DNA from: an uncultured Methanoregulaceae archaeon
GTDB lineage: Archaea > Halobacteriota > Methanomicrobia > Methanomicrobiales > Methanospirillaceae
Direction: 5' to 3'
NCBI GenBank assembly: GCA_963717525.1
Contig: OY970343.1
Span: 384,001-448,000 of the forward strand
DNA length: 64,000 nucleotides
Position 1 is the stretch's first letter. Each line of letters opens with the position of its first letter. Position numbers and translations under genes: made by a program. The notes under the pieces are model-generated. The model saw only the letters and a list, made by a program, of their open reading frames with translations. It made no database searches and was not told the origin of the DNA. Shown here piece by piece: positions 1 through 64,000 of the stretch.

Positions 1-1
1 C

Positions 2-304
2 AGAGATGTAATACATCTCCCTGAGTGTCGAGGAGCGGTTCTCGATGAGCTGCTGCTTGACAAAACCGATCACGTAGGCCATTTTGAGGAGATGCGTCGC
101 ACTCTTCGCGGTTGCCGCTGTCCGGAGGCTCTCCTTGTCCCCGTACTTCCAGACCTCGCTTGTATCATCGTACTCAATATTGTACTTCGTGCGGGTGGGA
201 AGTGAGATGGACGGAATTTCCCCTCCTTTCATCTGGTCGTACCAGGAAGACGCGATCGCCATGAGCGCCTTCATCGAGCGTGCGTCGAGTTCCTCTTTAG
301 ACAT
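2..304 (-). CDS. top6A: DNA topoisomerase VI subunit A, N-terminal part (runs off the window)
   Basis: Manual translation from ATG at 304: MSKEELDARSMKALMAIASSWYDQMKGGEIPSISLPTRTKYNIEY...STLREMYYIS, containing the Spo11/Top6A TLRE(L/M)YY motif. Overlaps the top6B stop codon. Confidence 0.9.
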   Translation of the reverse strand, partial: MSKEELDARSMKALMAIASSWYDQMKGGEIPSISLPTRTKYNIEYDDTSEVWKYGDKESLRTAATAKSATHLLKMAYVIGFVKQQLIENRSSTLREMYYIS

Positions 305-2100
305 CGAGATCCACCACCATCTTCTTGTTGTCCTCTATGCCCCGGATGTCGAGCATGCCGCCGCCTTTCCCGGCATACGTGACGCGCCACACGGTCTGCC
401 TGGGGACCGCCACCTTCCAGACTTTCGTAAACTGCCCGTCCATCTCGGTCGAGAATGCGGGTGGCATGTCAGCCCCGGCCGCGTTGTCCGCGGAGATATC
501 GTAGACCGAGAGCTCGGCATCGGTCCCGGTATAATTGTTCAATTCGATCGTGACCCTGCCGTCCCGTGTCCACTTCTTTGCGATCAGCTTGCGCATCAAT
601 CGGCCTTCTATTGGCGTGGTATCCACAACCGGCTTTTCCACGATCTCGCTCACCTTTGCCGCGATCTCTGGGATGACCGCACAGACCGCCCGGGCCCTGT
701 CCTCGGCGAGCTTGTTCCGGTCCCTCCGCGAGAGAAACGTCTTGAGCTCCCGGCCAAGGTCCTGTAACGCGAGCACGATCTCCTTTTCGATCTCCGGGAT
801 GCCTGCGATTGCATCCTTGCTCTCGCTCGTAAAGGGCACGTTGGTGGAGGCGACGTGGACAAGGATCAGGACCGGGCCCATGGGAAGGCCCTGCTGGGAG
901 ATGGTGTACGACTTCCAGTTAACGTTTGCGACGCATTCGGTGATCGCGCATGCGCCCTGCTGGTACATGAGAGGGACCCGGTTTGCAAACCTGAGGATCA
1001 TCGCGTTTCCCTCGGGCTGGAGCCTGCCGCCGTATCCTATCGCCGCCTCGACCACGAACGGATGGCCGGAGTAGACCGAGCTCGGGCGGGTACGGGCGGA
1101 AACAAAGTCCATCTGGAACTCCTTGTCAAGCCCGCGCCGGATCAGTTCCTCTCCAATAGGCGAGAGGCACTGGGTTGTCGGCGGGGCGGGCACGGCGACC
1201 ACCTGCATCGCCGCGAGCAGGTTTTTGAGTTCCTCTGCAGAGAGTCCCTGCACTTTTGCGGTTGGCTTAAGCCCGGCCCGGTTGCACATCTCCTGCGCGG
1301 TCTTTTTTCCCACCCGGGAGAATCCGTTCACGAGGAAATCGATCAGTTTCCCGTCGCTTGCTGCGGCCATCCTTTTCGAGCTGCCCGAACTCGATCCCGT
1401 GCGGGTGGGGCTGGATCGCCACCGGGCACGCGATCACCTCCTGGCTCACGCGCTCGAACGTGAACGACTCGTCTTCCAGCTCCACCCGGAACCGGGCGTG
1501 GGGGTTGACGACCGAGGTGTACTTGAGATATTCGAGCAGCTTCTTCTTGGCCGACATCGTGCTCTTGAACTCGATCTGGACCCGGGTCCCGTGGATCCGG
1601 TCCCACTCAAAGGGCTGCTGGGAGATGATGTCGGGCTCGTTTGTCTCGATTTTTATCTGGATCTCGAACCGGTGCGCCAGCTCTTTGGCTCCGGTGCGCG
1701 AGATGACAACCGTGGCAAGGCCGCTTGTCAGCTGCGCGTAGAGCACGGCAGCGGAGATCCCGATCCCCTGCTGGCCCCGGGTCTGCCGGATCTGGTGGAA
1801 CCGTGAGCCGTACAGGAGTTTCCCGAAGACGAAGGGGACCTGTGCGGGGACGATGCCGGGGCCGTTGTCCTCCACGATGATCCTGAAGATCTCAGGTCCC
1901 GTCTTTTTGATGCTGATGTAGATGTCGGGGAGCACCTGCGCTTCCTCACAGGCGTCAAGGGCGTTGTCCACCGCTTCCTTGATGGTGGTAATCACGCCCC
2001 TTGTAGGGGAGTCAAATCCCAACAGGTGCTTGTTCTTCTCGAAAAATTCCGCGACACTGATGCTGCGCTGCTGCTTTGCGAGTTCCTCAGCGAGCACCAT
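297..2100 (-). CDS. top6B: DNA topoisomerase VI subunit B, split by a single-base frameshift near 1376
   Basis: ORF 1267..2100 has the GHKL motifs (EAVDNALDA, EDNGPGI, RGQQGIG). ORF 297..1370 has the H2TH/transducer part (RFANRVPL, VPFTSESKDAI). One extra base joins them as ...GQLKRMAAAS... Confidence 0.93.
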
Positions 2101-3319
2101 GCGCCTTCACCTCGGCGATCGCCGCGGCCGGGTCAAGCGTTGTCTGCTCGCCCGAGTGGAGGTTTTTGAGGGTAACCTGGCCGGCTTCCGCTTCCCTCTT
2201 GCCTATAACTGCTGCAAAGTCCGCAGACCTGGACGCGTGGGCGAGCTGGGCCCCAAGGCTGCGGCCCATCAGGTCCATCTCCGCCCGGATCCCGGCGGCC
2301 CTGAACGCCCGGCCGACCGCGAGCGCAAAGCTGCGCCCCTCGTCCGTGCAGACAATACCGACCACGGTATCTTTTGCAGGCGCAACCTCACCCAGCGATA
2401 CCATCACCCGGTCAAAGCCGATTGCAAAACCGGCGGATGCGACATCGTCGCCGCCAAAAAGGTGCGCGAGCCGGTACGCCCCGCCGCCCACGATCTGGTT
2501 CTCCGCGCCGAGGTTGTGGGCAAAGCCCTCGAAGACCATGCCGGTGTAGTAATCCAATCCCCGGACGATCCCGAAGTTGAGCGAGTACACAATCCCGGCG
2601 TCGTCGAGGATCCCGGTCATCTGCTCCACTCGCTCTTTTTCGAGAATCGTCCCGGCGATCTCGAAGGCCTCCGGGAGCGTGCGGCAGGCCACGAGCGCGG
2701 TTAAGGATTCACCGAGATCGGCTTTACCCATGTCTGCGAGCGTGACCGTCAAACCCTCGAAATCCTTCTTATCGAGATGCGCCATCACCCGTCGCTGGCC
2801 TGTGGGTTCGAGATCTTTGAGGAGATTTTTCATGAACGCGAGATGGCCCACCTTGAGGTCCCATGTAATCCCGGTTGCGTTAAGCGCCTCAGCGGCAAGC
2901 ATGATCACTTCAGCATCTGCCATCGCGGTGTCGGCCCCGATCAGCTCCGCGCCGAACTGCCAGAACTGGCGGTACCGCCCCTTCTGCGGACGCTCGTACC
3001 GGAAGCAGTCGGCAAAGTAGCACCAGCGCAGTGGTTTCGGCGCGACCCTGGCCTCGTTGATGTACATCCGGATAACCGCAGCCGTGATCTCGGGGCGCAG
3101 GGCAAGACTCCTTCCACCCTTGTCCTCGAAGACATACATCTCCTGTATGATCCCCTCGCCCGACCGGAGCGTGAAGAGATCGAGATCCTCGAACTCGGGA
3201 GTGCAGACTTCCCGGTATCCGAAGCGGCGCACCGCCTCGCGCATCTTTGATTCGATATTGCGTCGCGCTTCCATCTCTTCGGGAAGGAAATCCCGTGTGC
3301 CTCGTGGTTTCTGGATCAT
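2087..3319 (-). CDS. hisS: Histidine--tRNA ligase
   Basis: KPRGTRDF, LRPEITA, FRYERPQKGRYRQFWQ, RGLDYYTG and GGGAY motifs. Confidence 0.97.
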   Translation of the reverse strand: MIQKPRGTRDFLPEEMEARRNIESKMREAVRRFGYREVCTPEFEDLDLFTLRSGEGIIQEMYVFEDKGGRSLALRPEITAAVIRMYINEARVAPKPLRWCYFADCFRYERPQKGRYRQFWQFGAELIGADTAMADAEVIMLAAEALNATGITWDLKVGHLAFMKNLLKDLEPTGQRRVMAHLDKKDFEGLTVTLADMGKADLGESLTALVACRTLPEAFEIAGTILEKERVEQMTGILDDAGIVYSLNFGIVRGLDYYTGMVFEGFAHNLGAENQIVGGGAYRLAHLFGGDDVASAGFAIGFDRVMVSLGEVAPAKDTVVGIVCTDEGRSFALAVGRAFRAAGIRAEMDLMGRSLGAQLAHASRSADFAAVIGKREAEAGQVTLKNLHSGEQTTLDPAAAIAEVKAHGAR

Positions 3320-3360
3320 GCCTGGTAAAATCCCTTATCTGTGTATTTCTCGCCGCACCA

Positions 3361-3684
3361 TTATTTTTTGTCCGGCACGCGCCGTTCTGCGCTGCCCAGC
3401 AGGCGCACAAGCGTACTTTCCATACCTGTCCATATTTTTTCCCGCGCTATCCTGCCCTGCAGGTACAGGGCAGCGAGAATGAGGCCGAGGCCCAGCAGTT
3501 CGAAGGTATCCCCGGCGATGGCGCACAGGACGCCAAATGTGCCCAGTGCCCCGTACAATACACCGTGGTATGCCGCCTTCCGGTACCCGGGGAGGCCGGT
3601 CCGGAAGAAGATCCGCGCGTCGCGCAGCCAGAGCAGGATTACGACCGCGCCGCCAAAATATGCGACATAGAGCAGGTACGACAT
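3361..3684 (-). CDS. Small hypothetical membrane protein
   Basis: 107 aa with about 3 hydrophobic segments, directly upstream of hisS. Confidence 0.7.
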   Translation of the reverse strand: MSYLLYVAYFGGAVVILLWLRDARIFFRTGLPGYRKAAYHGVLYGALGTFGVLCAIAGDTFELLGLGLILAALYLQGRIAREKIWTGMESTLVRLLGSAERRVPDKK

Positions 3685-3734
3685 GGCAATGAACTAACTT
3701 ATAATACGCCTCTCCATATCTGTATTATCACATC

Positions 3735-4511
3735 ATGCGTGCAAACCCGGTGCTCTCGGCCGTTCTGGAACGGTACAAAAAAGGCGAGATCCCGCTCGAT
3801 CTGGCAGCGCAGGAGATCGAAGGGCTCCGTATGGAGCGGGTCGGGGATTTCGCCTGCCTCGATCTCGGACGTGCAGTCCGGTGCGGGATGCCGGAGGTTG
3901 TGCTCGCCGAAGGCAAGGAACCGGCACACCTTGCGGAGATCGCCATCCGGCATGCAGAGGCTGCCGGCCGCTGCGTTGTCACGCGCGTGACCCCGGCGCA
4001 GGCCTCTGCCGTTCAGGACCGGTGTGTGGGTAAAGGGATCACCGCCGAATACCGGGACATGGCCCGGGTGCTCGTGCTTTCGACCGGGGCCGCGCCGGAA
4101 CCGACCGGCGGGATTGTTGCCATAATAACAGCCGGGACCTCTGACATCGGGGTTGCGGAGGAGGCGAAGATCATCGCTGAGGAGATGGGCTGCGTGGTCC
4201 GGACCGCGTACGATGTCGGGGCAGCCGGTATCCACCGGTTGTTCCCGGCGCTCAAACCACTGCTCGAAGCCGACGTCTTTGTTGTCTGCGCAGGCCGGGA
4301 AGGCACGCTCCCGGCGGTAGTCGCCGGCCTCGTGGACAAGCCGGTGCTTGGCGTCCCGGTCAGCACCGGCTACGGGTACATGGGCAAGGGGCGGGCGGCA
4401 CTCGCGAGCATGCTCCAGTCCTGCTCGGTCATCGCGGTCGTCAACATCGATGCGGGATTTACGGCCGGGGCTTTTGCAGCACGGATCGCAAACGGGGGAA
4501 GAAAAGAATGA
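3735..4511 (+). CDS. larB: Nickel-pincer cofactor biosynthesis protein LarB (PurE-like)
   Basis: [48 protein letters not shown]. Confidence 0.9.
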
Positions 4512-5017
4512 AGCGGGGATTTTATGTGGGCAGGTTCCAGCCCTACCACAACGGTCACCAGGCGGTACTGACCGAGCTTGCGCGGACGTGCGATGAGATC
4601 ATTATCGGCGTCGGGAGCGCGCAGCTCTCCCACACGACGGAAAACCCGTATACGGCTGGCGAACGCGTGCTGATGATTACCCGTGCACTCACCGGCCTCG
4701 GGTGTCCCTACTATGTCATCCCGATCGAGGATGTACAGAGGAACGCGCTCTGGGCTGCGCATGTAATGTCGATGACGCCGCCATTCGATACCTGCTATTC
4801 CTCAAACCCGCTCGTCGTCAGGCTCTTCTGTGAGGCCGGCGTGGATGTGCAGTCCCCGGCGATGTACGAACGTGATCGCCACAGCGGCACCGAGATCCGG
4901 CGCCGGATGCTTGGTGGCGAAGAGTGGGAGTACCTCGTGCCCCCGGCGGTTGTGACCGTGATCCGCGAAATCGACGGCGTGGAACGGCTGCGCCAGATCG
5001 CACGTGACGACCAGTGA
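4508..5017 (+). CDS. nadM: Nicotinamide-nucleotide adenylyltransferase (archaeal NadM type)
   Basis: [33 protein letters not shown] overlap with larB. Confidence 0.93.
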
Positions 5018-5097
5018 CCACGAACCATTTCTTTGTGTACGAGCTAACCTATTCCGAAATACCACGCGTCCCGTAGGGACCGTCTCTGAGGATCGCT

Positions 5098-6387
5098 ATG
5101 CTGAAATTTCTCAAATCCCTCATGAGCCCGGGGGCCGGCACCCACGTGACCCTGGCGGAAAGTGAGGTCATATCATGGCTGGCCGAACGGGAGAAGAGTG
5201 CGCGTGCCACCTTGCACGTCAAGGTAGAGGAACCGATGCGCACGATAAGGAATGCCGCAGCCAGCCTCCAGCTGACGGTCAACACCCTTCAGGGTGCCGA
5301 CCAGGACCCCGCGACGCACCCGAGGATCAAGAGCATCGCAAAAAACTCGCTGCCCCTCTTTCTCCGGTCTATGAACTATTCGCTTGCAAAAGAGTTGCCG
5401 GATGACCCTGAGGAGTTTTATGAGGCGGCAGTCGAATGCGTCAAGGGCTGCCTGAATGCCGTCCGCGGCCAGGGCCGCTACCTGATGGTCGCTTTCCCGG
5501 AAGAGATGAAGGATATCAAGGCAGGTATTGATGCAATCGGCCGGGAGATCAACGTGATGACAAAAGCCATCGGCCGGTTCAAGGAAGAGTCCTCCCGGAT
5601 TGCGGCGGCACGCAGCGCATCCGGGGCGCTCTCCGATGCGAGGCAGGACCGGGAGCGCTCGTTTGCAAAGGAGGAGCGGATCAAAGAACGCATCGCCGGG
5701 AACACCGGGCGCCTTGATGCCATTGCCGCCGATATCGCCCGGCTCTCAGCCGATGAATCACTCCTCGCGCTCGATGCCGGGCGTGCCCGGTGCGCCGGGC
5801 TCGTAAAAGAGCGCGACGATCTCCTGCGGCACTATGCATCGCTGACCATGACCGCATCGCATGTCTTCCGGAAAGCCGAGAAGATCGCCATCCGCAGGCA
5901 GCTTGCAAAGGAAGTCCGCATCCTTAAAGCGGCCATGGATCTTCTTTCCCACCACGAGGTCGCTACCGCGGAGTCGATTGCGAAAGCCCTTGATGCTGCG
6001 TGCCCCGCAGTGCAGAAGATGATCGGTAATGGCGATATTATCCTCAAAAACAAAGACGAGCGTGCGGTCTTTTCTGATACGGCAGCATTTTCCGGGGAGG
6101 TGAGCGGACTGTGCACGCAGTACTCCGGGGTTGCCAACCGCTGCCGCGAAGAAGAGGAGAGCCTTCAATCCCACCCGGTGCAGTTGCAGTTACGATCTCT
6201 TGAACGCGAGAAAGAGCAGCTCGAAACCATGCATGCCCGTGAAGAGCAGGAGCACCGCGACCTGCTCGTCGCACGAAAAGAACTTGAAGATGCCATCCCC
6301 CTCCTCCAGGAGGAACTCGCAAAAAAATTGGGAGAGATGAGGGGGGAGACGGTGCAACTTCAGGCGAACGAACCGGTGCGAGGGTAA
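5098..6387 (+). CDS. Hypothetical coiled-coil protein
   Basis: 429-aa ORF, helical and E/K/R/A-rich, with host-like codon usage. Confidence 0.8.
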   Translation: MLKFLKSLMSPGAGTHVTLAESEVISWLAEREKSARATLHVKVEEPMRTIRNAAASLQLTVNTLQGADQDPATHPRIKSIAKNSLPLFLRSMNYSLAKELPDDPEEFYEAAVECVKGCLNAVRGQGRYLMVAFPEEMKDIKAGIDAIGREINVMTKAIGRFKEESSRIAAARSASGALSDARQDRERSFAKEERIKERIAGNTGRLDAIAADIARLSADESLLALDAGRARCAGLVKERDDLLRHYASLTMTASHVFRKAEKIAIRRQLAKEVRILKAAMDLLSHHEVATAESIAKALDAACPAVQKMIGNGDIILKNKDERAVFSDTAAFSGEVSGLCTQYSGVANRCREEEESLQSHPVQLQLRSLEREKEQLETMHAREEQEHRDLLVARKELEDAIPLLQEELAKKLGEMRGETVQLQANEPVRG

Positions 6388-6576
6388 GGCACCGGCACGA
6401 TCCTGTCGATGATGAGATTTTTCCTTTTTATGTGAACAAGTCTTCTGTATCTTCAATGATCAATTCAAGGCTGTCCTGGGTAATGTCGTTTGTAACACTC
6501 CAGCCTGGTGTGCCTGCGCCCGGAACGTGCCGGGCCGGATCTGCCCGTTCGTTTTGGGATATCCCGCCTGCTTCCC

Positions 6577-6774
6577 TCACTTACGGGCCTCCGTTCCGGC
6601 AAAATCCCCCAGTTCGCTCTGGCCACCCGGGAAGGCATCCGACCAGCCATAGCATTCTCGGAGCATCTGCGCAATCACATCGCTGAAGGTCATGTTGCCA
6701 CGCTTGAGCGTCAGCAAAGCCTCATACACCTCGGGATCAATCCGGATCGATCGTCCCTCGCCTGCACGAGGCAT
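6577..6774 (-). CDS. Small archaeal VapB-like antitoxin / RHH-type DNA-binding protein
   Basis: SIRIDPEVYEALLTLKRGNMTFSDVIAQML resembles the archaeal VapB-family pattern; TATA-like TTTATATA upstream on the minus strand. Confidence 0.65.
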   Translation of the reverse strand: MPRAGEGRSIRIDPEVYEALLTLKRGNMTFSDVIAQMLRECYGWSDAFPGGQSELGDFAGTEARK

Positions 6775-6922
6775 AATTACCACTCTGTGGTAACTATATA
6801 TAAAACTATCTTAGAAATCGCGACCGGGTTTTTAAACAATCACCAAAATCTCGGGAAATTAGGGATTTCTGGTACCTGCGTGTGTCCACCCGGCACGATC
6901 CCGAATGGTGCTTTTTGCCGGA

Positions 6923-7702
6923 CTATGCAAACGGGGCGCCGCACCGGCTCGTGCAGGTAAGCCTGATGTAGGAAAAGGCGGTGTCGTCTACGTAGGCAAA
7001 TTCCGGGCGGTCACCGTGGCAGCCCCCTACCCGGAAGAGTGTCGGCATGTCCAAAGGGATGCGTGCTACTTCAATTTTGCTGCCGGGAACCGCGGGCTCT
7101 TCTTCCAGGACGTACCGGATCAGGTGCTCGTTGATCCCGCTCAAGGTTTTACGGCAGCAGACATGTGTGTGCTGGTGGCCGCAGACCAGAAACGAGAGGC
7201 CGCGCTTTTCAAGAGCGTCAAAGGCCATCGATGCCGTGTAATGGTAGCCGGTGAAGGAGTCTCCCGCTGTATGGGAGAGCCGCTGCCAGCATTTGAGCCG
7301 GAGCGTCTGGGTGCCGAGATCGAGTGGCCCGCCGTGGACAAAGAGTATGCTGCGGTCCACCCATTCCATAGGCATGTCAGTAAACATCCCGAGGAGCGGC
7401 GAACCGCGCAGTTGCTCGTGCCGGAAGGTGCTGATCTCGTCGCTTCCCGAAACCGGCACGCCATTGAGGAACGCATGGTCGTGGTTACCGATCACGGATA
7501 CGAGCCGGTATTTTTTGGCGAGATCGTAGATGAGTTCGAGCGCAGACTGCGGGCAGTTGCCCCGGTGCAGGAGGTCCCCGAGGTTAACCAGGGTATCGAC
7601 CGGGCCAAAGCGCTGGGAAAATGACGGGTCCCGGATATACGCTGCCATGATGCCGAGAGCATCTGCATCGGCATGCACATCGGAAAAGACAACCGTGCCC
7701 AT
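6923..7702 (-). CDS. Metallophosphoesterase (calcineurin-like)
   Basis: SDVHA, LGDL, GNHD, VHG and GHQH metal-binding motifs. Confidence 0.88.
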   Translation of the reverse strand: MGTVVFSDVHADADALGIMAAYIRDPSFSQRFGPVDTLVNLGDLLHRGNCPQSALELIYDLAKKYRLVSVIGNHDHAFLNGVPVSGSDEISTFRHEQLRGSPLLGMFTDMPMEWVDRSILFVHGGPLDLGTQTLRLKCWQRLSHTAGDSFTGYHYTASMAFDALEKRGLSFLVCGHQHTHVCCRKTLSGINEHLIRYVLEEEPAVPGSKIEVARIPLDMPTLFRVGGCHGDRPEFAYVDDTAFSYIRLTCTSRCGAPFA

Positions 7703-7882
7703 AGATCAGTGGAACCATATAGATCGTTTATCCTCTTATAAACCCGTGATGCTCCGGGTTCGATCAATAAAGTTCACGATCAGAAAGTAACGGTTATGTC
7801 TGGTTTACGCACATGTACTATGCAGCAGCCAGAAAAGCGCATTATACGCTCTCGCAGCATACCAGATACCAAGGAGTTACCC

Positions 7883-8356
7883 ATGGAGAAATTCCTCAAG
7901 GATTATATTGAACATGTGAGGCCCGTCTTTGGCCGGATACCGGAACAGACCGCACACGTTATCGCGTCAGCGTTCTTCTCGTTCAAGTTTGAACTGTACC
8001 CAAAGACCCTCCGGGAATGCACGACTGCCCTCTCGCAGGTCCCCGAAGGCGACGGTAGCGCAACGCTGGAGAAAGCGCTCTCGATCGTAAACGCGTATGC
8101 AGTCGCGTACGGGAATGCGCAGGTCCGGCCTGAGACCGTTCCCGCATTTGACGATTCCGATCGGGCGTACCTTGCCGTCAACCTTCCCCCTGAGGTAAAC
8201 GAGGACCCGCTGACGCTCGCTCTTGACAACGCCCTCCTCCTCCTCTACGCGGTGGCGGTGATTTCCTCCCCCGACGATGAACAGGCGCTCGAGGAGCACC
8301 GGAAGTACCTGGTAACGATGCTCGAAACGTACAAACGGGCGCTGGGCCTGGTATAA
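7883..8356 (+). CDS. Hypothetical protein
   Basis: ATG at 7883 preceded by AAGGAG; 157-aa helical protein. Confidence 0.7.
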   Translation: MEKFLKDYIEHVRPVFGRIPEQTAHVIASAFFSFKFELYPKTLRECTTALSQVPEGDGSATLEKALSIVNAYAVAYGNAQVRPETVPAFDDSDRAYLAVNLPPEVNEDPLTLALDNALLLLYAVAVISSPDDEQALEEHRKYLVTMLETYKRALGLV

Positions 8357-8541
8357 GGGGGGATGCTCCCGGCCCGGAAATCCGGTCTCATTCCATCTCC
8401 GGAATTACTCTTTTTTACGTGGTGGTCCCTTTCGGGATAACGTGCGCTGCTGGACCGGCTTTCAGATCTCCTCGGCGATTATACCAAAAAAGTACGTAAA
8501 CGGCCCTTTTTTTAAAATGAAAACCCGGAGTAAAAAATATG

Positions 8542-9387
8542 TTAGTACTTGTACCATCGTCCCTTGCTGTCGAACTCACCGGTCACCTGCTGGAGGGGTA
8601 CGGCCGGGCTTCCGATGAGGGCCCGGTAGAAGCAGGCCTTGTAGGCCAGAAGGAGCGGCACAATGAAGAGGACGGCAAGGAAGATGACCGCTGCAGTGAC
8701 CCATATCCCATCCGGGCCGATCATGCCGATCAGCTGTTGCGGGGTTATGGCGGCAAACTGGGTCTCATTGTACTGCGCGAGGGGTGCAAGATTCTCGAAG
8801 AGCAGCCCTTCCCATATAATGGCGAATACGAAAAAGTCTGCAAACGCCAGCACGCAGCAGGCAATAAGAAAGCCCAGTACCGCGCCCACATGGCCGGCGA
8901 CCACGCCGATACTGCGGCGCAGTGAGTCAAAGACCTTAAGGTCCTCAAACACCGCGGCCGTGTCGCAGAAGAAGGTTAAAAAGAGCGTCGGGATCATGAC
9001 AAGTACCGCGAGTGTACCCATAACCCCGTAATCCGCAGATCCTCCCTCGGTAAAGATGGTCACGATAGTGATCACGACAAAGACGAGCAGGAGCACACAG
9101 GAGATCACGATCCACGGGAGCAGCACCCGGAAATAGTAGTGCACTCCTTCCCGCACCATCGCGCCGGCCCCGGTCCCGTTCTTTTTTATCTGGCCAAACG
9201 TGCCGGCCACAAAGAGGACCATCACGAGGCAGGCAATGATAACAAGCCGGCTGGTAAAGAACGTTCCTGAGATGTTGTACAGGATCCAGAGGATCGCGCC
9301 AAGCAGCCCCGCGACGAGACCGGGTATCCACAGGGCCGGTGTCCGCCCAATTGCACGGATCGCTTCCTGCAACTCCTTAAGGACCAT
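8542..9387 (-). CDS. Multi-pass membrane protein of unknown function
   Basis: 281 aa with about 6 hydrophobic segments; 3 bp from the upstream gene. Confidence 0.8.
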   Translation of the reverse strand: MVLKELQEAIRAIGRTPALWIPGLVAGLLGAILWILYNISGTFFTSRLVIIACLVMVLFVAGTFGQIKKNGTGAGAMVREGVHYYFRVLLPWIVISCVLLLVFVVITIVTIFTEGGSADYGVMGTLAVLVMIPTLFLTFFCDTAAVFEDLKVFDSLRRSIGVVAGHVGAVLGFLIACCVLAFADFFVFAIIWEGLLFENLAPLAQYNETQFAAITPQQLIGMIGPDGIWVTAAVIFLAVLFIVPLLLAYKACFYRALIGSPAVPLQQVTGEFDSKGRWYKY

Positions 9388-9390
9388 GGG

Positions 9391-9981
9391 TCACCGGACC
9401 CGGGGCATGGCCACGATTTCCCGTACCTGGAGATCGAAGAAGCTTGCCGTGTAGGCCGGGCGGATCACGCAGACGGTATCCGCACCGCTTGCGGTCCCGC
9501 CGACTGCCACGACTTCATTGTCGATCCCGACTGCACCCTGGTCAGCGGCGATCAGCACGCACTCGACCGCAACCTTGAGGCCGACCGCGACAATACGGCG
9601 CAGAGCCTCGGCGATCGCCTCTGTCCGGGATGCGCCGCCGACCTTGGGGGACCGGGACAGTGCCCGTTCGAGGCCGGAGAGGGCGTGGGTACCGGTCACG
9701 ATCTTCACACCCTGCATCCGGAGCTCCTGAGCGGTCGTTTCGGAGAACTCCCATTCGCCGGGCTTTACAAACCCCATCACGTGGGTAACAACCACAAGGG
9801 AGAGGCCGGTACCCTTCATCGCGTCAAAGAAGACCTGCGCGGTCTTCCCGGAGCTGCTCGCGACAACGATAGTTCCAAGGCCGAGTTCCTGTGCCCGTTC
9901 AATGGCAAAGCGGGCTGCATCAGCGGTGTTTGCCGGGCCCGGTTTTTCAAAATAATAGCAGGTTTTTGCGGTAAATGCCAT
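9391..9981 (-). CDS. Pyruvate kinase alpha/beta (C-terminal-like) domain protein
   Basis: YFEKPGPANT, VVASSSGKTA, GLKVAVEC, GGTASGADT. Confidence 0.8.
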   Translation of the reverse strand: MAFTAKTCYYFEKPGPANTADAARFAIERAQELGLGTIVVASSSGKTAQVFFDAMKGTGLSLVVVTHVMGFVKPGEWEFSETTAQELRMQGVKIVTGTHALSGLERALSRSPKVGGASRTEAIAEALRRIVAVGLKVAVECVLIAADQGAVGIDNEVVAVGGTASGADTVCVIRPAYTASFFDLQVREIVAMPRVR

Positions 9982-10110
9982 AAGTACCTTTTAATAAGCA
10001 GCCATGAAAAACTTTGTCAGATTCTAATAAGGACATTACCAGAGTGTTCCCGCGGAGCCGGCACAGCCGTTCTGCCGGAGCCCAGATATCCTGACCTTTG
10101 AGGAGATACG

Positions 10111-11280
10111 ATGATCACCCTCGCGCTTGCAGGTAAACCAAACTGCGGAAAGTCGACCTTTTTCAAGGCGGCCACCATGGCGAATGCAGAGATCGCCAAC
10201 TACCCATTTACGACCATCAACCCCAACTTCGGCGTTGCGTGCGTGCGCACCACCTGTCCCTGTCGGGGCCTTGACCTCACCTGCAACCACTGCGTGGATG
10301 GTGTCCGGTTTGTCGCCATCAACCTCATCGACGTCGCCGGGCTGGTACCTGATGCACACAAGGGCAAGGGTCTCGGGAACCAGTTCCTCGATCACCTCCG
10401 GCAGGCCGATGCTATCCTCCATGTCATCGACGCAAGCGGCGGGACCGACAGCGAAGGAAACCCGGTGGGTGCGGGAAACCACGACCCGGCAGAGGACGTG
10501 AAGTTCCTCGAGTACGAGATGACGATGTGGGTGTACGGGATCCTCGAGAAGCACTGGTCCCGGCTCTCGCGCCAGGCCTCGGTCAAGACATTTTCCATCC
10601 ACCAGGGCATCGCTGAGGTCTTCACGGGCCTTGGGATCACTCCCGAGGATGTTCATGAAGCAGAACTCCTCCTCAAAATCGATCTCGTCCACGCACAGAT
10701 GGAGAGCCTGGTGCCGTTCTGCGCTCAGATGGTCAGGATCTCAAAGCCGATGCTTGTGGTCGGGAACAAGATTGACGAGACGCCCGAGGCCCTGCGGGAG
10801 AAACTCGCCGCACAGAAAGTCTCGTTTGTGAGTGCCGCATCTGAACTTGCCCTGCGCAATGCCGCAACGGCAAAAGTGATCAAATACCTGCCGGGCGACA
10901 AGGAATTTCGGGTTACCGAAGGTGTCACCCTCTCTGCGCCGCAGAAGGCGGGCCTGGCAAAGATCGCCGAAGTCATGAAGAAGAACAACGGGACTGGCGT
11001 GCAGGATACGATCAACCGGGCAGTTTTTGAACTCCTCGATCGGATTGTCATCTACCCGGTGGAGGACGAGCACAAGTTCTGCAACAAGCAGGGCGATGTA
11101 TTGCCGGATGCGTTCCTGATGAAGAAAGGTTCGACACCGCACGACCTCGCGTTCCAGGTCCACACCGATATCGGGAAAGGATTCCTGTACGCGATCGATG
11201 CCCGCACCAAGATGCGGATCAAGGAGAACCATCTCCTTAAGGACGGGGACATCATCAAGATCGTGAGTGCCGCGAAGTGA
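10111..11280 (+). CDS. ychF: YchF/Ola1-family ATPase (Obg family, TGS domain)
   Basis: GKPNCGKST, YPFTT, DVAGLV, GLGNQFL, NKID and a C-terminal TGS domain. Confidence 0.92.
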   Translation: MITLALAGKPNCGKSTFFKAATMANAEIANYPFTTINPNFGVACVRTTCPCRGLDLTCNHCVDGVRFVAINLIDVAGLVPDAHKGKGLGNQFLDHLRQADAILHVIDASGGTDSEGNPVGAGNHDPAEDVKFLEYEMTMWVYGILEKHWSRLSRQASVKTFSIHQGIAEVFTGLGITPEDVHEAELLLKIDLVHAQMESLVPFCAQMVRISKPMLVVGNKIDETPEALREKLAAQKVSFVSAASELALRNAATAKVIKYLPGDKEFRVTEGVTLSAPQKAGLAKIAEVMKKNNGTGVQDTINRAVFELLDRIVIYPVEDEHKFCNKQGDVLPDAFLMKKGSTPHDLAFQVHTDIGKGFLYAIDARTKMRIKENHLLKDGDIIKIVSAAK

Positions 11281-11461
11281 CCGCCGGCGGGTCGCCGGGT
11301 GTGACAGGTGTCATCCATTTGTCAGACAACCGCGCCGCTCCTGCGCACAATTTGCCCTTTTTTTCGTGATTTTGGCCTGATTTGGCCCCCTTTTACCACA
11401 AACCTTATAACATGACGCTGTGTATAGGGGAATTACCCGAGAAGGGACAGGAGGTGAATCC

Positions 11462-11782
11462 ATGGGAGGAGAAATCTACCAGGCCCAGGTGATCCGGAAC
11501 TTCTTTGACACCATCACCGGCACGGACAGGAACCTGACACGCATTTACATGTGTGTCATGAGCCTTGCAAAGCTCCGCATGGAGTCCCCGGAAAAGATGG
11601 CGTCCCTGCTTGACCAACTCAGGAAGAGCAAGATCAAAAAGGAGCTCTCGATCGATATCCTCGATTATGTCTGCGATGCGGCAAACGATCTCGAGCTCGC
11701 GAGCGTCCAGACCGCGTTCGGTGTCAAGGACATCAAGGATGTAGCACAGGACTTCAACGCAGTCAGCCTTGACAGCCTGTAA
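11462..11782 (+). CDS. Hypothetical protein
   Basis: Strong RBS GGAGGTGA before ATG 11462; followed by a long T-tract. Confidence 0.75.
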   Translation: MGGEIYQAQVIRNFFDTITGTDRNLTRIYMCVMSLAKLRMESPEKMASLLDQLRKSKIKKELSIDILDYVCDAANDLELASVQTAFGVKDIKDVAQDFNAVSLDSL

Positions 11783-11803
11783 TTTTTTTTGTTTTTTTTA
11801 TTT
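11783..11803 (+). terminator. Oligo-T archaeal terminator
   Basis: TTTTTTTTGTTTTTTTTATTT directly after the stop codon. Confidence 0.6.
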
Positions 11804-11959
11804 CAAGCCCCGAACCCGGGCATGGTGTTTTTTTAAAAATCCCTTCATCAGGTTTACTATTTGGTAAAAATATTTCCCCCTATGGTACATCGTGATGTAC
11901 ATTGCCGCTTTTGAAGGGATACCCCCCGCAGCTTGCTAGTGATTAAAAAAGAAAAAAAA

Positions 11960-12194
11960 GCCCTGTAGAAACCTTTTTTTAAGAGGTACGACCCCCCTTA
12001 CGCCAGCCCTGCCCCCAAAGGGGGGCGGGGGCGTAAGCGATGCCTTTGTATTACCTGTACAAGAAGCATCCATCTTTCCATCTTTGTGTTGCAGGTACTG
12101 AAGGCACTGTCGCAACCGGGGATGATGAAGCGGCGGGGGCTTTAGCCCCCTAGGAGTATACTTCCAAATCTCACTTCAGGGGTTCTACGGAGTC
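11960..12194. mobile_element. MITE-like element, copy 1
   Basis: Ends GCCCTGTAGAAACC...GGTTCTACGGAG form imperfect TIRs; homologous along its full length to the reverse complement of 49059-49292; no transposase ORF. Confidence 0.8.
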
Positions 12195-12209
12195 AAAGAA
12201 AAACTTTCT

Positions 12210-12245
12210 TGCCCCGCCGTGCCCCGGAGGGGCCCTGAGGCGGGG
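12210..12245. repeat. Short GC-rich hairpin repeat, family B
   Basis: Reverse complement equals 16314-16350 except for one inserted base. Confidence 0.85.
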
Positions 12246-12319
12246 GACATTCGTTTATCTTAATCAAATTTGTTGCAGCCAGGTCCAGATCTCATCCTGT
12301 TAAACCAGTATGCACTCTT

Positions 12320-13537
12320 TCACCACACTATACCGTGCGTCACAAAGATCCAGTACAGCGCAACCGCAAAGAGCCCGCCACCCAGTGTCGCAAGGAAATT
12401 TGTTCCTGCATTGCCCAGAAATCCCTTGTTTTCCAGAACCGCCCCGACCAGGCTGTCAAGGTTGGTCCCCACAAATCCCGTGATCGTGCAGATGACCATC
12501 ATCCATGGGGTGATGACGTGGAGGCCGAGCGCCACGAGCGAGACAACAAAACTCCCGCCGAGCGCGACCAGTTCGCCGGTTATCGTGATGCCGCCGTTTG
12601 TCCCGATCGGAACCCGGCGCAGCGTTGTTATCATGTACGGGATCCCGCCGGTCACCCCGATCTCGCTCGCCATCGTATCTGCCGCAGCAGTCGCCACGCT
12701 ACCGACGTACATCACGATGAAGACCGGCTGGACAAAGACACCATACAGCACGGCCGCCGCACACGCGATGATCCCGTTTGCAAAGACATTCCTGTACCCC
12801 CGTGCCCCGCTCTTGCCCTGCTCGACACCGATCCTCTTTTTGTACTCGAACTTGTACCGGGTGCAGAGCGATCCAAGGATAAAGAATGTGAGCATGACCA
12901 GGAACCACGTGGGGTCGGCAAAGACGAGCAGAATGATCCCGACCAGTGCCGTTGAAAAGAGCCCCGAGAGATCCGCCGTTTTGAACCGGAACGCGAAGTA
13001 CCCGAACACAAAGGCGATAAAGACCGCGATGATCACGATCTCGATATTGGCTGTGTAATTGAGTTCCTCGATCAGGTACATCGTCATCGCGATCCCGATC
13101 CCTTCAAGGACAAGCGAATCCTCGAAACGCAGGAGGATCACTTTCAGGAGGACTGCGGCGATGATCCCGAAGATGACCATGAGAAACGCCTCCTCATGGA
13201 GGTAGACCATAACGAGCATCCCCGCCCAGGCTGTAGTGATAATGTAGTAAAAGTAGGTGTTGAGGTCGTCGGCCCCGGACTGGAAGACGAGTTCTCCAAG
13301 CGAGATCATCGCAAGGGTCGTTGCGAGGACCACGAACGGGAGAAGGTTGACCGCGTAGAGTCCGGACAGGATGCAGAAGACGTACGCGAGGTATTTCGTG
13401 CCAAAGAAACGCCAGAGAACGAGGGAGAAAAGGATGATGATAAGGGCCATAAGCCACGGCGGCTGCACGTATGGGCCGGCCAGGATGGCACACCCGGCGA
13501 GCGCTGCTGCGTATCCCAGTCCCCGCTGCTTTGCCAT
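12320..13537 (-). CDS. DUF92 (TIGR00297-like) membrane protein
   Basis: [42 protein letters not shown]. Confidence 0.88.
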
Positions 13538-13666
13538 TGGGGGAGATATTTGTTTTCAGATGAGAAGAGTCTTATCGTTTTTTTATCGTCCGGCTGTGAC
13601 CGCTCCCTTATGGACAGGCAACAGGGACGATCACTATATTTTATAAAACGACCTATCCGGTACGGA

Positions 13667-16259
13667 ATGGTTTCCTCTGACGAACTGCCCAAAAATTATG
13701 ATTTTGCCGTGGTGGAGGAGCGCTGGCGGGAGAGCTGGCGCGACGAGGACCACTATTTTGATCGAAACTCAACAAAGCCGCAGTTTGTGATCGATACGCC
13801 CCCGCCCTATCCCACGGGCAATTTCCATATCGGCAATGCACTGAACTGGTGTTATATCGACTTTTTCGCCCGGTACAAGCGGATGAAGGGCTATAACGTG
13901 ATGTTCCCGCAGGGCTGGGACTGCCACGGCCTTCCCACCGAGGTAAAAGTCGAGGAACTCAACCATATCACCAAAAACGATGTCTCACGGGAGGAGTTCC
14001 GGAAGATGTGCCGGGAGCTCACGGAGAAGAATATAGAGCAGATGCGCCTGACGCTCCGGCGCATGGCATTCTCCACGGACTGGTCTAACGAGTACATCAC
14101 GATGATGCCGGAATATTACAAGAAGACCCAGCTCTCGTTTTTGAGGATGCAGAAATCCGGCTACATCTACCAGGACGAACACCCGGTCAACTACTGCACC
14201 CGGTGTGAGACGGCTATCGCGTTTGCCGAGGTCACCTACGAGGACCGCGAAACGCAGCTCAACTTCTTTGATTTCGACGGCGTGGAGATTGCGACCACCC
14301 GGCGGAGTACTCGCTGCCTGCGTCGCGGTCGCGGTCCACCCGGCCGACGACCGATACCACCGGCTGAAGGGAAAATCCCTCACGGTGCCGCTTTTCGGCC
14401 ACGCCGTCCCGGTCGTTCAGGATGAGGCAGTCGACCCGGCGTTCGGGTCGGGTGCGGTCATGATCTGTACGTTTGGGGACAAGCAGGATGTCCACTGGTG
14501 GAAACAGCACAACCTCCCGCTCAGGAAAGCCATCGACCGCACCGGAAAGATGACGGATGTCTGCCAGAAGTACACCGGTCTTTCCACCGCCGAGTGCAGG
14601 AAGGCGGTCCTCGCGGATATGAAAGCGGATGGGATCCTCAAAAAGCAGGAGAGCCTGTCGCAGCGCGTCGGAACCTGCTGGCGCTGTAAGACGCCGATCG
14701 AGATCCTCTCCAACCGGCAATGGTTCATCCGGATCAGGCAAAAGGAGATCCGGGACGCGGCCCACCAGATCACATGGTACCCCCGGCACATGTTGCTCCG
14801 GATGGAGAACTGGATCGACCAGATGGAGTGGGACTGGTGTATCTCCCGGCAGCGGATCTTTGCGACCCCGATACCGGTCTGGTTCTGTGCGAAATGCGGC
14901 GAGATGGTCCTGCCTGACGAGAAAGACCTCCCCTGTGATCCGACGCTCACCCAGCCAAAGCACCCCTGCCCGAAGTGCGGCGGGAACGAATTTTTGGGCG
15001 AGGAGGACGTGCTCGATACCTGGATGGACTCGTCCATATCCGTCCTCAACGTCACCGGCTGGGATGGATCCGGCATGCCGAAGATCTTCCCTGCGCAGAT
15101 CCGCCCGCAGGGCCACGATATCATCCGGACCTGGGCGTTCTATTCGATCCTGCGCTCGGTGGCGCTCACCGGGAGCAAGCCCTGGGACCAGATCCTCGTC
15201 AACGGCATGGTGCTGGGCGAGGACGGTTTCAAGATGAGCAAGAGCCGGGGCAACGTGATAGTTCCCGAAGAGCTTGTGGGACGGTACGGCGCGGATGCCC
15301 TCAGGCAGTGGGCAGCAACCGGCGCCGCGATGGGCTCCGATATCATGTTCTCCTGGAACGACGTGATCGCCGCATCACGGTTCCAGACCAAGATGTGGAA
15401 CATCGCCCGGTTTGCGCTGATCCAGTTCGGGAAGGAGGGGATAGACGAGGACGCCAAGGTTACCGCACTCGCCGACCGGTGGCTGCTAGCCCGGCTCTCG
15501 GACACGGTGGCGTCGGTCAGCGCCTCGATGGAGAACTACGAGTTCGATGAGGCGCTCAAAAGCATCCGGGAATTTGCATGGGACGTGCTCGCCGACAATT
15601 ACATTGAGCTCGCGAAAGGCCGGCTCTATGCCGGAGGCGCGTCAAGGAAGAGTGCCTGCCGCGTCCTGTATGCGGCGTACGATGCGCTCTGCCGGATGCT
15701 TGCGCCGTTTGTCCCGTACTTTGCAGAGGAGTGCTACTCCTACCTCAACAAGGGGAGCGTGCACAAGCAGCCATGGGTTGCGTTCACCTTCGATGACCCT
15801 GCGGCCCGGGCTGAAGGTGACCTCCTCGTGAACGTGGTCGCCGGGGTGCGCAAGTACAAGCATGACCATGGTATGGCCTTGAATGCGCCGCTTGGGAAAG
15901 TCACCGTGTACTCCCCGCACACTGCAGGCGACGAGGGCGACACGGCCCGCACCTTAAACGCGGACGTCCACTGGAGGACCGACAAGGCCCACCTCGACCG
16001 GATAGTCGCCGGCATCGACTTCAACCGTGCCGTTGTCGGCCCGACATTCAGGAAGGATGCCGGTGCCTTTATGGAAGCGGTAAAAGCACTCTCCCCGGAA
16101 GAGCTGGCGCACCCGCCAAAGACCATAAAAGTGAACGGGAAGGATCTCGCGATCCCCGAAAATGCGTTTGCGGCGAATTATTCCTACATGGAAGAGGGCG
16201 CGCAGGTCGACGTGATCACGGTCGGCGACGTGATCGTGACGATTGCGACAAAGGAATAA
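13667..16259 (+). CDS. valS: Valine--tRNA ligase, frameshifted near 14302-14310
   Basis: DTPPPY, HIGN and GWDCHGLP in frame 13196..; DWCISRQ and KMSKS in frame 14205.. The expected ATTRPELL reads cgg-cg-gag-ta-ctc, i.e. two bases are missing. Confidence 0.95.
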
Positions 16260-16313
16260 TTTTTTTTTAATTTGGTATTGAGGGTTTGTTGAGTACCTCA
16301 CGGAGCGATGGCT

Positions 16314-16350
16314 CCCCGCCTCAGGGCCCCTCGCGGGGCACGGCGGGGCA
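16314..16350. repeat. Short GC-rich hairpin repeat, family B
   Basis: CCCCGCCTCAGGGCCCCTCGCGGGGCACGGCGGGGCA, an inverted copy of 12210-12245. Confidence 0.85.
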
Positions 16351-16551
16351 GGTGAGTGTCCGGGCTTTGTTGCCCTGATCCGCCGCGGCTCGGTGGACGT
16401 GAAAGTTGTCAGTGAGATTTTGAGGAAGGAGATTGAGAAGATGCTCTCCTCTCAGAAGTGAGGGAAGAAGTCCCTTTTCTCTCCTTTTTTTTGTATTTTC
16501 GGATTTTTTGATTTTCGCTGTTTCCCATTTTTGGATATTTCAGAAGTGCGT

Positions 16552-16600
16552 GCTCTTGGGGGCTAAAGCCCCCGCCGCACGGGCATCCCCCCATTGCGAT
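16552..16600. repeat. Internal fragment of the MITE
   Basis: GCTCTTGGGGGCTAAAGCCCCCGCCGC...CATCCCC..TTGCGA matches 49096-49144 and the reverse complement of about 12110-12155. Confidence 0.75.
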
Positions 16601-16700
16601 GACCGTATCGGGAAAACAGTCCAGTGGGCTTCACGCTTATAGAAAATTTTTCAGAACAAAACGCAACCAATTTAATATTTATTCAACTATTCTTTAAATA

Positions 16701-17357
16701 ATGCGCAAAAGAAAACTTACAAACCGTGAAGTAAACTCAATAATTGCAATAGTTATCTTTTTAGTTCAACTACCGGTTAGAATTTATTTCATTATTCGAG
16801 ATTTATTAGATAAACTTCTTTTAACCCCAACTGCATATAAGAGAAAAAAATTACTTCTTCAACAATCAGATTTGGATTGGATAAAACGACAGAATATTCA
16901 TTATATGAGTGGTACAGAATTCGAATTGTATCTAAAGAGAATCTTTGAAAATTTAGGATATTCTGTCAATCTCACGTCTCAAACGAATGATCAGGGGGCT
17001 GACTTGATAATTCATAATCCTGACGAGTTTGTTGCAGTTCAGGCAAAAAGATATAATAAAAATGTGGGGAACAAAGCCGTCCAGGAGGTGGTTGCAGCAG
17101 TGAATTATTATCGGACAAACAGAGGGATGGTAGTAACTAATTCAAGTTTCACAAAATCCGCATACGATCTTGCGTATGCTAATAATATCGAACTTATTGA
17201 TGGACAACAACTTAATTTCCTGATTTTAAGGATGGAGAATGAAATTAATAACAAAATAAAAGAAAATCTCAGCAATCATTGTCCACAATGTGATCAAATC
17301 ATCAACGACAAAACATCAAAGTATTGTTTACACTGTGGTGCTAATTTAAAAAAATAA
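16701..17357 (+). CDS. Mrr-like (type IV) restriction endonuclease domain protein with N-terminal hydrophobic anchor and C-terminal Zn ribbon
   Basis: EFELYL, DQGADLI, VQAKRY and TNSSFT (Mrr_cat pattern); CPQC...CLHC; AT-rich. Confidence 0.85.
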   Translation: MRKRKLTNREVNSIIAIVIFLVQLPVRIYFIIRDLLDKLLLTPTAYKRKKLLLQQSDLDWIKRQNIHYMSGTEFELYLKRIFENLGYSVNLTSQTNDQGADLIIHNPDEFVAVQAKRYNKNVGNKAVQEVVAAVNYYRTNRGMVVTNSSFTKSAYDLAYANNIELIDGQQLNFLILRMENEINNKIKENLSNHCPQCDQIINDKTSKYCLHCGANLKK

Positions 17358-17479
17358 ACGCGCTATTGCTTTAACATATTATTTGATATTTGGCCCCACT
17401 TTTCATAATCTCCCGTCCAGATGCCGAATTATTTCTGATACTAACTAAACAGTAAAATGTGGGGAGTGTTTGATAAAAA

Positions 17480-18658
17480 TTAAGATTGTTTCCTTATTAT
17501 TAGAATTCCTGCGCCAATCGCCAAAATACCAAATTCAATCCCGATTGGCGACTTTTGGGTAGGTGTATTGATTGGAATTGATGTGAATGCCTTTATTGTC
17601 GTGGCAGTCGGTCGGGGAGTATAATGAAATCCTGTGGGGGTGGCTGTCACCGTTTGAGTAGAAGAAGAATCTGGCAGGGTTGTTTGTGCGGTTACGCTCG
17701 TTGTTGAAATGGCTGTTGTCCCGGTTTGATTTGGTGTAAGTGTTTGGGCTGTTGTTGTTCCGGGAGCGAGGGGGGAGAGAACGGTAATTGTTGAAGTGGC
17801 AGGATTCGTTGGATTGCAGGTAGTGGAACTCGAAGCCTGCATTGTAACGGTATATACGCCAGAAATAGTGTAGTTGTGTGATGGATTCTTTTGATTCGAT
17901 CCTGTCCCATCACCAAAATTCCAGCTCCAGATTGTTGGATTATTCGATGATGTGTCAATAAAATCCACGCTCAATGGTGCCGGCCCACTGGTTGGTGTGG
18001 CAGTGAAAGAAGAATCTGGATCTGAAGGGGCAGTTATTACGATGTTATTTGTGGTGGACGCTGTGTAGACGGAGGTATATGGTGTCATGCCACCATAATT
18101 TCCCGTTATGTAGAATCCATTATACACGGTTAATGTTACAGGAAATGTTCTAGTACCTCCATTGCAGGGTTTAGTGTATGTATATGTTGGGTTTTGCAAT
18201 GTCGAAACACCCGAACCATCCCCGAAAGACCATGACCAGCGGTTTATAGGACACGTTAGAGACGTTGAAGTATCTGTAAACTGGACGGTTAATGGAACTG
18301 TGCCGGATGAAGGAGTTGTAGTAAAACTTGCACTCAATGGAGTTGTGGGAGGGGTTACAGTCACCGTTTGACTAGTAGTTGAAGATTGAGATCCATTATT
18401 GATAGTTAAACTGACTGTGTGTGTTCCAGTATTTATGAACACAGAAGGATTCTGGAAATGGGATGAATAATCCCCAGTATTTCCATTATTTCCGAAAGAC
18501 CATTGCCAAGAGCCAGGATTTCCTGAAGATGTGTCCGTGAATTGTATTTGATTACCGCATACTGAGGTCCAAGTAAAACTCGCAGAAAGGGGAGAGGCCT
18601 CACCGATCTGAACGACTCCAATCATCAATAATAAAAGAACCAAAACGATTTTTTTCAC
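17480..18658 (-). CDS. PKD-repeat surface protein
   Basis: Signal peptide, three FTDTS...W.W.FG PKD repeats, Thr-rich linker, C-terminal TM helix with basic tail. Confidence 0.9.
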   Translation of the reverse strand: MKKIVLVLLLLMIGVVQIGEASPLSASFTWTSVCGNQIQFTDTSSGNPGSWQWSFGNNGNTGDYSSHFQNPSVFINTGTHTVSLTINNGSQSSTTSQTVTVTPPTTPLSASFTTTPSSGTVPLTVQFTDTSTSLTCPINRWSWSFGDGSGVSTLQNPTYTYTKPCNGGTRTFPVTLTVYNGFYITGNYGGMTPYTSVYTASTTNNIVITAPSDPDSSFTATPTSGPAPLSVDFIDTSSNNPTIWSWNFGDGTGSNQKNPSHNYTISGVYTVTMQASSSTTCNPTNPATSTITVLSPLAPGTTTAQTLTPNQTGTTAISTTSVTAQTTLPDSSSTQTVTATPTGFHYTPRPTATTIKAFTSIPINTPTQKSPIGIEFGILAIGAGILIIRKQS

Positions 18659-18793
18659 ACTACATCAACACATGTCTCTTATACATCCAGCCAGATATTC
18701 AATTTTTTCAATTAACTTTCAGATTTGGAAAGATCGGTTTATACCCTGCCGTTCAGTGATACGTTCTGTATACTCCTGTAATACGTACAAACT

Positions 18794-18849
18794 CACCCGC
18801 CCCCTATCGGGGGTTGGCGCGACGCCGGGTCTGGTCGCGCTTGGGCAAG
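18794..18849. repeat. GC-rich hairpin repeat, family C
   Basis: CACCCGCCCCCTATCGGGGGTTGGCGCG...CGCTTGGGCAAGG resembles the reverse complement of 22261-22316. Confidence 0.5.
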
Positions 18850-19173
18850 GATGTGTTTGGGAAAAACGATTCTAAAAATTTCCAGAGTCCTGGATAAGAG
18901 ACTGATCCGCCGCGGGGGCGTCCCTTCGGGGGCGGCGGCACTCATCGCTTGTGGGGGTATGGGGGCATTAGCCCCCATCTTCTGAATCTGCCAAAATCTG
19001 ATGCATTATGTACTGCTCACTAGCTGAGGATTCCGGAATAACGTATTGTTAACTGGGAATATTGCACAAATGGACGTAGGGTAAAATATGACATTTATTT
19101 TTCAAAAATGACACACTTTTAACTATAAATATAATAATAAAGATTGGAATATTTTCGACTTGGATTAGCGTTG

Positions 19174-19686
19174 CTATGGATTTACATCTAGTTCTGATTT
19201 GTGTTGATTGAAAAAATCAACCCATCTTTTAACACATTGCGTCGCGACATCAAAAGCATCGAATTCTTGTCCTGAATCGGATTTAATATACCATTTTCTG
19301 ATTACCGGAGGATTTGGTTGAAATAAATCCAAATGAACCTCAGTTCGCATTGATGTTTCTTCACCAAAACGAGAATGAGTTAAATCAAGATGTTTCGCTC
19401 CATTGCAGATGTCTGCACACAATTTTAAACAATCATTTTGATCGATATAATCTTCGACAACTCTATTCAAATGGGTATTAGAAATATCATTTTTTATCCA
19501 ATCTTTTAGGTGATAACAACTCATGAAAAATGCTAATACATCATCAAATTGACCTTCAAAAGACGCATCTTTTTGAGTACCTCCGTTTATTTCTTTAAAA
19601 CGATCATACCAACGAAATACTCTATAAAGTTGGTCAATGCAAAGTTGTCCTTTTGGTAAATTTCTTAATTGCGTCATAATTTTCAA
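19174..19686 (-). CDS. Hypothetical protein, possibly HEPN-like
   Basis: Helical protein with CYHLKDW and ICNGAKH motifs; AT-rich; 22 bp downstream of the FRG gene. Confidence 0.6.
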   Translation of the reverse strand: MKIMTQLRNLPKGQLCIDQLYRVFRWYDRFKEINGGTQKDASFEGQFDDVLAFFMSCYHLKDWIKNDISNTHLNRVVEDYIDQNDCLKLCADICNGAKHLDLTHSRFGEETSMRTEVHLDLFQPNPPVIRKWYIKSDSGQEFDAFDVATQCVKRWVDFFNQHKSELDVNP

Positions 19687-19708
19687 AAATAACCATTGTT
19701 AACTGTGA

Positions 19709-20473
19709 CTATCCCGAAAAATATATTTTCTTAATCCTACGCCCCAATCCATCAAGGTCTGGGAATAATGTAAATTCGTCCATATTTGCCATCTTTAAAA
19801 ATTTTATCGCGTCGGGAATGACATCTTTTGGTATATCAAATCGTTTGATGACATCGGTTGAGTAAATTTTATCTAACGGACTCAAATTAGAACCATGCAC
19901 TGTAAAAAAACTGTTCTGAGCCGTTATACGAGGATGACTTTTTACAGGAAATATTGCGATAGGATTTTCAAATGCCTTTTTCTCGAATTCACGTGTTATA
20001 AACATTTTCTTATAATCAAGTACCTGTCCTTCCTCCATACTGATAATTCGCGGTTTTTTCACAGATTTTATATTTAACATTTTAGGGTTCATTATCCACA
20101 CGCAGGGTGTTTTAGTTTCATCATAATTGCGTAATGCAAAATATAGCGCGACCGCAAAACTTCCCGTCCAATCAAGAAGCCTTGTCGGGATTCCATGATG
20201 CTGCATTTCATAAAGTACTTCCCACGAATCTTTCACACAGTTTGAATGAAAATTCGAGGAATTGCTCACAAAATCATAATATACAGTCATTTCCCGATCT
20301 TTTGAAGACTGAAGATCGCAAGAAATGCCTATGTCTCTAAATAAAGCGGGCAACAAGGTATGAGATTTTTTTGATAAACCTCGAAAAAATGGGGAATGAC
20401 ATCCATTAGTTTTATCGTTAAAAAGCCGATCAATTTCTTCGATTATTTCGGAATGGAAATCTGCCCAAGACAT
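19709..20473 (-). CDS. FRG domain protein
   Basis: FFRGLS, LLPALFR, MQHHGIPTRLLDWT, ALYFA, RITAQNSFFT, LFPDLDG. Confidence 0.93.
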   Translation of the reverse strand: MSWADFHSEIIEEIDRLFNDKTNGCHSPFFRGLSKKSHTLLPALFRDIGISCDLQSSKDREMTVYYDFVSNSSNFHSNCVKDSWEVLYEMQHHGIPTRLLDWTGSFAVALYFALRNYDETKTPCVWIMNPKMLNIKSVKKPRIISMEEGQVLDYKKMFITREFEKKAFENPIAIFPVKSHPRITAQNSFFTVHGSNLSPLDKIYSTDVIKRFDIPKDVIPDAIKFLKMANMDEFTLFPDLDGLGRRIKKIYFSG

Positions 20474-21009
20474 TTTTTTAACCTCAATTGATACATAATC
20501 GTTTCAGAATAATATACTTTCAACTTTGAAATTGTTGTCTTGAACAGCATCAATTCTGTGACTTATTCTATATTCGCCTAGGAGCCTTCAGACGTTCCAT
20601 TCTGAATAAGTCTATAGTAGCCGAGAGCCCTTGTTGTGGGGGAGACCCCCCTCCCCCCGCCCCCGATCTAAGATACACTAATCCGGCCCCAGATTAAACC
20701 CGGATTGCCCTTTTCCGGATCCAATCGGAGCCCAAATTGGGCTCCGTTTTAAAACGAGCCCAAATCAGCCGTATTTTGAAAAACGGACAAAATATATCGT
20801 TCGTATAAACGCGTTTTTCGGGCCGATCTTGTATCAAACAGGCACTTGGTGGATCCCGAAAAAAGATGCCAAAAGAACGCTTTTGTGAGGCTGTTAAAGG
20901 CATTATATCGGGCTCAATTTCGGCTTATTTTGGCAAACAAATCGATTTATTGGCGTCATTTCCACGCGAACCGAAACAATCGGTTTTACGGGTGTATTTT
21001 CGGGAGATG

Positions 21010-21408
21010 TCAGGATTTTTCCCGGTTCGTCCGCTTTTTCTTTGCGTTCGTGCCCGGCTTCAGGGCCGTGCTATCATCGAGAATTTTCCGGACTCCCCGC
21101 TTTAACACCGGTAAATCCTGCCGTATGGTCTCATACACCGCTTCATAGTCCACGCCAAAATAGTGGTGGATGAGTTTGTCGCGCATCCCGGCCGTTGCCT
21201 TCCAGGGAATATCCGGGGCGTCCTTACGCAATTGCGGCGAGACATTTTTTGCCGCCTCGCCAATAATGGAGAGCATTCGTTCGATCCCCGCGCGTTCGAG
21301 CGGATGGTCTTTGAGCTCTTCAGCAGAAGAGATGTTTTTCCCAAATTTTTCGATATGGGAAATTGCATCAAGGATATGATGGAGGTACGCCGGATCTTCC
21401 GGTTTCAT
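21010..21408 (-). CDS. HepT-like (DUF86) HEPN ribonuclease toxin
   Basis: IIGEAAK, IPWK, GMRDKLIHHYFGVD (RX4HxY motif). Confidence 0.92.
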   Translation of the reverse strand: MKPEDPAYLHHILDAISHIEKFGKNISSAEELKDHPLERAGIERMLSIIGEAAKNVSPQLRKDAPDIPWKATAGMRDKLIHHYFGVDYEAVYETIRQDLPVLKRGVRKILDDSTALKPGTNAKKKRTNREKS

Positions 21409-21701
21409 CCATAGATCACCACTTCGTCCCGGTGGATTGAGGAGGAAAGGTACGGGCTGACCGATTTTTCCGTAACAAGATCGACCGGTACCTTGACGGA
21501 TTTTGCTATTTCATCCTCGATCTGGACCAGCTGGATAAGGCTTTTTGGACGGGCAAACCGGACAAGGATGTCGATATCGCTTTTTTTGCCGGCCTCTCCC
21601 CGGGCATAGGAACCAAAGATGGCGATCCGTTCAGCATCGTACTTTTTTAGTATCGTAACGATGCGATCCCGAATTTCTTTTTTGATCCTGCGTGCCGCCA
21701 T
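21405..21701 (-). CDS. MntA-like minimal nucleotidyltransferase antitoxin
   Basis: FGSYARGEAGKKSDIDILV (GSX10DXD); ATGA overlap with the toxin gene. Confidence 0.92.
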   Translation of the reverse strand: MAARRIKKEIRDRIVTILKKYDAERIAIFGSYARGEAGKKSDIDILVRFARPKSLIQLVQIEDEIAKSVKVPVDLVTEKSVSPYLSSSIHRDEVVIYG

Positions 21702-21850
21702 ACCCTGACCCCCACCGTTTCGTTTTTGTAATTGATTAGTATTATTGCCGGCCCTTCATCAGTCTTTTGCCGGGCCCATGTAATCTGCTGACAGGCCACC
21801 CCACCCATCATCATGATCGGTCCCCCGGCCTCCAAAAAAACCGGGCACCT

Positions 21851-22143
21851 CCCTCCCCCCTACCCCCCGCACCGCAAAAAAAATGATCGGACCGATCAAT
21901 TTCAAAATTGGTCGGGGCGACCCTTCATGTTCCAGTTTTTCGGCCCGTATTTCCACTGGAGTTTCAGATGAAACGGGGTGGTCGATCCGATCGTTTTCAA
22001 AACCGGTCGGTCCGGCCAATTTCAGAAATGATCGGGGCGACCCTTCACGCACGCAGATCTGAGGTAGCCCCCCTCCCCCCTACCCTCCACACCACAAAAA
22101 AATCGATCGGACCGATCAAATTCAGAATCGGCCGGGGCGACCC
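21851..22143. repeat. Local direct repeats (two about 75-bp units plus one partial unit)
   Basis: CCCTCCCCCCTACCC...GATCGGACCGATCAA.TTCA.AAT.G..CGGGGCGACCC at 21851 and 22071; the 3' half recurs at about 22005-22043. Confidence 0.85.
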
Positions 22144-22260
22144 AGTTACCCGCCAAAAAGATCGCTTGTGTTGCCGGGCACTTCCAAAAGAGATTGAGTC
22201 ACGAGCCGGCAATTATCGGGATACAACCGATTAACCATCAGGGGCACTCAAGATACCTGT

Positions 22261-22316
22261 CCCTCGCCCAGCGAGAGCCCGACGAGGCGCCCGAGCGACC
22301 CCCGAAGGGGGTGGGC
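22261..22316. repeat. GC-rich hairpin repeat, family C
   Basis: Similar to the reverse complement of 18794-18849; contains the ACCCCCGAAGGGGGT hairpin. Confidence 0.5.
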
Positions 22317-22375
22317 TCTCTCGTTAATATCTAAAAAAAGAATCCCATTAATTCAGTACAGGGAGATTTCCCGGA

Positions 22376-22999
22376 TTATTTCCTCTTCCGTTTCCCTCCC
22401 TCCACCACAACCAGCCGGATCGCGTCGGCGACAAACCGGGCAATCTCCTCTTTTTCCAGCATGGCATCAACAACGACAAACCGGCCCGGTTCTGCCCGGG
22501 CAAACTCCAGGTACCGGTCCTGGACTTTTTCGAGGATTTCGCGCCGCTCGAAATGCTCCCGCCCGGTCTTTCCTTCGAGGCGTGCAAGCGCGTCGTCAAC
22601 CGGGATTGCAAGGAGGAAGGTCTTGTCCGGCACAATCGACCAGCCGTTGTGCATCGCCCGCAGCCATCCCTCCGGGTCGGGGATGGTGCCTTCGAGCGTG
22701 ACCGACTGGTAGGCGAACCGGCTGTCCGAGTACCGGTCGGAGATCACCAGTTTTTTGTGGGCGAGCGCCGGGCGCACCACGGTTGCAAGGTGGGCGGCGT
22801 GATCGGCGACAAAGAGCGTGGCCTCGGTGACGGGATCGAGCTGCTCGGCAACCGCCCGCCGTACCGCCTCGCCCACCCATGTCGCCCCCGGTTCACGGGT
22901 GAAGACCGGGTCGAGATCGGCGAGCTTTTCCCTGAGGGCATCGAGCAGCGTGCTCTTCCCGGTGCCATCGATTCCTTCGAGCGTGACTAGCACCAGCAT
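22376..22999 (-). CDS. tmk: Thymidylate kinase
   Basis: EGIDGTGKST, TREPG, ISDRYSDSRFAYQ. Confidence 0.95.
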   Translation of the reverse strand: MLVLVTLEGIDGTGKSTLLDALREKLADLDPVFTREPGATWVGEAVRRAVAEQLDPVTEATLFVADHAAHLATVVRPALAHKKLVISDRYSDSRFAYQSVTLEGTIPDPEGWLRAMHNGWSIVPDKTFLLAIPVDDALARLEGKTGREHFERREILEKVQDRYLEFARAEPGRFVVVDAMLEKEEIARFVADAIRLVVVEGGKRKRK

Positions 23000-23664
23000 C
23001 CCCTCCGGATCCACTCGGCAGGGACAGCCCCCTTGTGGAGGGCAGTTGCGATAATGGCGCCGTCAAAGCCGGCGTCTTTTATGGTGTCGAGATCGGCGAC
23101 AGATGCAACTCCCCCTCCATACAGCAGCCGGCCCGGATACGCAGACCGCCACGCTTCGAGCGGGCCGGTGCCGGCGCCGATCCCGTTTTCGGTCCCCACA
23201 AACCCGAGGTTCAGGATGATGCAGCCCTCGAAGTTCCAGCCCCGGGCTGACCGGAGCACGGTCTCCGGCGAATCCCCGGTCGGGATCACTTTGCCGTTCA
23301 CAACGTCCACGCTCAGGTACCCCCCGTTGTACCGGGAAAGATCCGCAAGGCTCGTCTCGGTCCCGATAATATTTTCAATATTTGGCCCGGCGAGCAGGTC
23401 AGCTGGCGACCGCGTTCCCCGGTCCACGTAGCAGCGATCGACAAGGCAGGCACATTCCTGGATAAGCCTGTCGTGGTTGCCGGTCCCCTCGATCCGGTCG
23501 AGATCGGCGATATAGAGAAATTTTGGTGCGACGGCTTTCACAAAACCTGTTGGCTCTGCCGTCGGAGAAAGTCCCCAATCCAGCGGTTTGTAGGTCGCAC
23601 GCATCCCGGATTTTCCGTGTACGACTTTATTGCGCCGCAAATCCAACGCGAGCACGAGTTCCAT
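22987..23664 (-). CDS. HisA/HisF-related TIM-barrel protein
   Basis: LALDL...VVHGKSG, LYIADLDRI, YGGGV, ATALHKG. Confidence 0.85.
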   Translation of the reverse strand: MELVLALDLRRNKVVHGKSGMRATYKPLDWGLSPTAEPTGFVKAVAPKFLYIADLDRIEGTGNHDRLIQECACLVDRCYVDRGTRSPADLLAGPNIENIIGTETSLADLSRYNGGYLSVDVVNGKVIPTGDSPETVLRSARGWNFEGCIILNLGFVGTENGIGAGTGPLEAWRSAYPGRLLYGGGVASVADLDTIKDAGFDGAIIATALHKGAVPAEWIRRGCWC

Positions 23665-23708
23665 CGACAACCCAAAACCACTATTAGGATAAAAGATCAT
23701 TAAAGTTT

Positions 23709-24398
23709 ATGCAATTGTTGGTCAGCCCCAGCTCTATTTCCGAGGCTCACTGTTCTATCGCTGCCGATATCATCGACGTCAAAAAACCGTCAGAGGGCTC
23801 GCTTGGCGCCAATTTTCCCTGGGTGATCCGGGAGATCAAGTCGTTCGCGAAAAAACCCGTGAGTGCAGCCATCGGGGATTTCCCGTATAAGCCGGGCGGC
23901 GCCTCCCTTGCTGCCTATGGGGCTGCCTGCGCCGGGGCTGACTATGTCAAGATTGGGCTTGCCTTTGCCGGTAAAGACCGGGCCCGCGATGTGATCGCGG
24001 CGGTCACCAAAGCCGTCAAGGACGAGTTCCCTGAGAAATTCGTCGTTATTGCCGGGTATTCCGATTACGAAAGGATGGGTTCGATCTCCCCCTTTGAGAT
24101 CGCTCCACTTACTGCCGCGTGTGGGGCTGATTACGTGATGGTGGACACCGGGATCAAGGACGGGCGGAGCACCTTCTCCTTCATGGACGAAGCGACGCTC
24201 ATCCGGTTCACTGAAGGCAACCGGGCGCTGGGTCTGGGCACGGCCCTTGCCGGCTCGCTTGTGTTTGCCGATATCGATGCCCTGAAACGGATCAACCCGG
24301 AGATCATCGGTGTCCGGGGGATGGTCTGCGGTGGCGACCGGAATGCGACCATCCGCGAAGATCTCGTGAAGACAGCACTGGCGAAGATACGCTCGTAA
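23709..24398 (+). CDS. mfnB: (5-formylfuran-3-yl)methyl phosphate synthase (methanofuran biosynthesis)
   Basis: LLVSP, DIIDVKKPSEGSLGANFPWVI, DYVKIG, MVDTGIKDG, GVRGMVC. Confidence 0.92.
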   Translation: MQLLVSPSSISEAHCSIAADIIDVKKPSEGSLGANFPWVIREIKSFAKKPVSAAIGDFPYKPGGASLAAYGAACAGADYVKIGLAFAGKDRARDVIAAVTKAVKDEFPEKFVVIAGYSDYERMGSISPFEIAPLTAACGADYVMVDTGIKDGRSTFSFMDEATLIRFTEGNRALGLGTALAGSLVFADIDALKRINPEIIGVRGMVCGGDRNATIREDLVKTALAKIRS

Positions 24399-24415
24399 AA
24401 AAAATCAGGTGTGCA

Positions 24416-25885
24416 ATGTACCTCAACAAACTGGATGTTCCCCTCTCCCTCACGTTCGATGACGTGTTGCTGGAACCACTGGAATCCTGGATCGAACCCG
24501 CCGAGACCGATACGCGGACCCGATTTTCCAAAAACATCGGGCTGAATATCCCCCTTGTCTCGTCTGCGATGGACACGGTGACCGAGTCGACGATGGCGAT
24601 CGCCCTTGCCCGCGAGGGTGGTATCGGTGTGATCCACCGGAACATGACCGCCGAGCATGAACTCCAGCAGGTCAATTTCGTCAAGCAGGCCGAGGAGCTT
24701 ATCGAGCGCGATGTGCTGTACGTCGAGGAAACGGCAACGGTCTCCGATGCCGAGAAACTGATGAACCAGTACAGCATCGGCGGCGTGCCGGTCATCGGGA
24801 AAGGAAAGATCATCGGGATCGTCTCCCGCCGGGATGTGCGGGCGATCGTCTCCCGTCGAGGCGAGGAGAGCATCAGGACGATCATGACCAAAAAACCGAT
24901 CACGGCCGGCGAGGACATCACGCCGGAAAAAGCGCTCGAAGTGATGTACACCAACAAGGTCGAGCGGCTTCCGGTCGCAGACAGCAAGGGCCGGCTGATC
25001 GGGATCATCACGATGCAGGACATCCTCGAAAAAAGGCAGTACCCGCGTGCGACCCGGGACAAGAAGGGCAACCTGCAGGTGGCAGCAGCGGTCGGGCCGT
25101 TTGATTTCACCCGGGCGACCCTCCTTGACGCTCACGGCGTGGACGCGCTCGTGGTCGACTGCGCCCACGGCCACAACATGAAGGTGGTCGAGGCGGTGAA
25201 AAACATCAAGGGCAGCGTCAGCGCGGATGTGATCGCGGGAAATATTGCCACAACAGCCGCGGCTGAGGCGCTCCTGGATGCCGGTGTCGATGGCATCAAG
25301 GTGGGCATCGGCCCGGGCTCGATCTGCACGACCCGGATTGTGGCGGGCACCGGCGTCCCGCAGATAACCGCGATCGCGCAGGTCGCCGAGAGTGCGTCCC
25401 CGGCCGATGTCCCGGTCATCGCCGATGGTGGTGTGCGGTACTCGGGCGACGTAGCAAAAGCGATCGCTGCCGGGGCAGATACCGTGATGATGGGGAGCAT
25501 GTTTGCCGGTACCGATGAGGCGCCGGGCAAGGTGATCACGATCAAGGGCCGGCGCTACAAGCAGTACCGGGGCATGGGGTCGCTCGGCGTCATGAGCCTG
25601 GGCCAGTCCAGCGACCGGTACTTCCAGAAAAAGGGGATCGGGAGCACGAAGTTTGTGCCTGAAGGTGTCGAGGGGGTTACCCCCTACGTCGGGCACGTGG
25701 GCGAGGTGATCTACCAGCTCGTAGGTGGCCTGAAGTCCGCGATGGGCTACTCGGGCGCCTCCACGATTGATGATATGCACAAGAAGACCCGGTTTATCCG
25801 GATCACGAACGCCGGTATGACCGAGAGCCACCCGCACAACATCCTGATCACTGACGAAGCGCCGAACTACCGGCTCTTCGAATAA
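24416..25885 (+). CDS. guaB: IMP dehydrogenase with CBS pair
   Basis: [41 protein letters not shown]. Confidence 0.97.
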
Positions 25886-25965
25886 CTTTTTTTATTCGTT
25901 TCCTGCCGCTATCCAGTACATAAAATAGAACAGCAGGGATAGTACCGTGTATCCCCAAACGGGAG

Positions 25966-26595
25966 ATGAATTACATGGCAAACGAGAAATTATACACGCT
26001 TCCCAAGCTGCCGTACGACTATGCGGCGCTCGAACCATTTATCTCAAAGGAGCAGCTCACCCTGCACCACACGAAACACCACCAGGCATACGTGACCGGT
26101 GCAAACGCGATCTTTGAGAAACTGGATAAGGCACGAAAAGAGAAGGCGGACCTCGATCTCAAGGCGACGTTAAAGGAGCTCTCGTTCCATATCGGGGGCT
26201 ACCGTCTCCACAACACCTTCTGGGAGAACCTGGCACCGGCTGGCAAAGGTGGCGGCGGGCTGCCGAAAGGGGAACTTGCAAAGGCAATCGATGAGGAGTT
26301 CGGTTCGTTTGAGCGGTTCAAAAAGGAGTTTACCACAGCGGCATCCAGTGTCGAGGGCTCCGGCTGGGCGGTCCTTACGGCAAGCACAACCACACCCCGG
26401 CTCCTGATCAACCAGATCGAGAAGCACAACGTGAATGTCTACCCGGGATTCCGGATCCTCCTTGTGCTCGATGTCTGGGAGCACGCGTACTACCTGGACT
26501 ACAAGAACGACCGGGCAAAATATATCGAGGCATTCTGGAACCTCGTGAACTGGGACGCGGTGAACAGGCAGTTTATCACGCACCTGAAAAAATAA
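25966..26595 (+). CDS. sod: Fe/Mn superoxide dismutase
   Basis: [32 protein letters not shown]. Confidence 0.96.
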
Positions 26596-26701
26596 TAAAC
26601 CCTGTTAAATTCACTTTTTTATTTTGGCACAGCTGCTGCCGGTTACAAAAATTTTCCAAAAAGAAGAAAATATGGGGGGTATGGGTTTTGCGTGATGCAA
26701 T

Positions 26702-26929
26702 TTATGCAACCATCTGTTTTGCCCGGAACCGGTTCCGGACCTTTTCGGAAAAATATTTTCCGACTGCGCTTGAACTCATGAGATCCGCGTAGACTTTTGA
26801 AGGTACGCCCGAATACTGGTAAACAAGTCCTGAGTGAAATTCGATCTCCATGTTTTTCATGGCGTCATCATATCCCACGGAGCGGAGAATACAGGATTTA
26901 ACGGGCTTTCTTTCCAAAAGCATCACCAT
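26702..26929 (-). CDS. KTSC domain protein
   Basis: SVGYD..MEIEFHSGLVYQYSGVP..Y..LM...SAVGKYF. Confidence 0.85.
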   Translation of the reverse strand: MVMLLERKPVKSCILRSVGYDDAMKNMEIEFHSGLVYQYSGVPSKVYADLMSSSAVGKYFSEKVRNRFRAKQMVA

Positions 26930-27081
26930 TATAGTATGAGTGCCCCGGATGCTTAACGGTTTTTATAAAACAGGAAAGATGTGCTGCGGCGGGAGATGTT
27001 AAAATCAATCTGCGGGAGTGATCAGCGTGACACAGCGGCCGGCAAACGGTTTTTCCCTTAGTAAAAATTCCCGGTACATCT

Positions 27082-27410
27082 CAAGGGGGGAGGGGGGTGC
27101 CCCCTACCCCCCCTCACTTCTTTTTTCCAAGTGGGGGGTACCCTCCCCCCCATGTGCCGGGCCAGCAGGGGGTACCCCCTCTCCCTCAGGTCCCCGGCCG
27201 GGCAACCGGATGATAATCCCCTAAAAATGCAAACCTTACTCCTCACGCCGGAGATTCCATGCGAAATACAGGTTTTTGTTATGCAGAAAAGGAGCCTGTT
27301 GCCCGCATGGGGAGGGAGGGGGGAATCCCCTACCCCCCCTCACCTCATTTTTTGAACAGGGGCCTACCCCCCTCCCCCTGCCGGCCCGCAAAGGGGATCA
27401 CCCCCACCCA
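27082..27410. repeat. Tandemly duplicated G/C-run hairpin units
   Basis: GGGAGGGGGG...CCCCTACCCCCCCTCAC...TTTTT...TGCCGG.C....AGGGG at about 27087-27182 and about 27313-27406. Confidence 0.7.
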
Positions 27411-27506
27411 TGATTTTTGTGAGAGGCCTCCCATGACCCTGGTCTCTTTCATTTTCAAAAGTCCCGGGCTGTCGCCGATTTTACCGGACCAAAAAAGCGA
27501 AGAGAA

Positions 27507-27662
27507 TTACAACACCGACGCAGTAAACCCGAATTCATACAGCAGGATTACGATAACAACGAGGAGTAAGCCAAAACAGATTATGACAATGTTCCTGTTT
27601 CGTTCTGATGTGGTGTCCAGCCATTGTAAAATCCCGACCATACTCTTCCTCAGGTGATCCAT
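27507..27662 (-). CDS. Putative 51-aa single-pass membrane protein
   Basis: Manual translation: MDHLRKSMVGILQWLDTTSERNRNIVIICFGLLLVVIVILLYEFGFTASVL. Confidence 0.45.
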   Translation of the reverse strand: MDHLRKSMVGILQWLDTTSERNRNIVIICFGLLLVVIVILLYEFGFTASVL

Positions 27663-27684
27663 TCAGATTTTAATTGAATATAAT

Positions 27685-27822
27685 TTGCCCTGCCCTACAA
27701 CGCACCAGAACTGTTTTAGGTGTGAGCGATGCGGTCACGAATGGGTCAAGCGAGTGGAGGACGATCCGAGAGTATGCCCAAAATGTAAGAGTCCCTATTG
27801 GGATGTACCGAGGAAAAAATAG
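27685..27822 (+). CDS. Small C4 zinc-finger protein (45 aa, TTG start)
   Basis: Manual translation: MPCPTTHQNCFRCERCGHEWVKRVEDDPRVCPKCKSPYWDVPRKK; too short for the ORF track. Confidence 0.7.
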   Translation: MPCPTTHQNCFRCERCGHEWVKRVEDDPRVCPKCKSPYWDVPRKK

Positions 27823-30181
27823 TTACAATTTTAATTCGGTTTGTATATCTCGCCTCATATCTTCTGGTGTTTTGAACGAATTTTTAAGTTCAGATATTTT
27901 CGGTTTTTTGTGCCCCTTCATTTGAACAAAAAACGCATCAAGATCCTTGTAATACATAAATTGCCAACCATATTTGTTGATTTCTTCGTTAAATTTGCGT
28001 TCATGAAGTTTCCTATTTAAAAGTGGTTTTCGTTCTTCCGGAATGACAATTATACGAGTTAAATCATCCACATCAAGATTAGATCCACGATCAATAACTT
28101 CGCTTATGCCAGTTGTGTTTTCGACTTCAAATTCATATTTGGGGGTCTTTCCTTCGAGCCAAATAACATCAATTTCTCTCACTCTATCTGGATTTTCATT
28201 ATCAAATGGTAACTCTTTAACTCTATACCCCTCTAAGTCAGCAATGACGGTATATCCAAATCTCTCTCCGATTTTGATTAAATAATCAACCATTGTATTG
28301 TGCTGGCTCATCCGTATCGATACCGATTGCTTCAATATCCATTTTTTATCTTTAGTTTTTTCAGCATAATCTTCCAAAACTTCATTTATTGTCGTAGTTT
28401 CGGGTGTTAAGGAGTTTGGAAACATTTTATAAACTTCTTTAAGTATGTCATCAAAACCAAGTTTGATTTCACGATTTAATGTTGATATAACAACTTTTTC
28501 AACTCGCTCTTTTAAAGGAACCCTATCAATGTATGGAACAACCGAGGGGTTGGCAAACCATAATTTGTTATTAACGAGGACAAATTCTTCACCCATATGT
28601 TTGTTGAGTACGTCGTCAATTGATTGTGAGGCTGAAAAAAGGAATCCCTCTTTTTTCAATAAATCGTAAATAAGTGAGTAACTATTTATTATTAACGAAT
28701 ATTCAGTTGGTTGTCCTCGTTCAGCAATGATCTTTTTAACAGCTTGAATAACAACCCTTTCAAATGTAATCTCATCGGGTTGTTTAATTTTTAATGTGTC
28801 GCGCGGTTCCAAAGGTTTTCGAAACCTTATGTAATAGTCCCCAAATGCACTGCCATAAGGAGCGAGCTGTGCCTTAGAAGATTTCTTTGCGGGATGTTGA
28901 TAAACAATTTTTTCAGAGTCAAAACCGGCTAAAATTGCAGATCTAAATATATCATTATAAATTTCCATTTTGGTGTTGTTAAACGTTACAGTCAAATATT
29001 TTCCGGGTTTTAAAACTCTATAAATTTCTCGGAATGCCTTAGCAAGGTGAGTGTAGTAAGCTTTGTTGTTTTTATCTCGTCTTAAAGGACTGTCGCTAAT
29101 ACAAATTTCATCGGCAAGATCTGATTTGAAACCCAACCACGATGCATAAATTAAATTGAGTTCTAAATATGGTACACTATCCCCATACGGAGGATCTGTG
29201 AACACATAATCCACGGAATTTTCCTTTAATTCGGGTATTGAATTAAGCTCAGTGGCGGAATGATTAAAAATTTTAAATGCATCTTTCGAGTATTTTGATG
29301 ACAGTAATTTATTAGATTCCTTTTTACCTGAAACGAGTTTTTTAAATTTGTTCTCGAAAAACCGCCATACGTTCATCTCATATCTATTGGCTGGTATCCA
29401 AAAACCTCTTACTTTCCAACCCGGTCCTTGTCCGGGTGTGTAAACCAGTAATTTTGAAGCTTGGGGGAGCGCGGCAGAAAATGCAAATTTTATCATATTT
29501 CGATTGAGTTCGTCCTCAATCTTGTTAATTCCGTTATAAAGAATTGAAAGTGCTATAAGGTTCCGTTTACTAAATAAGTCGCTGACTTTTTCCCCTCTTG
29601 AAACATTCACCCGACTGTTCCAAATAAGTTCGTTATCTGGATACCAATAAGGTACATCTGTCTCTTCTATTGTTGAGATTGTTTTTCTATCAGCATTTGT
29701 TAAGTCCTTTAACCCTTTGTGTTCGCAAACCGGGTTATTACACTCGTAGACAATCTTTGTTGGTTTATTATTTGCATATATGAGTGAATGTATTGTAGCA
29801 GATTTACCGCATTCTGGGCATATTGTTTTAAAATACTTTAAAATCTCATCTTTTACATCGTCTTTTAAGGCATCAAATGCTTCTTGCAAACTATCTATAT
29901 CAACAGGTAAAGCGGTCATTAATGCAATAAAATTCCCTACGGGATCCAGATCGACGGCAATCGCTTTCCTCCCCAATCTAAGGGCCTCTATGGCTGTCAC
30001 ACCCGAACCCGAAAAAGGATCAAGAACTGTGTCTCCCTCTTTTGAATAACGTTCAATATAAGCTGCTACTATATTATCCGGCTTTCTTGCCCAGTATTTG
30101 TGGATATTTATACATCGGAGGATGAAGTCTCGCAACTAAAGCCGAATCAAGATGGGAAATATCATCATTTTCATCATTCAT
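27823..30181 (-). CDS. N6A/N4C DNA methyltransferase with Zn-ribbon insert and putative C-terminal PD-(D/E)XK nuclease; probable single-base frameshift near 30108
   Basis: HKYWARKP, DPFSGSG (motif I), CPECG..C...C, TDPPY (motif IV), EIDVIW...EFEVE. The upstream frame from ATG 30181 (MNDENDDISHLDSALVARLHPPMY) joins on removing one base. Confidence 0.85.
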
Positions 30182-30330
30182 TTAGATCACTATGTCTTGT
30201 TGTATAATTTGAGATCTCAATAAATGAAAAACCAATTGTTTTGAGACCCGCGATGCAACAGCGCGATCCCAAAACCCAAAAGTCCCTACAACGCAACAGA
30301 ACCCCCTGTAGCTTCCTTTATACATTTGCA

Positions 30331-30347
30331 TCACTAACATCAAGTGA
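30331..30347. promoter_or_regulatory. Putative operator TCACT-N7-AGTGA between the TATA box and start of the heat-shock-regulator-like gene
   Basis: TTTATACA at 30317-30324, palindrome at 30331-30347, ATG at 30350. Confidence 0.5.
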
Positions 30348-30349
30348 AT

Positions 30350-30991
30350 ATGGAGGATCTCGCAGAATTCGCCCGGTTGCTCGATATCCTCGGGAACCGG
30401 AACCGGCGCCGCATCATCGGCCTCCTGCGGCAGAAGCCCTGCTTTGTCACCGAGATATCAGAGACGCTGATGATCTCGCCCAAGGCGGTTATCGACCACC
30501 TCCAGCTCATGGAGCGGGAGGAGATCCTCTCCTGCCAGATGGACGACCGCCGGCGCAAGTATTACTATCTCGCAAACGACATCCTCGTCGACGTTACCCT
30601 GCACAGCCTCCAGAGCGCCATGATCGGGCATGATGAGACGGGAAAGAACGCGGAGAACGAGCGGACCCGGCAGGCAGTCGTCATGCTCGCAAAGATGGTC
30701 CAGGCGCACGACCAGCTGGTAGCCCACCTCGAACAGCTCAACCATGACATCGACACGAAACTTGCCGATCTTGCCCGCAACCATAACGATTTATTCAGGA
30801 GCGAACGAGAACTATCTGTAGCAGTTGCCCTCTCCCACGAACCCCTGGCTCCGGACGAACTCCGGGAGGTTACCGGGTGCACACCGGATGAACTCGAACC
30901 GGTGCTTGCAGAGTTTGTAAAGAGGGGAATTGTATCGAGAACAAAGAACCGGATTACACTCAGAGGAATCCATGCTGACCAATCCCAATAA
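30350..30991 (+). CDS. ArsR-family regulator, Phr/HSR1-like archaeal heat-shock repressor
   Basis: LDILGNRNRRRII.LL..KPCFVTEIS..L.ISPKAVIDHL...RRKYY, coiled coil and a second wHTH. Confidence 0.8.
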   Translation: MEDLAEFARLLDILGNRNRRRIIGLLRQKPCFVTEISETLMISPKAVIDHLQLMEREEILSCQMDDRRRKYYYLANDILVDVTLHSLQSAMIGHDETGKNAENERTRQAVVMLAKMVQAHDQLVAHLEQLNHDIDTKLADLARNHNDLFRSERELSVAVALSHEPLAPDELREVTGCTPDELEPVLAEFVKRGIVSRTKNRITLRGIHADQSQ

Positions 30992-31391
30992 TCCCTACGA
31001 TGAAGTGTTTGGGAACCTCTCGAAGATCGTCGAGGAGATCGTGCGTAACATGCCTGAGGCCGAACACGCCCGTGTCATCGGGTATACCATCGTGACCCGG
31101 CAAGTCCCCGGCGAGCCCGGGATCTTCACCGGCGGGGCAAACAGCGGCGACGACGACATCCCGTACGAGGTGCTTGAGTCAGATACCCATATCTTTGTCA
31201 CCGCTGCGATCCCTCACAATGCCCAGTATGCCCCCTATGCGGATATCCAGACAAACGTGGTCCGGATCTGTATCGATGACCACTCCACGACCATCGAACT
31301 TGACAAGCCCATCGATGTCATCCACAGCATGTACCGGGTGCACCGCGGCGTGATGGACATCACGCTCCGGAAGGTCCCGGACTACCGGTAA
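30972..31391 (+). CDS. Hsp20/CS-like domain protein
   Basis: YEVLESDTHIFVTA...RGVMDITL beta-sandwich pattern; overlaps the regulator gene. Confidence 0.65.
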   Translation: MLTNPNNPYDEVFGNLSKIVEEIVRNMPEAEHARVIGYTIVTRQVPGEPGIFTGGANSGDDDIPYEVLESDTHIFVTAAIPHNAQYAPYADIQTNVVRICIDDHSTTIELDKPIDVIHSMYRVHRGVMDITLRKVPDYR

Positions 31392-31530
31392 TCTTCCCTT
31401 TTTCAGCCCTCTCGCATTTTTTTACCGGTTTTTATTGCTCTGGAGTAAACCCGGTCGGTCCATTTCCGTTTCTTGTACGTCCCTGTCGGTACTGTGCCGG
31501 GCAGATGCCAAAAACCACGCTTGAAAAAAG

Positions 31531-33717
31531 TTATGCCTTTGCCGGGATATCCGACGGTATCAACGGGCTGATCGCTTTCCTGCCGGGCCGGTACTCGCGG
31601 AACTGCCGGAGCGAGACGGTGAGGTCCCGGGTGAACGCGAAGTACCCGATCTGCGTATTCCGGCAGAGGTTCATTGCCATATCCATGAGACCTCGGGGAT
31701 CGGGCCGGGCCTCGCCCAGCCAGATGTGGAAAATGTTCCCCCCGTCCACGATCGGGAAAAAGACGTTCTCGATCTCCATGCGTCTGGTGAGCGGGACATC
31801 GGCGCCCGGCGCCACATGCGTCCCGTTCGTATAGTAGATCGGGAGATCCCGGGTATTCCCGAGGTTTTCGAGCGCGTAATCGAGGTCACCCTTGATCACC
31901 TTCACGGCAAAATCGTGGTATCGCTTGTCAATAAGATCCGCGACCGCAAAGCGCTGGCCGGTTGTCTCGGCAGGGGTCCGGGCAAGAGCAAGGGTCATGT
32001 TGTTCTTTTCCGAGAGTTTCCTTGCGTAGAGTTCCATCTCGGTCATCGCACGGACAGCGAGCTTGAACGCTGCCTTGGACTCGTGGGTCTGCTTGCCCGT
32101 ATGGTGCTGGACCATCTCGTTGACCCCCACCACGCCGATGGTGTACACGAGGCCTTCAAGATCGACCGCTATCGCCCCGCGTTCGCCGGTATTGGGATCT
32201 TTCGGGCGTTGCATCGCAAACGGCATCCTGCCGCTCGCCCGGATATTGTCCATCCACCGGCGCTTGATCCTGAAGAGTTCGACCGACACGTCCATGAGCG
32301 AACGGAGTTCGGCAAAGAGCCGCTCGTCGCTTCCCTGCGCCTTGTAGGCCGCACGCGGGCAGTTGACCGAGACCACCTGCCACGAGCCCATCGAGAAGTG
32401 CAGGCCCTCGTCAAAGACCAGTTTTTTACCGAAATCCGAATCCTTGTCAGCGACCGCCGAGAACTGGTAGGCGCAGCACTGGTAGCAGGAGATCCCCTTT
32501 CCCGCACCCCGGTATGCCGGGAGCTGGTTGTCGTAGTACGGCGTCCCGAACTTGGACGCGAGCTCGAAGGTCATGAGGTACAGGTCACGGAAGGTGGGAA
32601 GATCCGGGTGAGCCCGGTTGAACTCCTCGCGCTCGCTCATGAAATCCGGCTCGATGCTGATCTCGGGTTTGGGGAAGTTGAATGGCTTGCCCCAGTAATC
32701 GCCTTCGATCATCACTTCCATGAGCCCCTTGAAGAGCAGCCGGACTTCCCGCTCGAACTCGCCGTACGTGCGTCGCGGCGCCTGCTTCCCGTCCCAGACC
32801 TTCCCTTTGTAGACACAGGGCTTGTCCTGCCAGAGTGCCGGGACACCGGGCGAGAGCTGGACCGACGAGAAGACGAGCTGGCCGCCCCGTGCGACCATCA
32901 TCTGTGTCATCTCGTAGACAAACATCTGCATGTTCTGTTTGATCTCCTCGTAGGACATACCCTCCATGTACGGCGCAAGGAAGGTGAGGAAATTATAGTA
33001 GCCCTGCCCGCCGGCAAAATTCGTCTGGGCGCTCCCGAGTGCTTTTACCGCATGGAGGATGGCAACCTCCGCCCGTTTTGCCGGGCCGGCGACCGATGCC
33101 TTTGTCCCGTTCCCGTCCGGCATGAGTCCGTAGTAGAAGAAGTACCGCAGGTCCCAGTCCTGGCAGAACGGGCGCGTCCCGAAATATTCGAGGTCGTGGA
33201 TGTGCATCTCGCCGGAGAGGTGGTGATCGGCAAGATCCGGGGGAAGCTGGAGCAGGTACTGCTCCTTTGAGATCTTGTCCGCTTTTTTCTTGTGGCTTGT
33301 CTCGGCGTTCTCCTGGAGGTTTGCGTTGTCGTGCGCCTCAAAGCCCTTGCCCACGTCGATCTGGTGCGCATCGTAGACCGGTGTCCCGACCCGGGTGCAG
33401 ACGTTCCTGTACTGCAGCATCCCCTTTTCAAGGAGCGTGATATTCATGATCTCCCGGATGAGCGGGCCCGAGAGGGACTTTATGCCAAGGGAAAGAATAC
33501 GCTGTTCGACCAGCCGTGCGATATCCTGTGCGGTTGCCTCGTCTGCGCCTTCGTACCCGTAGAACGCCTCGACGAGCTTTGTCTCTTTTTTGATCTGTTC
33601 GGCGATCCGGTTCCGGTCCCACTCGATAATGTGGCCGTCGGTTGTCCGGACGAAAGGCAGGGCCGGGGAAAAACTGCCGTCAAGGGTCTGCTGCAGGGTT
33701 TCCCGTCGCGTCATCAT
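31531..33717 (-). CDS. nrdD: Anaerobic (class III) ribonucleoside-triphosphate reductase lacking the C-terminal glycyl-radical domain
   Basis: ATP cone, HIHDLEY, FAGGQG, FNFPKPE, YQCCAY, TPAETT, YYTNGTH, GGNIFHIW, GYFAFTRDLTV, then a short tail and stop. Confidence 0.92.
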   Translation of the reverse strand: MMTRRETLQQTLDGSFSPALPFVRTTDGHIIEWDRNRIAEQIKKETKLVEAFYGYEGADEATAQDIARLVEQRILSLGIKSLSGPLIREIMNITLLEKGMLQYRNVCTRVGTPVYDAHQIDVGKGFEAHDNANLQENAETSHKKKADKISKEQYLLQLPPDLADHHLSGEMHIHDLEYFGTRPFCQDWDLRYFFYYGLMPDGNGTKASVAGPAKRAEVAILHAVKALGSAQTNFAGGQGYYNFLTFLAPYMEGMSYEEIKQNMQMFVYEMTQMMVARGGQLVFSSVQLSPGVPALWQDKPCVYKGKVWDGKQAPRRTYGEFEREVRLLFKGLMEVMIEGDYWGKPFNFPKPEISIEPDFMSEREEFNRAHPDLPTFRDLYLMTFELASKFGTPYYDNQLPAYRGAGKGISCYQCCAYQFSAVADKDSDFGKKLVFDEGLHFSMGSWQVVSVNCPRAAYKAQGSDERLFAELRSLMDVSVELFRIKRRWMDNIRASGRMPFAMQRPKDPNTGERGAIAVDLEGLVYTIGVVGVNEMVQHHTGKQTHESKAAFKLAVRAMTEMELYARKLSEKNNMTLALARTPAETTGQRFAVADLIDKRYHDFAVKVIKGDLDYALENLGNTRDLPIYYTNGTHVAPGADVPLTRRMEIENVFFPIVDGGNIFHIWLGEARPDPRGLMDMAMNLCRNTQIGYFAFTRDLTVSLRQFREYRPGRKAISPLIPSDIPAKA

Positions 33718-33983
33718 GCACCCGAGAGTATCACGCCGAGTTTGTTCTCGTCCAGCGTCCCGCCCGGGAAAAGGTCGCTTGTTGTGTAGAAATCGTCGCC
33801 CCTCTGGAGGACGGGCGCCTCGTTGACAAAGACACTGTTCACCCGGAGCTCGGTGAGGGCCTCGGCAGTTGACAGGTCGCGCTCGGAAAATGCATATCCG
33901 CCTTTTTTTAAGGCATTCTTGAGCATCACGCAGTGCGGACAGGTTTCCAGGGTATACACAATCAACGGCACGGTGTTCGGCAT
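33714..33983 (-). CDS. nrdH: NrdH-like glutaredoxin/thioredoxin
   Basis: VYTLETCPHC and EAPVL; ATGA overlap with nrdD. Confidence 0.85.
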   Translation of the reverse strand: MPNTVPLIVYTLETCPHCVMLKNALKKGGYAFSERDLSTAEALTELRVNSVFVNEAPVLQRGDDFYTTSDLFPGGTLDENKLGVILSGA

Positions 33984-34107
33984 AAAAAGCACCCTCTGTT
34001 ATCTAGCACTACGCATTTTGGGGATAAAAAAATCGTGGTTTAGTACCTTCTGCACGGTCCCTGTACCGGGCCTTTTTTAGCGATTACCATTTGTAGGTGA
34101 ATGGACA

Positions 34108-34659
34108 ATGAGTACTTTAATGGTCAGGGCGTTTTTGGCATTCGAACTGTCCCCTGAAATGAGACAGCAGCTGGCAGGTACGCAGGCCGTATTGCACGGG
34201 TGCCATGCCCGGCTCACGTTTGTCGATCCTGCCATAATCCACATCACGGTGAAGTTTCTTGGCGAGGTGGACGAAAAGAAGATGCCGCAGCTGATTGCAG
34301 CGATCAGGACCGTGAAGTCCGCGCCGTTCCCGGTGGCCGGCCGCCGTATTGAGGTCAACAACCCCAAAAACCCGCATACGGTCTGGTGTGCCATTGAGGA
34401 TGGCGGGAAGGGGTGGGAGGTCTTTTCTGCAGTGGAAGCCGCACTTGCACCGCTCGGGTTTCCCCGCGAGACCCGGAGCTTTACTCCGCACGCGACGATT
34501 GCCCGGGTCAGGGAATCCGATCCCTTGCTTTTCCGGTGTCTTGACGAGCTGAAAAACGTGCCCTGCGGCAGCTGCACGATAGCCGGGCTGAAACTCAAGA
34601 AAAGCACGCTCACGGCCCGGGGCCCGGTGTACGAGGATCTCTGTGAGGTGGCATGGTGA
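34108..34659 (+). CDS. thpR: RNA 2',3'-cyclic phosphodiesterase (2H family)
   Basis: RAFLA, HITVKFLG, PHATIAR, GPVY. Confidence 0.92.
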   Translation: MSTLMVRAFLAFELSPEMRQQLAGTQAVLHGCHARLTFVDPAIIHITVKFLGEVDEKKMPQLIAAIRTVKSAPFPVAGRRIEVNNPKNPHTVWCAIEDGGKGWEVFSAVEAALAPLGFPRETRSFTPHATIARVRESDPLLFRCLDELKNVPCGSCTIAGLKLKKSTLTARGPVYEDLCEVAW

Positions 34660-36056
34660 GCGGGCCGGGCACAGAAACCGGCAGGCTCCCGCTTGAGGAG
34701 AAGATCCTCATGGAGCAGCTCCGGCCGTCCGCTGAGGAGCGGGATTATATTGCCGGTGTCGCACACCGGCTGCTTGCGGCGATTGCCAAAAGCGGGAAGG
34801 CGGAGGGGATGGTGGTCGGCTCCATTGCCCGGAATACGTGGGTGAAAGGCGACCGGGACCTCGATGTCTTCCTGCTCTTTCCTCCGGATATGCCCCGCGA
34901 GACGCTTGAAGCCGAGGGCCTGGCACTTGCCCGGAGCATTGCGCGGAAATTTACGACGAACTTCTGTGAGAAGTATGCCGAGCACCCGTACATCAACGCG
35001 ACGATCGATTCCATCGATGTCGACATCGTACCCTGCTACAATGTGGCGAGCGCGGCAAAGATCCAGAGCGCGGTCGACCGGACCCCGTTCCATACCCGGT
35101 ACATTACGGATAAGATTAACGGCCTGACCGATGACGTGCTCCTGTTGAAGCAGTTTGCAAAGGCCGGGGGGATCTACGGCTCCGACCAGATGACCGAAGG
35201 GTTCTCGGGGTATCTCTGCGAGCTTTTAATCCTCCACTACGGCGGGTTTGGCCCCCTTCTTGCCGCAGCGTCCGAGTGGGGCCCGCACCTTAAAATCGAT
35301 ATCGGGCATCACGCGGCAAAGGAATTTAACGAGCCGCTGATCGTGATCGACCCGGTCGATCCCCGGCGGAACGTGGCGGCTGCACTTTCCATCGACCGGA
35401 TGGCGGAGTTCGTGGAACTTGCCCGGGGCTACCGGGAGGCGCCATCGGCAGCGTTCTTTGCGCTGCCCAGAGAACGTCCCTGCTGCCCGAAGGACCTTTC
35501 TGCACTGCTTGCATCGCGGGGCACGTCGCTGTACGCGGTGACATTTGCGACCCCGCCCTTCATCGAGGAGATCGTGGTTCCCCAGCTGAAACGGAGCACG
35601 GGTGCGATCTGCGACCTGCTTGCCCGGAGCGGGTTCGTGGTGCATCATGCCCATTACCGGATGGGAACTGGGCGGTGTATGCTCCTCTTCGAGTTACTGG
35701 TCGATGAGCTCCCGCCCATCCGGCGTCACGAAGGTCCCCCGGTCTGGAACCAGGTTAACGCAGAAAAGTTCCGGGAGAAGTACCGGGACGCTTCCCTTCC
35801 CGGGCCGTTTATCGAGAACGGGCGGTACATCATGGAAGTGCCCCGGGAATTTGTGCGTGTATCCGATCTTCTCACATCCCCGGCGCTATTAAACGTGGGT
35901 GTCGGCCGGCACGTCCGGGCATCCCTCGCAAAAGACTGGTGCGTGTTTGAAGGCGCGGACTGCTGGCAGGAGGAGTTTGCGGCCTTCATTGCCGGGTTCT
36001 TTGCCCGGAGATCGCCGCTGGTGAGGATCGAGCGGGACAGGGTGGACCAGAGATAA
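34653..36056 (+). CDS. cca: Archaeal CCA tRNA nucleotidyltransferase
   Basis: GSIARNTWVKGDRDLDVF, YAEHPY, SAVDRTPFH, GFSGYLCEL. Confidence 0.96.
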   Translation: MVSGPGTETGRLPLEEKILMEQLRPSAEERDYIAGVAHRLLAAIAKSGKAEGMVVGSIARNTWVKGDRDLDVFLLFPPDMPRETLEAEGLALARSIARKFTTNFCEKYAEHPYINATIDSIDVDIVPCYNVASAAKIQSAVDRTPFHTRYITDKINGLTDDVLLLKQFAKAGGIYGSDQMTEGFSGYLCELLILHYGGFGPLLAAASEWGPHLKIDIGHHAAKEFNEPLIVIDPVDPRRNVAAALSIDRMAEFVELARGYREAPSAAFFALPRERPCCPKDLSALLASRGTSLYAVTFATPPFIEEIVVPQLKRSTGAICDLLARSGFVVHHAHYRMGTGRCMLLFELLVDELPPIRRHEGPPVWNQVNAEKFREKYRDASLPGPFIENGRYIMEVPREFVRVSDLLTSPALLNVGVGRHVRASLAKDWCVFEGADCWQEEFAAFIAGFFARRSPLVRIERDRVDQR

Positions 36057-36558
36057 ACCGGGTTGTAAAAGGGGTGGTATCCGGACCCGGGTTTATCCAC
36101 CTTTCACCCGGGAGAATGTGTCAAAGGGGATCTTCGCAATAGCGGCTCTCCGGCCCTTTGCCCCCTACAATTACCCGTCCGGAAATAAGGTCCCCGTACA
36201 GGCCCGCTATTGTGCAGGTTTGAGTGGCCTTATTTTTGACCTGTTTTGAAAAATATGAGCATATCACCGTTTTTTCCGTGGGCGTGGACAGCATTTCCCG
36301 TGGAACCGGAAATCGGGATCCCCGGATCGGCAATCCGGGCCCGAATTAGGCTTATTTTACCTACGCTTTTCCGGGTGGGCTGCCGGTGGTGGGAAGCTAA
36401 AAGAAGGGGATGTTTTGGGGGGATTATCGGGAAATGAAACGGCAGGGGAAACGGTTTATCCCCTGCAAAAGAAAATCCGGTCCGTAATCGTGTGGAGCAT
36501 AGTGTCGGGCCCGACCCGGCTGAAGAGGAAAAAGAGATGTATGGATCCATGGACCGTT

Positions 36559-36897
36559 TTAGATCCCCTTGGATCCCCGTTCCCCGGTCCTGACCCGGAT
36601 CGAGTCCTCGACCGGGAGCACGAAGATCTGGCCGTCGCCAACCTTGCCGGTGTATGCCGCTTTCCTGATGATCTCGATTACCTTTTCCGCTGCATCGTCA
36701 GCAATGACAATCTCCAGCTCGCGCTTGGGAATCAGGTCGACGACATACTCGGCACCCCGGTACTGCTGCTTGATCCCCTTCTGGACACCCCGCCCCTCGA
36801 CATCGAAGATCGTCATCGCCCCAAATCCTGCGTTATCCAGTCCTGCCTTGACGTCCTCAAATTTCTCGGGCCGTATCATTGCCTTGATCATCTTCAT
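36559..36897 (-). CDS. glnK: P-II nitrogen regulatory protein
   Basis: MIRPEK, GRGVQKG..QQYRGAEY, TGKVGDGQIFV, IRVRTGE. Confidence 0.93.
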   Translation of the reverse strand: MKMIKAMIRPEKFEDVKAGLDNAGFGAMTIFDVEGRGVQKGIKQQYRGAEYVVDLIPKRELEIVIADDAAEKVIEIIRKAAYTGKVGDGQIFVLPVEDSIRVRTGERGSKGI

Positions 36898-37166
36898 GGT
36901 ATTCACCTGCCGGGAAACGGGGCGGCTCTCGCTGTCCCTGCTCCCGGTTTTCCGGTAGTATAGAATGAGGAAGGCTTCCTTTAAAAGAATTCGCGAATTT
37001 GGGGAGGAAACGATGTGCCAGGGTGGGATACGATGGGAAGGTTGGATTTTTCAGGTCATAAATAACCAAAAGGGAATTCGCATCCCGGATACCTGAGGCC
37101 TCCTCTCCTGGACAAATGCAAGGTACCGGTGATGATCATCGCGGAAAAAAGAGTAAAGAGAGCCGA

Positions 37167-37775
37167 TTACGCTTTTTTCAGGATATCAGGATAATATTTT
37201 GTCAGCGCCTGCAGTGCCCTTTCCTTATGGACGTATGCCGGGTACCAGACGGTGAAAACGATAGCGAGGACCATGAACACCCATTTCAGGTTATCCCAGA
37301 AAACAAGACTTGGGGAAGGATATGCCAGCAGGACAGCATCCACGCCAAAGCCCAGGGTGAAGGCGAGTGCCCACACCGCCGTTATGATATAATTGACCCG
37401 CATGAATGAGGGGCTGTTCGCCCGCTCGGGTTCTACCCCTTCTCTTGAATACTGGAGGGTGAAGGGAAAACGGAACAGGATGGTAGCCCAGCAGACAATC
37501 GCAAGGATCAGCATCGAGAGTGCCGCAAGGTAATATGCGATATAATACTGCTGTAGTCCCACGATAAGGATAAAGAAGACTATGAAGAATAGCATGGTAA
37601 CCACGGACAGGATATACCCTTTGATCAGTTGCCGGTAACTCGTCAAAACGGTAAGCACGATACCGATAATAAATGCGAGGAGCAGGCTTACCAGGGGATT
37701 GCCCAGCGGGGCTTCGGCAACAAGGGCAAAAGCGATCCATGGCACGAATGCCAGAAAGAGCGATATCAGGTTCAT
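37167..37775 (-). CDS. Membrane protein of unknown function
   Basis: About 6 TM segments, PFTLQY motif. Confidence 0.8.
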   Translation of the reverse strand: MNLISLFLAFVPWIAFALVAEAPLGNPLVSLLLAFIIGIVLTVLTSYRQLIKGYILSVVTMLFFIVFFILIVGLQQYYIAYYLAALSMLILAIVCWATILFRFPFTLQYSREGVEPERANSPSFMRVNYIITAVWALAFTLGFGVDAVLLAYPSPSLVFWDNLKWVFMVLAIVFTVWYPAYVHKERALQALTKYYPDILKKA

Positions 37776-38044
37776 TATACCCTGAAAGTATGGTTTTTTG
37801 AAAGATAACTTTATTGAAATATTAATTGCCCCCGATCACATCTCAAACCATCGCGAGTGTCTGGTGGGGGCAGCCGGGATTCAGTGAGGGACCTGTACGC
37901 CAGTGACTGTTCCCGCAGACCGTCCGGCGCTGTTACCTTTGGGGCTGGCGGCGGATTTTTACGATCGGAAGAATGTGCAATTCAGCTGCACCAATGTATG
38001 GGATCAATCATTCACCGGGTATGGTTTAAAAAAATAAAAAAAAA

Positions 38045-39076
38045 TTATTTTTTCGCGTTCTTTTTGATCTTGGCCGCGGCGAGCTTCTCGATCGCTGCGG
38101 TATCAACACCCGGCCCGCTCACCAGTCTCTTGTTCCGCATGGCGCTCTCTACAAATCCCTTCCCGGTGTCATTCCGGATGACAAGCGTCGTATATCCTGC
38201 CTGGCTGCCGACTGCCCCGGCCGAGAGGTCAGCGGAGAGCGACGAGAAATCCGTGCAGATCCGGCAGCCCGGCCGGATCGTGTCCTCAAGATCAGCAAGC
38301 GGGACGGAGAGATGGGAATCGTCCTGCTTTAAGATATCGAGCTTGCCCTTCACGTCCAGTTTTTTTATCTCGTGCGGGGCGATCTTGTACTTCTTTTCGA
38401 GTTTCCCGTGCACGAGCCCTGCATAGTCAAAGGTCTCCGTGCAGAAGAGGCCAATCACCAGCCGGATCGCTTTTGCGTACGGGCGGAGGAGATCGTTGTC
38501 GCTCGCCCGGATCCGGGCGGCCGCCTGGACTGCGCAGGGAACGCCGATCACCGCAATCTTCGTGTACTTACGGGTGACCGCAGCCTCCTTGAGTGCCGCA
38601 AGGAGCGGCACCCACCAGCTGTACCGGCTGCCGGCCTCATGGATGAGGACATCGGACTTCGTGATGACTGCAGACGACGGTTTGAGGGTCCAGGGATCCT
38701 CGGTCACCGTGACGACGGCATCGATCAGGCCCAGGTCCAGGGCGTTTGCAAGGATTGCCGTCACCGCACCACCGCTCTGCCGGTGCGGGATCTCAAAGGC
38801 CGCTTTTGCAGAGAGCAGTTCGAGGTAGGTACCGAGCGTTCCGGCCGGCTGGTCGCCGGTCCGGGGGCAGACCGCGTAACACGCCCCGCAGGGGACACTG
38901 TCGGTCGCCTGCTTGCAGTAGCCGTTGCTTCTCGGGCTTACCACCATCTCCCCTTCCGCAAAGGAGAGGGCATCGGCCGGGCAGACGGCGACGCAGGCAC
39001 CGCAGCCCGAGCATTTCTTCTCATCCCAGACCTCGCTTTTCAAATCGAGATAACTCTTTTCTGCCATCGCCATCAC
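38045..39076 (-). CDS. Coenzyme F420 hydrogenase/dehydrogenase beta-subunit (FrhB-family) protein
   Basis: CSGCGACVAVCP, QSGGAVT, AGSRY, VIGVPC, GLFCTETF, GCRIC, GKGFV; last gene of the glutamate synthase operon. Confidence 0.9.
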   Translation of the reverse strand: MMAMAEKSYLDLKSEVWDEKKCSGCGACVAVCPADALSFAEGEMVVSPRSNGYCKQATDSVPCGACYAVCPRTGDQPAGTLGTYLELLSAKAAFEIPHRQSGGAVTAILANALDLGLIDAVVTVTEDPWTLKPSSAVITKSDVLIHEAGSRYSWWVPLLAALKEAAVTRKYTKIAVIGVPCAVQAAARIRASDNDLLRPYAKAIRLVIGLFCTETFDYAGLVHGKLEKKYKIAPHEIKKLDVKGKLDILKQDDSHLSVPLADLEDTIRPGCRICTDFSSLSADLSAGAVGSQAGYTTLVIRNDTGKGFVESAMRNKRLVSGPGVDTAAIEKLAAAKIKKNAKK

Positions 39077-39816
39077 TCCGGTGTATATTTGTTTCCAAAC
39101 GGCCGTGCGCTCGAAGCGGCGATCCGGGAGTACGATGCTGAGACAAGCGGCTCTGCATCGATCCCGAACGTCTTTGCAAAATCCTCGATGATGGGCCGTA
39201 TCATCGCCACCTGCTCAGCAGTTGCCGGCAGCTGCCGCGCGCCAACCCCGAGGTTCTTATCCTCGACCGTTCCGCGCACAAAGATCTCGCCGCCGTGGAT
39301 GCCGCTCCCGACGCCGCGTTCTGCGACCGGTGCCTGACCGTTTAAGCCAAGGACTATCAGGAGTCCCCCTGCCATATATTCGCCGAGAAACGCACGGGCG
39401 GAACCGCCGACCACCAGGATCGGGCGCTTCTCCATATACTGCTTCATATGAATGCCGCCCCGGTACCCGATGCTGTCCCGGACATATACCCGGCCGCCCC
39501 GCATGCTGTGGGCGGTCGCATCACCGGCACTCCCGTGGATGATCACCTTGCCTTGGTTCATCGTGTTGCCCGGCGCATGATCGGCGTTCCCGTGGACGAC
39601 GACGGTCGGGCCGCTCATGAACATCGCAAGGTCGCCGCCCGGGACACCATTCACCGTGATCGTCACGCCGTCCCCCCTGAGCCCGTCAGCGATAAAGCGC
39701 TGGCCGAGCACGTTATCGATTACGATCTCCTTTACGCCATCGCAGATTGCTTTCCGGACCTGCTGGTTGAGCGGAGTGTAGTGCAGCTCCTTTGCGTCGA
39801 TATGGACTGCTGCCAT
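39073..39816 (-). CDS. Glutamate synthase GXGXG beta-helix subunit (GltB domain 3)
   Basis: GQRFIADG, GNTMNQG, YRGGIHMK, GEYMAGG. Confidence 0.9.
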   Translation of the reverse strand: MAAVHIDAKELHYTPLNQQVRKAICDGVKEIVIDNVLGQRFIADGLRGDGVTITVNGVPGGDLAMFMSGPTVVVHGNADHAPGNTMNQGKVIIHGSAGDATAHSMRGGRVYVRDSIGYRGGIHMKQYMEKRPILVVGGSARAFLGEYMAGGLLIVLGLNGQAPVAERGVGSGIHGGEIFVRGTVEDKNLGVGARQLPATAEQVAMIRPIIEDFAKTFGIDAEPLVSASYSRIAASSARPFGNKYTPE

Positions 39817-39821
39817 CGCTC

Positions 39822-41333
39822 CTACGCCCCCACGGACTTTACATCCAGCACCCTGAGCAGCCCCTCGTCCAGCATATAGCCTCGGAGCCGGTCGCGGTTG
39901 CCCCGCAGGCTCTCGATGCTGTTGATGCCGGCGGCACCCATCAGTTCTGCGATCTCTTCGGTCCACGCGTGGATCAGGTTTGCCACCTGCACCGCGTTTG
40001 TCTCGGGGTCCAGCCTCTTCGTGAGCTCCGGTTTCTGGGTCGCGATCCCCCACGCGCAGGTGCCCCGGTTGCAGGTACCGCAGACCCGGCAGCCCATCGC
40101 AACGAGCGCTGATGTGCCGATGTAGACGGCGTCAGCGCCAAGGCAGATGATCTTCGCGATATCGGCACTCTCCCGGATCCCGCCGCTTGCGATGATCGAG
40201 ACCTCGTTTCTGATTCCCTGCGAGCGCAGCTTTGCGTCCGTGCTTGCAACAGCGGCCTCGACCGGGATGCCCACGTGGTCGCGGAAGACACGGGGTGCTG
40301 CACCCGTGCCGCCCCGGAACCCGTCGATTACTACGGCATCGGCACCAGAGCGTGCGATCCCGGCCGCGATCGCCGCCGAGTTGTGGACCGCGGCGATCTT
40401 CACAAAGACGGGTTTCTTCCACTCGGTCGCTTCCTTGAGGCTGTGCACGAGCTGTTTTAAGTCCTCGATACTGTAGATATCGTGGTGTGGCGCCGGGCTG
40501 ATCGCGTCGCTCCCCTCGGGGATCATCCGCGTACTGGAGACTTCGGCATTCACTTTTTCTCCGGGCAGGTGTCCACCGATCCCCGGCTTTGCGCCCTGGC
40601 CGATCTTGATCTCGATCGCGGCCCCGCGTTCAAGGTAGTTGATGTCGACGCCGAACCGCCCTGATGCAACCTGCACGATGATATGGCTCTGGTACGGGTA
40701 GAGCGACTCGTGGAGCCCGCCTTCTCCGGTCCCCATGAATGTCCCCATTTTGGTTACTGCCTTTGCAAGAGCGGTCTGGGCATTCAGGCTGATCGCACCG
40801 TAACTCATGTGGCCTATCATGATGGGTGTCTCGAGCTTGAGATTCGGGGCGAGTCTTGTGAGGAGGTCCGTATCGCCGTTGGGGTATTCCTTTACGGAAA
40901 GTGCCGCAGGCTTTTTGCCGATATAGGTCCGCAGCTCCATGGGCTCGCGGAGCGGGTCGATCGAGGGGTTGGTAACCTGGCATGCATCAAGAACGAGCCG
41001 GTCGAAGATCATCGGGTAGGGAAGGACGTTTCCCATCCCGGCTATGATGATCTTCCCGGTCTTCGCCTGGTTGAATACAGCCTCGCGGATCTCGCGGGTC
41101 CAGACCGGGTGGCTCCGGTAATCGGTGGGCTTCTCGTAGATACTGATCGCATCGCGCGGGCAGAAGGCAAGGCAGCGGTGGCAGGCCACGCAGTTCCGGG
41201 AGTTGACATCGATTTTGGTGTCCTCTTTACGGAACACGCCGTACGAGCAGTTCTCGACACAGCGACCGCAGTTCATGCAACGCTCGGTGTCAAGCTCGAC
41301 CTTGAAGCGGAGCGGGATGCTGCCGATGCTCAT
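39822..41333 (-). CDS. Glutamate synthase FMN-binding subunit with 2x[4Fe-4S] ferredoxin (GltB domain 2)
   Basis: CMNCGRC..C, MSYGAIS, TGEGG, QVASGRFGV, KIGQGAKPGIGGHLPG, CRVCGTC....C. Confidence 0.95.
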   Translation of the reverse strand: MSIGSIPLRFKVELDTERCMNCGRCVENCSYGVFRKEDTKIDVNSRNCVACHRCLAFCPRDAISIYEKPTDYRSHPVWTREIREAVFNQAKTGKIIIAGMGNVLPYPMIFDRLVLDACQVTNPSIDPLREPMELRTYIGKKPAALSVKEYPNGDTDLLTRLAPNLKLETPIMIGHMSYGAISLNAQTALAKAVTKMGTFMGTGEGGLHESLYPYQSHIIVQVASGRFGVDINYLERGAAIEIKIGQGAKPGIGGHLPGEKVNAEVSSTRMIPEGSDAISPAPHHDIYSIEDLKQLVHSLKEATEWKKPVFVKIAAVHNSAAIAAGIARSGADAVVIDGFRGGTGAAPRVFRDHVGIPVEAAVASTDAKLRSQGIRNEVSIIASGGIRESADIAKIICLGADAVYIGTSALVAMGCRVCGTCNRGTCAWGIATQKPELTKRLDPETNAVQVANLIHAWTEEIAELMGAAGINSIESLRGNRDRLRGYMLDEGLLRVLDVKSVGA

Positions 41334-42379
41334 GCGACGACCCTCCCGATCACCGGCTCGCCGGCTTTCGGCATACTGACCTCACCGATCTCCGGTACTA
41401 TCCTCCGGATCGCTGCTTCTTCGCTGGAGATGTAGAGCCGGTCTTCATGTTCCCCGGCAACCAGCGGCCTCAGCTTGATCCGGTCGGTGAACCCGAGCAG
41501 TGTATCAGATGTTGCAACGCAGATCGCAAACGGGCCATTCATGAGCGCAGGGCCGTAGGTAAGCCGGAGCGCCCGGTTGAGCTCCTGCTCTTTTGCGGGC
41601 ATCGCATCGATCTCATCCCAGAATGGCGGGGCAAGGGCACGCATTGCTAGTTTCTCGGAGAGACCGTGCTTTCGCACCAGCAGGTCGATCAGGTACGCCA
41701 CGACTTCGGTGTCGGTGAACATCGTGCACTCGTACCCGTAACTCTCGATATAGCGCTGGTTGGTCCCGTACGAGGTGATCTCCCCGTTGTGGACAACGCT
41801 CCAGTCAAGGAGGTTGAAGGGGTGCGCCCCGCCCCACCAGCCGGCGGTGTTTGTCGGGTACCGGTTGTGGGCGAGCCAGAGGTATCCTTCGTAGTCCTGG
41901 ATCCGGTAGAGATTGGCGACCTGCTCAGGCCATCCTGAAGCCTTGAACACACCCATGTTCTTTCCCGACGAAAAGATCAGGCTGCCTTTGTGTGCGGTAT
42001 TGACCCGCATGACCAGACGCATGACAATATCGTCCGCGGTGGTATGAGGTTCCTGGGCACGGCTGATATCGGGCTTGAAAAAAAAACGCCACGGTGTATG
42101 AACTTTTTTTATCCCTGCCTCGTAGATTGGTATTGGCTCGTCATGGACGATCCGCCCCCATTCCTCGAGTTCCTTGACAAGAGCCGGCTTGTTCTCCCTT
42201 ACGTTGTCAAAGAAGACATGGAGGGCGTAGGCGTCCTTATACTCCGGGTAAATGCCGTAGGCTGCATAGCCGGCCCCTTCGCCGTTTCCCCGCTCATTCA
42301 TCAGCGCGAGCGATTCTCGTATCTTACTGCCGTCCATGCACTGGCGGCGTTTATCGATGACACCGATAATTCCACACAT
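41330..42379 (-). CDS. Glutamate synthase class II glutamine amidotransferase subunit (GltB domain 1)
   Basis: N-terminal MCGIIG, HNRYPTNT, HPF, HNGEI, DTEV, LRP. Confidence 0.92.
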   Translation of the reverse strand: MCGIIGVIDKRRQCMDGSKIRESLALMNERGNGEGAGYAAYGIYPEYKDAYALHVFFDNVRENKPALVKELEEWGRIVHDEPIPIYEAGIKKVHTPWRFFFKPDISRAQEPHTTADDIVMRLVMRVNTAHKGSLIFSSGKNMGVFKASGWPEQVANLYRIQDYEGYLWLAHNRYPTNTAGWWGGAHPFNLLDWSVVHNGEITSYGTNQRYIESYGYECTMFTDTEVVAYLIDLLVRKHGLSEKLAMRALAPPFWDEIDAMPAKEQELNRALRLTYGPALMNGPFAICVATSDTLLGFTDRIKLRPLVAGEHEDRLYISSEEAAIRRIVPEIGEVSMPKAGEPVIGRVVA

Positions 42380-42535
42380 TTTCTATCACAGTCGGGATGT
42401 CTGGTTACCTAATGAATGCCCGGCCGGCAGACCGCCTTCCGGGAAATTGAAACGTATAGTATTGGTACGTTCCCTGAATTGAATGTAAGCATTCTCCTCA
42501 TGAAGTTAGTTAAGAAAATATAAATGTAATTGGTT

Positions 42536-42549
42536 GGAAAATTAATTCC
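42536..42549. promoter_or_regulatory. NrpR-type operator upstream of glnA
   Basis: GGAA-AATTAA-TTCC, downstream of the TATA-like AAATATAAA and 3 bp before the ATG. Confidence 0.85.
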
Positions 42550-42552
42550 ATT

Positions 42553-43878
42553 ATGTCTGCGGACGTATCCAAATTGCTCAAAAAGATCGAGGCGGATGAT
42601 GTAAAATTTATCCGGCTCCAGTTCACCGATGTGCTGGGGATGCCCAAGAACGCGGCCATCCCGGCTGCCCAGGCCGAGAAATCGTTAACTGAAGGTACCT
42701 GGTTTGACGGGTCATCGATCGAAGGATTTACGAGGATTGAAGAGTCGGATATGCTCCTCAAGGCAGACCCGGCATCGTATGCAACTATCCCATGGAGACC
42801 GCAGGAAGGCAAGGTCGCCCGGTTCATGTGCGACGTGTACACCTACGGGAACAAGCCCTTCGAAGGCGACCCCCGGTACGTGCTCAAGAAAGTCATGGCC
42901 GATGCGGCAAAGATGGGATATGTCTTTAACACCGGCCCCGAGCTTGAGTTCTTCCTCTTTAACCTCGTCGACGGCAAGCCGACCACGCAATTCGTCGATC
43001 AGGGGTGCTATTTCGATCTAGCTCCCCAGGACAAGGCGGAAGACGTGCGCCGCGACATCGTCCTTGCGCTCAACAGTATGGGCTTTGAGATCGAGATGTC
43101 CCATCATGAGGTTGCCGCAAGCCAGCACGAGATCGATTTCAAGTACGCAGATGCGGTTACGACTGCAGACCGGGTTATGACGTTCAAGTTTGCGACCAAG
43201 GCCATTGCGCTCAAGTACGGCCTGCATGCTTCGTTCATGGCAAAGCCGCTCGCCGGTATCAACGGGAGTGGCATGCATACCCACGGATCGCTTGCAAAGA
43301 ACGGGAAGAATGCATTTTACGATGCAAACGCTCCCGATGGAATTTCCGATATCGCCCTCTATTATATCGGCGGTCTCTTAAAGCATGCTAAGGCGATCAC
43401 CCGGGTGGCAAACCCGACGATCAACTCATACAAGCGCCTTGTCCCCGGTTACGAGGCCCCCTGTTACATCTCATGGAGCACCACCAACCGGTCTGCCCTT
43501 ATCCGGGTGCCGGCCGCCCGTGGCAACAGCACCCGTGCCGAGTTCCGCAGCCCGGACCCGATGTGCAACCCGTATCTTACCTTCGCATGCATGCTCGCTG
43601 CCGGTCTAGATGGTGTCAAAAACAAGATCATGCCGCCTGATGCGACCAACACCAACATCTACCACCTGAGCGCAAAAGAGCGCAAGAAGATGAAGATCGA
43701 TATGCTGCCCGGCAGCCTCGCCGAATCTCACCAGTACCTGATGAAGGACCAGGTGCTCTGTGACGCGCTCGGCCCGCACATCCTTGAAACCCTGACTACA
43801 ATTGCAGAAGCAGAGACCGATGCCTTCCGTCTTGCGGTTCACCCGTGGGAACTGGACCGGTACCTCGCAACCTACTAA
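42553..43878 (+). CDS. glnA: Glutamine synthetase type I
   Basis: FDGSSI, GPELEFF, HHEVA, NGSGMH, NSYKRLVPGYEAP, NRSALIRVP, EFRSPDP. Confidence 0.97.
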   Translation: MSADVSKLLKKIEADDVKFIRLQFTDVLGMPKNAAIPAAQAEKSLTEGTWFDGSSIEGFTRIEESDMLLKADPASYATIPWRPQEGKVARFMCDVYTYGNKPFEGDPRYVLKKVMADAAKMGYVFNTGPELEFFLFNLVDGKPTTQFVDQGCYFDLAPQDKAEDVRRDIVLALNSMGFEIEMSHHEVAASQHEIDFKYADAVTTADRVMTFKFATKAIALKYGLHASFMAKPLAGINGSGMHTHGSLAKNGKNAFYDANAPDGISDIALYYIGGLLKHAKAITRVANPTINSYKRLVPGYEAPCYISWSTTNRSALIRVPAARGNSTRAEFRSPDPMCNPYLTFACMLAAGLDGVKNKIMPPDATNTNIYHLSAKERKKMKIDMLPGSLAESHQYLMKDQVLCDALGPHILETLTTIAEAETDAFRLAVHPWELDRYLATY

Positions 43879-44128
43879 TCTGAAAATATTAATCTAAAAA
43901 TTTTTCCCGCATGTCGGGACAGGCTGGACTTTTTATCCGGTAACTGCCCGTCGCCCGTCTGGATCCTGGGAAAAGATAAAGGTAGGAAACGGCAGGATCT
44001 ACTGCCGCATGCCATACAGGTTCACCCCATCGCACGCCGGGGTGTGCATGCTGTATCCGGGGTGCTTCCTGCCTTGTTCCATCGTTGGATCCTGATGGGC
44101 CCTCACACAAGTTACAGGAGAAAAAAAT

Positions 44129-45325
44129 ATGGCTCTGGATACCGGTGTTACAACCTGGCTCATGGTCTCGGCGCTGCTTGTCATGCTGATGACCCCGGGT
44201 GTCGGGTTCTTTTATGGCGGACTTGTTCGAAAGAAGAATTTTATCTCGATGATCGCCCTCTCCTTTCTGGTACTGGCGCTCACGAGTATCCAGTGGATCC
44301 TGGTCGGGTACTCGCTTGCGTTTGGATCTGATATAGGTGGAGTCATCGGCAGTCTCCAGTACCTGGGGCTTTCCGGTGTGAGTGCCAGTGCAGGCACAGC
44401 TGCCTACCCGCCGCTGGTCTACATGGTCTTCCAGCTCTTCTTTGCCTCAGTTACACTGACCATCGTGACCTCTGCAGTCGCAGAGAGGGTCAAACTGACG
44501 TCATTTATCGTATTTGCACTCATCTGGCTGACCGTTGTGTACTGCCCGCTTGCACATTGGGCATGGGGTGGCGGCTGGGCGCAGCAGATGGGGCTGATCG
44601 ACTTTGCGGGCGGGACGGTTGTAGAGATCTGCTCGGGATTTGCCGCACTTGCGTTGGCCCTTGTGATAGGGAAAAGGGCCGGCTTTGGCGAGTACTCTAT
44701 GGAACCTCATAACATCCCGATTGCACTCCTGGGTGCGGCCCTGCTCTGGTTCGGCTGGTTCGGTTTTAATGCCGGCAGCGCCCTTGCGGTGAACGGGAGT
44801 ACGGTCACTGCCTTTGTGAACACGAACACCGCCGCAGCCGCCGGTGCGCTCGCGTGGATGTTTACCAGCTGGTATCTCGGCAAACCCAGTTCGCTGGGAA
44901 TGGTGAGTGGTGCGATCGCCGGAATGGTGGCGATCACGCCGGCCGCCGGTTTTGTTACACCCATGGTGGCTATCCTGATCGGAGCAGTCGCCGGCGTGCT
45001 CTGCTTTGGTATGATGCTTCTCCGGATCAGCAAACAGCTTGATGAGAGCCTGGACGCGTGGGCGATCCACGGCATGGGCGGGGTCTGGGGGACGCTTGCA
45101 ACCGGCCTCTTTGCGGCAGCAGCGGTAGCCGGATTTTCCGGGTTCTTCGAGGGTAATACCCACCAGTTGGTGGCAAACACGGTGGGTGCCATTGCGGCTG
45201 TGATCTATGCCTTTGTCATGACCTACCTCCTCGCGGTCATTATCGATCGCATCATGGGTCTGCGGGTTACGCCCGACGAAGAGTACGTCGGGCTCGACAT
45301 CTGCCATCATGGGGAACGGGCATAA
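44129..45325 (+). CDS. amt: Ammonium transporter Amt (Glu in place of the first twin-His)
   Basis: [29 protein letters not shown]. Confidence 0.95.
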   Translation: MALDTGVTTWLMVSALLVMLMTPGVGFFYGGLVRKKNFISMIALSFLVLALTSIQWILVGYSLAFGSDIGGVIGSLQYLGLSGVSASAGTAAYPPLVYMVFQLFFASVTLTIVTSAVAERVKLTSFIVFALIWLTVVYCPLAHWAWGGGWAQQMGLIDFAGGTVVEICSGFAALALALVIGKRAGFGEYSMEPHNIPIALLGAALLWFGWFGFNAGSALAVNGSTVTAFVNTNTAAAAGALAWMFTSWYLGKPSSLGMVSGAIAGMVAITPAAGFVTPMVAILIGAVAGVLCFGMMLLRISKQLDESLDAWAIHGMGGVWGTLATGLFAAAAVAGFSGFFEGNTHQLVANTVGAIAAVIYAFVMTYLLAVIIDRIMGLRVTPDEEYVGLDICHHGERA

Positions 45326-45373
45326 CGATCATACTTTTTTTGTATAGTTGACAGGACAACGATAGTACAATCA

Positions 45374-45446
45374 GGAATCCTGATTCCGGATCGCGTCCCG
45401 TTACATTAAAAATAACAATATTTATAAGCACAGGAATAGAACTTCC
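45374..45446. promoter_or_regulatory. Promoter with two NrpR-type operators flanking a TATA box
   Basis: GGAA-TCCTGA-TTCC (45374-45387), TTTATAAG (45421-45428), GGAA-TAGAAC-TTCC (45433-45446). Confidence 0.85.
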
Positions 45447-45666
45447 TTCCTACAATCTTAGTGAGTATTTCAGCATGGAGAGGATCCCTTTGATACAGGA
45501 CAGCCAGATCGCATACGTGATGCCGGACTTTCTTCCCGGACTCTGTCACCGGTGTTCTGCTGAGCCCCTGTGCCCGGGAGATGATCCGTTGCAGCCCCGT
45601 AACCACTGCGTTACATGGTTCGCGGCATGCATAGTCTGTTTCATTACAGGTAAACAGGTGAATTAA

Positions 45667-46881
45667 ATGGTTATGGATTCTGGAGCAATTGCATGGGTGC
45701 TCGCCTCGACGGCGCTGGTCATGATCATGACGCCGGGAGTTGGGTTCTTCTATGGTGGTCTTGTACGGAAGAAAAACTTCATCGATATGATCACGCTCTC
45801 ATTTGTGGCCTTTGCCCTCGTGAGCATCCAGTGGGTGCTGATCGGGTACAGTTTGGCATTCGGACCGGATGTCGGCGGGTTTATCGGCAACCTCAGTAAC
45901 GTTGGCCTGAACGGTGTAAGTATGAACAGTGCCGGCCCGTACAGCGCAATTATACCGGGAATGTTGTACATGGTGTTCCAGCTCGTGTTTGCCACCGTTA
46001 CGATGGCGATTGTCACGTCTGGTTTTGCTGAGCGTATAAAGTTCAGTTCATACCTGGTCTTTGCACTGCTCTGGACCACGATCGTTTACGACCCGCTTGC
46101 CCACTGGGTGTGGGGCGGTGGCTGGACATCACAGTTCGGCTCGATCGATTTCGCCGGCGGAACTGTCGTACATATCAGTTCAGGGTTTGCCGCGCTGGCG
46201 CTGGCGCTCGTGATCGGTAAACGGGTCGGGTACGGCAAGTACGCGATGGAACCGGCCAACATCCCGTGGTCGATCCTTGGTGCCGTACTCCTCTGGTTCG
46301 GCTGGTTCGGGTTTAACGCAGGAAGCGCTGTCGCCGCAAACGGTCTTGCAGTCAACGCCTTTGTCACTACGAACACCGCAACAGCCATGGCGGCAATGGC
46401 ATGGCTTCTTGTCTCATGGGCACACGGGGGCAAGCCGAGCTCGCTTGGGTTCATCAGTGGTGCAGTGGCCGGACTTGTCGCCATCACGCCGGCAGCCGGG
46501 TACGTAACCCCAATGTCTGCGATTGTAATTGGTGCAGTAGCCGGTGTAATGTGCTACTTTATCATGCTCTGGCGGCAGGGCAGGGGTATCGATGAGAGCC
46601 TCGATGCATGGGCGGTCCACGGCATGGGCGGCCTGTGGGGTGCACTCGCAACCGGTATCTTTGCATCTGCAGCCGTCAACGGCGCCTCGGGACTGATCGA
46701 GGGTAACGTCCACCAGTTCATTGCCCAGATCGTCGGAGCCGGGTCAGCAGTCATCTACGCGTTCGTAGTCACGTACATTCTTGCAGTCATCGTGGACAAA
46801 ACGATTGGGCTGCGCGTGACCGAGGAAGAAGAATATGTAGGGCTTGACATCTCCCAGCATGGAGAGCGGGCTCAAGGATAA
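45667..46881 (+). CDS. amt: Ammonium transporter Amt (canonical twin-His)
   Basis: [34 protein letters not shown]. Confidence 0.96.
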
Positions 46882-46895
46882 TCCGGGTGATTACC

Positions 46896-47225
46896 ATGAA
46901 AATGATAATTGCAATCATCAAACCTGAACGATTCGAGTTCGTAAAAAAGGCGCTTGAAGACAAAGGGTATATCAGCATGACGATCACCGAGGTCAAAGGC
47001 CGGGGCGCACAGAAGGGAATCACCCTTGAATACCGCGGCGGCAAGATGATTGTCGACCTCCTGCCAAAAGTCAAACTCGAGATCGTTATTCACGACAAGG
47101 ATGTTGATGATCTGATCGCGACCCTGACAGGGGCGGCCCGGACGGGAAAGATCGGCGACGGAAAGATCTTCGTTGTGCCGGTCGAGAAATCCATACGGAT
47201 CAGGACCGGTGATATGGAGTCTTAA
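46896..47225 (+). CDS. glnK: P-II protein GlnK, likely co-transcribed with amt
   Basis: IIKPE, GRGAQKG, TGKIGDGKIF, IRIRTG. Confidence 0.94.
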   Translation: MKMIIAIIKPERFEFVKKALEDKGYISMTITEVKGRGAQKGITLEYRGGKMIVDLLPKVKLEIVIHDKDVDDLIATLTGAARTGKIGDGKIFVVPVEKSIRIRTGDMES

Positions 47226-47345
47226 AAAGGAGAATACGTGCCGAAATATCATCCAGCCACAACGTACAGTAATATCTGATCAGAAGAGCAGGGATTTTTT
47301 TCCCCTGCCTTCTTTTTAAAAAAATGGTACCGTCAGCCACCTGTT

Positions 47346-47732
47346 TCAGGCTTGACGGACCGGGATTTTTTCATTCTCATCCAGGAGCACACGCAGTTTC
47401 TTTTCGATGTGGGGCGAGATATGGAAATGACCCGGCAGGGTAAAGGCCCCGGTGTCGTACTTCTGCGCTTCTTCCATATCCTCGTCAGATATGCCGTACT
47501 TCCCGTGGTCGACAATCTCGTGGAAAAAGATTTTTCCGCTCCCGGGAATGATCCTGCACAGGCAGAGTTGTTCGGAATCTCCTGCATGGATATAAAAAAA
47601 CGATCTCCCAATCATCGACTTGCGGTAGTTCTGGATCTGTTCAAGAATCGCCTCATATTCCGGTGCGGATCCATCTGCCATGGCATACCTCGGCAGCGGC
47701 TCTTCTATGGTCATCATCCTCTGGTCGGTCAT
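47346..47732 (-). CDS. Hypothetical protein
   Basis: 128-aa ORF with an upstream purine-rich RBS and TATA-like sequence. Confidence 0.65.
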   Translation of the reverse strand: MTDQRMMTIEEPLPRYAMADGSAPEYEAILEQIQNYRKSMIGRSFFYIHAGDSEQLCLCRIIPGSGKIFFHEIVDHGKYGISDEDMEEAQKYDTGAFTLPGHFHISPHIEKKLRVLLDENEKIPVRQA

Positions 47733-47906
47733 CGATTTTTATCCCCTCCCCTCGCTCACCCTCCGGCTATCGCTTACCGGAAGATAGGTGGAAATATATT
47801 GCTTTCATATATATACTTATGCCAACCCCGGTCTGGCTTGGTTTAATCGGCCGGACTTTTGCAGATTGTTATTTAGCCTGCCGGTGAAAAACTAAGGTAA
47901 TCTATC

Positions 47907-49055
47907 ATGATCCCGTGGCTGAACTCGAATTTTAAAAATTTTAAACCCACGGCAGCCATTGCGCTCAACGCCACACGGCACATGAACACAATCGAGCGCA
48001 AAAAACTGTTCTCTCCCGATATCGAGCCCATGCGGACTGCCGAAGGGCGCTGGTTTGAGGCGATCGTGTACGAGATGTTCCTGGAGATCTCGCAGAAATC
48101 TCCCCTCATCAGGTACCTCGCGCGCAAGGGCGCCGATGCGCCGCATGCCGGCGCCCAGGCATACCTTGGCCAGAACGGCATTTTTTACTCCAAGTACGGG
48201 GACATCACCTTCCGGGGAAACGGGCAGGATCTTGCGGAGTTCGACCTCATTCTCGTGGATGCCAAGGACCGTGTCGCATTTGGCGAAGTGGTGACTTCTC
48301 CGGCCGACCTCAAAGAGTTCGAGGTTGAGATCGCGTTTAAGAAACGACTGCTTGGGTACCTCTACGGTCAGGAGCATGTCTCATTCCTGCTGATCTCTTC
48401 CTTTGACATCTCAAACTATTCGGTAGTAAAACGTCTTGCAAAAGATCCGGACAACGCGATCATCCACACGAGTTCCTGCGAGCAGATCAAGGCGCTCGTC
48501 AAACACTACCGCCCACGGATCCTGTACACAAAACCCGCTAACCATCCCAAACTGATCCGGGCCACCGATATCCCCATTCGGCATCCGATCGATTACCGGA
48601 ACTGCCACGACGAGTTCCGGAACCGGATTTTCTCTGACCTCACACGGGGTAGGGGGAAAAAGGATCTCGTACCGTCCACTGAGTCGGAGGCGCTCGTCAA
48701 GAAAATCCTTTACGGTGCCCTGTATCCCCACGCAATCAAGGCGATCTGCGAACAGTACGGCCTTGTGGTCAGGGGCCGGCGCGTGGAATACGGTGAGTTT
48801 TTCAAATACTTTTCAAAGGCGATTATCGCGACCGATCTCCCCGGTTTTGAGCTGATTATCTACCTCCGGTCACGGGAGAAGAAGGAGTACCTTAAGATGG
48901 TGCAGACAAAGGAAGGCCACTTCCGGTTCGAACGTCCGACACCGTCCCGGGTGGGCTTTTTCCTCTGGATAGAGTCGCTCCAGCCCACGCTTGGGACCAA
49001 GATCTCCCTTGAGATCCTCAAAACATTCAGTGTACGGGAGCCGGTAAAAAAGTAG
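47907..49055 (+). CDS. Hypothetical protein with possible PD-(D/E)XK-like N-terminal domain
   Basis: GRWFE...AEFDLILVD....FGEV pattern. Confidence 0.7.
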   Translation: MIPWLNSNFKNFKPTAAIALNATRHMNTIERKKLFSPDIEPMRTAEGRWFEAIVYEMFLEISQKSPLIRYLARKGADAPHAGAQAYLGQNGIFYSKYGDITFRGNGQDLAEFDLILVDAKDRVAFGEVVTSPADLKEFEVEIAFKKRLLGYLYGQEHVSFLLISSFDISNYSVVKRLAKDPDNAIIHTSSCEQIKALVKHYRPRILYTKPANHPKLIRATDIPIRHPIDYRNCHDEFRNRIFSDLTRGRGKKDLVPSTESEALVKKILYGALYPHAIKAICEQYGLVVRGRRVEYGEFFKYFSKAIIATDLPGFELIIYLRSREKKEYLKMVQTKEGHFRFERPTPSRVGFFLWIESLQPTLGTKISLEILKTFSVREPVKK

Positions 49056-49058
49056 ATT

Positions 49059-49292
49059 CGGGCTGTAGAAATCCTGAAATGAGATTTGTAAGGACGCTCT
49101 TGGGGGCTAAAGACCCCGCTGCTTTGGCATCCCCCGGTTGCGATAGTGCTGTCATACCTGCAACACAAAGAGGGAAAGATGGATGCTTCTGGTGCAGGTA
49201 ATACAAAGGCATCGCTTACGCCCCCGCCCCTTTGGGGGCGGGGCTGGCGTAAGGGGGGCTGTATCTCTTAAAAAAAAGGTTTTCTACAGAGC
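49059..49292. mobile_element. MITE-like element, copy 2 (inverted relative to copy 1)
   Basis: CTGTAGAAA...TTTCTACAG TIRs; AGATT on both flanks (49054-49058, 49293-49297) is a possible TSD. Confidence 0.8.
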
Positions 49293-49340
49293 AGATTTTC
49301 CCGCTCTTACTGGCGATGTAACGTACCTGTACCTGCCGGT

Positions 49341-50932
49341 TTAGTCCAGCAGCGTGGCCATGGCTTCGTCGTACCGTGCTTCCATGACGTACGGGATGCC
49401 CGAGATTTCGGAAGATTCGGTGGTCAGCGCCATCAGGTCGCCACGGGAGATAGTGGAGAGCCGGAAGTTGCGGCTGCCTGCCATGAGCTGCTGGAGACCG
49501 GTCCTGAATTTCTGCGCGTATGTATAGATCCCTACGGCGCCCATCGGGATCTCCTTGACCCGTGAGCCATATTTTTCTTTCAGTTCCTCGTAGCAGACAA
49601 AGATCTCGTCGACAGGTACCGCCGTACTTGGAGACCGACTTTGGCAGATCCCCGGCCTGCAGCCATTTTTCGATATTTTTCCCGACCATGCCGGGGATCA
49701 TCAGGCCCCTGCCCATGCAGACTGCCTTAAAGTACGGGCTGCCCATCGCAAGTGCCTTGAATACGCCGGGTTCATCCGAGAATCCGCCGGCCATGGCGAG
49801 GTCCGGGACCCTCATACCCTTCTTCTCCAGCTCTCTGCAGAAACGGTACGCAAGCGACTGAAGGTAGAACGTCGGGATACCCCACTCGTTCATCATCGGC
49901 CACGGGCTCATGCCGGTCCCGCCGGGAGCGCCATCGATGGTTAAAAGATCGATCTTCGCCTCGGAAGAGTAGCGCAGCGCCATCGCAAGCTCGACCATGG
50001 AGTACGCCCCCGTCTTTAAGGTGACACGCTTGAACCCGATGTCCCGCAGCCGGTCGATCTCGTCAAGGAACCCCTCCCTGGTGACAAAGCCGAGACGGGA
50101 ATGGCGTTCGAACTCCTTGAGGGCACCGGCCCGAAACGCGGCCTGGTTCTCTTTTGCGGTCGGGTCGGGAAGCACGATGTAGCCCCGGTTTTTGAGTTCG
50201 ATAGCCCGTTCAAGGGACGTGACCTTGATTTCTCCCCCGATGCATTTTGCACCCTGTCCCCACTTGAGCTCGATGGTGTCCAGGTTGTGCTTGCTTGCGA
50301 CGTACTCCGCGGTCCCGAGCCGGGTGTCTTCGACATTCATCTGGACAAGGATCTCCCCGTAGCCTTCGCTGAATTTCCTATAGGTGGTAATCCGCCGGTC
50401 CATCTCCGGGGATTCGCTCACCTTTCCTTTCGCATCAAGTTTGAGCGCAGGGTCGACACCACAGACATTCTCCCCGCAGACGAGCGTGATACCAGCAATG
50501 GCGGCACCGACTGCAAAGTGTTCCCAGTTGACCCGTGCAATTTCCGTGGACCCGAGAGCCCCGGTAAAGATCGGGAGGCGCATCTTTACTTTCCTGTCCC
50601 AGCCATATTCGGTGCCGGTATCCACGGTAGAGAAGACCGCTGTATCCGGGCCGACGTTACTGCCTTCGGGCAGGCCTTTCGCGCCCACGGCGTATCCCTG
50701 GATATTGAGGTGGGAGTAATCGACCGGATAGTTCTTGTCGGCTCCTGCCGTGACTCCGCCAAACGGGCCGGGATACAGGACCTCCCTGCCCCGGAATGAC
50801 GAAAGCCAAATCTCGCAGACTGCCTTTACATCCGTCTATGCACCGGGTACAGATGCCGGAACACGGAACGACGCTCCGCGAGCGGTTGACGGTACCTGTT
50901 GCTTCATTTGCATTGGGTTGTCTCAGATTCAT
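49341..50932 (-). CDS. Second FMN-binding glutamate synthase family protein, with frameshifts near 50818 and 49617
   Basis: N-terminal CSGICTRCIDGC, GALGST, ELKWGQGAKCIGGE, DGAPGGTGMSP; three ORF pieces join. Confidence 0.88.
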
Positions 50933-51217
50933 GAATTCACTCCTTATGTTTGAGAGTGGAATGGTGTGGTGCGGATCTCATGCGCTTTTGGCACAGGACC
51001 GGCAACCCGGAAATGGTTTGAGCGCGATCGCCTCAACCTAGTGGACGTTTCCTATAAGGGGGTAATAAACACTTGGATCTATTCTCAATTTTTGCAATTT
51101 TTATCCAAAAAACCTGATTTTTTGTTAGGTTATACTGACATTTTTCAGAAAATCGATCAATTTTATTCAAAATGAGGTGGAAATCTGCGATTTCGTGATC
51201 CTGACTTCCGGCCCCGG

Positions 51218-51958
51218 TCACAGGATCGGTGCACCCGTCACAAAATACAACACAAGTAAGATCACCGGCTGGTGAATGAGATAGATCAGAAGCGAGTGCC
51301 TGCCCAGGAAGGTTACCGGGGCAATCGCCTGCTCGGGGAGTTTCGGGAGCGCCCACCGTCGCACTCCCCCGGGATAGGCAAACTCCCCGAAGGCAAGCCC
51401 GATCAGCACGAGGCCCATCCACGGGAAGATGGGCGTATAATCAACGCTCTGGAACGTCAGCGGGTGGATGCCAAAGACCAGGAGCCCCATCGGGCCGGGG
51501 ATAGTTGCGAGGATCCACCCGAGAGCGATAAAGATGATCCCGATCACCGCGTTCCAGGTACGGAACCGGAAGAAGAGCGGCGAGAGCATGACCGCGACCC
51601 CGATCAGGTGGAGGATACCGAAGATGACGTACCCTTGCTGCAGGTACCACCAGGTGGCAACGGTGACAAGGAGACCGCAGCAGAAGATCCCGCCGCCCCG
51701 GAGGAGGAACTTCTGCACGAGCGCCCGGCCTTGGAGCCGGTTCGCAGCACGGGCATGGCTGATCGAGAGCGATACCCCGACAATAAGCAGGAAGAGCGAG
51801 GCAGTGGCATAGGCAAAGTACCTCCAGAAGCCATCCATGACATCGAACGGTACGATCCGGAAAAACGTGAGATCAAATATGGTGTGAAAAAGGATCATCA
51901 TCAGGATGGCGATTCCCCGGAGGAGATCGATCTCGGGGTATCGTGCCGGGCCGCTCAT
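51218..51958 (-). CDS. DUF1624 / HGSNAT-like membrane acyltransferase
   Basis: RYPEIDLLRGIAI..M..FH, FGILHLIG, DYTPIFPW, GRHSL.IYLIHQP. Confidence 0.88.
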   Translation of the reverse strand: MSGPARYPEIDLLRGIAILMMILFHTIFDLTFFRIVPFDVMDGFWRYFAYATASLFLLIVGVSLSISHARAANRLQGRALVQKFLLRGGGIFCCGLLVTVATWWYLQQGYVIFGILHLIGVAVMLSPLFFRFRTWNAVIGIIFIALGWILATIPGPMGLLVFGIHPLTFQSVDYTPIFPWMGLVLIGLAFGEFAYPGGVRRWALPKLPEQAIAPVTFLGRHSLLIYLIHQPVILLVLYFVTGAPIL

Positions 51959-52131
51959 GAGTACCTGGTACAATCGATGCCGGGTTCTGATATGTGTTTG
52001 GAAAGATTTGCTGCCGGGGTTGGTATACCCGTTTTTATACCGCTGAACACATGAGATTCAGTCGGAGAGAGATTCTTAAAACGTATGAGGGAAATTTCAA
52101 TTGAAGAAGAGATTTGACCCTGAAGGGGAAA

Positions 52132-52216
52132 TGCGAGGGATGGGATTCGAACCCAAGAACTCCTGCGAGACCAGGCCCTGAACCTGGCGCCGTTGACCTG
52201 GCTTGGCTACCCTCGC
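52132..52216 (-). tRNA. tRNA-Leu (anticodon CAG); no intron, CCA not encoded
   Basis: GCGAGGG acceptor stem, CCAGG-TTCAGGG-CCTGG anticodon arm, long variable arm, GGTTCGAATCC T-loop. Confidence 0.95.
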
Positions 52217-52274
52217 GCCTGTATAGATTATGTTCCCGGTTTAATAAAGGTAAGGGGAAATTGTAAGGGTGAAC

Positions 52275-54162
52275 TTATGCCTTCTTCCCGTTGTTGGTCT
52301 CACTCTGGTACTTCTTCATTTCGCGTTCACGCAGTTCGTTTCTCCGGATCTTACCGGAAATGTTCTTGGGCAGCGAGTCCACAAACTCAATGGCACGCGG
52401 GATATTTGTACGGTGCGGTGACCTTCTTTACATGGTTCTGGATCTCCCGTCCGAGCGCTTCCGACGGGGTAAAACCCGGTTTCAGGATGATAAAGGCCTT
52501 GACAATAAGCCCGCGAATCTCGTCGGGTGAACCGACCACAGCCGCTTCCTGGACTGAGGGATGTTCGATGAGTGCACTCTCCACCTCGAAAGGCCCGATC
52601 CGGTACCGGAGGCCTTTATCACGTCGTCGTCACGACCGATGAACCAGAGGTAGCCGTCCTCGTCGCGGTATGCCTTGTCGCCGGTATAGTACCAGTCGCC
52701 GATAAATGACTTCCTGTTGTCCTCGGGGTTGTTCAGGTATTCCCGGAACATGCCCACCGGTCGCGGGTTGACCCTGATCGCGATCTTTCCTTCCTGATGG
52801 ACACCGACTTCTATCCCGTTGTCATCATGCAGCTCGATGTGCCACCCGGGGGAGGGTTTCCCCATGGACCCGAACTTGGGGGTCATGCCGGGGAACGTGC
52901 CCACGCAGAGCACCGTCTCTGTCTGGCCGTACCCCTCGTAGATGGTCAGGCCGGTTGCGTCTTTCCAGGCCTTGATCACTTCGGGATTGAGTGGTTCTCC
53001 CGCACTAACGCAGTGCCGGAGTTCGGTAAAGTCGAACTTATCGAGGTCGGCAAGGATCAGCATCCGGTAGATGGTCGGCGGGCAGCAGAAGGTAGAGATG
53101 CCATACTTCTCAATCAGTGGGAGGAGCTCGGTGGCATTGAATTTTCCGCGAATATCATAGACAAAGATCGCGGCCCCCTCGATCCACTGTCCGTAGAACT
53201 TGCCCCAGGCACTCTTGGCCCAGCCGGTGTCGGAGTTCGTGAAGTGAAGGTCGTTTGAATGGACATCGTGCCAGAACCGGACCGTGACGATATGCCCCAG
53301 CGGGTAACTCTGGTCATGGAGCACCATCTTGGGCTCCCCGGTTGTACCGGAAGTAAAGAAGATCACGCAGCGGGTCGGTGCTCCGGGTCTTTTTCGCCCC
53401 CGGTATGTTTACGATCTTTGTAGAGACCGGCGCCGGGTAGTCCATCTCTACCGGGTAACTGATCCAGCCGTCGCGCTTGCCATCGATCAGCATCTTGCAG
53501 GTGAGCGAGGGGCATTCCTTTGCAATTGCATCGATCTTGTCGGCGTGCTCCGAGCTCGTGATCACCATCTTGATATCTGCGAGGTTGATCCGGTATTTCA
53601 GGTCTTTTGGGGTGAGCATGGTGGGGGCCGGGCAGTATACTGCACCACGCTTGATCAGTGCAAGGGTAAACGTCCACCATTCCGGTACCCGCGGAAGCAT
53701 GATCAGGGCCCGCTCTCCCTTGTTGAGCCCGTACTTGATCAGCATGTTCACGATCTGGTTGGACATCAACTTTAATTCCCGGAACGTGAATTTCTTCTCT
53801 TCCCCTTTCTGGTTCACCCAGATCATGGCGAGTTTGTTCCGGTCACGGTCTGCCCATGCATCGATCACATCAAACCCGAAGTTAAAGTATTCCGGGACAT
53901 CGATCCGGAAATTGCGGTAGGTCTCTTCGTAATCGCCGATATTGTGGTGGTCGGGGGGATATACCGGGCTGACGAAAGGGAGAATCGGTGTACCTGCTGA
54001 AGGTGCACCACCGGTACCGGCACCTGACGCCGCACTGGTACCTGCGATCCGGTCTGAACAGGCTTCGCTGATCCAGTCCGAGCGTGAAATCTTTCGTTGT
54101 TCGCATGCCTTGTCGATACGGGTAGACAGGGTATTGTCCATGGATATTGAATACCGCACCAT
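52275..54162 (-). CDS. Acyl-CoA synthetase (AMP-forming) with N-terminal ribbon-helix-helix domain; frameshifts near 53368, 52607 and 52399
   Basis: N-terminus [35 protein letters not shown], then [35 protein letters not shown]. Confidence 0.88.
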
Positions 54163-54521
54163 ACCAGTGCTGTTTGCTGGTGCACTTTATCAGGGTTTTG
54201 CTTTTTTGGTGCACCATTGCCCGTCCTAAAGGGAAAATCCTGTGATTATGAGATATTGATATTTCATGGTGTCTGTACCGTGGTATTTGTGGAACCCCCG
54301 TTGTTGCTTTGTACCAGGTAAAAATTCGGTGTTCCTGAATAACGTGAGGGTAATTCCGGTACGTGCCGGAAAATTCTGGTGCATGTCCCGGCCGGTTTCA
54401 GGTGTACCGGATCATTCTAACCGGTTTTTGCAGCCGGTATTTCCGATGCAATGCCGGATCTCTTCGACCGTCAATGGTTACATCCTAGAAAAAAAATTAT
54501 GCTGGAACGGCTTTCTTTCGC

Positions 54522-56188
54522 TTACCTGAACTCCCGGTACTTCCGCAGCTCCCGCTCGCGGAGCTCTGCCCGCCGGATCTTGCCGGAGTGAGTCTTCGGT
54601 AGTTCGGTGACAAACTCTATGGCCCGGGGTACTTGTACGGCGCTGTCGTACGTTTCACGTAACCCTTGATCTCTTTGATAAGCGTCTCTGATGGCTCGTA
54701 TCCCTTGTTTAAGACAACGAATGCCTTCACAATCAGGCCCCTGATCCGGTCCGGTGCTCCTACGACTGCGGCTTCCTGCACGGCCGGGTGCTCGAGCAAT
54801 GCGCTCTCGACCTCAAATGGCCCGATCCGGTAGCCGGATGACTTGATCACGTCGTCATCCCGGCCGACGAACCAGAAGAACCCCTCTTCGTCCCGGTAGG
54901 CTTTGTCACCCGTGTAGTACCATCCGTTGACAAACGCTTTTTTGTTCTCATCAGGGTTGTCAAGGTACTCCACGAAAAGGCCCGGGGGAGGGGGGTTGCA
55001 GGAGATCGCGATCCTGCCCTCCTCGCGGCCGCCGACCGGCCGCCCCTCGTCATCATGGATCTCCACGTCCCAGCAAGGCGAGGGCTTCCCCATGGAGCCT
55101 GGCCGCACTTCAAGGCATGGGAATTCGGCGACGCAGCAGCAGGTCTCGCTCTGGCCATAGCCTTCCCGGATAGCGAGGCCGGTTCCTTCCTTCCAGACCC
55201 GGATCACCTCGGGGTTGAGCGGCTCGCCAGCACTGGTGCAGTGCCGGAGAGATGAGAGGTCGAATTTGTCAAGGTCCGCGAGGATCAGCATCCGGTAGAC
55301 CGTAGGCGGGCAGCAGAACGTCGTGATCTGGTACCTTTCAAGGAGCGGGAGTATCTCGGTTGCGTTGAACTTTCCGGTAAAGTTGTACACGAAGAGGCAT
55401 GCCCCCTCTATCCACTGCCCGAAGATCTTGCCCCACCCGCATTTTGCCCAGCCGGTATCGGTGACCGTGAAGTGGAGATCGTTGTGCCGGATATCCTGCC
55501 AGAACCGGGCGGTGATGATCTGGCCGAGTGGATGATCGTGGTTGTGGAGCACCATCTTTGGCTCCCCCACGGTGCCGGAGGTGAAGTAGATCAGCATCGG
55601 GTCAGAACTTTTCGTGCGGTGCTCCTCAGGATTAGATACAGAACGGTGCGAGACCGGCGCCGGGTAGAGGAGCTGGTACGGCCAGCTTGCCCAGCCCTTG
55701 AGCTCGCCATCCACCACAAACCGGCAGGCAAGGGTCGGGCACTCGTTGCAGATCTCCTCCACCTTGCCGGCATTTTCGAGATCGGTGATGATCATCCGGA
55801 ATTTGCCCTTGTTGACCCGGTACTTGATATCCCGGGGGGTGAGCATGGTCGGGCAGGGGCAGAAGACAGCGCCCAGCTTGATGAGGGCGACCACGAAGAT
55901 CCACCACTCGGGGATCCGGGGCAGCATGATGAGGACACGATCTCCCTTGTTGATCCCGTACTTCAGAAGGACGTTTGCCGCCTGGTTGGAGAGGTTGGAC
56001 ATATCAAGGAAACTGAACTTTTTCTCTTCGCCGTGCTGGTTTGCCCAGATCATGGCGAGCTTATTCCGGTCCTTCTTTGCCCACGCATCGACCACGTCAA
56101 AGCCGAAATTGAAGTACTCGGGGACCTCAATCTTAAACGTCGCCTTTGCCAGATCGTAATCTTCCATGTTATGCTGGTCTTCGCCCAT
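54522..56188 (-). CDS. Acyl-CoA synthetase (AMP-forming) paralogue; frameshift near 54626
   Basis: [34 protein letters not shown]; continues in another frame as LPKTHSGKIRR to the stop at 54522. Confidence 0.92.
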
Positions 56189-56376
56189 AAAAATCAGCCT
56201 TGATAATGCCGGAATATTGACGATGTTTCCATTTCAATCTGTCTTTTGGCTCTTCTGAACCAAGCGTAAAGCCCTGCCGGTTTTTTAATCCTGCGTCCGT
56301 CTCCGTCAGAGGTGAGAACAGGGACATAAAGATTCTCCATTAGTATTATGATTGGACAGACTGCATAGTATACAGG

Positions 56377-56931
56377 ATGGCTGACAAACGGTACGATTCA
56401 TTAAAAATTGAGAATGTCGTGGCTTCAGGAGTCATCGCCGAGTCCATAGACCTCAACGAGGTATCCAGCAAGATCAAGAGCTGCGAGCTCAATACCAAAA
56501 GGTTCCCCGGTGCTGTCTATCGCATCGAGAACCCGAAGATCGCATCCCTGATTTTTTCCTCGGGCAAAGTTGTGCTTACTGGTATCCGCGATGACAAAGC
56601 ATTAAAAGACGGCCTTGCCATTATTATCAAGTCCCTCAAGGAAGCGGGCGTCAAGACGCTGGACAAGCCCCGGGTTGCAATCACCAATATCGTCTGCTCT
56701 TATGATATCGGCAAGTACATCAACCTCAACAAGGTCGTTGTCACCCTCAATCTCGAGAACATCGAGTACGAACCCGAGCAGTTCCCGGGCCTTGTGTACC
56801 GGATCAAGGACCCAAAAATTGTCGCACTCCTCTTCTCTTCGGGAAAGATCATCTTAACCGGCGGGAAAAACCTCGAAGATATCAAAAAAGGCCTCGACTT
56901 CCTCGAACAGAAACTTGAAAGCATTATGTAA
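56377..56931 (+). CDS. tbp: TATA-box-binding protein
   Basis: IENVVAS, FPG..YR, IFSSGKVVLTG, YEPEQFPGLVYR. Confidence 0.97.
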   Translation: MADKRYDSLKIENVVASGVIAESIDLNEVSSKIKSCELNTKRFPGAVYRIENPKIASLIFSSGKVVLTGIRDDKALKDGLAIIIKSLKEAGVKTLDKPRVAITNIVCSYDIGKYINLNKVVVTLNLENIEYEPEQFPGLVYRIKDPKIVALLFSSGKIILTGGKNLEDIKKGLDFLEQKLESIM

Positions 56932-57579
56932 ATACCGATGCCCGTACCTGGTACCGCGATCTTTTTTCCTGAAACATTTTTCCCATTTTCAGAAAAATCC
57001 TGCAGCTCCTGCCATGCCCTCAAGTTTCACCGGACCCTGTAACGGCAGTCCCTTGGGACATCCAATCCTCTCTTCATTCCGTCTCCCACCCTCACGTTCT
57101 CTTTATAAAGGGGGTTCAGCCGGACCTGCATTCATCCACGATCAGCTTTCCGACGGAGAGTATTTGGGAGGGATCTGTGCCCGGGAAGTTCCAGTGGAAA
57201 CAGTGCCAACACCCGACATAATTTCTGATAAAAATCAGTATTTTGTTAAACGGGCCGTTTTAATGAGGAAAAAACCGTGCAATTTAGCGGCGTTCTTTTA
57301 ATCACGAAAAAATGAAAAGAGAAAAGGCTATGCGAAGCTCCGGAAGGCTTTAAAATGCATCCATGGCCGAAAAATAACAGGGGTCCTGTAGTCGGAAAGG
57401 GTGGCCCTTTTTTTGGGAAATTGTACGTCATCCGCGACCCAAACCCTATCAGGATTGCAGGAACGGTCATCCGGTTGAAGAGATACACTGTTTTTACCGA
57501 AAATCTCCCACACTGACCGATGGGAATTATCCACGGATACGATCACTGTAGATTTTTCCTCTGTCCCTGACGTGTATCC

Positions 57580-60273
57580 TTACGACCAGTACCGGTGCGT
57601 CTGGATAAAGTTCCGCTCGGCCTTGAGGATCTCGCGGTAAAAGGCATCATCTTCGGCAAGTGTGGCAAGGATCCGTGATGCGTTCTCAGGACCCACGCCC
57701 CGGGCCGAGAGTGCAATCACCGCTTTTTTCCCGCTCGACAGCACAATGTTTGCGTTCCGGAGGAGGCGCTGCTCGACGACTCTCTCCTCCTCGTTTTTCT
57801 TCTTCTTCGAGACGAGTTCGTAAGAGTCTGCCTCGTACGGTTTGAGCGCAGCAATCAGGCGGGCGCCGCACTTCGGGCATTGGGGGAGCTCCGGCACCCG
57901 GGCGACTACTGTGCGGCTCTTCCAGTTCCGGCAGTTCATGCAGGCAAGTACGACCTCGTCCTGTTCGAGCCTTCGTTTCAGGGTCGCAAGCACGGCCTGG
58001 TCAGCGGTTGGCGGCGGGATCTGGTCCCGGGAGGAGAGGATCCCCTCCGCTCCGATGATCGAGTGGGGCCCGATGGCAACCTCGATCTCACCTGCTTTGA
58101 TGAGACTTATTATATGCGCTGCAGCATCAACGTCCATGTATCCCGACAGCAGCTCGCGGTATGCTTCCCGCTGGACAACCGTGTTATCGAAATAGTCGAG
58201 CAGCCGCTGGATGCTTATTTTTTCATAATCGGCATCCGGGTCGATCGCACCAAATTTTTTTGCGATCTGGACCAGTTTCCACTTAAAGAGCGCGGTGCGC
58301 TTGAGGGCAAGCTTGAGGATGCCGGGCATGTGGGCGGGTTCAAGGGACAAAAGGAAGTCGCGGACGTCTGCGGCCCGGACCTCGGAGGGGAGACGCAGCA
58401 GGATCCGGTACGCGTCCAGTTCGATTCCCACCGTCGACCCGTACCGTGCCGAGATCAGGATCGAAAGCACCCGGCCCAGCGCCTCATTTGCCTTGTGGCC
58501 GGCGCAGACGTTGCAGACCACGCCATCGTCGATGTTCTCAAATGTGATGAGCCGGTCGGTCGGAATTTTGCACCGGTTCTTTTCCATCTCGGAGAGGATA
58601 TGGGAAGCAAAAACGATGCTCTCTTTTTCCCTGGTGTACTGCGCCGTAGTGCGCTCGCGCCGGATCGCCCCGGCTTCACGTGCGACCGCAAAGGGGACCG
58701 GGATCTGTTCGCCTTCCCATGAAGGGAGCTCACCTATCGCTTTCTTGGCGGGTTCTACCGTAAGCCTCCCGTCATTTATTTCCAGGACCCTCCAGAGCTG
58801 TCCCTTGGTGATGAACACCGCCCCGGTGTGTACCCAGCCGACCACGAACGATTCATCGAGTGTGCCCACGGTCCGCCGCGAGACCATGTCAAAGACCGGG
58901 ATCTTGCGCTCGTCATGGATCATCGAGAGGTTGCCCGAGAGGTACCGCCGGGCCCGTGCGGTAGTGATAATCCGGCTGCCGTCAATCCGGATGAGCCGGT
59001 GTTCCTCGAGCTGGGTGCAGACATCATCGAGGAGCGTGCCGGAGTTTGTAAAAAGGGAGGTGCGCTCCACGATCGTCCGGATCCGGGACCGCTCGATCTC
59101 GCCGTATTCCACGGCCATGGCCGCAACCTGATTGGCGAGTACGTCCGCCGCGTCTGCATCCGGAACAACCGGCTCGATCTCGTTTGCCTGCGCCCGCCTG
59201 GAGATCACAAGGGACTCCAACAGGTCGTCAAAACCGGTGGCGAGGATTGTGCCCCGGGAGATGGTGTTGAGCTGGTGACCGGCGCGTCCCACCCGCTGCA
59301 CCAGCCGGGCGACCTCGCGGGGGGAGCCGAACTGGATCACGTGGTCGACCCTTCCGATATCAATCCCGAGTTCCATGGAAGAGGTACAGATGAGGGTACG
59401 GATCTCGCCTTTCTTGAACCGGTCCTCGGCGTCGATGCGGATTTCTTTTGAGAGCGAACCGTGGTGGACCTCAACGTCTCCCCGGGCATACAGTGCGTGA
59501 CCGAGGGCCTCGGCGGTCACCCGGGTGTTGACAAAAACAAGCGTCGAACCCTCCCGGTCGAGCGCACGTTCGAGCGCCTGTACCTGGTGTTTGAAGTTGT
59601 CCCCGACAAAACTGACCGAAATATCCAGTTGTTTTGCCACCGGCACCTGCACGATCTCGCAGGGTCTCGCCCCGCAGAGGAAATTTGCGATTGTCTCCGG
59701 GTTCCCGACCGTTGCAGAAAGCCCGATTCGCTGGAATTCGCCGGCATACTCCGCGAGCCGTTCGAGTGCGATGGCGAGCTGCGCTCCTCTCTTGCTCGCA
59801 GCCATCTCGTGGATCTCATCGATTATCACAAAATGTACGTGTTCGAGATGCTTGCGCAGCCTTTTACCCATAAATAATGCCTGGAGCGTCTCCGGAGTGG
59901 TGATGAGGAGATCTGGCGGGGAAAGTGCCTGCTTCCTGCGCTCTCCCAGGGGGGTATCCCCGTGACGGACACCTACGCTCAGGCCCAGCTCCCGGCACCA
60001 CCACTCCATCCTCGCAAGGATATCCCGGTTAAGGGAGCGCAAGGGAGTAACGTAGATCGCCTTGAACCCTCCCCCGGCAGGCATTTTGAGAAGGGCATCA
60101 AAGACCGGGAACATCGCGCTCTCGGTCTTGCCGGTGCCGGTCGGGGCGATCAGGACGAGATTCTTCTTTTGTAAGATAAGGGGGATTGCCTGCTCCTGTG
60201 CAGGGGAGAGCCGGGTGAACCCCCGTTTTCTGATACACGAGCGGACGTGGTCACCGAGCAGTTCAAGTGCCAT
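57580..60273 (-). CDS. lhr: Lhr-like SF2 helicase
   Basis: APTGTGKT, RHGDT, TTPETL, DEIH, LSAT, HHGSLS, ELGIDIG, QRVGRAGH, C-terminal Zn finger. Confidence 0.92.
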   Translation of the reverse strand: MALELLGDHVRSCIRKRGFTRLSPAQEQAIPLILQKKNLVLIAPTGTGKTESAMFPVFDALLKMPAGGGFKAIYVTPLRSLNRDILARMEWWCRELGLSVGVRHGDTPLGERRKQALSPPDLLITTPETLQALFMGKRLRKHLEHVHFVIIDEIHEMAASKRGAQLAIALERLAEYAGEFQRIGLSATVGNPETIANFLCGARPCEIVQVPVAKQLDISVSFVGDNFKHQVQALERALDREGSTLVFVNTRVTAEALGHALYARGDVEVHHGSLSKEIRIDAEDRFKKGEIRTLICTSSMELGIDIGRVDHVIQFGSPREVARLVQRVGRAGHQLNTISRGTILATGFDDLLESLVISRRAQANEIEPVVPDADAADVLANQVAAMAVEYGEIERSRIRTIVERTSLFTNSGTLLDDVCTQLEEHRLIRIDGSRIITTARARRYLSGNLSMIHDERKIPVFDMVSRRTVGTLDESFVVGWVHTGAVFITKGQLWRVLEINDGRLTVEPAKKAIGELPSWEGEQIPVPFAVAREAGAIRRERTTAQYTREKESIVFASHILSEMEKNRCKIPTDRLITFENIDDGVVCNVCAGHKANEALGRVLSILISARYGSTVGIELDAYRILLRLPSEVRAADVRDFLLSLEPAHMPGILKLALKRTALFKWKLVQIAKKFGAIDPDADYEKISIQRLLDYFDNTVVQREAYRELLSGYMDVDAAAHIISLIKAGEIEVAIGPHSIIGAEGILSSRDQIPPPTADQAVLATLKRRLEQDEVVLACMNCRNWKSRTVVARVPELPQCPKCGARLIAALKPYEADSYELVSKKKKNEEERVVEQRLLRNANIVLSSGKKAVIALSARGVGPENASRILATLAEDDAFYREILKAERNFIQTHRYWS

Positions 60274-61048
60274 GGCGATCCTTCCTCGTTTTCTCATTCA
60301 CATTATCGTCGTCAAGCAGCATCGAGAGAGGCCCGATATATGTCCCGTCGGCAAGAATGACCTCCGCGCCATCCTGCTTCATGCACCGCGAGATAGGTGA
60401 GAACGGGTCACGGGAAATTTTGACAATATCGTACCCGGCAATTTCGTTGAACGCGGGCACGAACAAGACCCTGTCAGGCCCCCCGCCCTCCACTGTTTTG
60501 AGGCCGAGCGCCGGTGCATCGATCGTCGCCCGCAGGTAGGCCGGTGCCACAAGAGAGCAGCCCACATGGTCGCGCAGGCTCACCTGCGGGTGGTGGTGGC
60601 CCATGACAAGGAGATGGCCGCCAAGGTCCGGGGCCGGGTAGGTATGACCGTGGAGGTATGCAATGCCGTCGATAACCGCGCCCTCCTTTGGCTGGAGTTC
60701 CCCTTCCTGAAGGAACCGTTCGATACCGATGTCGTGGTTTCCCGGGAAGACAAGGATCGGGATGCGGCGCCGGATTGAATCAAGGATGCCCGGGATCTCT
60801 GTCCACTCCTGCCGGGTGAGCGAAGGGATGCTGTGCTTGATATCCCCAAGGAGGACAAGCCGGTCCGGCTCCGTCGCATCCAGGGTCTGCATGATCCTTG
60901 AGAGACGCTCCCTGCTATGGCTCCTGAAATGCATGCCATGGGCGGCAAGGTCGGCCTCGATCCCGAAATGGAGATCGGCAATGATGAGCAGGCGCTCGGT
61001 GTTCTCGATCACAAGCGCCGGGCCGTCCCTGACAAACTCCATCCTCAT
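60263..61048 (-). CDS. Lhr-associated metallophosphoesterase
   Basis: ADLHFG, LGDIKH, GNHD, HGH, GHHHP, VPAFN. Confidence 0.9.
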   Translation of the reverse strand: MRMEFVRDGPALVIENTERLLIIADLHFGIEADLAAHGMHFRSHSRERLSRIMQTLDATEPDRLVLLGDIKHSIPSLTRQEWTEIPGILDSIRRRIPILVFPGNHDIGIERFLQEGELQPKEGAVIDGIAYLHGHTYPAPDLGGHLLVMGHHHPQVSLRDHVGCSLVAPAYLRATIDAPALGLKTVEGGGPDRVLFVPAFNEIAGYDIVKISRDPFSPISRCMKQDGAEVILADGTYIGPLSMLLDDDNVNEKTRKDRHGT

Positions 61049-61854
61049 AACGGTTTGACGTATCCTTTCTGGGGCTGGTAACAGTCATCGCTGGTTACCA
61101 GGCTTTCGATTGCGGCAAGCACCGCTGCCTGCGTGTACCCCTGTGAACCTGCCTTCTCGATTACATCCTGTACGGCAACTCCGCGGGGGCCGCTTTCGGC
61201 GCAAATGATCTCCATCACCGCTGCGCTGATATCGGCCTCTGCGGCCGGCGGTGCTTCGGGACTGGTACTTACGCTGGTAAGCGCACCATCGATTATCGTG
61301 ACCATGCCGCGGAGCTGCTCCCGGGTGAGACCGTAGTGCCGGATAACGCGGGTCGCCCGGGCATCGCTGGTATCCCCATCAAGAGCTGCAAGAAGCCGTT
61401 CGATCCGGGCGAGTGTCATGTCCGCTGCCGTTACGATCCACCGGTTGCGGGTGGCCTTGTCAATAACCCGGACGTACTCTGGCCTGACCGAGACTGCCCA
61501 GCTCCCGTTCTTCTTATACAACTGTGCGATCCCTGTCACTGCGACAAAGGATGGCACCGGGATCGCACGGAGCTGTTCAGCCACTGCCCCCCGCCGGCCT
61601 CCCGTGACCAGATCGAACGCACCGGTCGGGTCAGCAAGACGGCAGAACAGGACATCGGTGACTTCAGTGACTTCGGTCAGCGCACCGCAGAGATAGAGCG
61701 ACCGGCACCAGGCCCCGCCCGGGGTCACGACCCACGCCGAGCTTTCGGAACCTTCGTCAGGCACGGCAAAGGTTGCCTCTCGAAAATCTCCGGCAAAAAC
61801 GCGGGCTGCACCTTCCATGGTTGTGATAAGTACTTGCAAAAGAGAGGTATTCAA
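61045..61854 (-). CDS. RPA-like OB-fold / winged-helix protein
   Basis: ARVFA, VVTPGG, GALTE, LADPTG, VRPE, C-terminal YQP..G wHTH. Confidence 0.7.
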   Translation of the reverse strand: MNTSLLQVLITTMEGAARVFAGDFREATFAVPDEGSESSAWVVTPGGAWCRSLYLCGALTEVTEVTDVLFCRLADPTGAFDLVTGGRRGAVAEQLRAIPVPSFVAVTGIAQLYKKNGSWAVSVRPEYVRVIDKATRNRWIVTAADMTLARIERLLAALDGDTSDARATRVIRHYGLTREQLRGMVTIIDGALTSVSTSPEAPPAAEADISAAVMEIICAESGPRGVAVQDVIEKAGSQGYTQAAVLAAIESLVTSDDCYQPQKGYVKPL

Positions 61855-61934
61855 GGTATAGGCATTGATAAACGGCCCGGGAATGCGGGATAGCCGGCGA
61901 AGAGGAGGAAAATAATCCTGAAAAAGGAATTATA

Positions 61935-62466
61935 TCAGGGGTGTTTCAGGGTCGAGTCGAGTGCCGACGCGTTCGCGTACGCTGCATCCGCTTCTGCGCT
62001 TCTTCCCAGCGCATTCAGGGCGTTTGCCTTGTTGTAATATGCGATGGCCCGCAGGGTGGTCAGGTTTCCGGGCGCGTTGATCGCTACATCAGCCGCATCA
62101 ATCGCCTCGTTGTAACGGCCCAATTCGACGAGAATCCCTGCCCGGTTCGACTGGATCAGTGGAGTGAGAGAACTGACGTTCTCTGCAAGTGCAGCATCGG
62201 CATCTGAAAGAGCGTCCTGGTAATTCCCGGCGTTTGCCAGATCGACACTCTTTGAGGTACAATGCCCCTGCCGATGTAAATGGGGAAGTCTCATTTGCTG
62301 ATGTATTTACCGTTGCTTCCGGCCCCCATGGCCCCTGCTTTGTCAGGACAAGACCGGCAATAATCGCGATGCAAATTACAAGGACAATCCCGATCGCGAG
62401 GATATACGCTCTCGGGATCCTTCTTTTGATTTTTTCCTCAGATTGTGCGTTTTTCTTACGGCTCAT
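61935..62466 (-). CDS. Membrane-anchored TPR protein; frameshift near 62256
   Basis: TM segment in 62098..62466 joins TPR repeats (LGRYNEAI, AYYNKANAL) in 61935..62294. Confidence 0.8.
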
Positions 62467-62494
62467 AAGCGTACTAAATGGGGGAGAGGGACGA

Positions 62495-63526
62495 TTAATA
62501 CTTCCGTCTCATCGCAACCACACAGGCCGCGATGCCGAGGCTCACGATAGCGAGACCTTCGGGCAGGGGGGTAAAGGTCGTCTTTTTCGGGACGACGGTC
62601 GCGGTCGGTTCTGTGGTTGCCTGTCCTGTCGGGATCGTTGCCGCCGTGGTTATCGTCACCGTACCGGCCTGTGCGGTCAGGGTTGGTATTACTGTCGTCG
62701 GCGTGGGGTACGCAGCTGAAATAAAGGTGACTGTCTTGTCCCCGCTTGTTACCGTGCCGACAGCGGCGATCTGGTCGTAACTGCTGCTCATGCCATTGAG
62801 GTTCTGCGTAACATCAAAAGTGTAGGTACCTGGCGGATACACGCTGCTGCCGTCTGTGCTCTTTGCGTCCCGGTCCCATGCCTGCCCGTTTGTCCAGAAA
62901 TACGGTGAGGATGTGATTATCGGATCGCTGTCAAACGGGATGATCTGGGTTGTCGGGTTGCCTATATTTCCGGTAAGGATCTGGGGTATGTTCATTCCCT
63001 GGGGGGACGTGAGCGTGACTGTAAAAAAGCCGTCTGAAGGGTTATAATAGGGGCGTGAGGTGTAATTGAGCGCCATGTACAGGTTCGTATCGATCCGGTA
63101 CGTGATGTTTGCTGACATCGGCACCGATTGGCCGGTGATATCCGTATTGGTATCCGTGTTCCAGACCAAGAGATTGATCTGGGGCTGGTACACGGTAAAG
63201 ACCGGGATATCCGGTTTTGTGTCGTGCGTATACCAGGTGCCGGTACACCCGGAAAAAATTGCGGGATCTATATAAAACGAGGTTGCATCGCCGGATATCG
63301 TGACGGTCTTCGAAGGGTTCTGGCTCATGTCAGCACCCGCCGGCCACCACGCAATCACGGAATGCCCGTTCAGGCCTGAAGAGATGTCCATGTTGCGCTC
63401 GCCGATAAAGACCGGTGCACCGGCAGCAATCTTTGCCAGGCTTGCCTGGGAGGGTACGAGGATAAAGAACATAAGCAGGAGAAAAACAAGAGAAATTCGG
63501 CTTGATAACATGAAAAGTAATTTCAA
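62495..63526 (-). CDS. DUF3821-like secreted/surface protein
   Basis: Signal peptide, VFIGE..DIS, FYIDP..F....G.WY, Thr-rich linker, C-terminal TM and RRK tail. Confidence 0.8.
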   Translation of the reverse strand: MKLLFMLSSRISLVFLLLMFFILVPSQASLAKIAAGAPVFIGERNMDISSGLNGHSVIAWWPAGADMSQNPSKTVTISGDATSFYIDPAIFSGCTGTWYTHDTKPDIPVFTVYQPQINLLVWNTDTNTDITGQSVPMSANITYRIDTNLYMALNYTSRPYYNPSDGFFTVTLTSPQGMNIPQILTGNIGNPTTQIIPFDSDPIITSSPYFWTNGQAWDRDAKSTDGSSVYPPGTYTFDVTQNLNGMSSSYDQIAAVGTVTSGDKTVTFISAAYPTPTTVIPTLTAQAGTVTITTAATIPTGQATTEPTATVVPKKTTFTPLPEGLAIVSLGIAACVVAMRRKY

Positions 63527-63679
63527 AACTCTTATGATAAAGATTATGACATTCTAGTAATTGAAAAAAGGACCATTTTCGGATCTGGAGAAAAGTACCC
63601 GGATATACCGGGCTCTTTCTTGCAGGAAAAATCAACTAGTCCAAAGACAATCTAGTCAGTACCAAAATGGATGATGCGC

Positions 63680-64000
63680 ATGGATGAGACCCACACCATC
63701 TGGATAGAGAAATACCGGCCGGCCAGGCTCGCCGATATTGTCGGTCAGGACGATATTGTTGAACGGCTCTCATCCTATGTAAAGTCCGGCAACCTCCCGC
63801 ACCTCCTTTTTACCGGAAGTGCCGGTGTGGGAAAGACAACTGCGGCAGTCACCCTTGCCCGGGAGTTTTTCGGGTCATCGTGGCGGATGAACTTCCGCGA
63901 GCTTAACGCGTCTGACGAGCGCGGTATCGATGTGGTGCGTAACCAGATCAAGGAGTTCGCCAGAACCCGGCCCGCCGGGGAGGAAGCATTCAAGATCCTG
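63680..64000 (+). CDS. rfcS: Replication factor C small subunit, N-terminal part (runs off the window)
   Basis: Manual translation: [41 protein letters not shown]. Confidence 0.95.

Follow-up and report, generated by a model that had tools for sequence, protein, structure and literature searches.

A class III ribonucleotide reductase of Methanomicrobiales that very probably works with a separately encoded glycyl-radical protein

In class III ribonucleotide reductases (RNRs), a glycyl radical makes a finger-loop thiyl radical, and NTPs are then reduced. One such enzyme is the one-chain NrdD3 of Methanosarcina barkeri (available parts of PMC9176816 and PMC9669993). As these parts describe it, subclass NrdD3 is marked by a QCCR/A finger-loop motif without a leading Met (PMC9669993, section 2.5), and its reductant is a glutaredoxin-like NrdH (PMC9176816, Table 1). 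The system analyzed here has in common with it the QCCA loop, the upstream CxxC redoxin, the NrdG2-type activase, the FeThRed_B genes, and a nearly identical RVTGY...WNAGKQQELKDR tail. However, this system has its glycyl-radical domain (GRD) as a separate, unlinked product with additional Cys/His modules, and the barrel terminates in a stub that is short and conserved.

Radical proteins acting in trans are known as PFL cofactors, namely GrcA/YfiD of E. coli and Y06I of phage T4 (available part of PMC13450708). The small protein described below resembles them in its length of about 120 aa, in a radical loop in trans, and in having virus-borne copies, whereas it is NrdD-tail-derived and zinc-finger-like rather than PFL-like, and no PFL was found in the genome. 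Because the client barrel never had a GRD of its own, the small protein would be obligatory and not a repair part. According to the same part of this 2026 review, spare-part proteins are known for formate lyases only, and their existence for other glycyl radical enzymes was posed as a question.

Two further systems are divided. The split class II RNR NrdJa/NrdJb (PMC9669993 and PMC4520616, available parts) also has a natural split at the barrel end and a Cys-rich C-terminal second chain, but it uses adenosylcobalamin, and the second chain, which functions in active-site reduction or cofactor binding, stores no protein radical. NrdD is likewise spread over more than one ORF in phages whose nrdD genes are interrupted by introns or inteins or are fragmented (PMC3653736, available part); there, the breaks are due to mobile elements or unexplained and the ORFs are adjacent, whereas here the break lies at a domain boundary, is unlinked, and is fixed across the order. 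In the literature searched, which covered few subscription papers, nothing was found that describes an NrdD lacking the GRD together with a free one, and the available parts of PMC9669993, PMC9531940, PMC4390871, PMC3019208, PMC3653736, and PMC13450708 mention no such case.

The NrdD core gene in the window

The window is the whole 64,000-nucleotide stretch of DNA that was analyzed, from an uncultured Methanoregulaceae archaeon. Its NrdD core gene (Table 1) encodes the N-terminal region and the complete 10-stranded barrel without a GRD. In the profile search, the product matched PF13597 over positions 1–510 of 562 (E 4.8e-132) and TIGR02487 over positions 2–529 of 581, both above the cut-offs, which bears out the preliminary description of an intact core with YQCCAY. 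This loop (residues 412–417) contains the QCCR/A motif of NrdD3. Y412–Y417 was invariant in 30/30 aligned sequences, as were C414 and C415 within it and the conserved barrel cysteine C185. The core was 64–69% identical to full-length relatives within the phylum.

Table 1. Features of the NrdD locus, in positions of the window
Feature	Position	Strand	Basis or remark
NrdH-like glutaredoxin (CPHC)	33714..33983	(-)	PF00462 above cut-off
Large chain (728 aa) of an NrdD3-type class III RNR	31531..33717	(-)	PF13597, TIGR02487, structure model, dN/dS
Finger loop YQCCAY, residues 412–417	32467..32484	(-)	QCCR/A motif marking subclass NrdD3
Last barrel strand GYFAFT, residues 691–696	31630..31647	(-)	strand at 692–696 in model; fold of known NrdD barrels stops here
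Conserved post-barrel stub, residues 702–708, S/C-L-x-Q-F-x-E	31594..31614	(-)	conservation among split cores
Variable tail, residues 709–728, predicted disordered	31534..31593	(-)	pLDDT <50 over 699–728; dN/dS
Six-T run directly past the stop codon	31524..31529	(-)	sequence; possible archaeal terminator

The AlphaFold2 model of the core aligned with P. copri NrdD (8p2s_A) with Z 27.4 and rmsd 3.4 over 460 residues, and it matched the T4, P. copri, S. thermophilus, and T. maritima enzymes (Z 23–27) up to the last barrel strand, where GYFAFTRDLTVS begins at residue 691. Core residue 697 aligned to residue 675 of P. copri NrdD, in which the GRD comprises residues 676–739 (available part of PMC11226230). 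These results confirm that the window core stops at the barrel/GRD boundary. Invariant counterparts of the P. copri NrdD residues in contact with the GRD or substrate are present in the core, namely N131/N133 of the NxN flap, HxHD 172–175, and E584.

Beyond the barrel, the stub was conserved in the split cores of the order (L703 and E708 in 22/22, F706 in 21/22, and Q705 in 19/22). It aligns with the TVC knuckle of full-length enzymes, i.e., the first zinc knuckle site of full-length NrdD, and it may be the strand on which the small protein docks. The dN/dS over residues 702–728, only 27 codons, was 0.37–1.0 in four pairs, and that of the barrel was 0.036–0.069 in 4/4 pairs. The C-terminal zinc site and RxxGY loop that class III RNRs carry on the same chain are absent from the core. 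As had been noted previously, the gene ends in PAKA and a T-tract (on the coding strand, TAA is followed by C and six T), and the alternative frames offer no substitute: CxxC plus R(I/V)xGY was absent from all six frames of 31301–31800. A sigma-70 and hairpin scan, designed for bacterial hairpins in its terminator part, gave no relevant match, and nothing at the six-T run.

The small glycyl-radical protein and the partner genes

The preliminary description had predicted a free glycyl-radical protein encoded elsewhere. Such a gene was found at C1:1852269-1852632, 1.43 Mb from the window core; it matches PF13597 positions 507–562, so that the two halves are complementary on this profile. In relatives, the small protein is intact, 120 aa long, and Cys-rich. 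It opens with an N-terminal helix, continues through a CxxC..CxxC module and a second Cys/His module, and closes with an RVTGY loop and its C-terminal helix. R92, T94, G95, and Y96 were invariant in 46/46 small proteins. In this assembly, the gene is frameshifted by one extra base, which was missing from the contigs of 4/4 runs (three of these runs may be the source of the assembly itself), and two single-base assembly errors were found within the 3 kb tested. Among the 22 listed runs, none was of RNA. The dN/dS of the small gene was 0.054–0.092 (six pairs), and purifying selection acts on both the core and the small gene.

Against Pfam and NCBIfam (E up to 0.1), 3/3 small proteins matched only NrdD and zinc-ribbon models, and no PFL or GrcA model was matched. 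Judged by its sequence, the small protein derives from the NrdD tail and has extra Cys/His modules that one-chain NrdD does not carry. The parallel with GrcA/YfiD drawn previously thus stands for a small stand-alone radical-loop protein, but this protein is not GrcA, and PF02901, for PFL-like enzymes, matched nothing in 5/5 genomes, including this one (87% complete by markers), with matches in 3/14 in the search control. The AlphaFold2 model of the small protein alone had a mean pLDDT of 77 and a pTM of 0.55; with this model, Foldseek gave nothing at E up to 0.001, and a wide VIA structure search gave two rows (Z 2.0–2.2). The small gene lies with pyrF in 99/114 loci, cbiZ in 98/114, and RPA in 86/114. 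Weak DZR and Spt4-like profile matches reflect only zinc-ribbon-like Cys pairs, and current annotations of the protein read "hypothetical," "oxidoreductase," "Spt4," or full RNR.

The CPHC redoxin gene starts at an ATG at 33983 (alternative GTG at 33992), stops at 33714, and shares four bases (ATGA) with the nrdD start. The overlap and the CPHC motif reported previously were therefore recovered, but the product is only NrdH-like, with 21.7 bits on the bacterial NrdH model TIGR02194 (cut-off 85.75). A redoxin homolog lay directly upstream of 32/33 truncated cores and 6/7 full-length NrdD3 genes tested. Given this linkage and the published NrdD3 subclass, the CPHC redoxin is probably the electron donor of the window NrdD. 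The suggested search for nrdG also succeeded (C1:541426-541977, ORF 270 aa; TIGR02495 135.4 bits, cut-off 131.15). The genome further encodes two FeThRed_B genes and a class II RNR. Another complete RNR had been named beforehand, together with the lack of a free glycyl-radical protein, as a sign of a degenerate gene; the class II RNR is present, but the free protein was found, and the core gene is not degenerate by dN/dS. Since this genome has a class II RNR, another RNR is not decisive here, and the case for the need of the split enzyme rests on split-only relatives.

Distribution in the order, in relatives, and in viruses

We surveyed 219 genomes of the order, taken to be Methanomicrobiales. 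PF13597 was matched in 202/219, with a best match of 455 bits compared with 486–536 bits for full-length enzymes. In all of the best 150 of 487 PF13597 matches, the core ended at model position 474–521 of 562; the other 337 may include intein-interrupted full-length copies in some genomes. The comparison of C-termini proposed earlier gave a uniform result: 30/30 fetched core loci of the order stop the same way past the same motif, the end point spans six families, and the missing tail is, as claimed, not an assembly frameshift. In same-strand frames over about 1.4 kb or more downstream, R(I/V)xGY was found for 0 of 33 truncated cores tested.

The small gene was present in 199/219 genomes and nrdG in 198/219. 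In one genus of 18 genomes (g21), the small gene and nrdG were both found in 0/18, 17/18 had no NrdD match, and 18/18 had a class I/II-type barrel; this loss counts as one evolutionary event, not 18. The single PF13597 match in this genus (G033) is to an NrdD gene of different build that is split in two and contains stops, and neither the small gene nor nrdG was matched there. Elsewhere, the core was present and the small gene not found in G015 and in G164 (220 contigs, 92% complete), the latter also with no class I/II RNR found, and three genomes (G140, G180, and G014, 90–91% complete) gave no nrdG match. PF02867 (class I/II-type RNR) was matched in 180/219 genomes and unmatched in 39. In 5/5 PF02867-negative genomes tested (four single-contig and one two-contig, 94–99% complete), TIGR02504 and TIGR02505 gave nothing, and PF13597 gave only the truncated core and the separate tail. 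No RNR other than the split enzyme was thus found in these five closed or near-closed genomes.

Outside the order, some relatives (G515, G274, G256, and G344) carry the stand-alone protein beside a full-length NrdD, a spare-part layout, and family f36 also has a split core. In a quick-search tree of 22 rows chosen from available loci, with viral cores left out, the 12 split cores of the order formed one branch (SH-aLRT 99) inside full-length NrdD3; the f36 core was placed with SH-aLRT 28, compatible with one or two origins. Virus-borne copies of the small gene account for 32 loci of the short-ORF type among 45 in IMG/VR. Four viral contigs carried the small gene, an nrdH-like glutaredoxin gene, and the truncated core consecutively on one strand, with the GRD gene upstream of the core, and a FeThRed_B gene came next in three of them. 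Some NrdD core frames were 1228–1320 aa long and some cores contain inteins, as in L134.

Proposed two-chain mechanism and alternatives

The window NrdD lacks its radical-carrying end because, across the order, a distant gene encodes that end as a separate protein of 120 residues. From gene anatomy, conservation, co-occurrence, linkage, and selection, we consider it very probable that this class III RNR is natively and obligately made of two chains, which makes the small protein a strong candidate for a radical subunit that is permanently detachable. The window gene would supply the catalytic barrel, and the unlinked gene the 120-aa radical protein. By NrdD homology, the radical-SAM activase NrdG would place the radical on G95 of RVTGY. 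The small protein would then dock on the barrel at the GRD site of one-chain NrdD, probably aided by the L-x-Q-F-x-E stub and its own extra metal sites, and the glycyl radical would generate the finger-loop thiyl radical for NTP reduction. The NrdH-like redoxin would return the active-site cysteines to the reduced state and may be fed by a ferredoxin-disulfide-reductase-like protein, as published for NrdD3.

Alternatively, the core could be active without a bound partner, for example through direct formation of the thiyl radical by NrdG, and the small protein could be a regulator or serve another enzyme. The two genes are indeed unlinked in cells, where the small gene keeps other neighbors in most loci; its product has Cys/His modules missing from one-chain NrdD, and some stand-alone homologs accompany a full-length NrdD that does not need them as an obligate part. 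Nevertheless, the invariant radical motif (46/46), the co-presence and co-absence of small gene, core, and nrdG, the viral clusters that hold the small gene together with a truncated core, and the lack of a PFL-like client in 5/5 genomes make this alternative improbable.

Rejoining of the products into one chain or mRNA by a split intein, trans-splicing, or recoding, giving an ordinary mature enzyme, is less probable still. Split or intein-bearing phage RNR genes are known (available part of PMC3653736), some NrdD cores here contain inteins, and Ser or Cys is often first in the stub. However, this residue is S, C, A, or P depending on the relative, and the profile scan that detected the L134 intein found none in the window core or small protein. 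The two genes are separated by 1.43 Mb, and four viral clusters have the tail gene upstream of the core, which excludes read-through or frameshifting.

Decay of the core gene, with the class II enzyme doing the work, is very improbable: the class II RNR here, the class I/II-type RNRs in most genomes, and the frameshifted small gene would fit it, but the end point is identical in six families, dN/dS is below 0.1 for the core barrel and small gene, the frameshift is missing from 4/4 run contigs, and in five closed or near-closed genomes the split enzyme was the sole RNR found. Although single-base errors exist in this assembly, the identical ends in 30/30 relatives and the absence of R(I/V)xGY downstream in 33/33 mean that neither chance nor mis-assembly, whose probability is negligible, removed the C-terminus. 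Recoding, trans-splicing, decay, and mis-assembly were rejected on junction, distance, conservation, and selection evidence.

Beyond the two-chain enzyme itself, a wider "radical cartridge" reading, comprising an exchangeable small protein, a spare-part origin, and viral use, is as a whole tentative and rather less likely to hold than to fail. In this reading, NrdG would charge the free cytoplasmic small protein, which would move from barrel to barrel, and oxygen cleavage would call for replacement of the small protein alone. Its origin would be a GrcA-like spare part beside full-length NrdD3, as in the four relatives with that layout, which would have allowed the barrel to drop its GRD. This loss would have happened at least once, in the order's ancestor, with second losses perhaps in family f36 and viruses. 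Viruses with the small gene alone might raise or seize host dNTP synthesis, by analogy with T4 Y06I and PFL.

The spare-part question for other glycyl radical enzymes becomes testable with four soluble proteins. The small protein offers a natural small substrate for NrdG activation studies, in which the mobile GRD is an obstacle, and its annotation is corrected. Furthermore, intermediate states in the origin of a radical subunit are visible (full-length with spare part, split, and virus-borne). If the two-chain reading is true, an essential enzyme would normally have its radical domain free across a whole methanogen order, and the split enzyme would be the sole dNTP route in some species.

The truncated NrdD core in the window

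The 728-aa core was analyzed by profile search, and positions 1-510 of the 562 in PF13597 and 2-529 of the 581 in TIGR02487 were covered. The stop codon is followed by one C and six T, and no CxxC pair with R(I/V)xGY was found in the six frames over window 31301-31800. These results agree with the preliminary description, which had claimed an NrdD without a glycyl-radical domain (GRD) and with an intact finger loop; the loop, YQCCAY, occupies residues 412-417. The last conserved motif begins at residue 691. In an AlphaFold2 model (mean pLDDT 74.6), the last strand ended at residues 692-696, and residue 697 was aligned to residue 675 of P. copri NrdD (Z 27.4, rmsd 3.4, 460 residues), confirming that the core lacks the GRD and that the chain stops at the domain boundary. 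The comparison of C-termini across the order Methanomicrobiales, also proposed there, gave the same picture: 30/30 fetched cores ended 25-33 residues past the common motif, and no GRD was found in 1.4 kb or more downstream of the 33 cores tested.

The genes for an ArsR-type regulator and a 140-aa protein converge on the nrdD end. The regulator weakly resembles the heat-shock regulator Phr (NF053602, 65 bits against a cut-off of 320). A nearby DNA methyltransferase has a long C-terminal part ending, as we read the sequence, in a nuclease-like stretch; the DNA around it looks richer in AT than its neighbours, and it is possibly a mobile restriction-modification gene.

Coordinates of the reductase genes and of features observed beside them (C1, contig of the source genome G000; L001-L003, fetched loci)
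Feature	Location	Strand	Remarks
nrdD core ORF, 728 aa	window 33717..31531	minus	PF13597 and TIGR02487 matches
CPHC glutaredoxin	overlaps nrdD core start by four bases		PF00462
Small gene	C1:1852269-1852632		frameshifted in assembly
nrdG	C1:541426		above TIGR02495 cut-off
Class II RNR	G000:C1:1998275-2000694 (L002/L003)	minus	two ORFs
Deoxyhypusine synthase gene	L001:6575-7514 = G000:C1:1850574-1851513		appears frameshifted
ArsR-type regulator, then 140-aa protein	window 30344-31391	plus	140-aa protein without Pfam or NCBIfam match
N6/N4 DNA methyltransferase, 770 aa	window 27823-30135	minus	PF01555
GC-rich stretch, repeated and inverted GGGG/CCCC motifs	window 27018-27400		between KTSC gene and small membrane protein

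The small glycyl-radical protein and its probable partner genes

When the 2.29-Mb source genome was scanned in six frames for R[IVLM][TSCVA]GY, 40 stretches were listed, a single one of which had two upstream CxxC pairs and an NrdD-like tail. PF13597 matched this genome exactly twice: the match in the window covers model positions 1-510, and the one at C1:1852468-1852620, which lies 1.43 Mb away from the core, covers 507-562. The separate small glycyl-radical protein that had been expected elsewhere in the genome was thereby located, and the search for nrdG was likewise successful. At the frameshift point of the small gene, five close relatives have one base fewer, and the same extra base was missing from the contigs of 4/4 runs (four studies); the assembly itself may derive from three of these runs. 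These results indicate that the small gene is intact in nature. In the deoxyhypusine synthase gene, an extra base at L001:7159, 1.3 kb upstream of that in the small gene, was also missing in 4/4 run contigs. The assembly contains erroneous insertions of one base, two of them within 3 kb.

In relatives, the small protein has 120 aa, arranged as CxxC-x8-CxxC, C-x3-4-C/H-x-C-x-H, CxxC-x4-CxxC-x2-H and RVTGY, followed by a WNAGKQQELKDR-type end. R92, T94, G95, and Y96 were unchanged in all 46 aligned homologs. The assignment of the order to Methanomicrobiales is inferred from names attached to homologs: Methanoregula, Methanofollis, Methanolacinia, Methanospirillum, and Methanogenium. Cellular small-gene loci had pyrF (99/114), cbiZ (98/114), and RPA (86/114) nearby, although these loci are not independent, and no core was found inside them.

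The source genome also has two FeThRed_B (ferredoxin-disulfide-reductase-type) genes and a class II RNR. The latter consists of a 611-aa ORF and, 9 bases on, a 193-aa ORF with a Cys-rich end; PF02867 frames across the order are ~550-620 aa or 730-790 aa. This is either a split NrdJa/NrdJb form or a further assembly frameshift.

Distribution, selection, and origin of the split

The order survey comprised 219 genomes (218 at least 90% complete, and the source genome), with PF13597 matches in 202, the small gene in 199, and nrdG in 198. The best 150 of 487 PF13597 matches all ended at model position 474-521 and reached at most 455 bits; the range for full-length NrdD without interruption is 486-536 bits. 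In the 18 genomes of genus g21, the small gene and nrdG were absent from all and NrdD from 17, and a class I/II-type barrel was kept in all 18; this absence counts as a single joint loss rather than 18 separate ones. The sole g21 NrdD match (G033) is a different, broken gene (L079, G033:C1:570000-580000), differently built, interrupted by apparent transposase pieces and adjoined by a short activase-like remnant. Outside g21, the small gene was missing in G164 and G015 and nrdG in G140, G180, and G014, all drafts of 90-93% completeness.

No PF02867 match was obtained in 39 of the 219 genomes, none of them in g21. The five most contiguous of these were tested (G157, G189, G192, and G201, one contig; G177, two): TIGR02504 and TIGR02505 gave no match in any, and the PF13597 matches were confined to a truncated core and a tail encoded separately. 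Cells need an RNR. Since the split enzyme was the only one found in these five genomes, it must be functional in them, provided that no RNR escaped detection. By a counting method, the barrel gave a dN/dS of 0.036-0.069 over 4 pairs and the small gene one of 0.054-0.092 over 6 pairs. The core's 27-codon tail gave 0.37-1.0, yet its first part, L-x-Q-F-x-E, was kept in 19 to 22 of the 22 cores, depending on the position.

Many cores in G038-G041 and other genomes of families f4/f5 had NrdD frames 1200-1320 aa long or gave between three and five partial matches, which is consistent with inteins. Two truncated-core copies in G042 (C1:285076 and 300796), ~15.7 kb apart, have identical scores, with one in a shorter frame, reflecting either a duplication or an assembly repeat.

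The 45 IMG/VR loci comprised 13 tails of full-length NrdD, 31 short ORFs, and L122, assigned to neither. In L113, L134, L138, and L139, the small gene, glutaredoxin, and core lie in a row on one strand, the cores end at model position 513-518, and a FeThRed_B gene comes after the core in three. Because the tail gene lies upstream of the core, it cannot be a frameshifted core end, and this explanation was ruled out. No core was found within the fetched flanks of the other 28 loci or in the record of L115, the only one searched entire. The L134 core (L134:4547-7795) carries an intein with a LAGLIDADG domain. Second, longer small-gene copies were present on small contigs of two order genomes: L081 (G199:C24), probably a provirus, neighbours terminase, PDDEXK nuclease, and MCM genes, and L080 (G127:C35) adjoins a MazG-like gene.

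In a phylum sample of 401 genomes, 66 of the 150 matches listed (of 274) were outside the order. Of these, 55 had frames of 759-1258 aa, corresponding to full-length NrdD, one had a frame of 95 aa and lay where a contig starts, and ten had frames of 118-131 aa. Five of the ten genomes in the last group were examined. A full-length NrdD accompanied the stand-alone protein in G515, G274, G256, and G344, and also in G407, an arrangement that fits a spare part. In G507, a truncated core occurred with a stand-alone tail, which makes this genome the second split case. In these short proteins, the last Cys/His module is retained along with the radical loop, and the N-termini differ. Named records include Methanococcoides seepicolus, ANME-2c, other Methanosarcinales bins, and three bacterial bins; bacterial bins with such proteins (L156, L157, L159) include WOR-3 and Ratteibacteria. 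In G515/G274 (L072:4944-6124, L073), the stand-alone gene is two genes from a FeThRed_B gene, and in three genomes of their genus a QCCAY-type and an MCCR-type full-length NrdD lie ~13 kb apart.

In a quick tree of 22 cores, the 12 split cores of the order formed one branch (SH-aLRT 99) inside full-length NrdD3. Provided that the root given by the distant outgroup is correct, the split state is derived. The G507 core was not settled by this tree.

Proposed mechanism and relation to known systems

It is highly probable that the enzyme consists of two chains. By homology, NrdG would radicalise G95 of the small protein, which would occupy the GRD site of the barrel; the subsequent chemistry would be as in class III, and the linked redoxin is predicted to hand back electrons. 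Invariant core counterparts of P. copri NrdD include N131 and N133 of the NxN flap, H172-D175 of HxHD, and E584, which corresponds to the glutamate binding the tyrosine that follows the radical glycine. A QCCA loop is the mark of subclass NrdD3 (PMC9669993, section 2.5), for which the parts covered of PMC9176816 list glutaredoxin-like NrdH as reductant. A glutaredoxin-like gene was directly upstream of 32/33 truncated and 6/7 full-length cores. Ferredoxin disulfide reductase reportedly feeds the redoxin. A pyruvate formate-lyase (PFL)-like enzyme, which would be another client, was found in 0/5 genomes.

The large chain shares the barrel, cysteines, motif, and activase with NrdD3 but lacks the in-chain GRD, the defining feature of NrdD. 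The small chain may be likened to GrcA/YfiD in its mode of working; however, it has no PFL-type homology, no PFL was found, and it is not a member. In the parts covered, a 2026 review (PMC13450708) limits known spare parts to the formate lyases and gives their existence among other glycyl radical enzymes as undetermined, PMC9669993 describes the split class II NrdJa/NrdJb, and PMC3653736 describes phage RNR genes interrupted by introns or inteins, or fragmented without explanation. In the literature searched and in the parts covered of PMC9531940, PMC4390871, and PMC3019208, no NrdD lacking its GRD was described together with a free GRD. According to those parts of PMC9531940, sequences <400 residues were left out of its large RNR phylogeny, so the small chain would be hidden there. 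An earlier mention is possible. The two-gene arrangement is real and represents a variant of the known NrdD kind.
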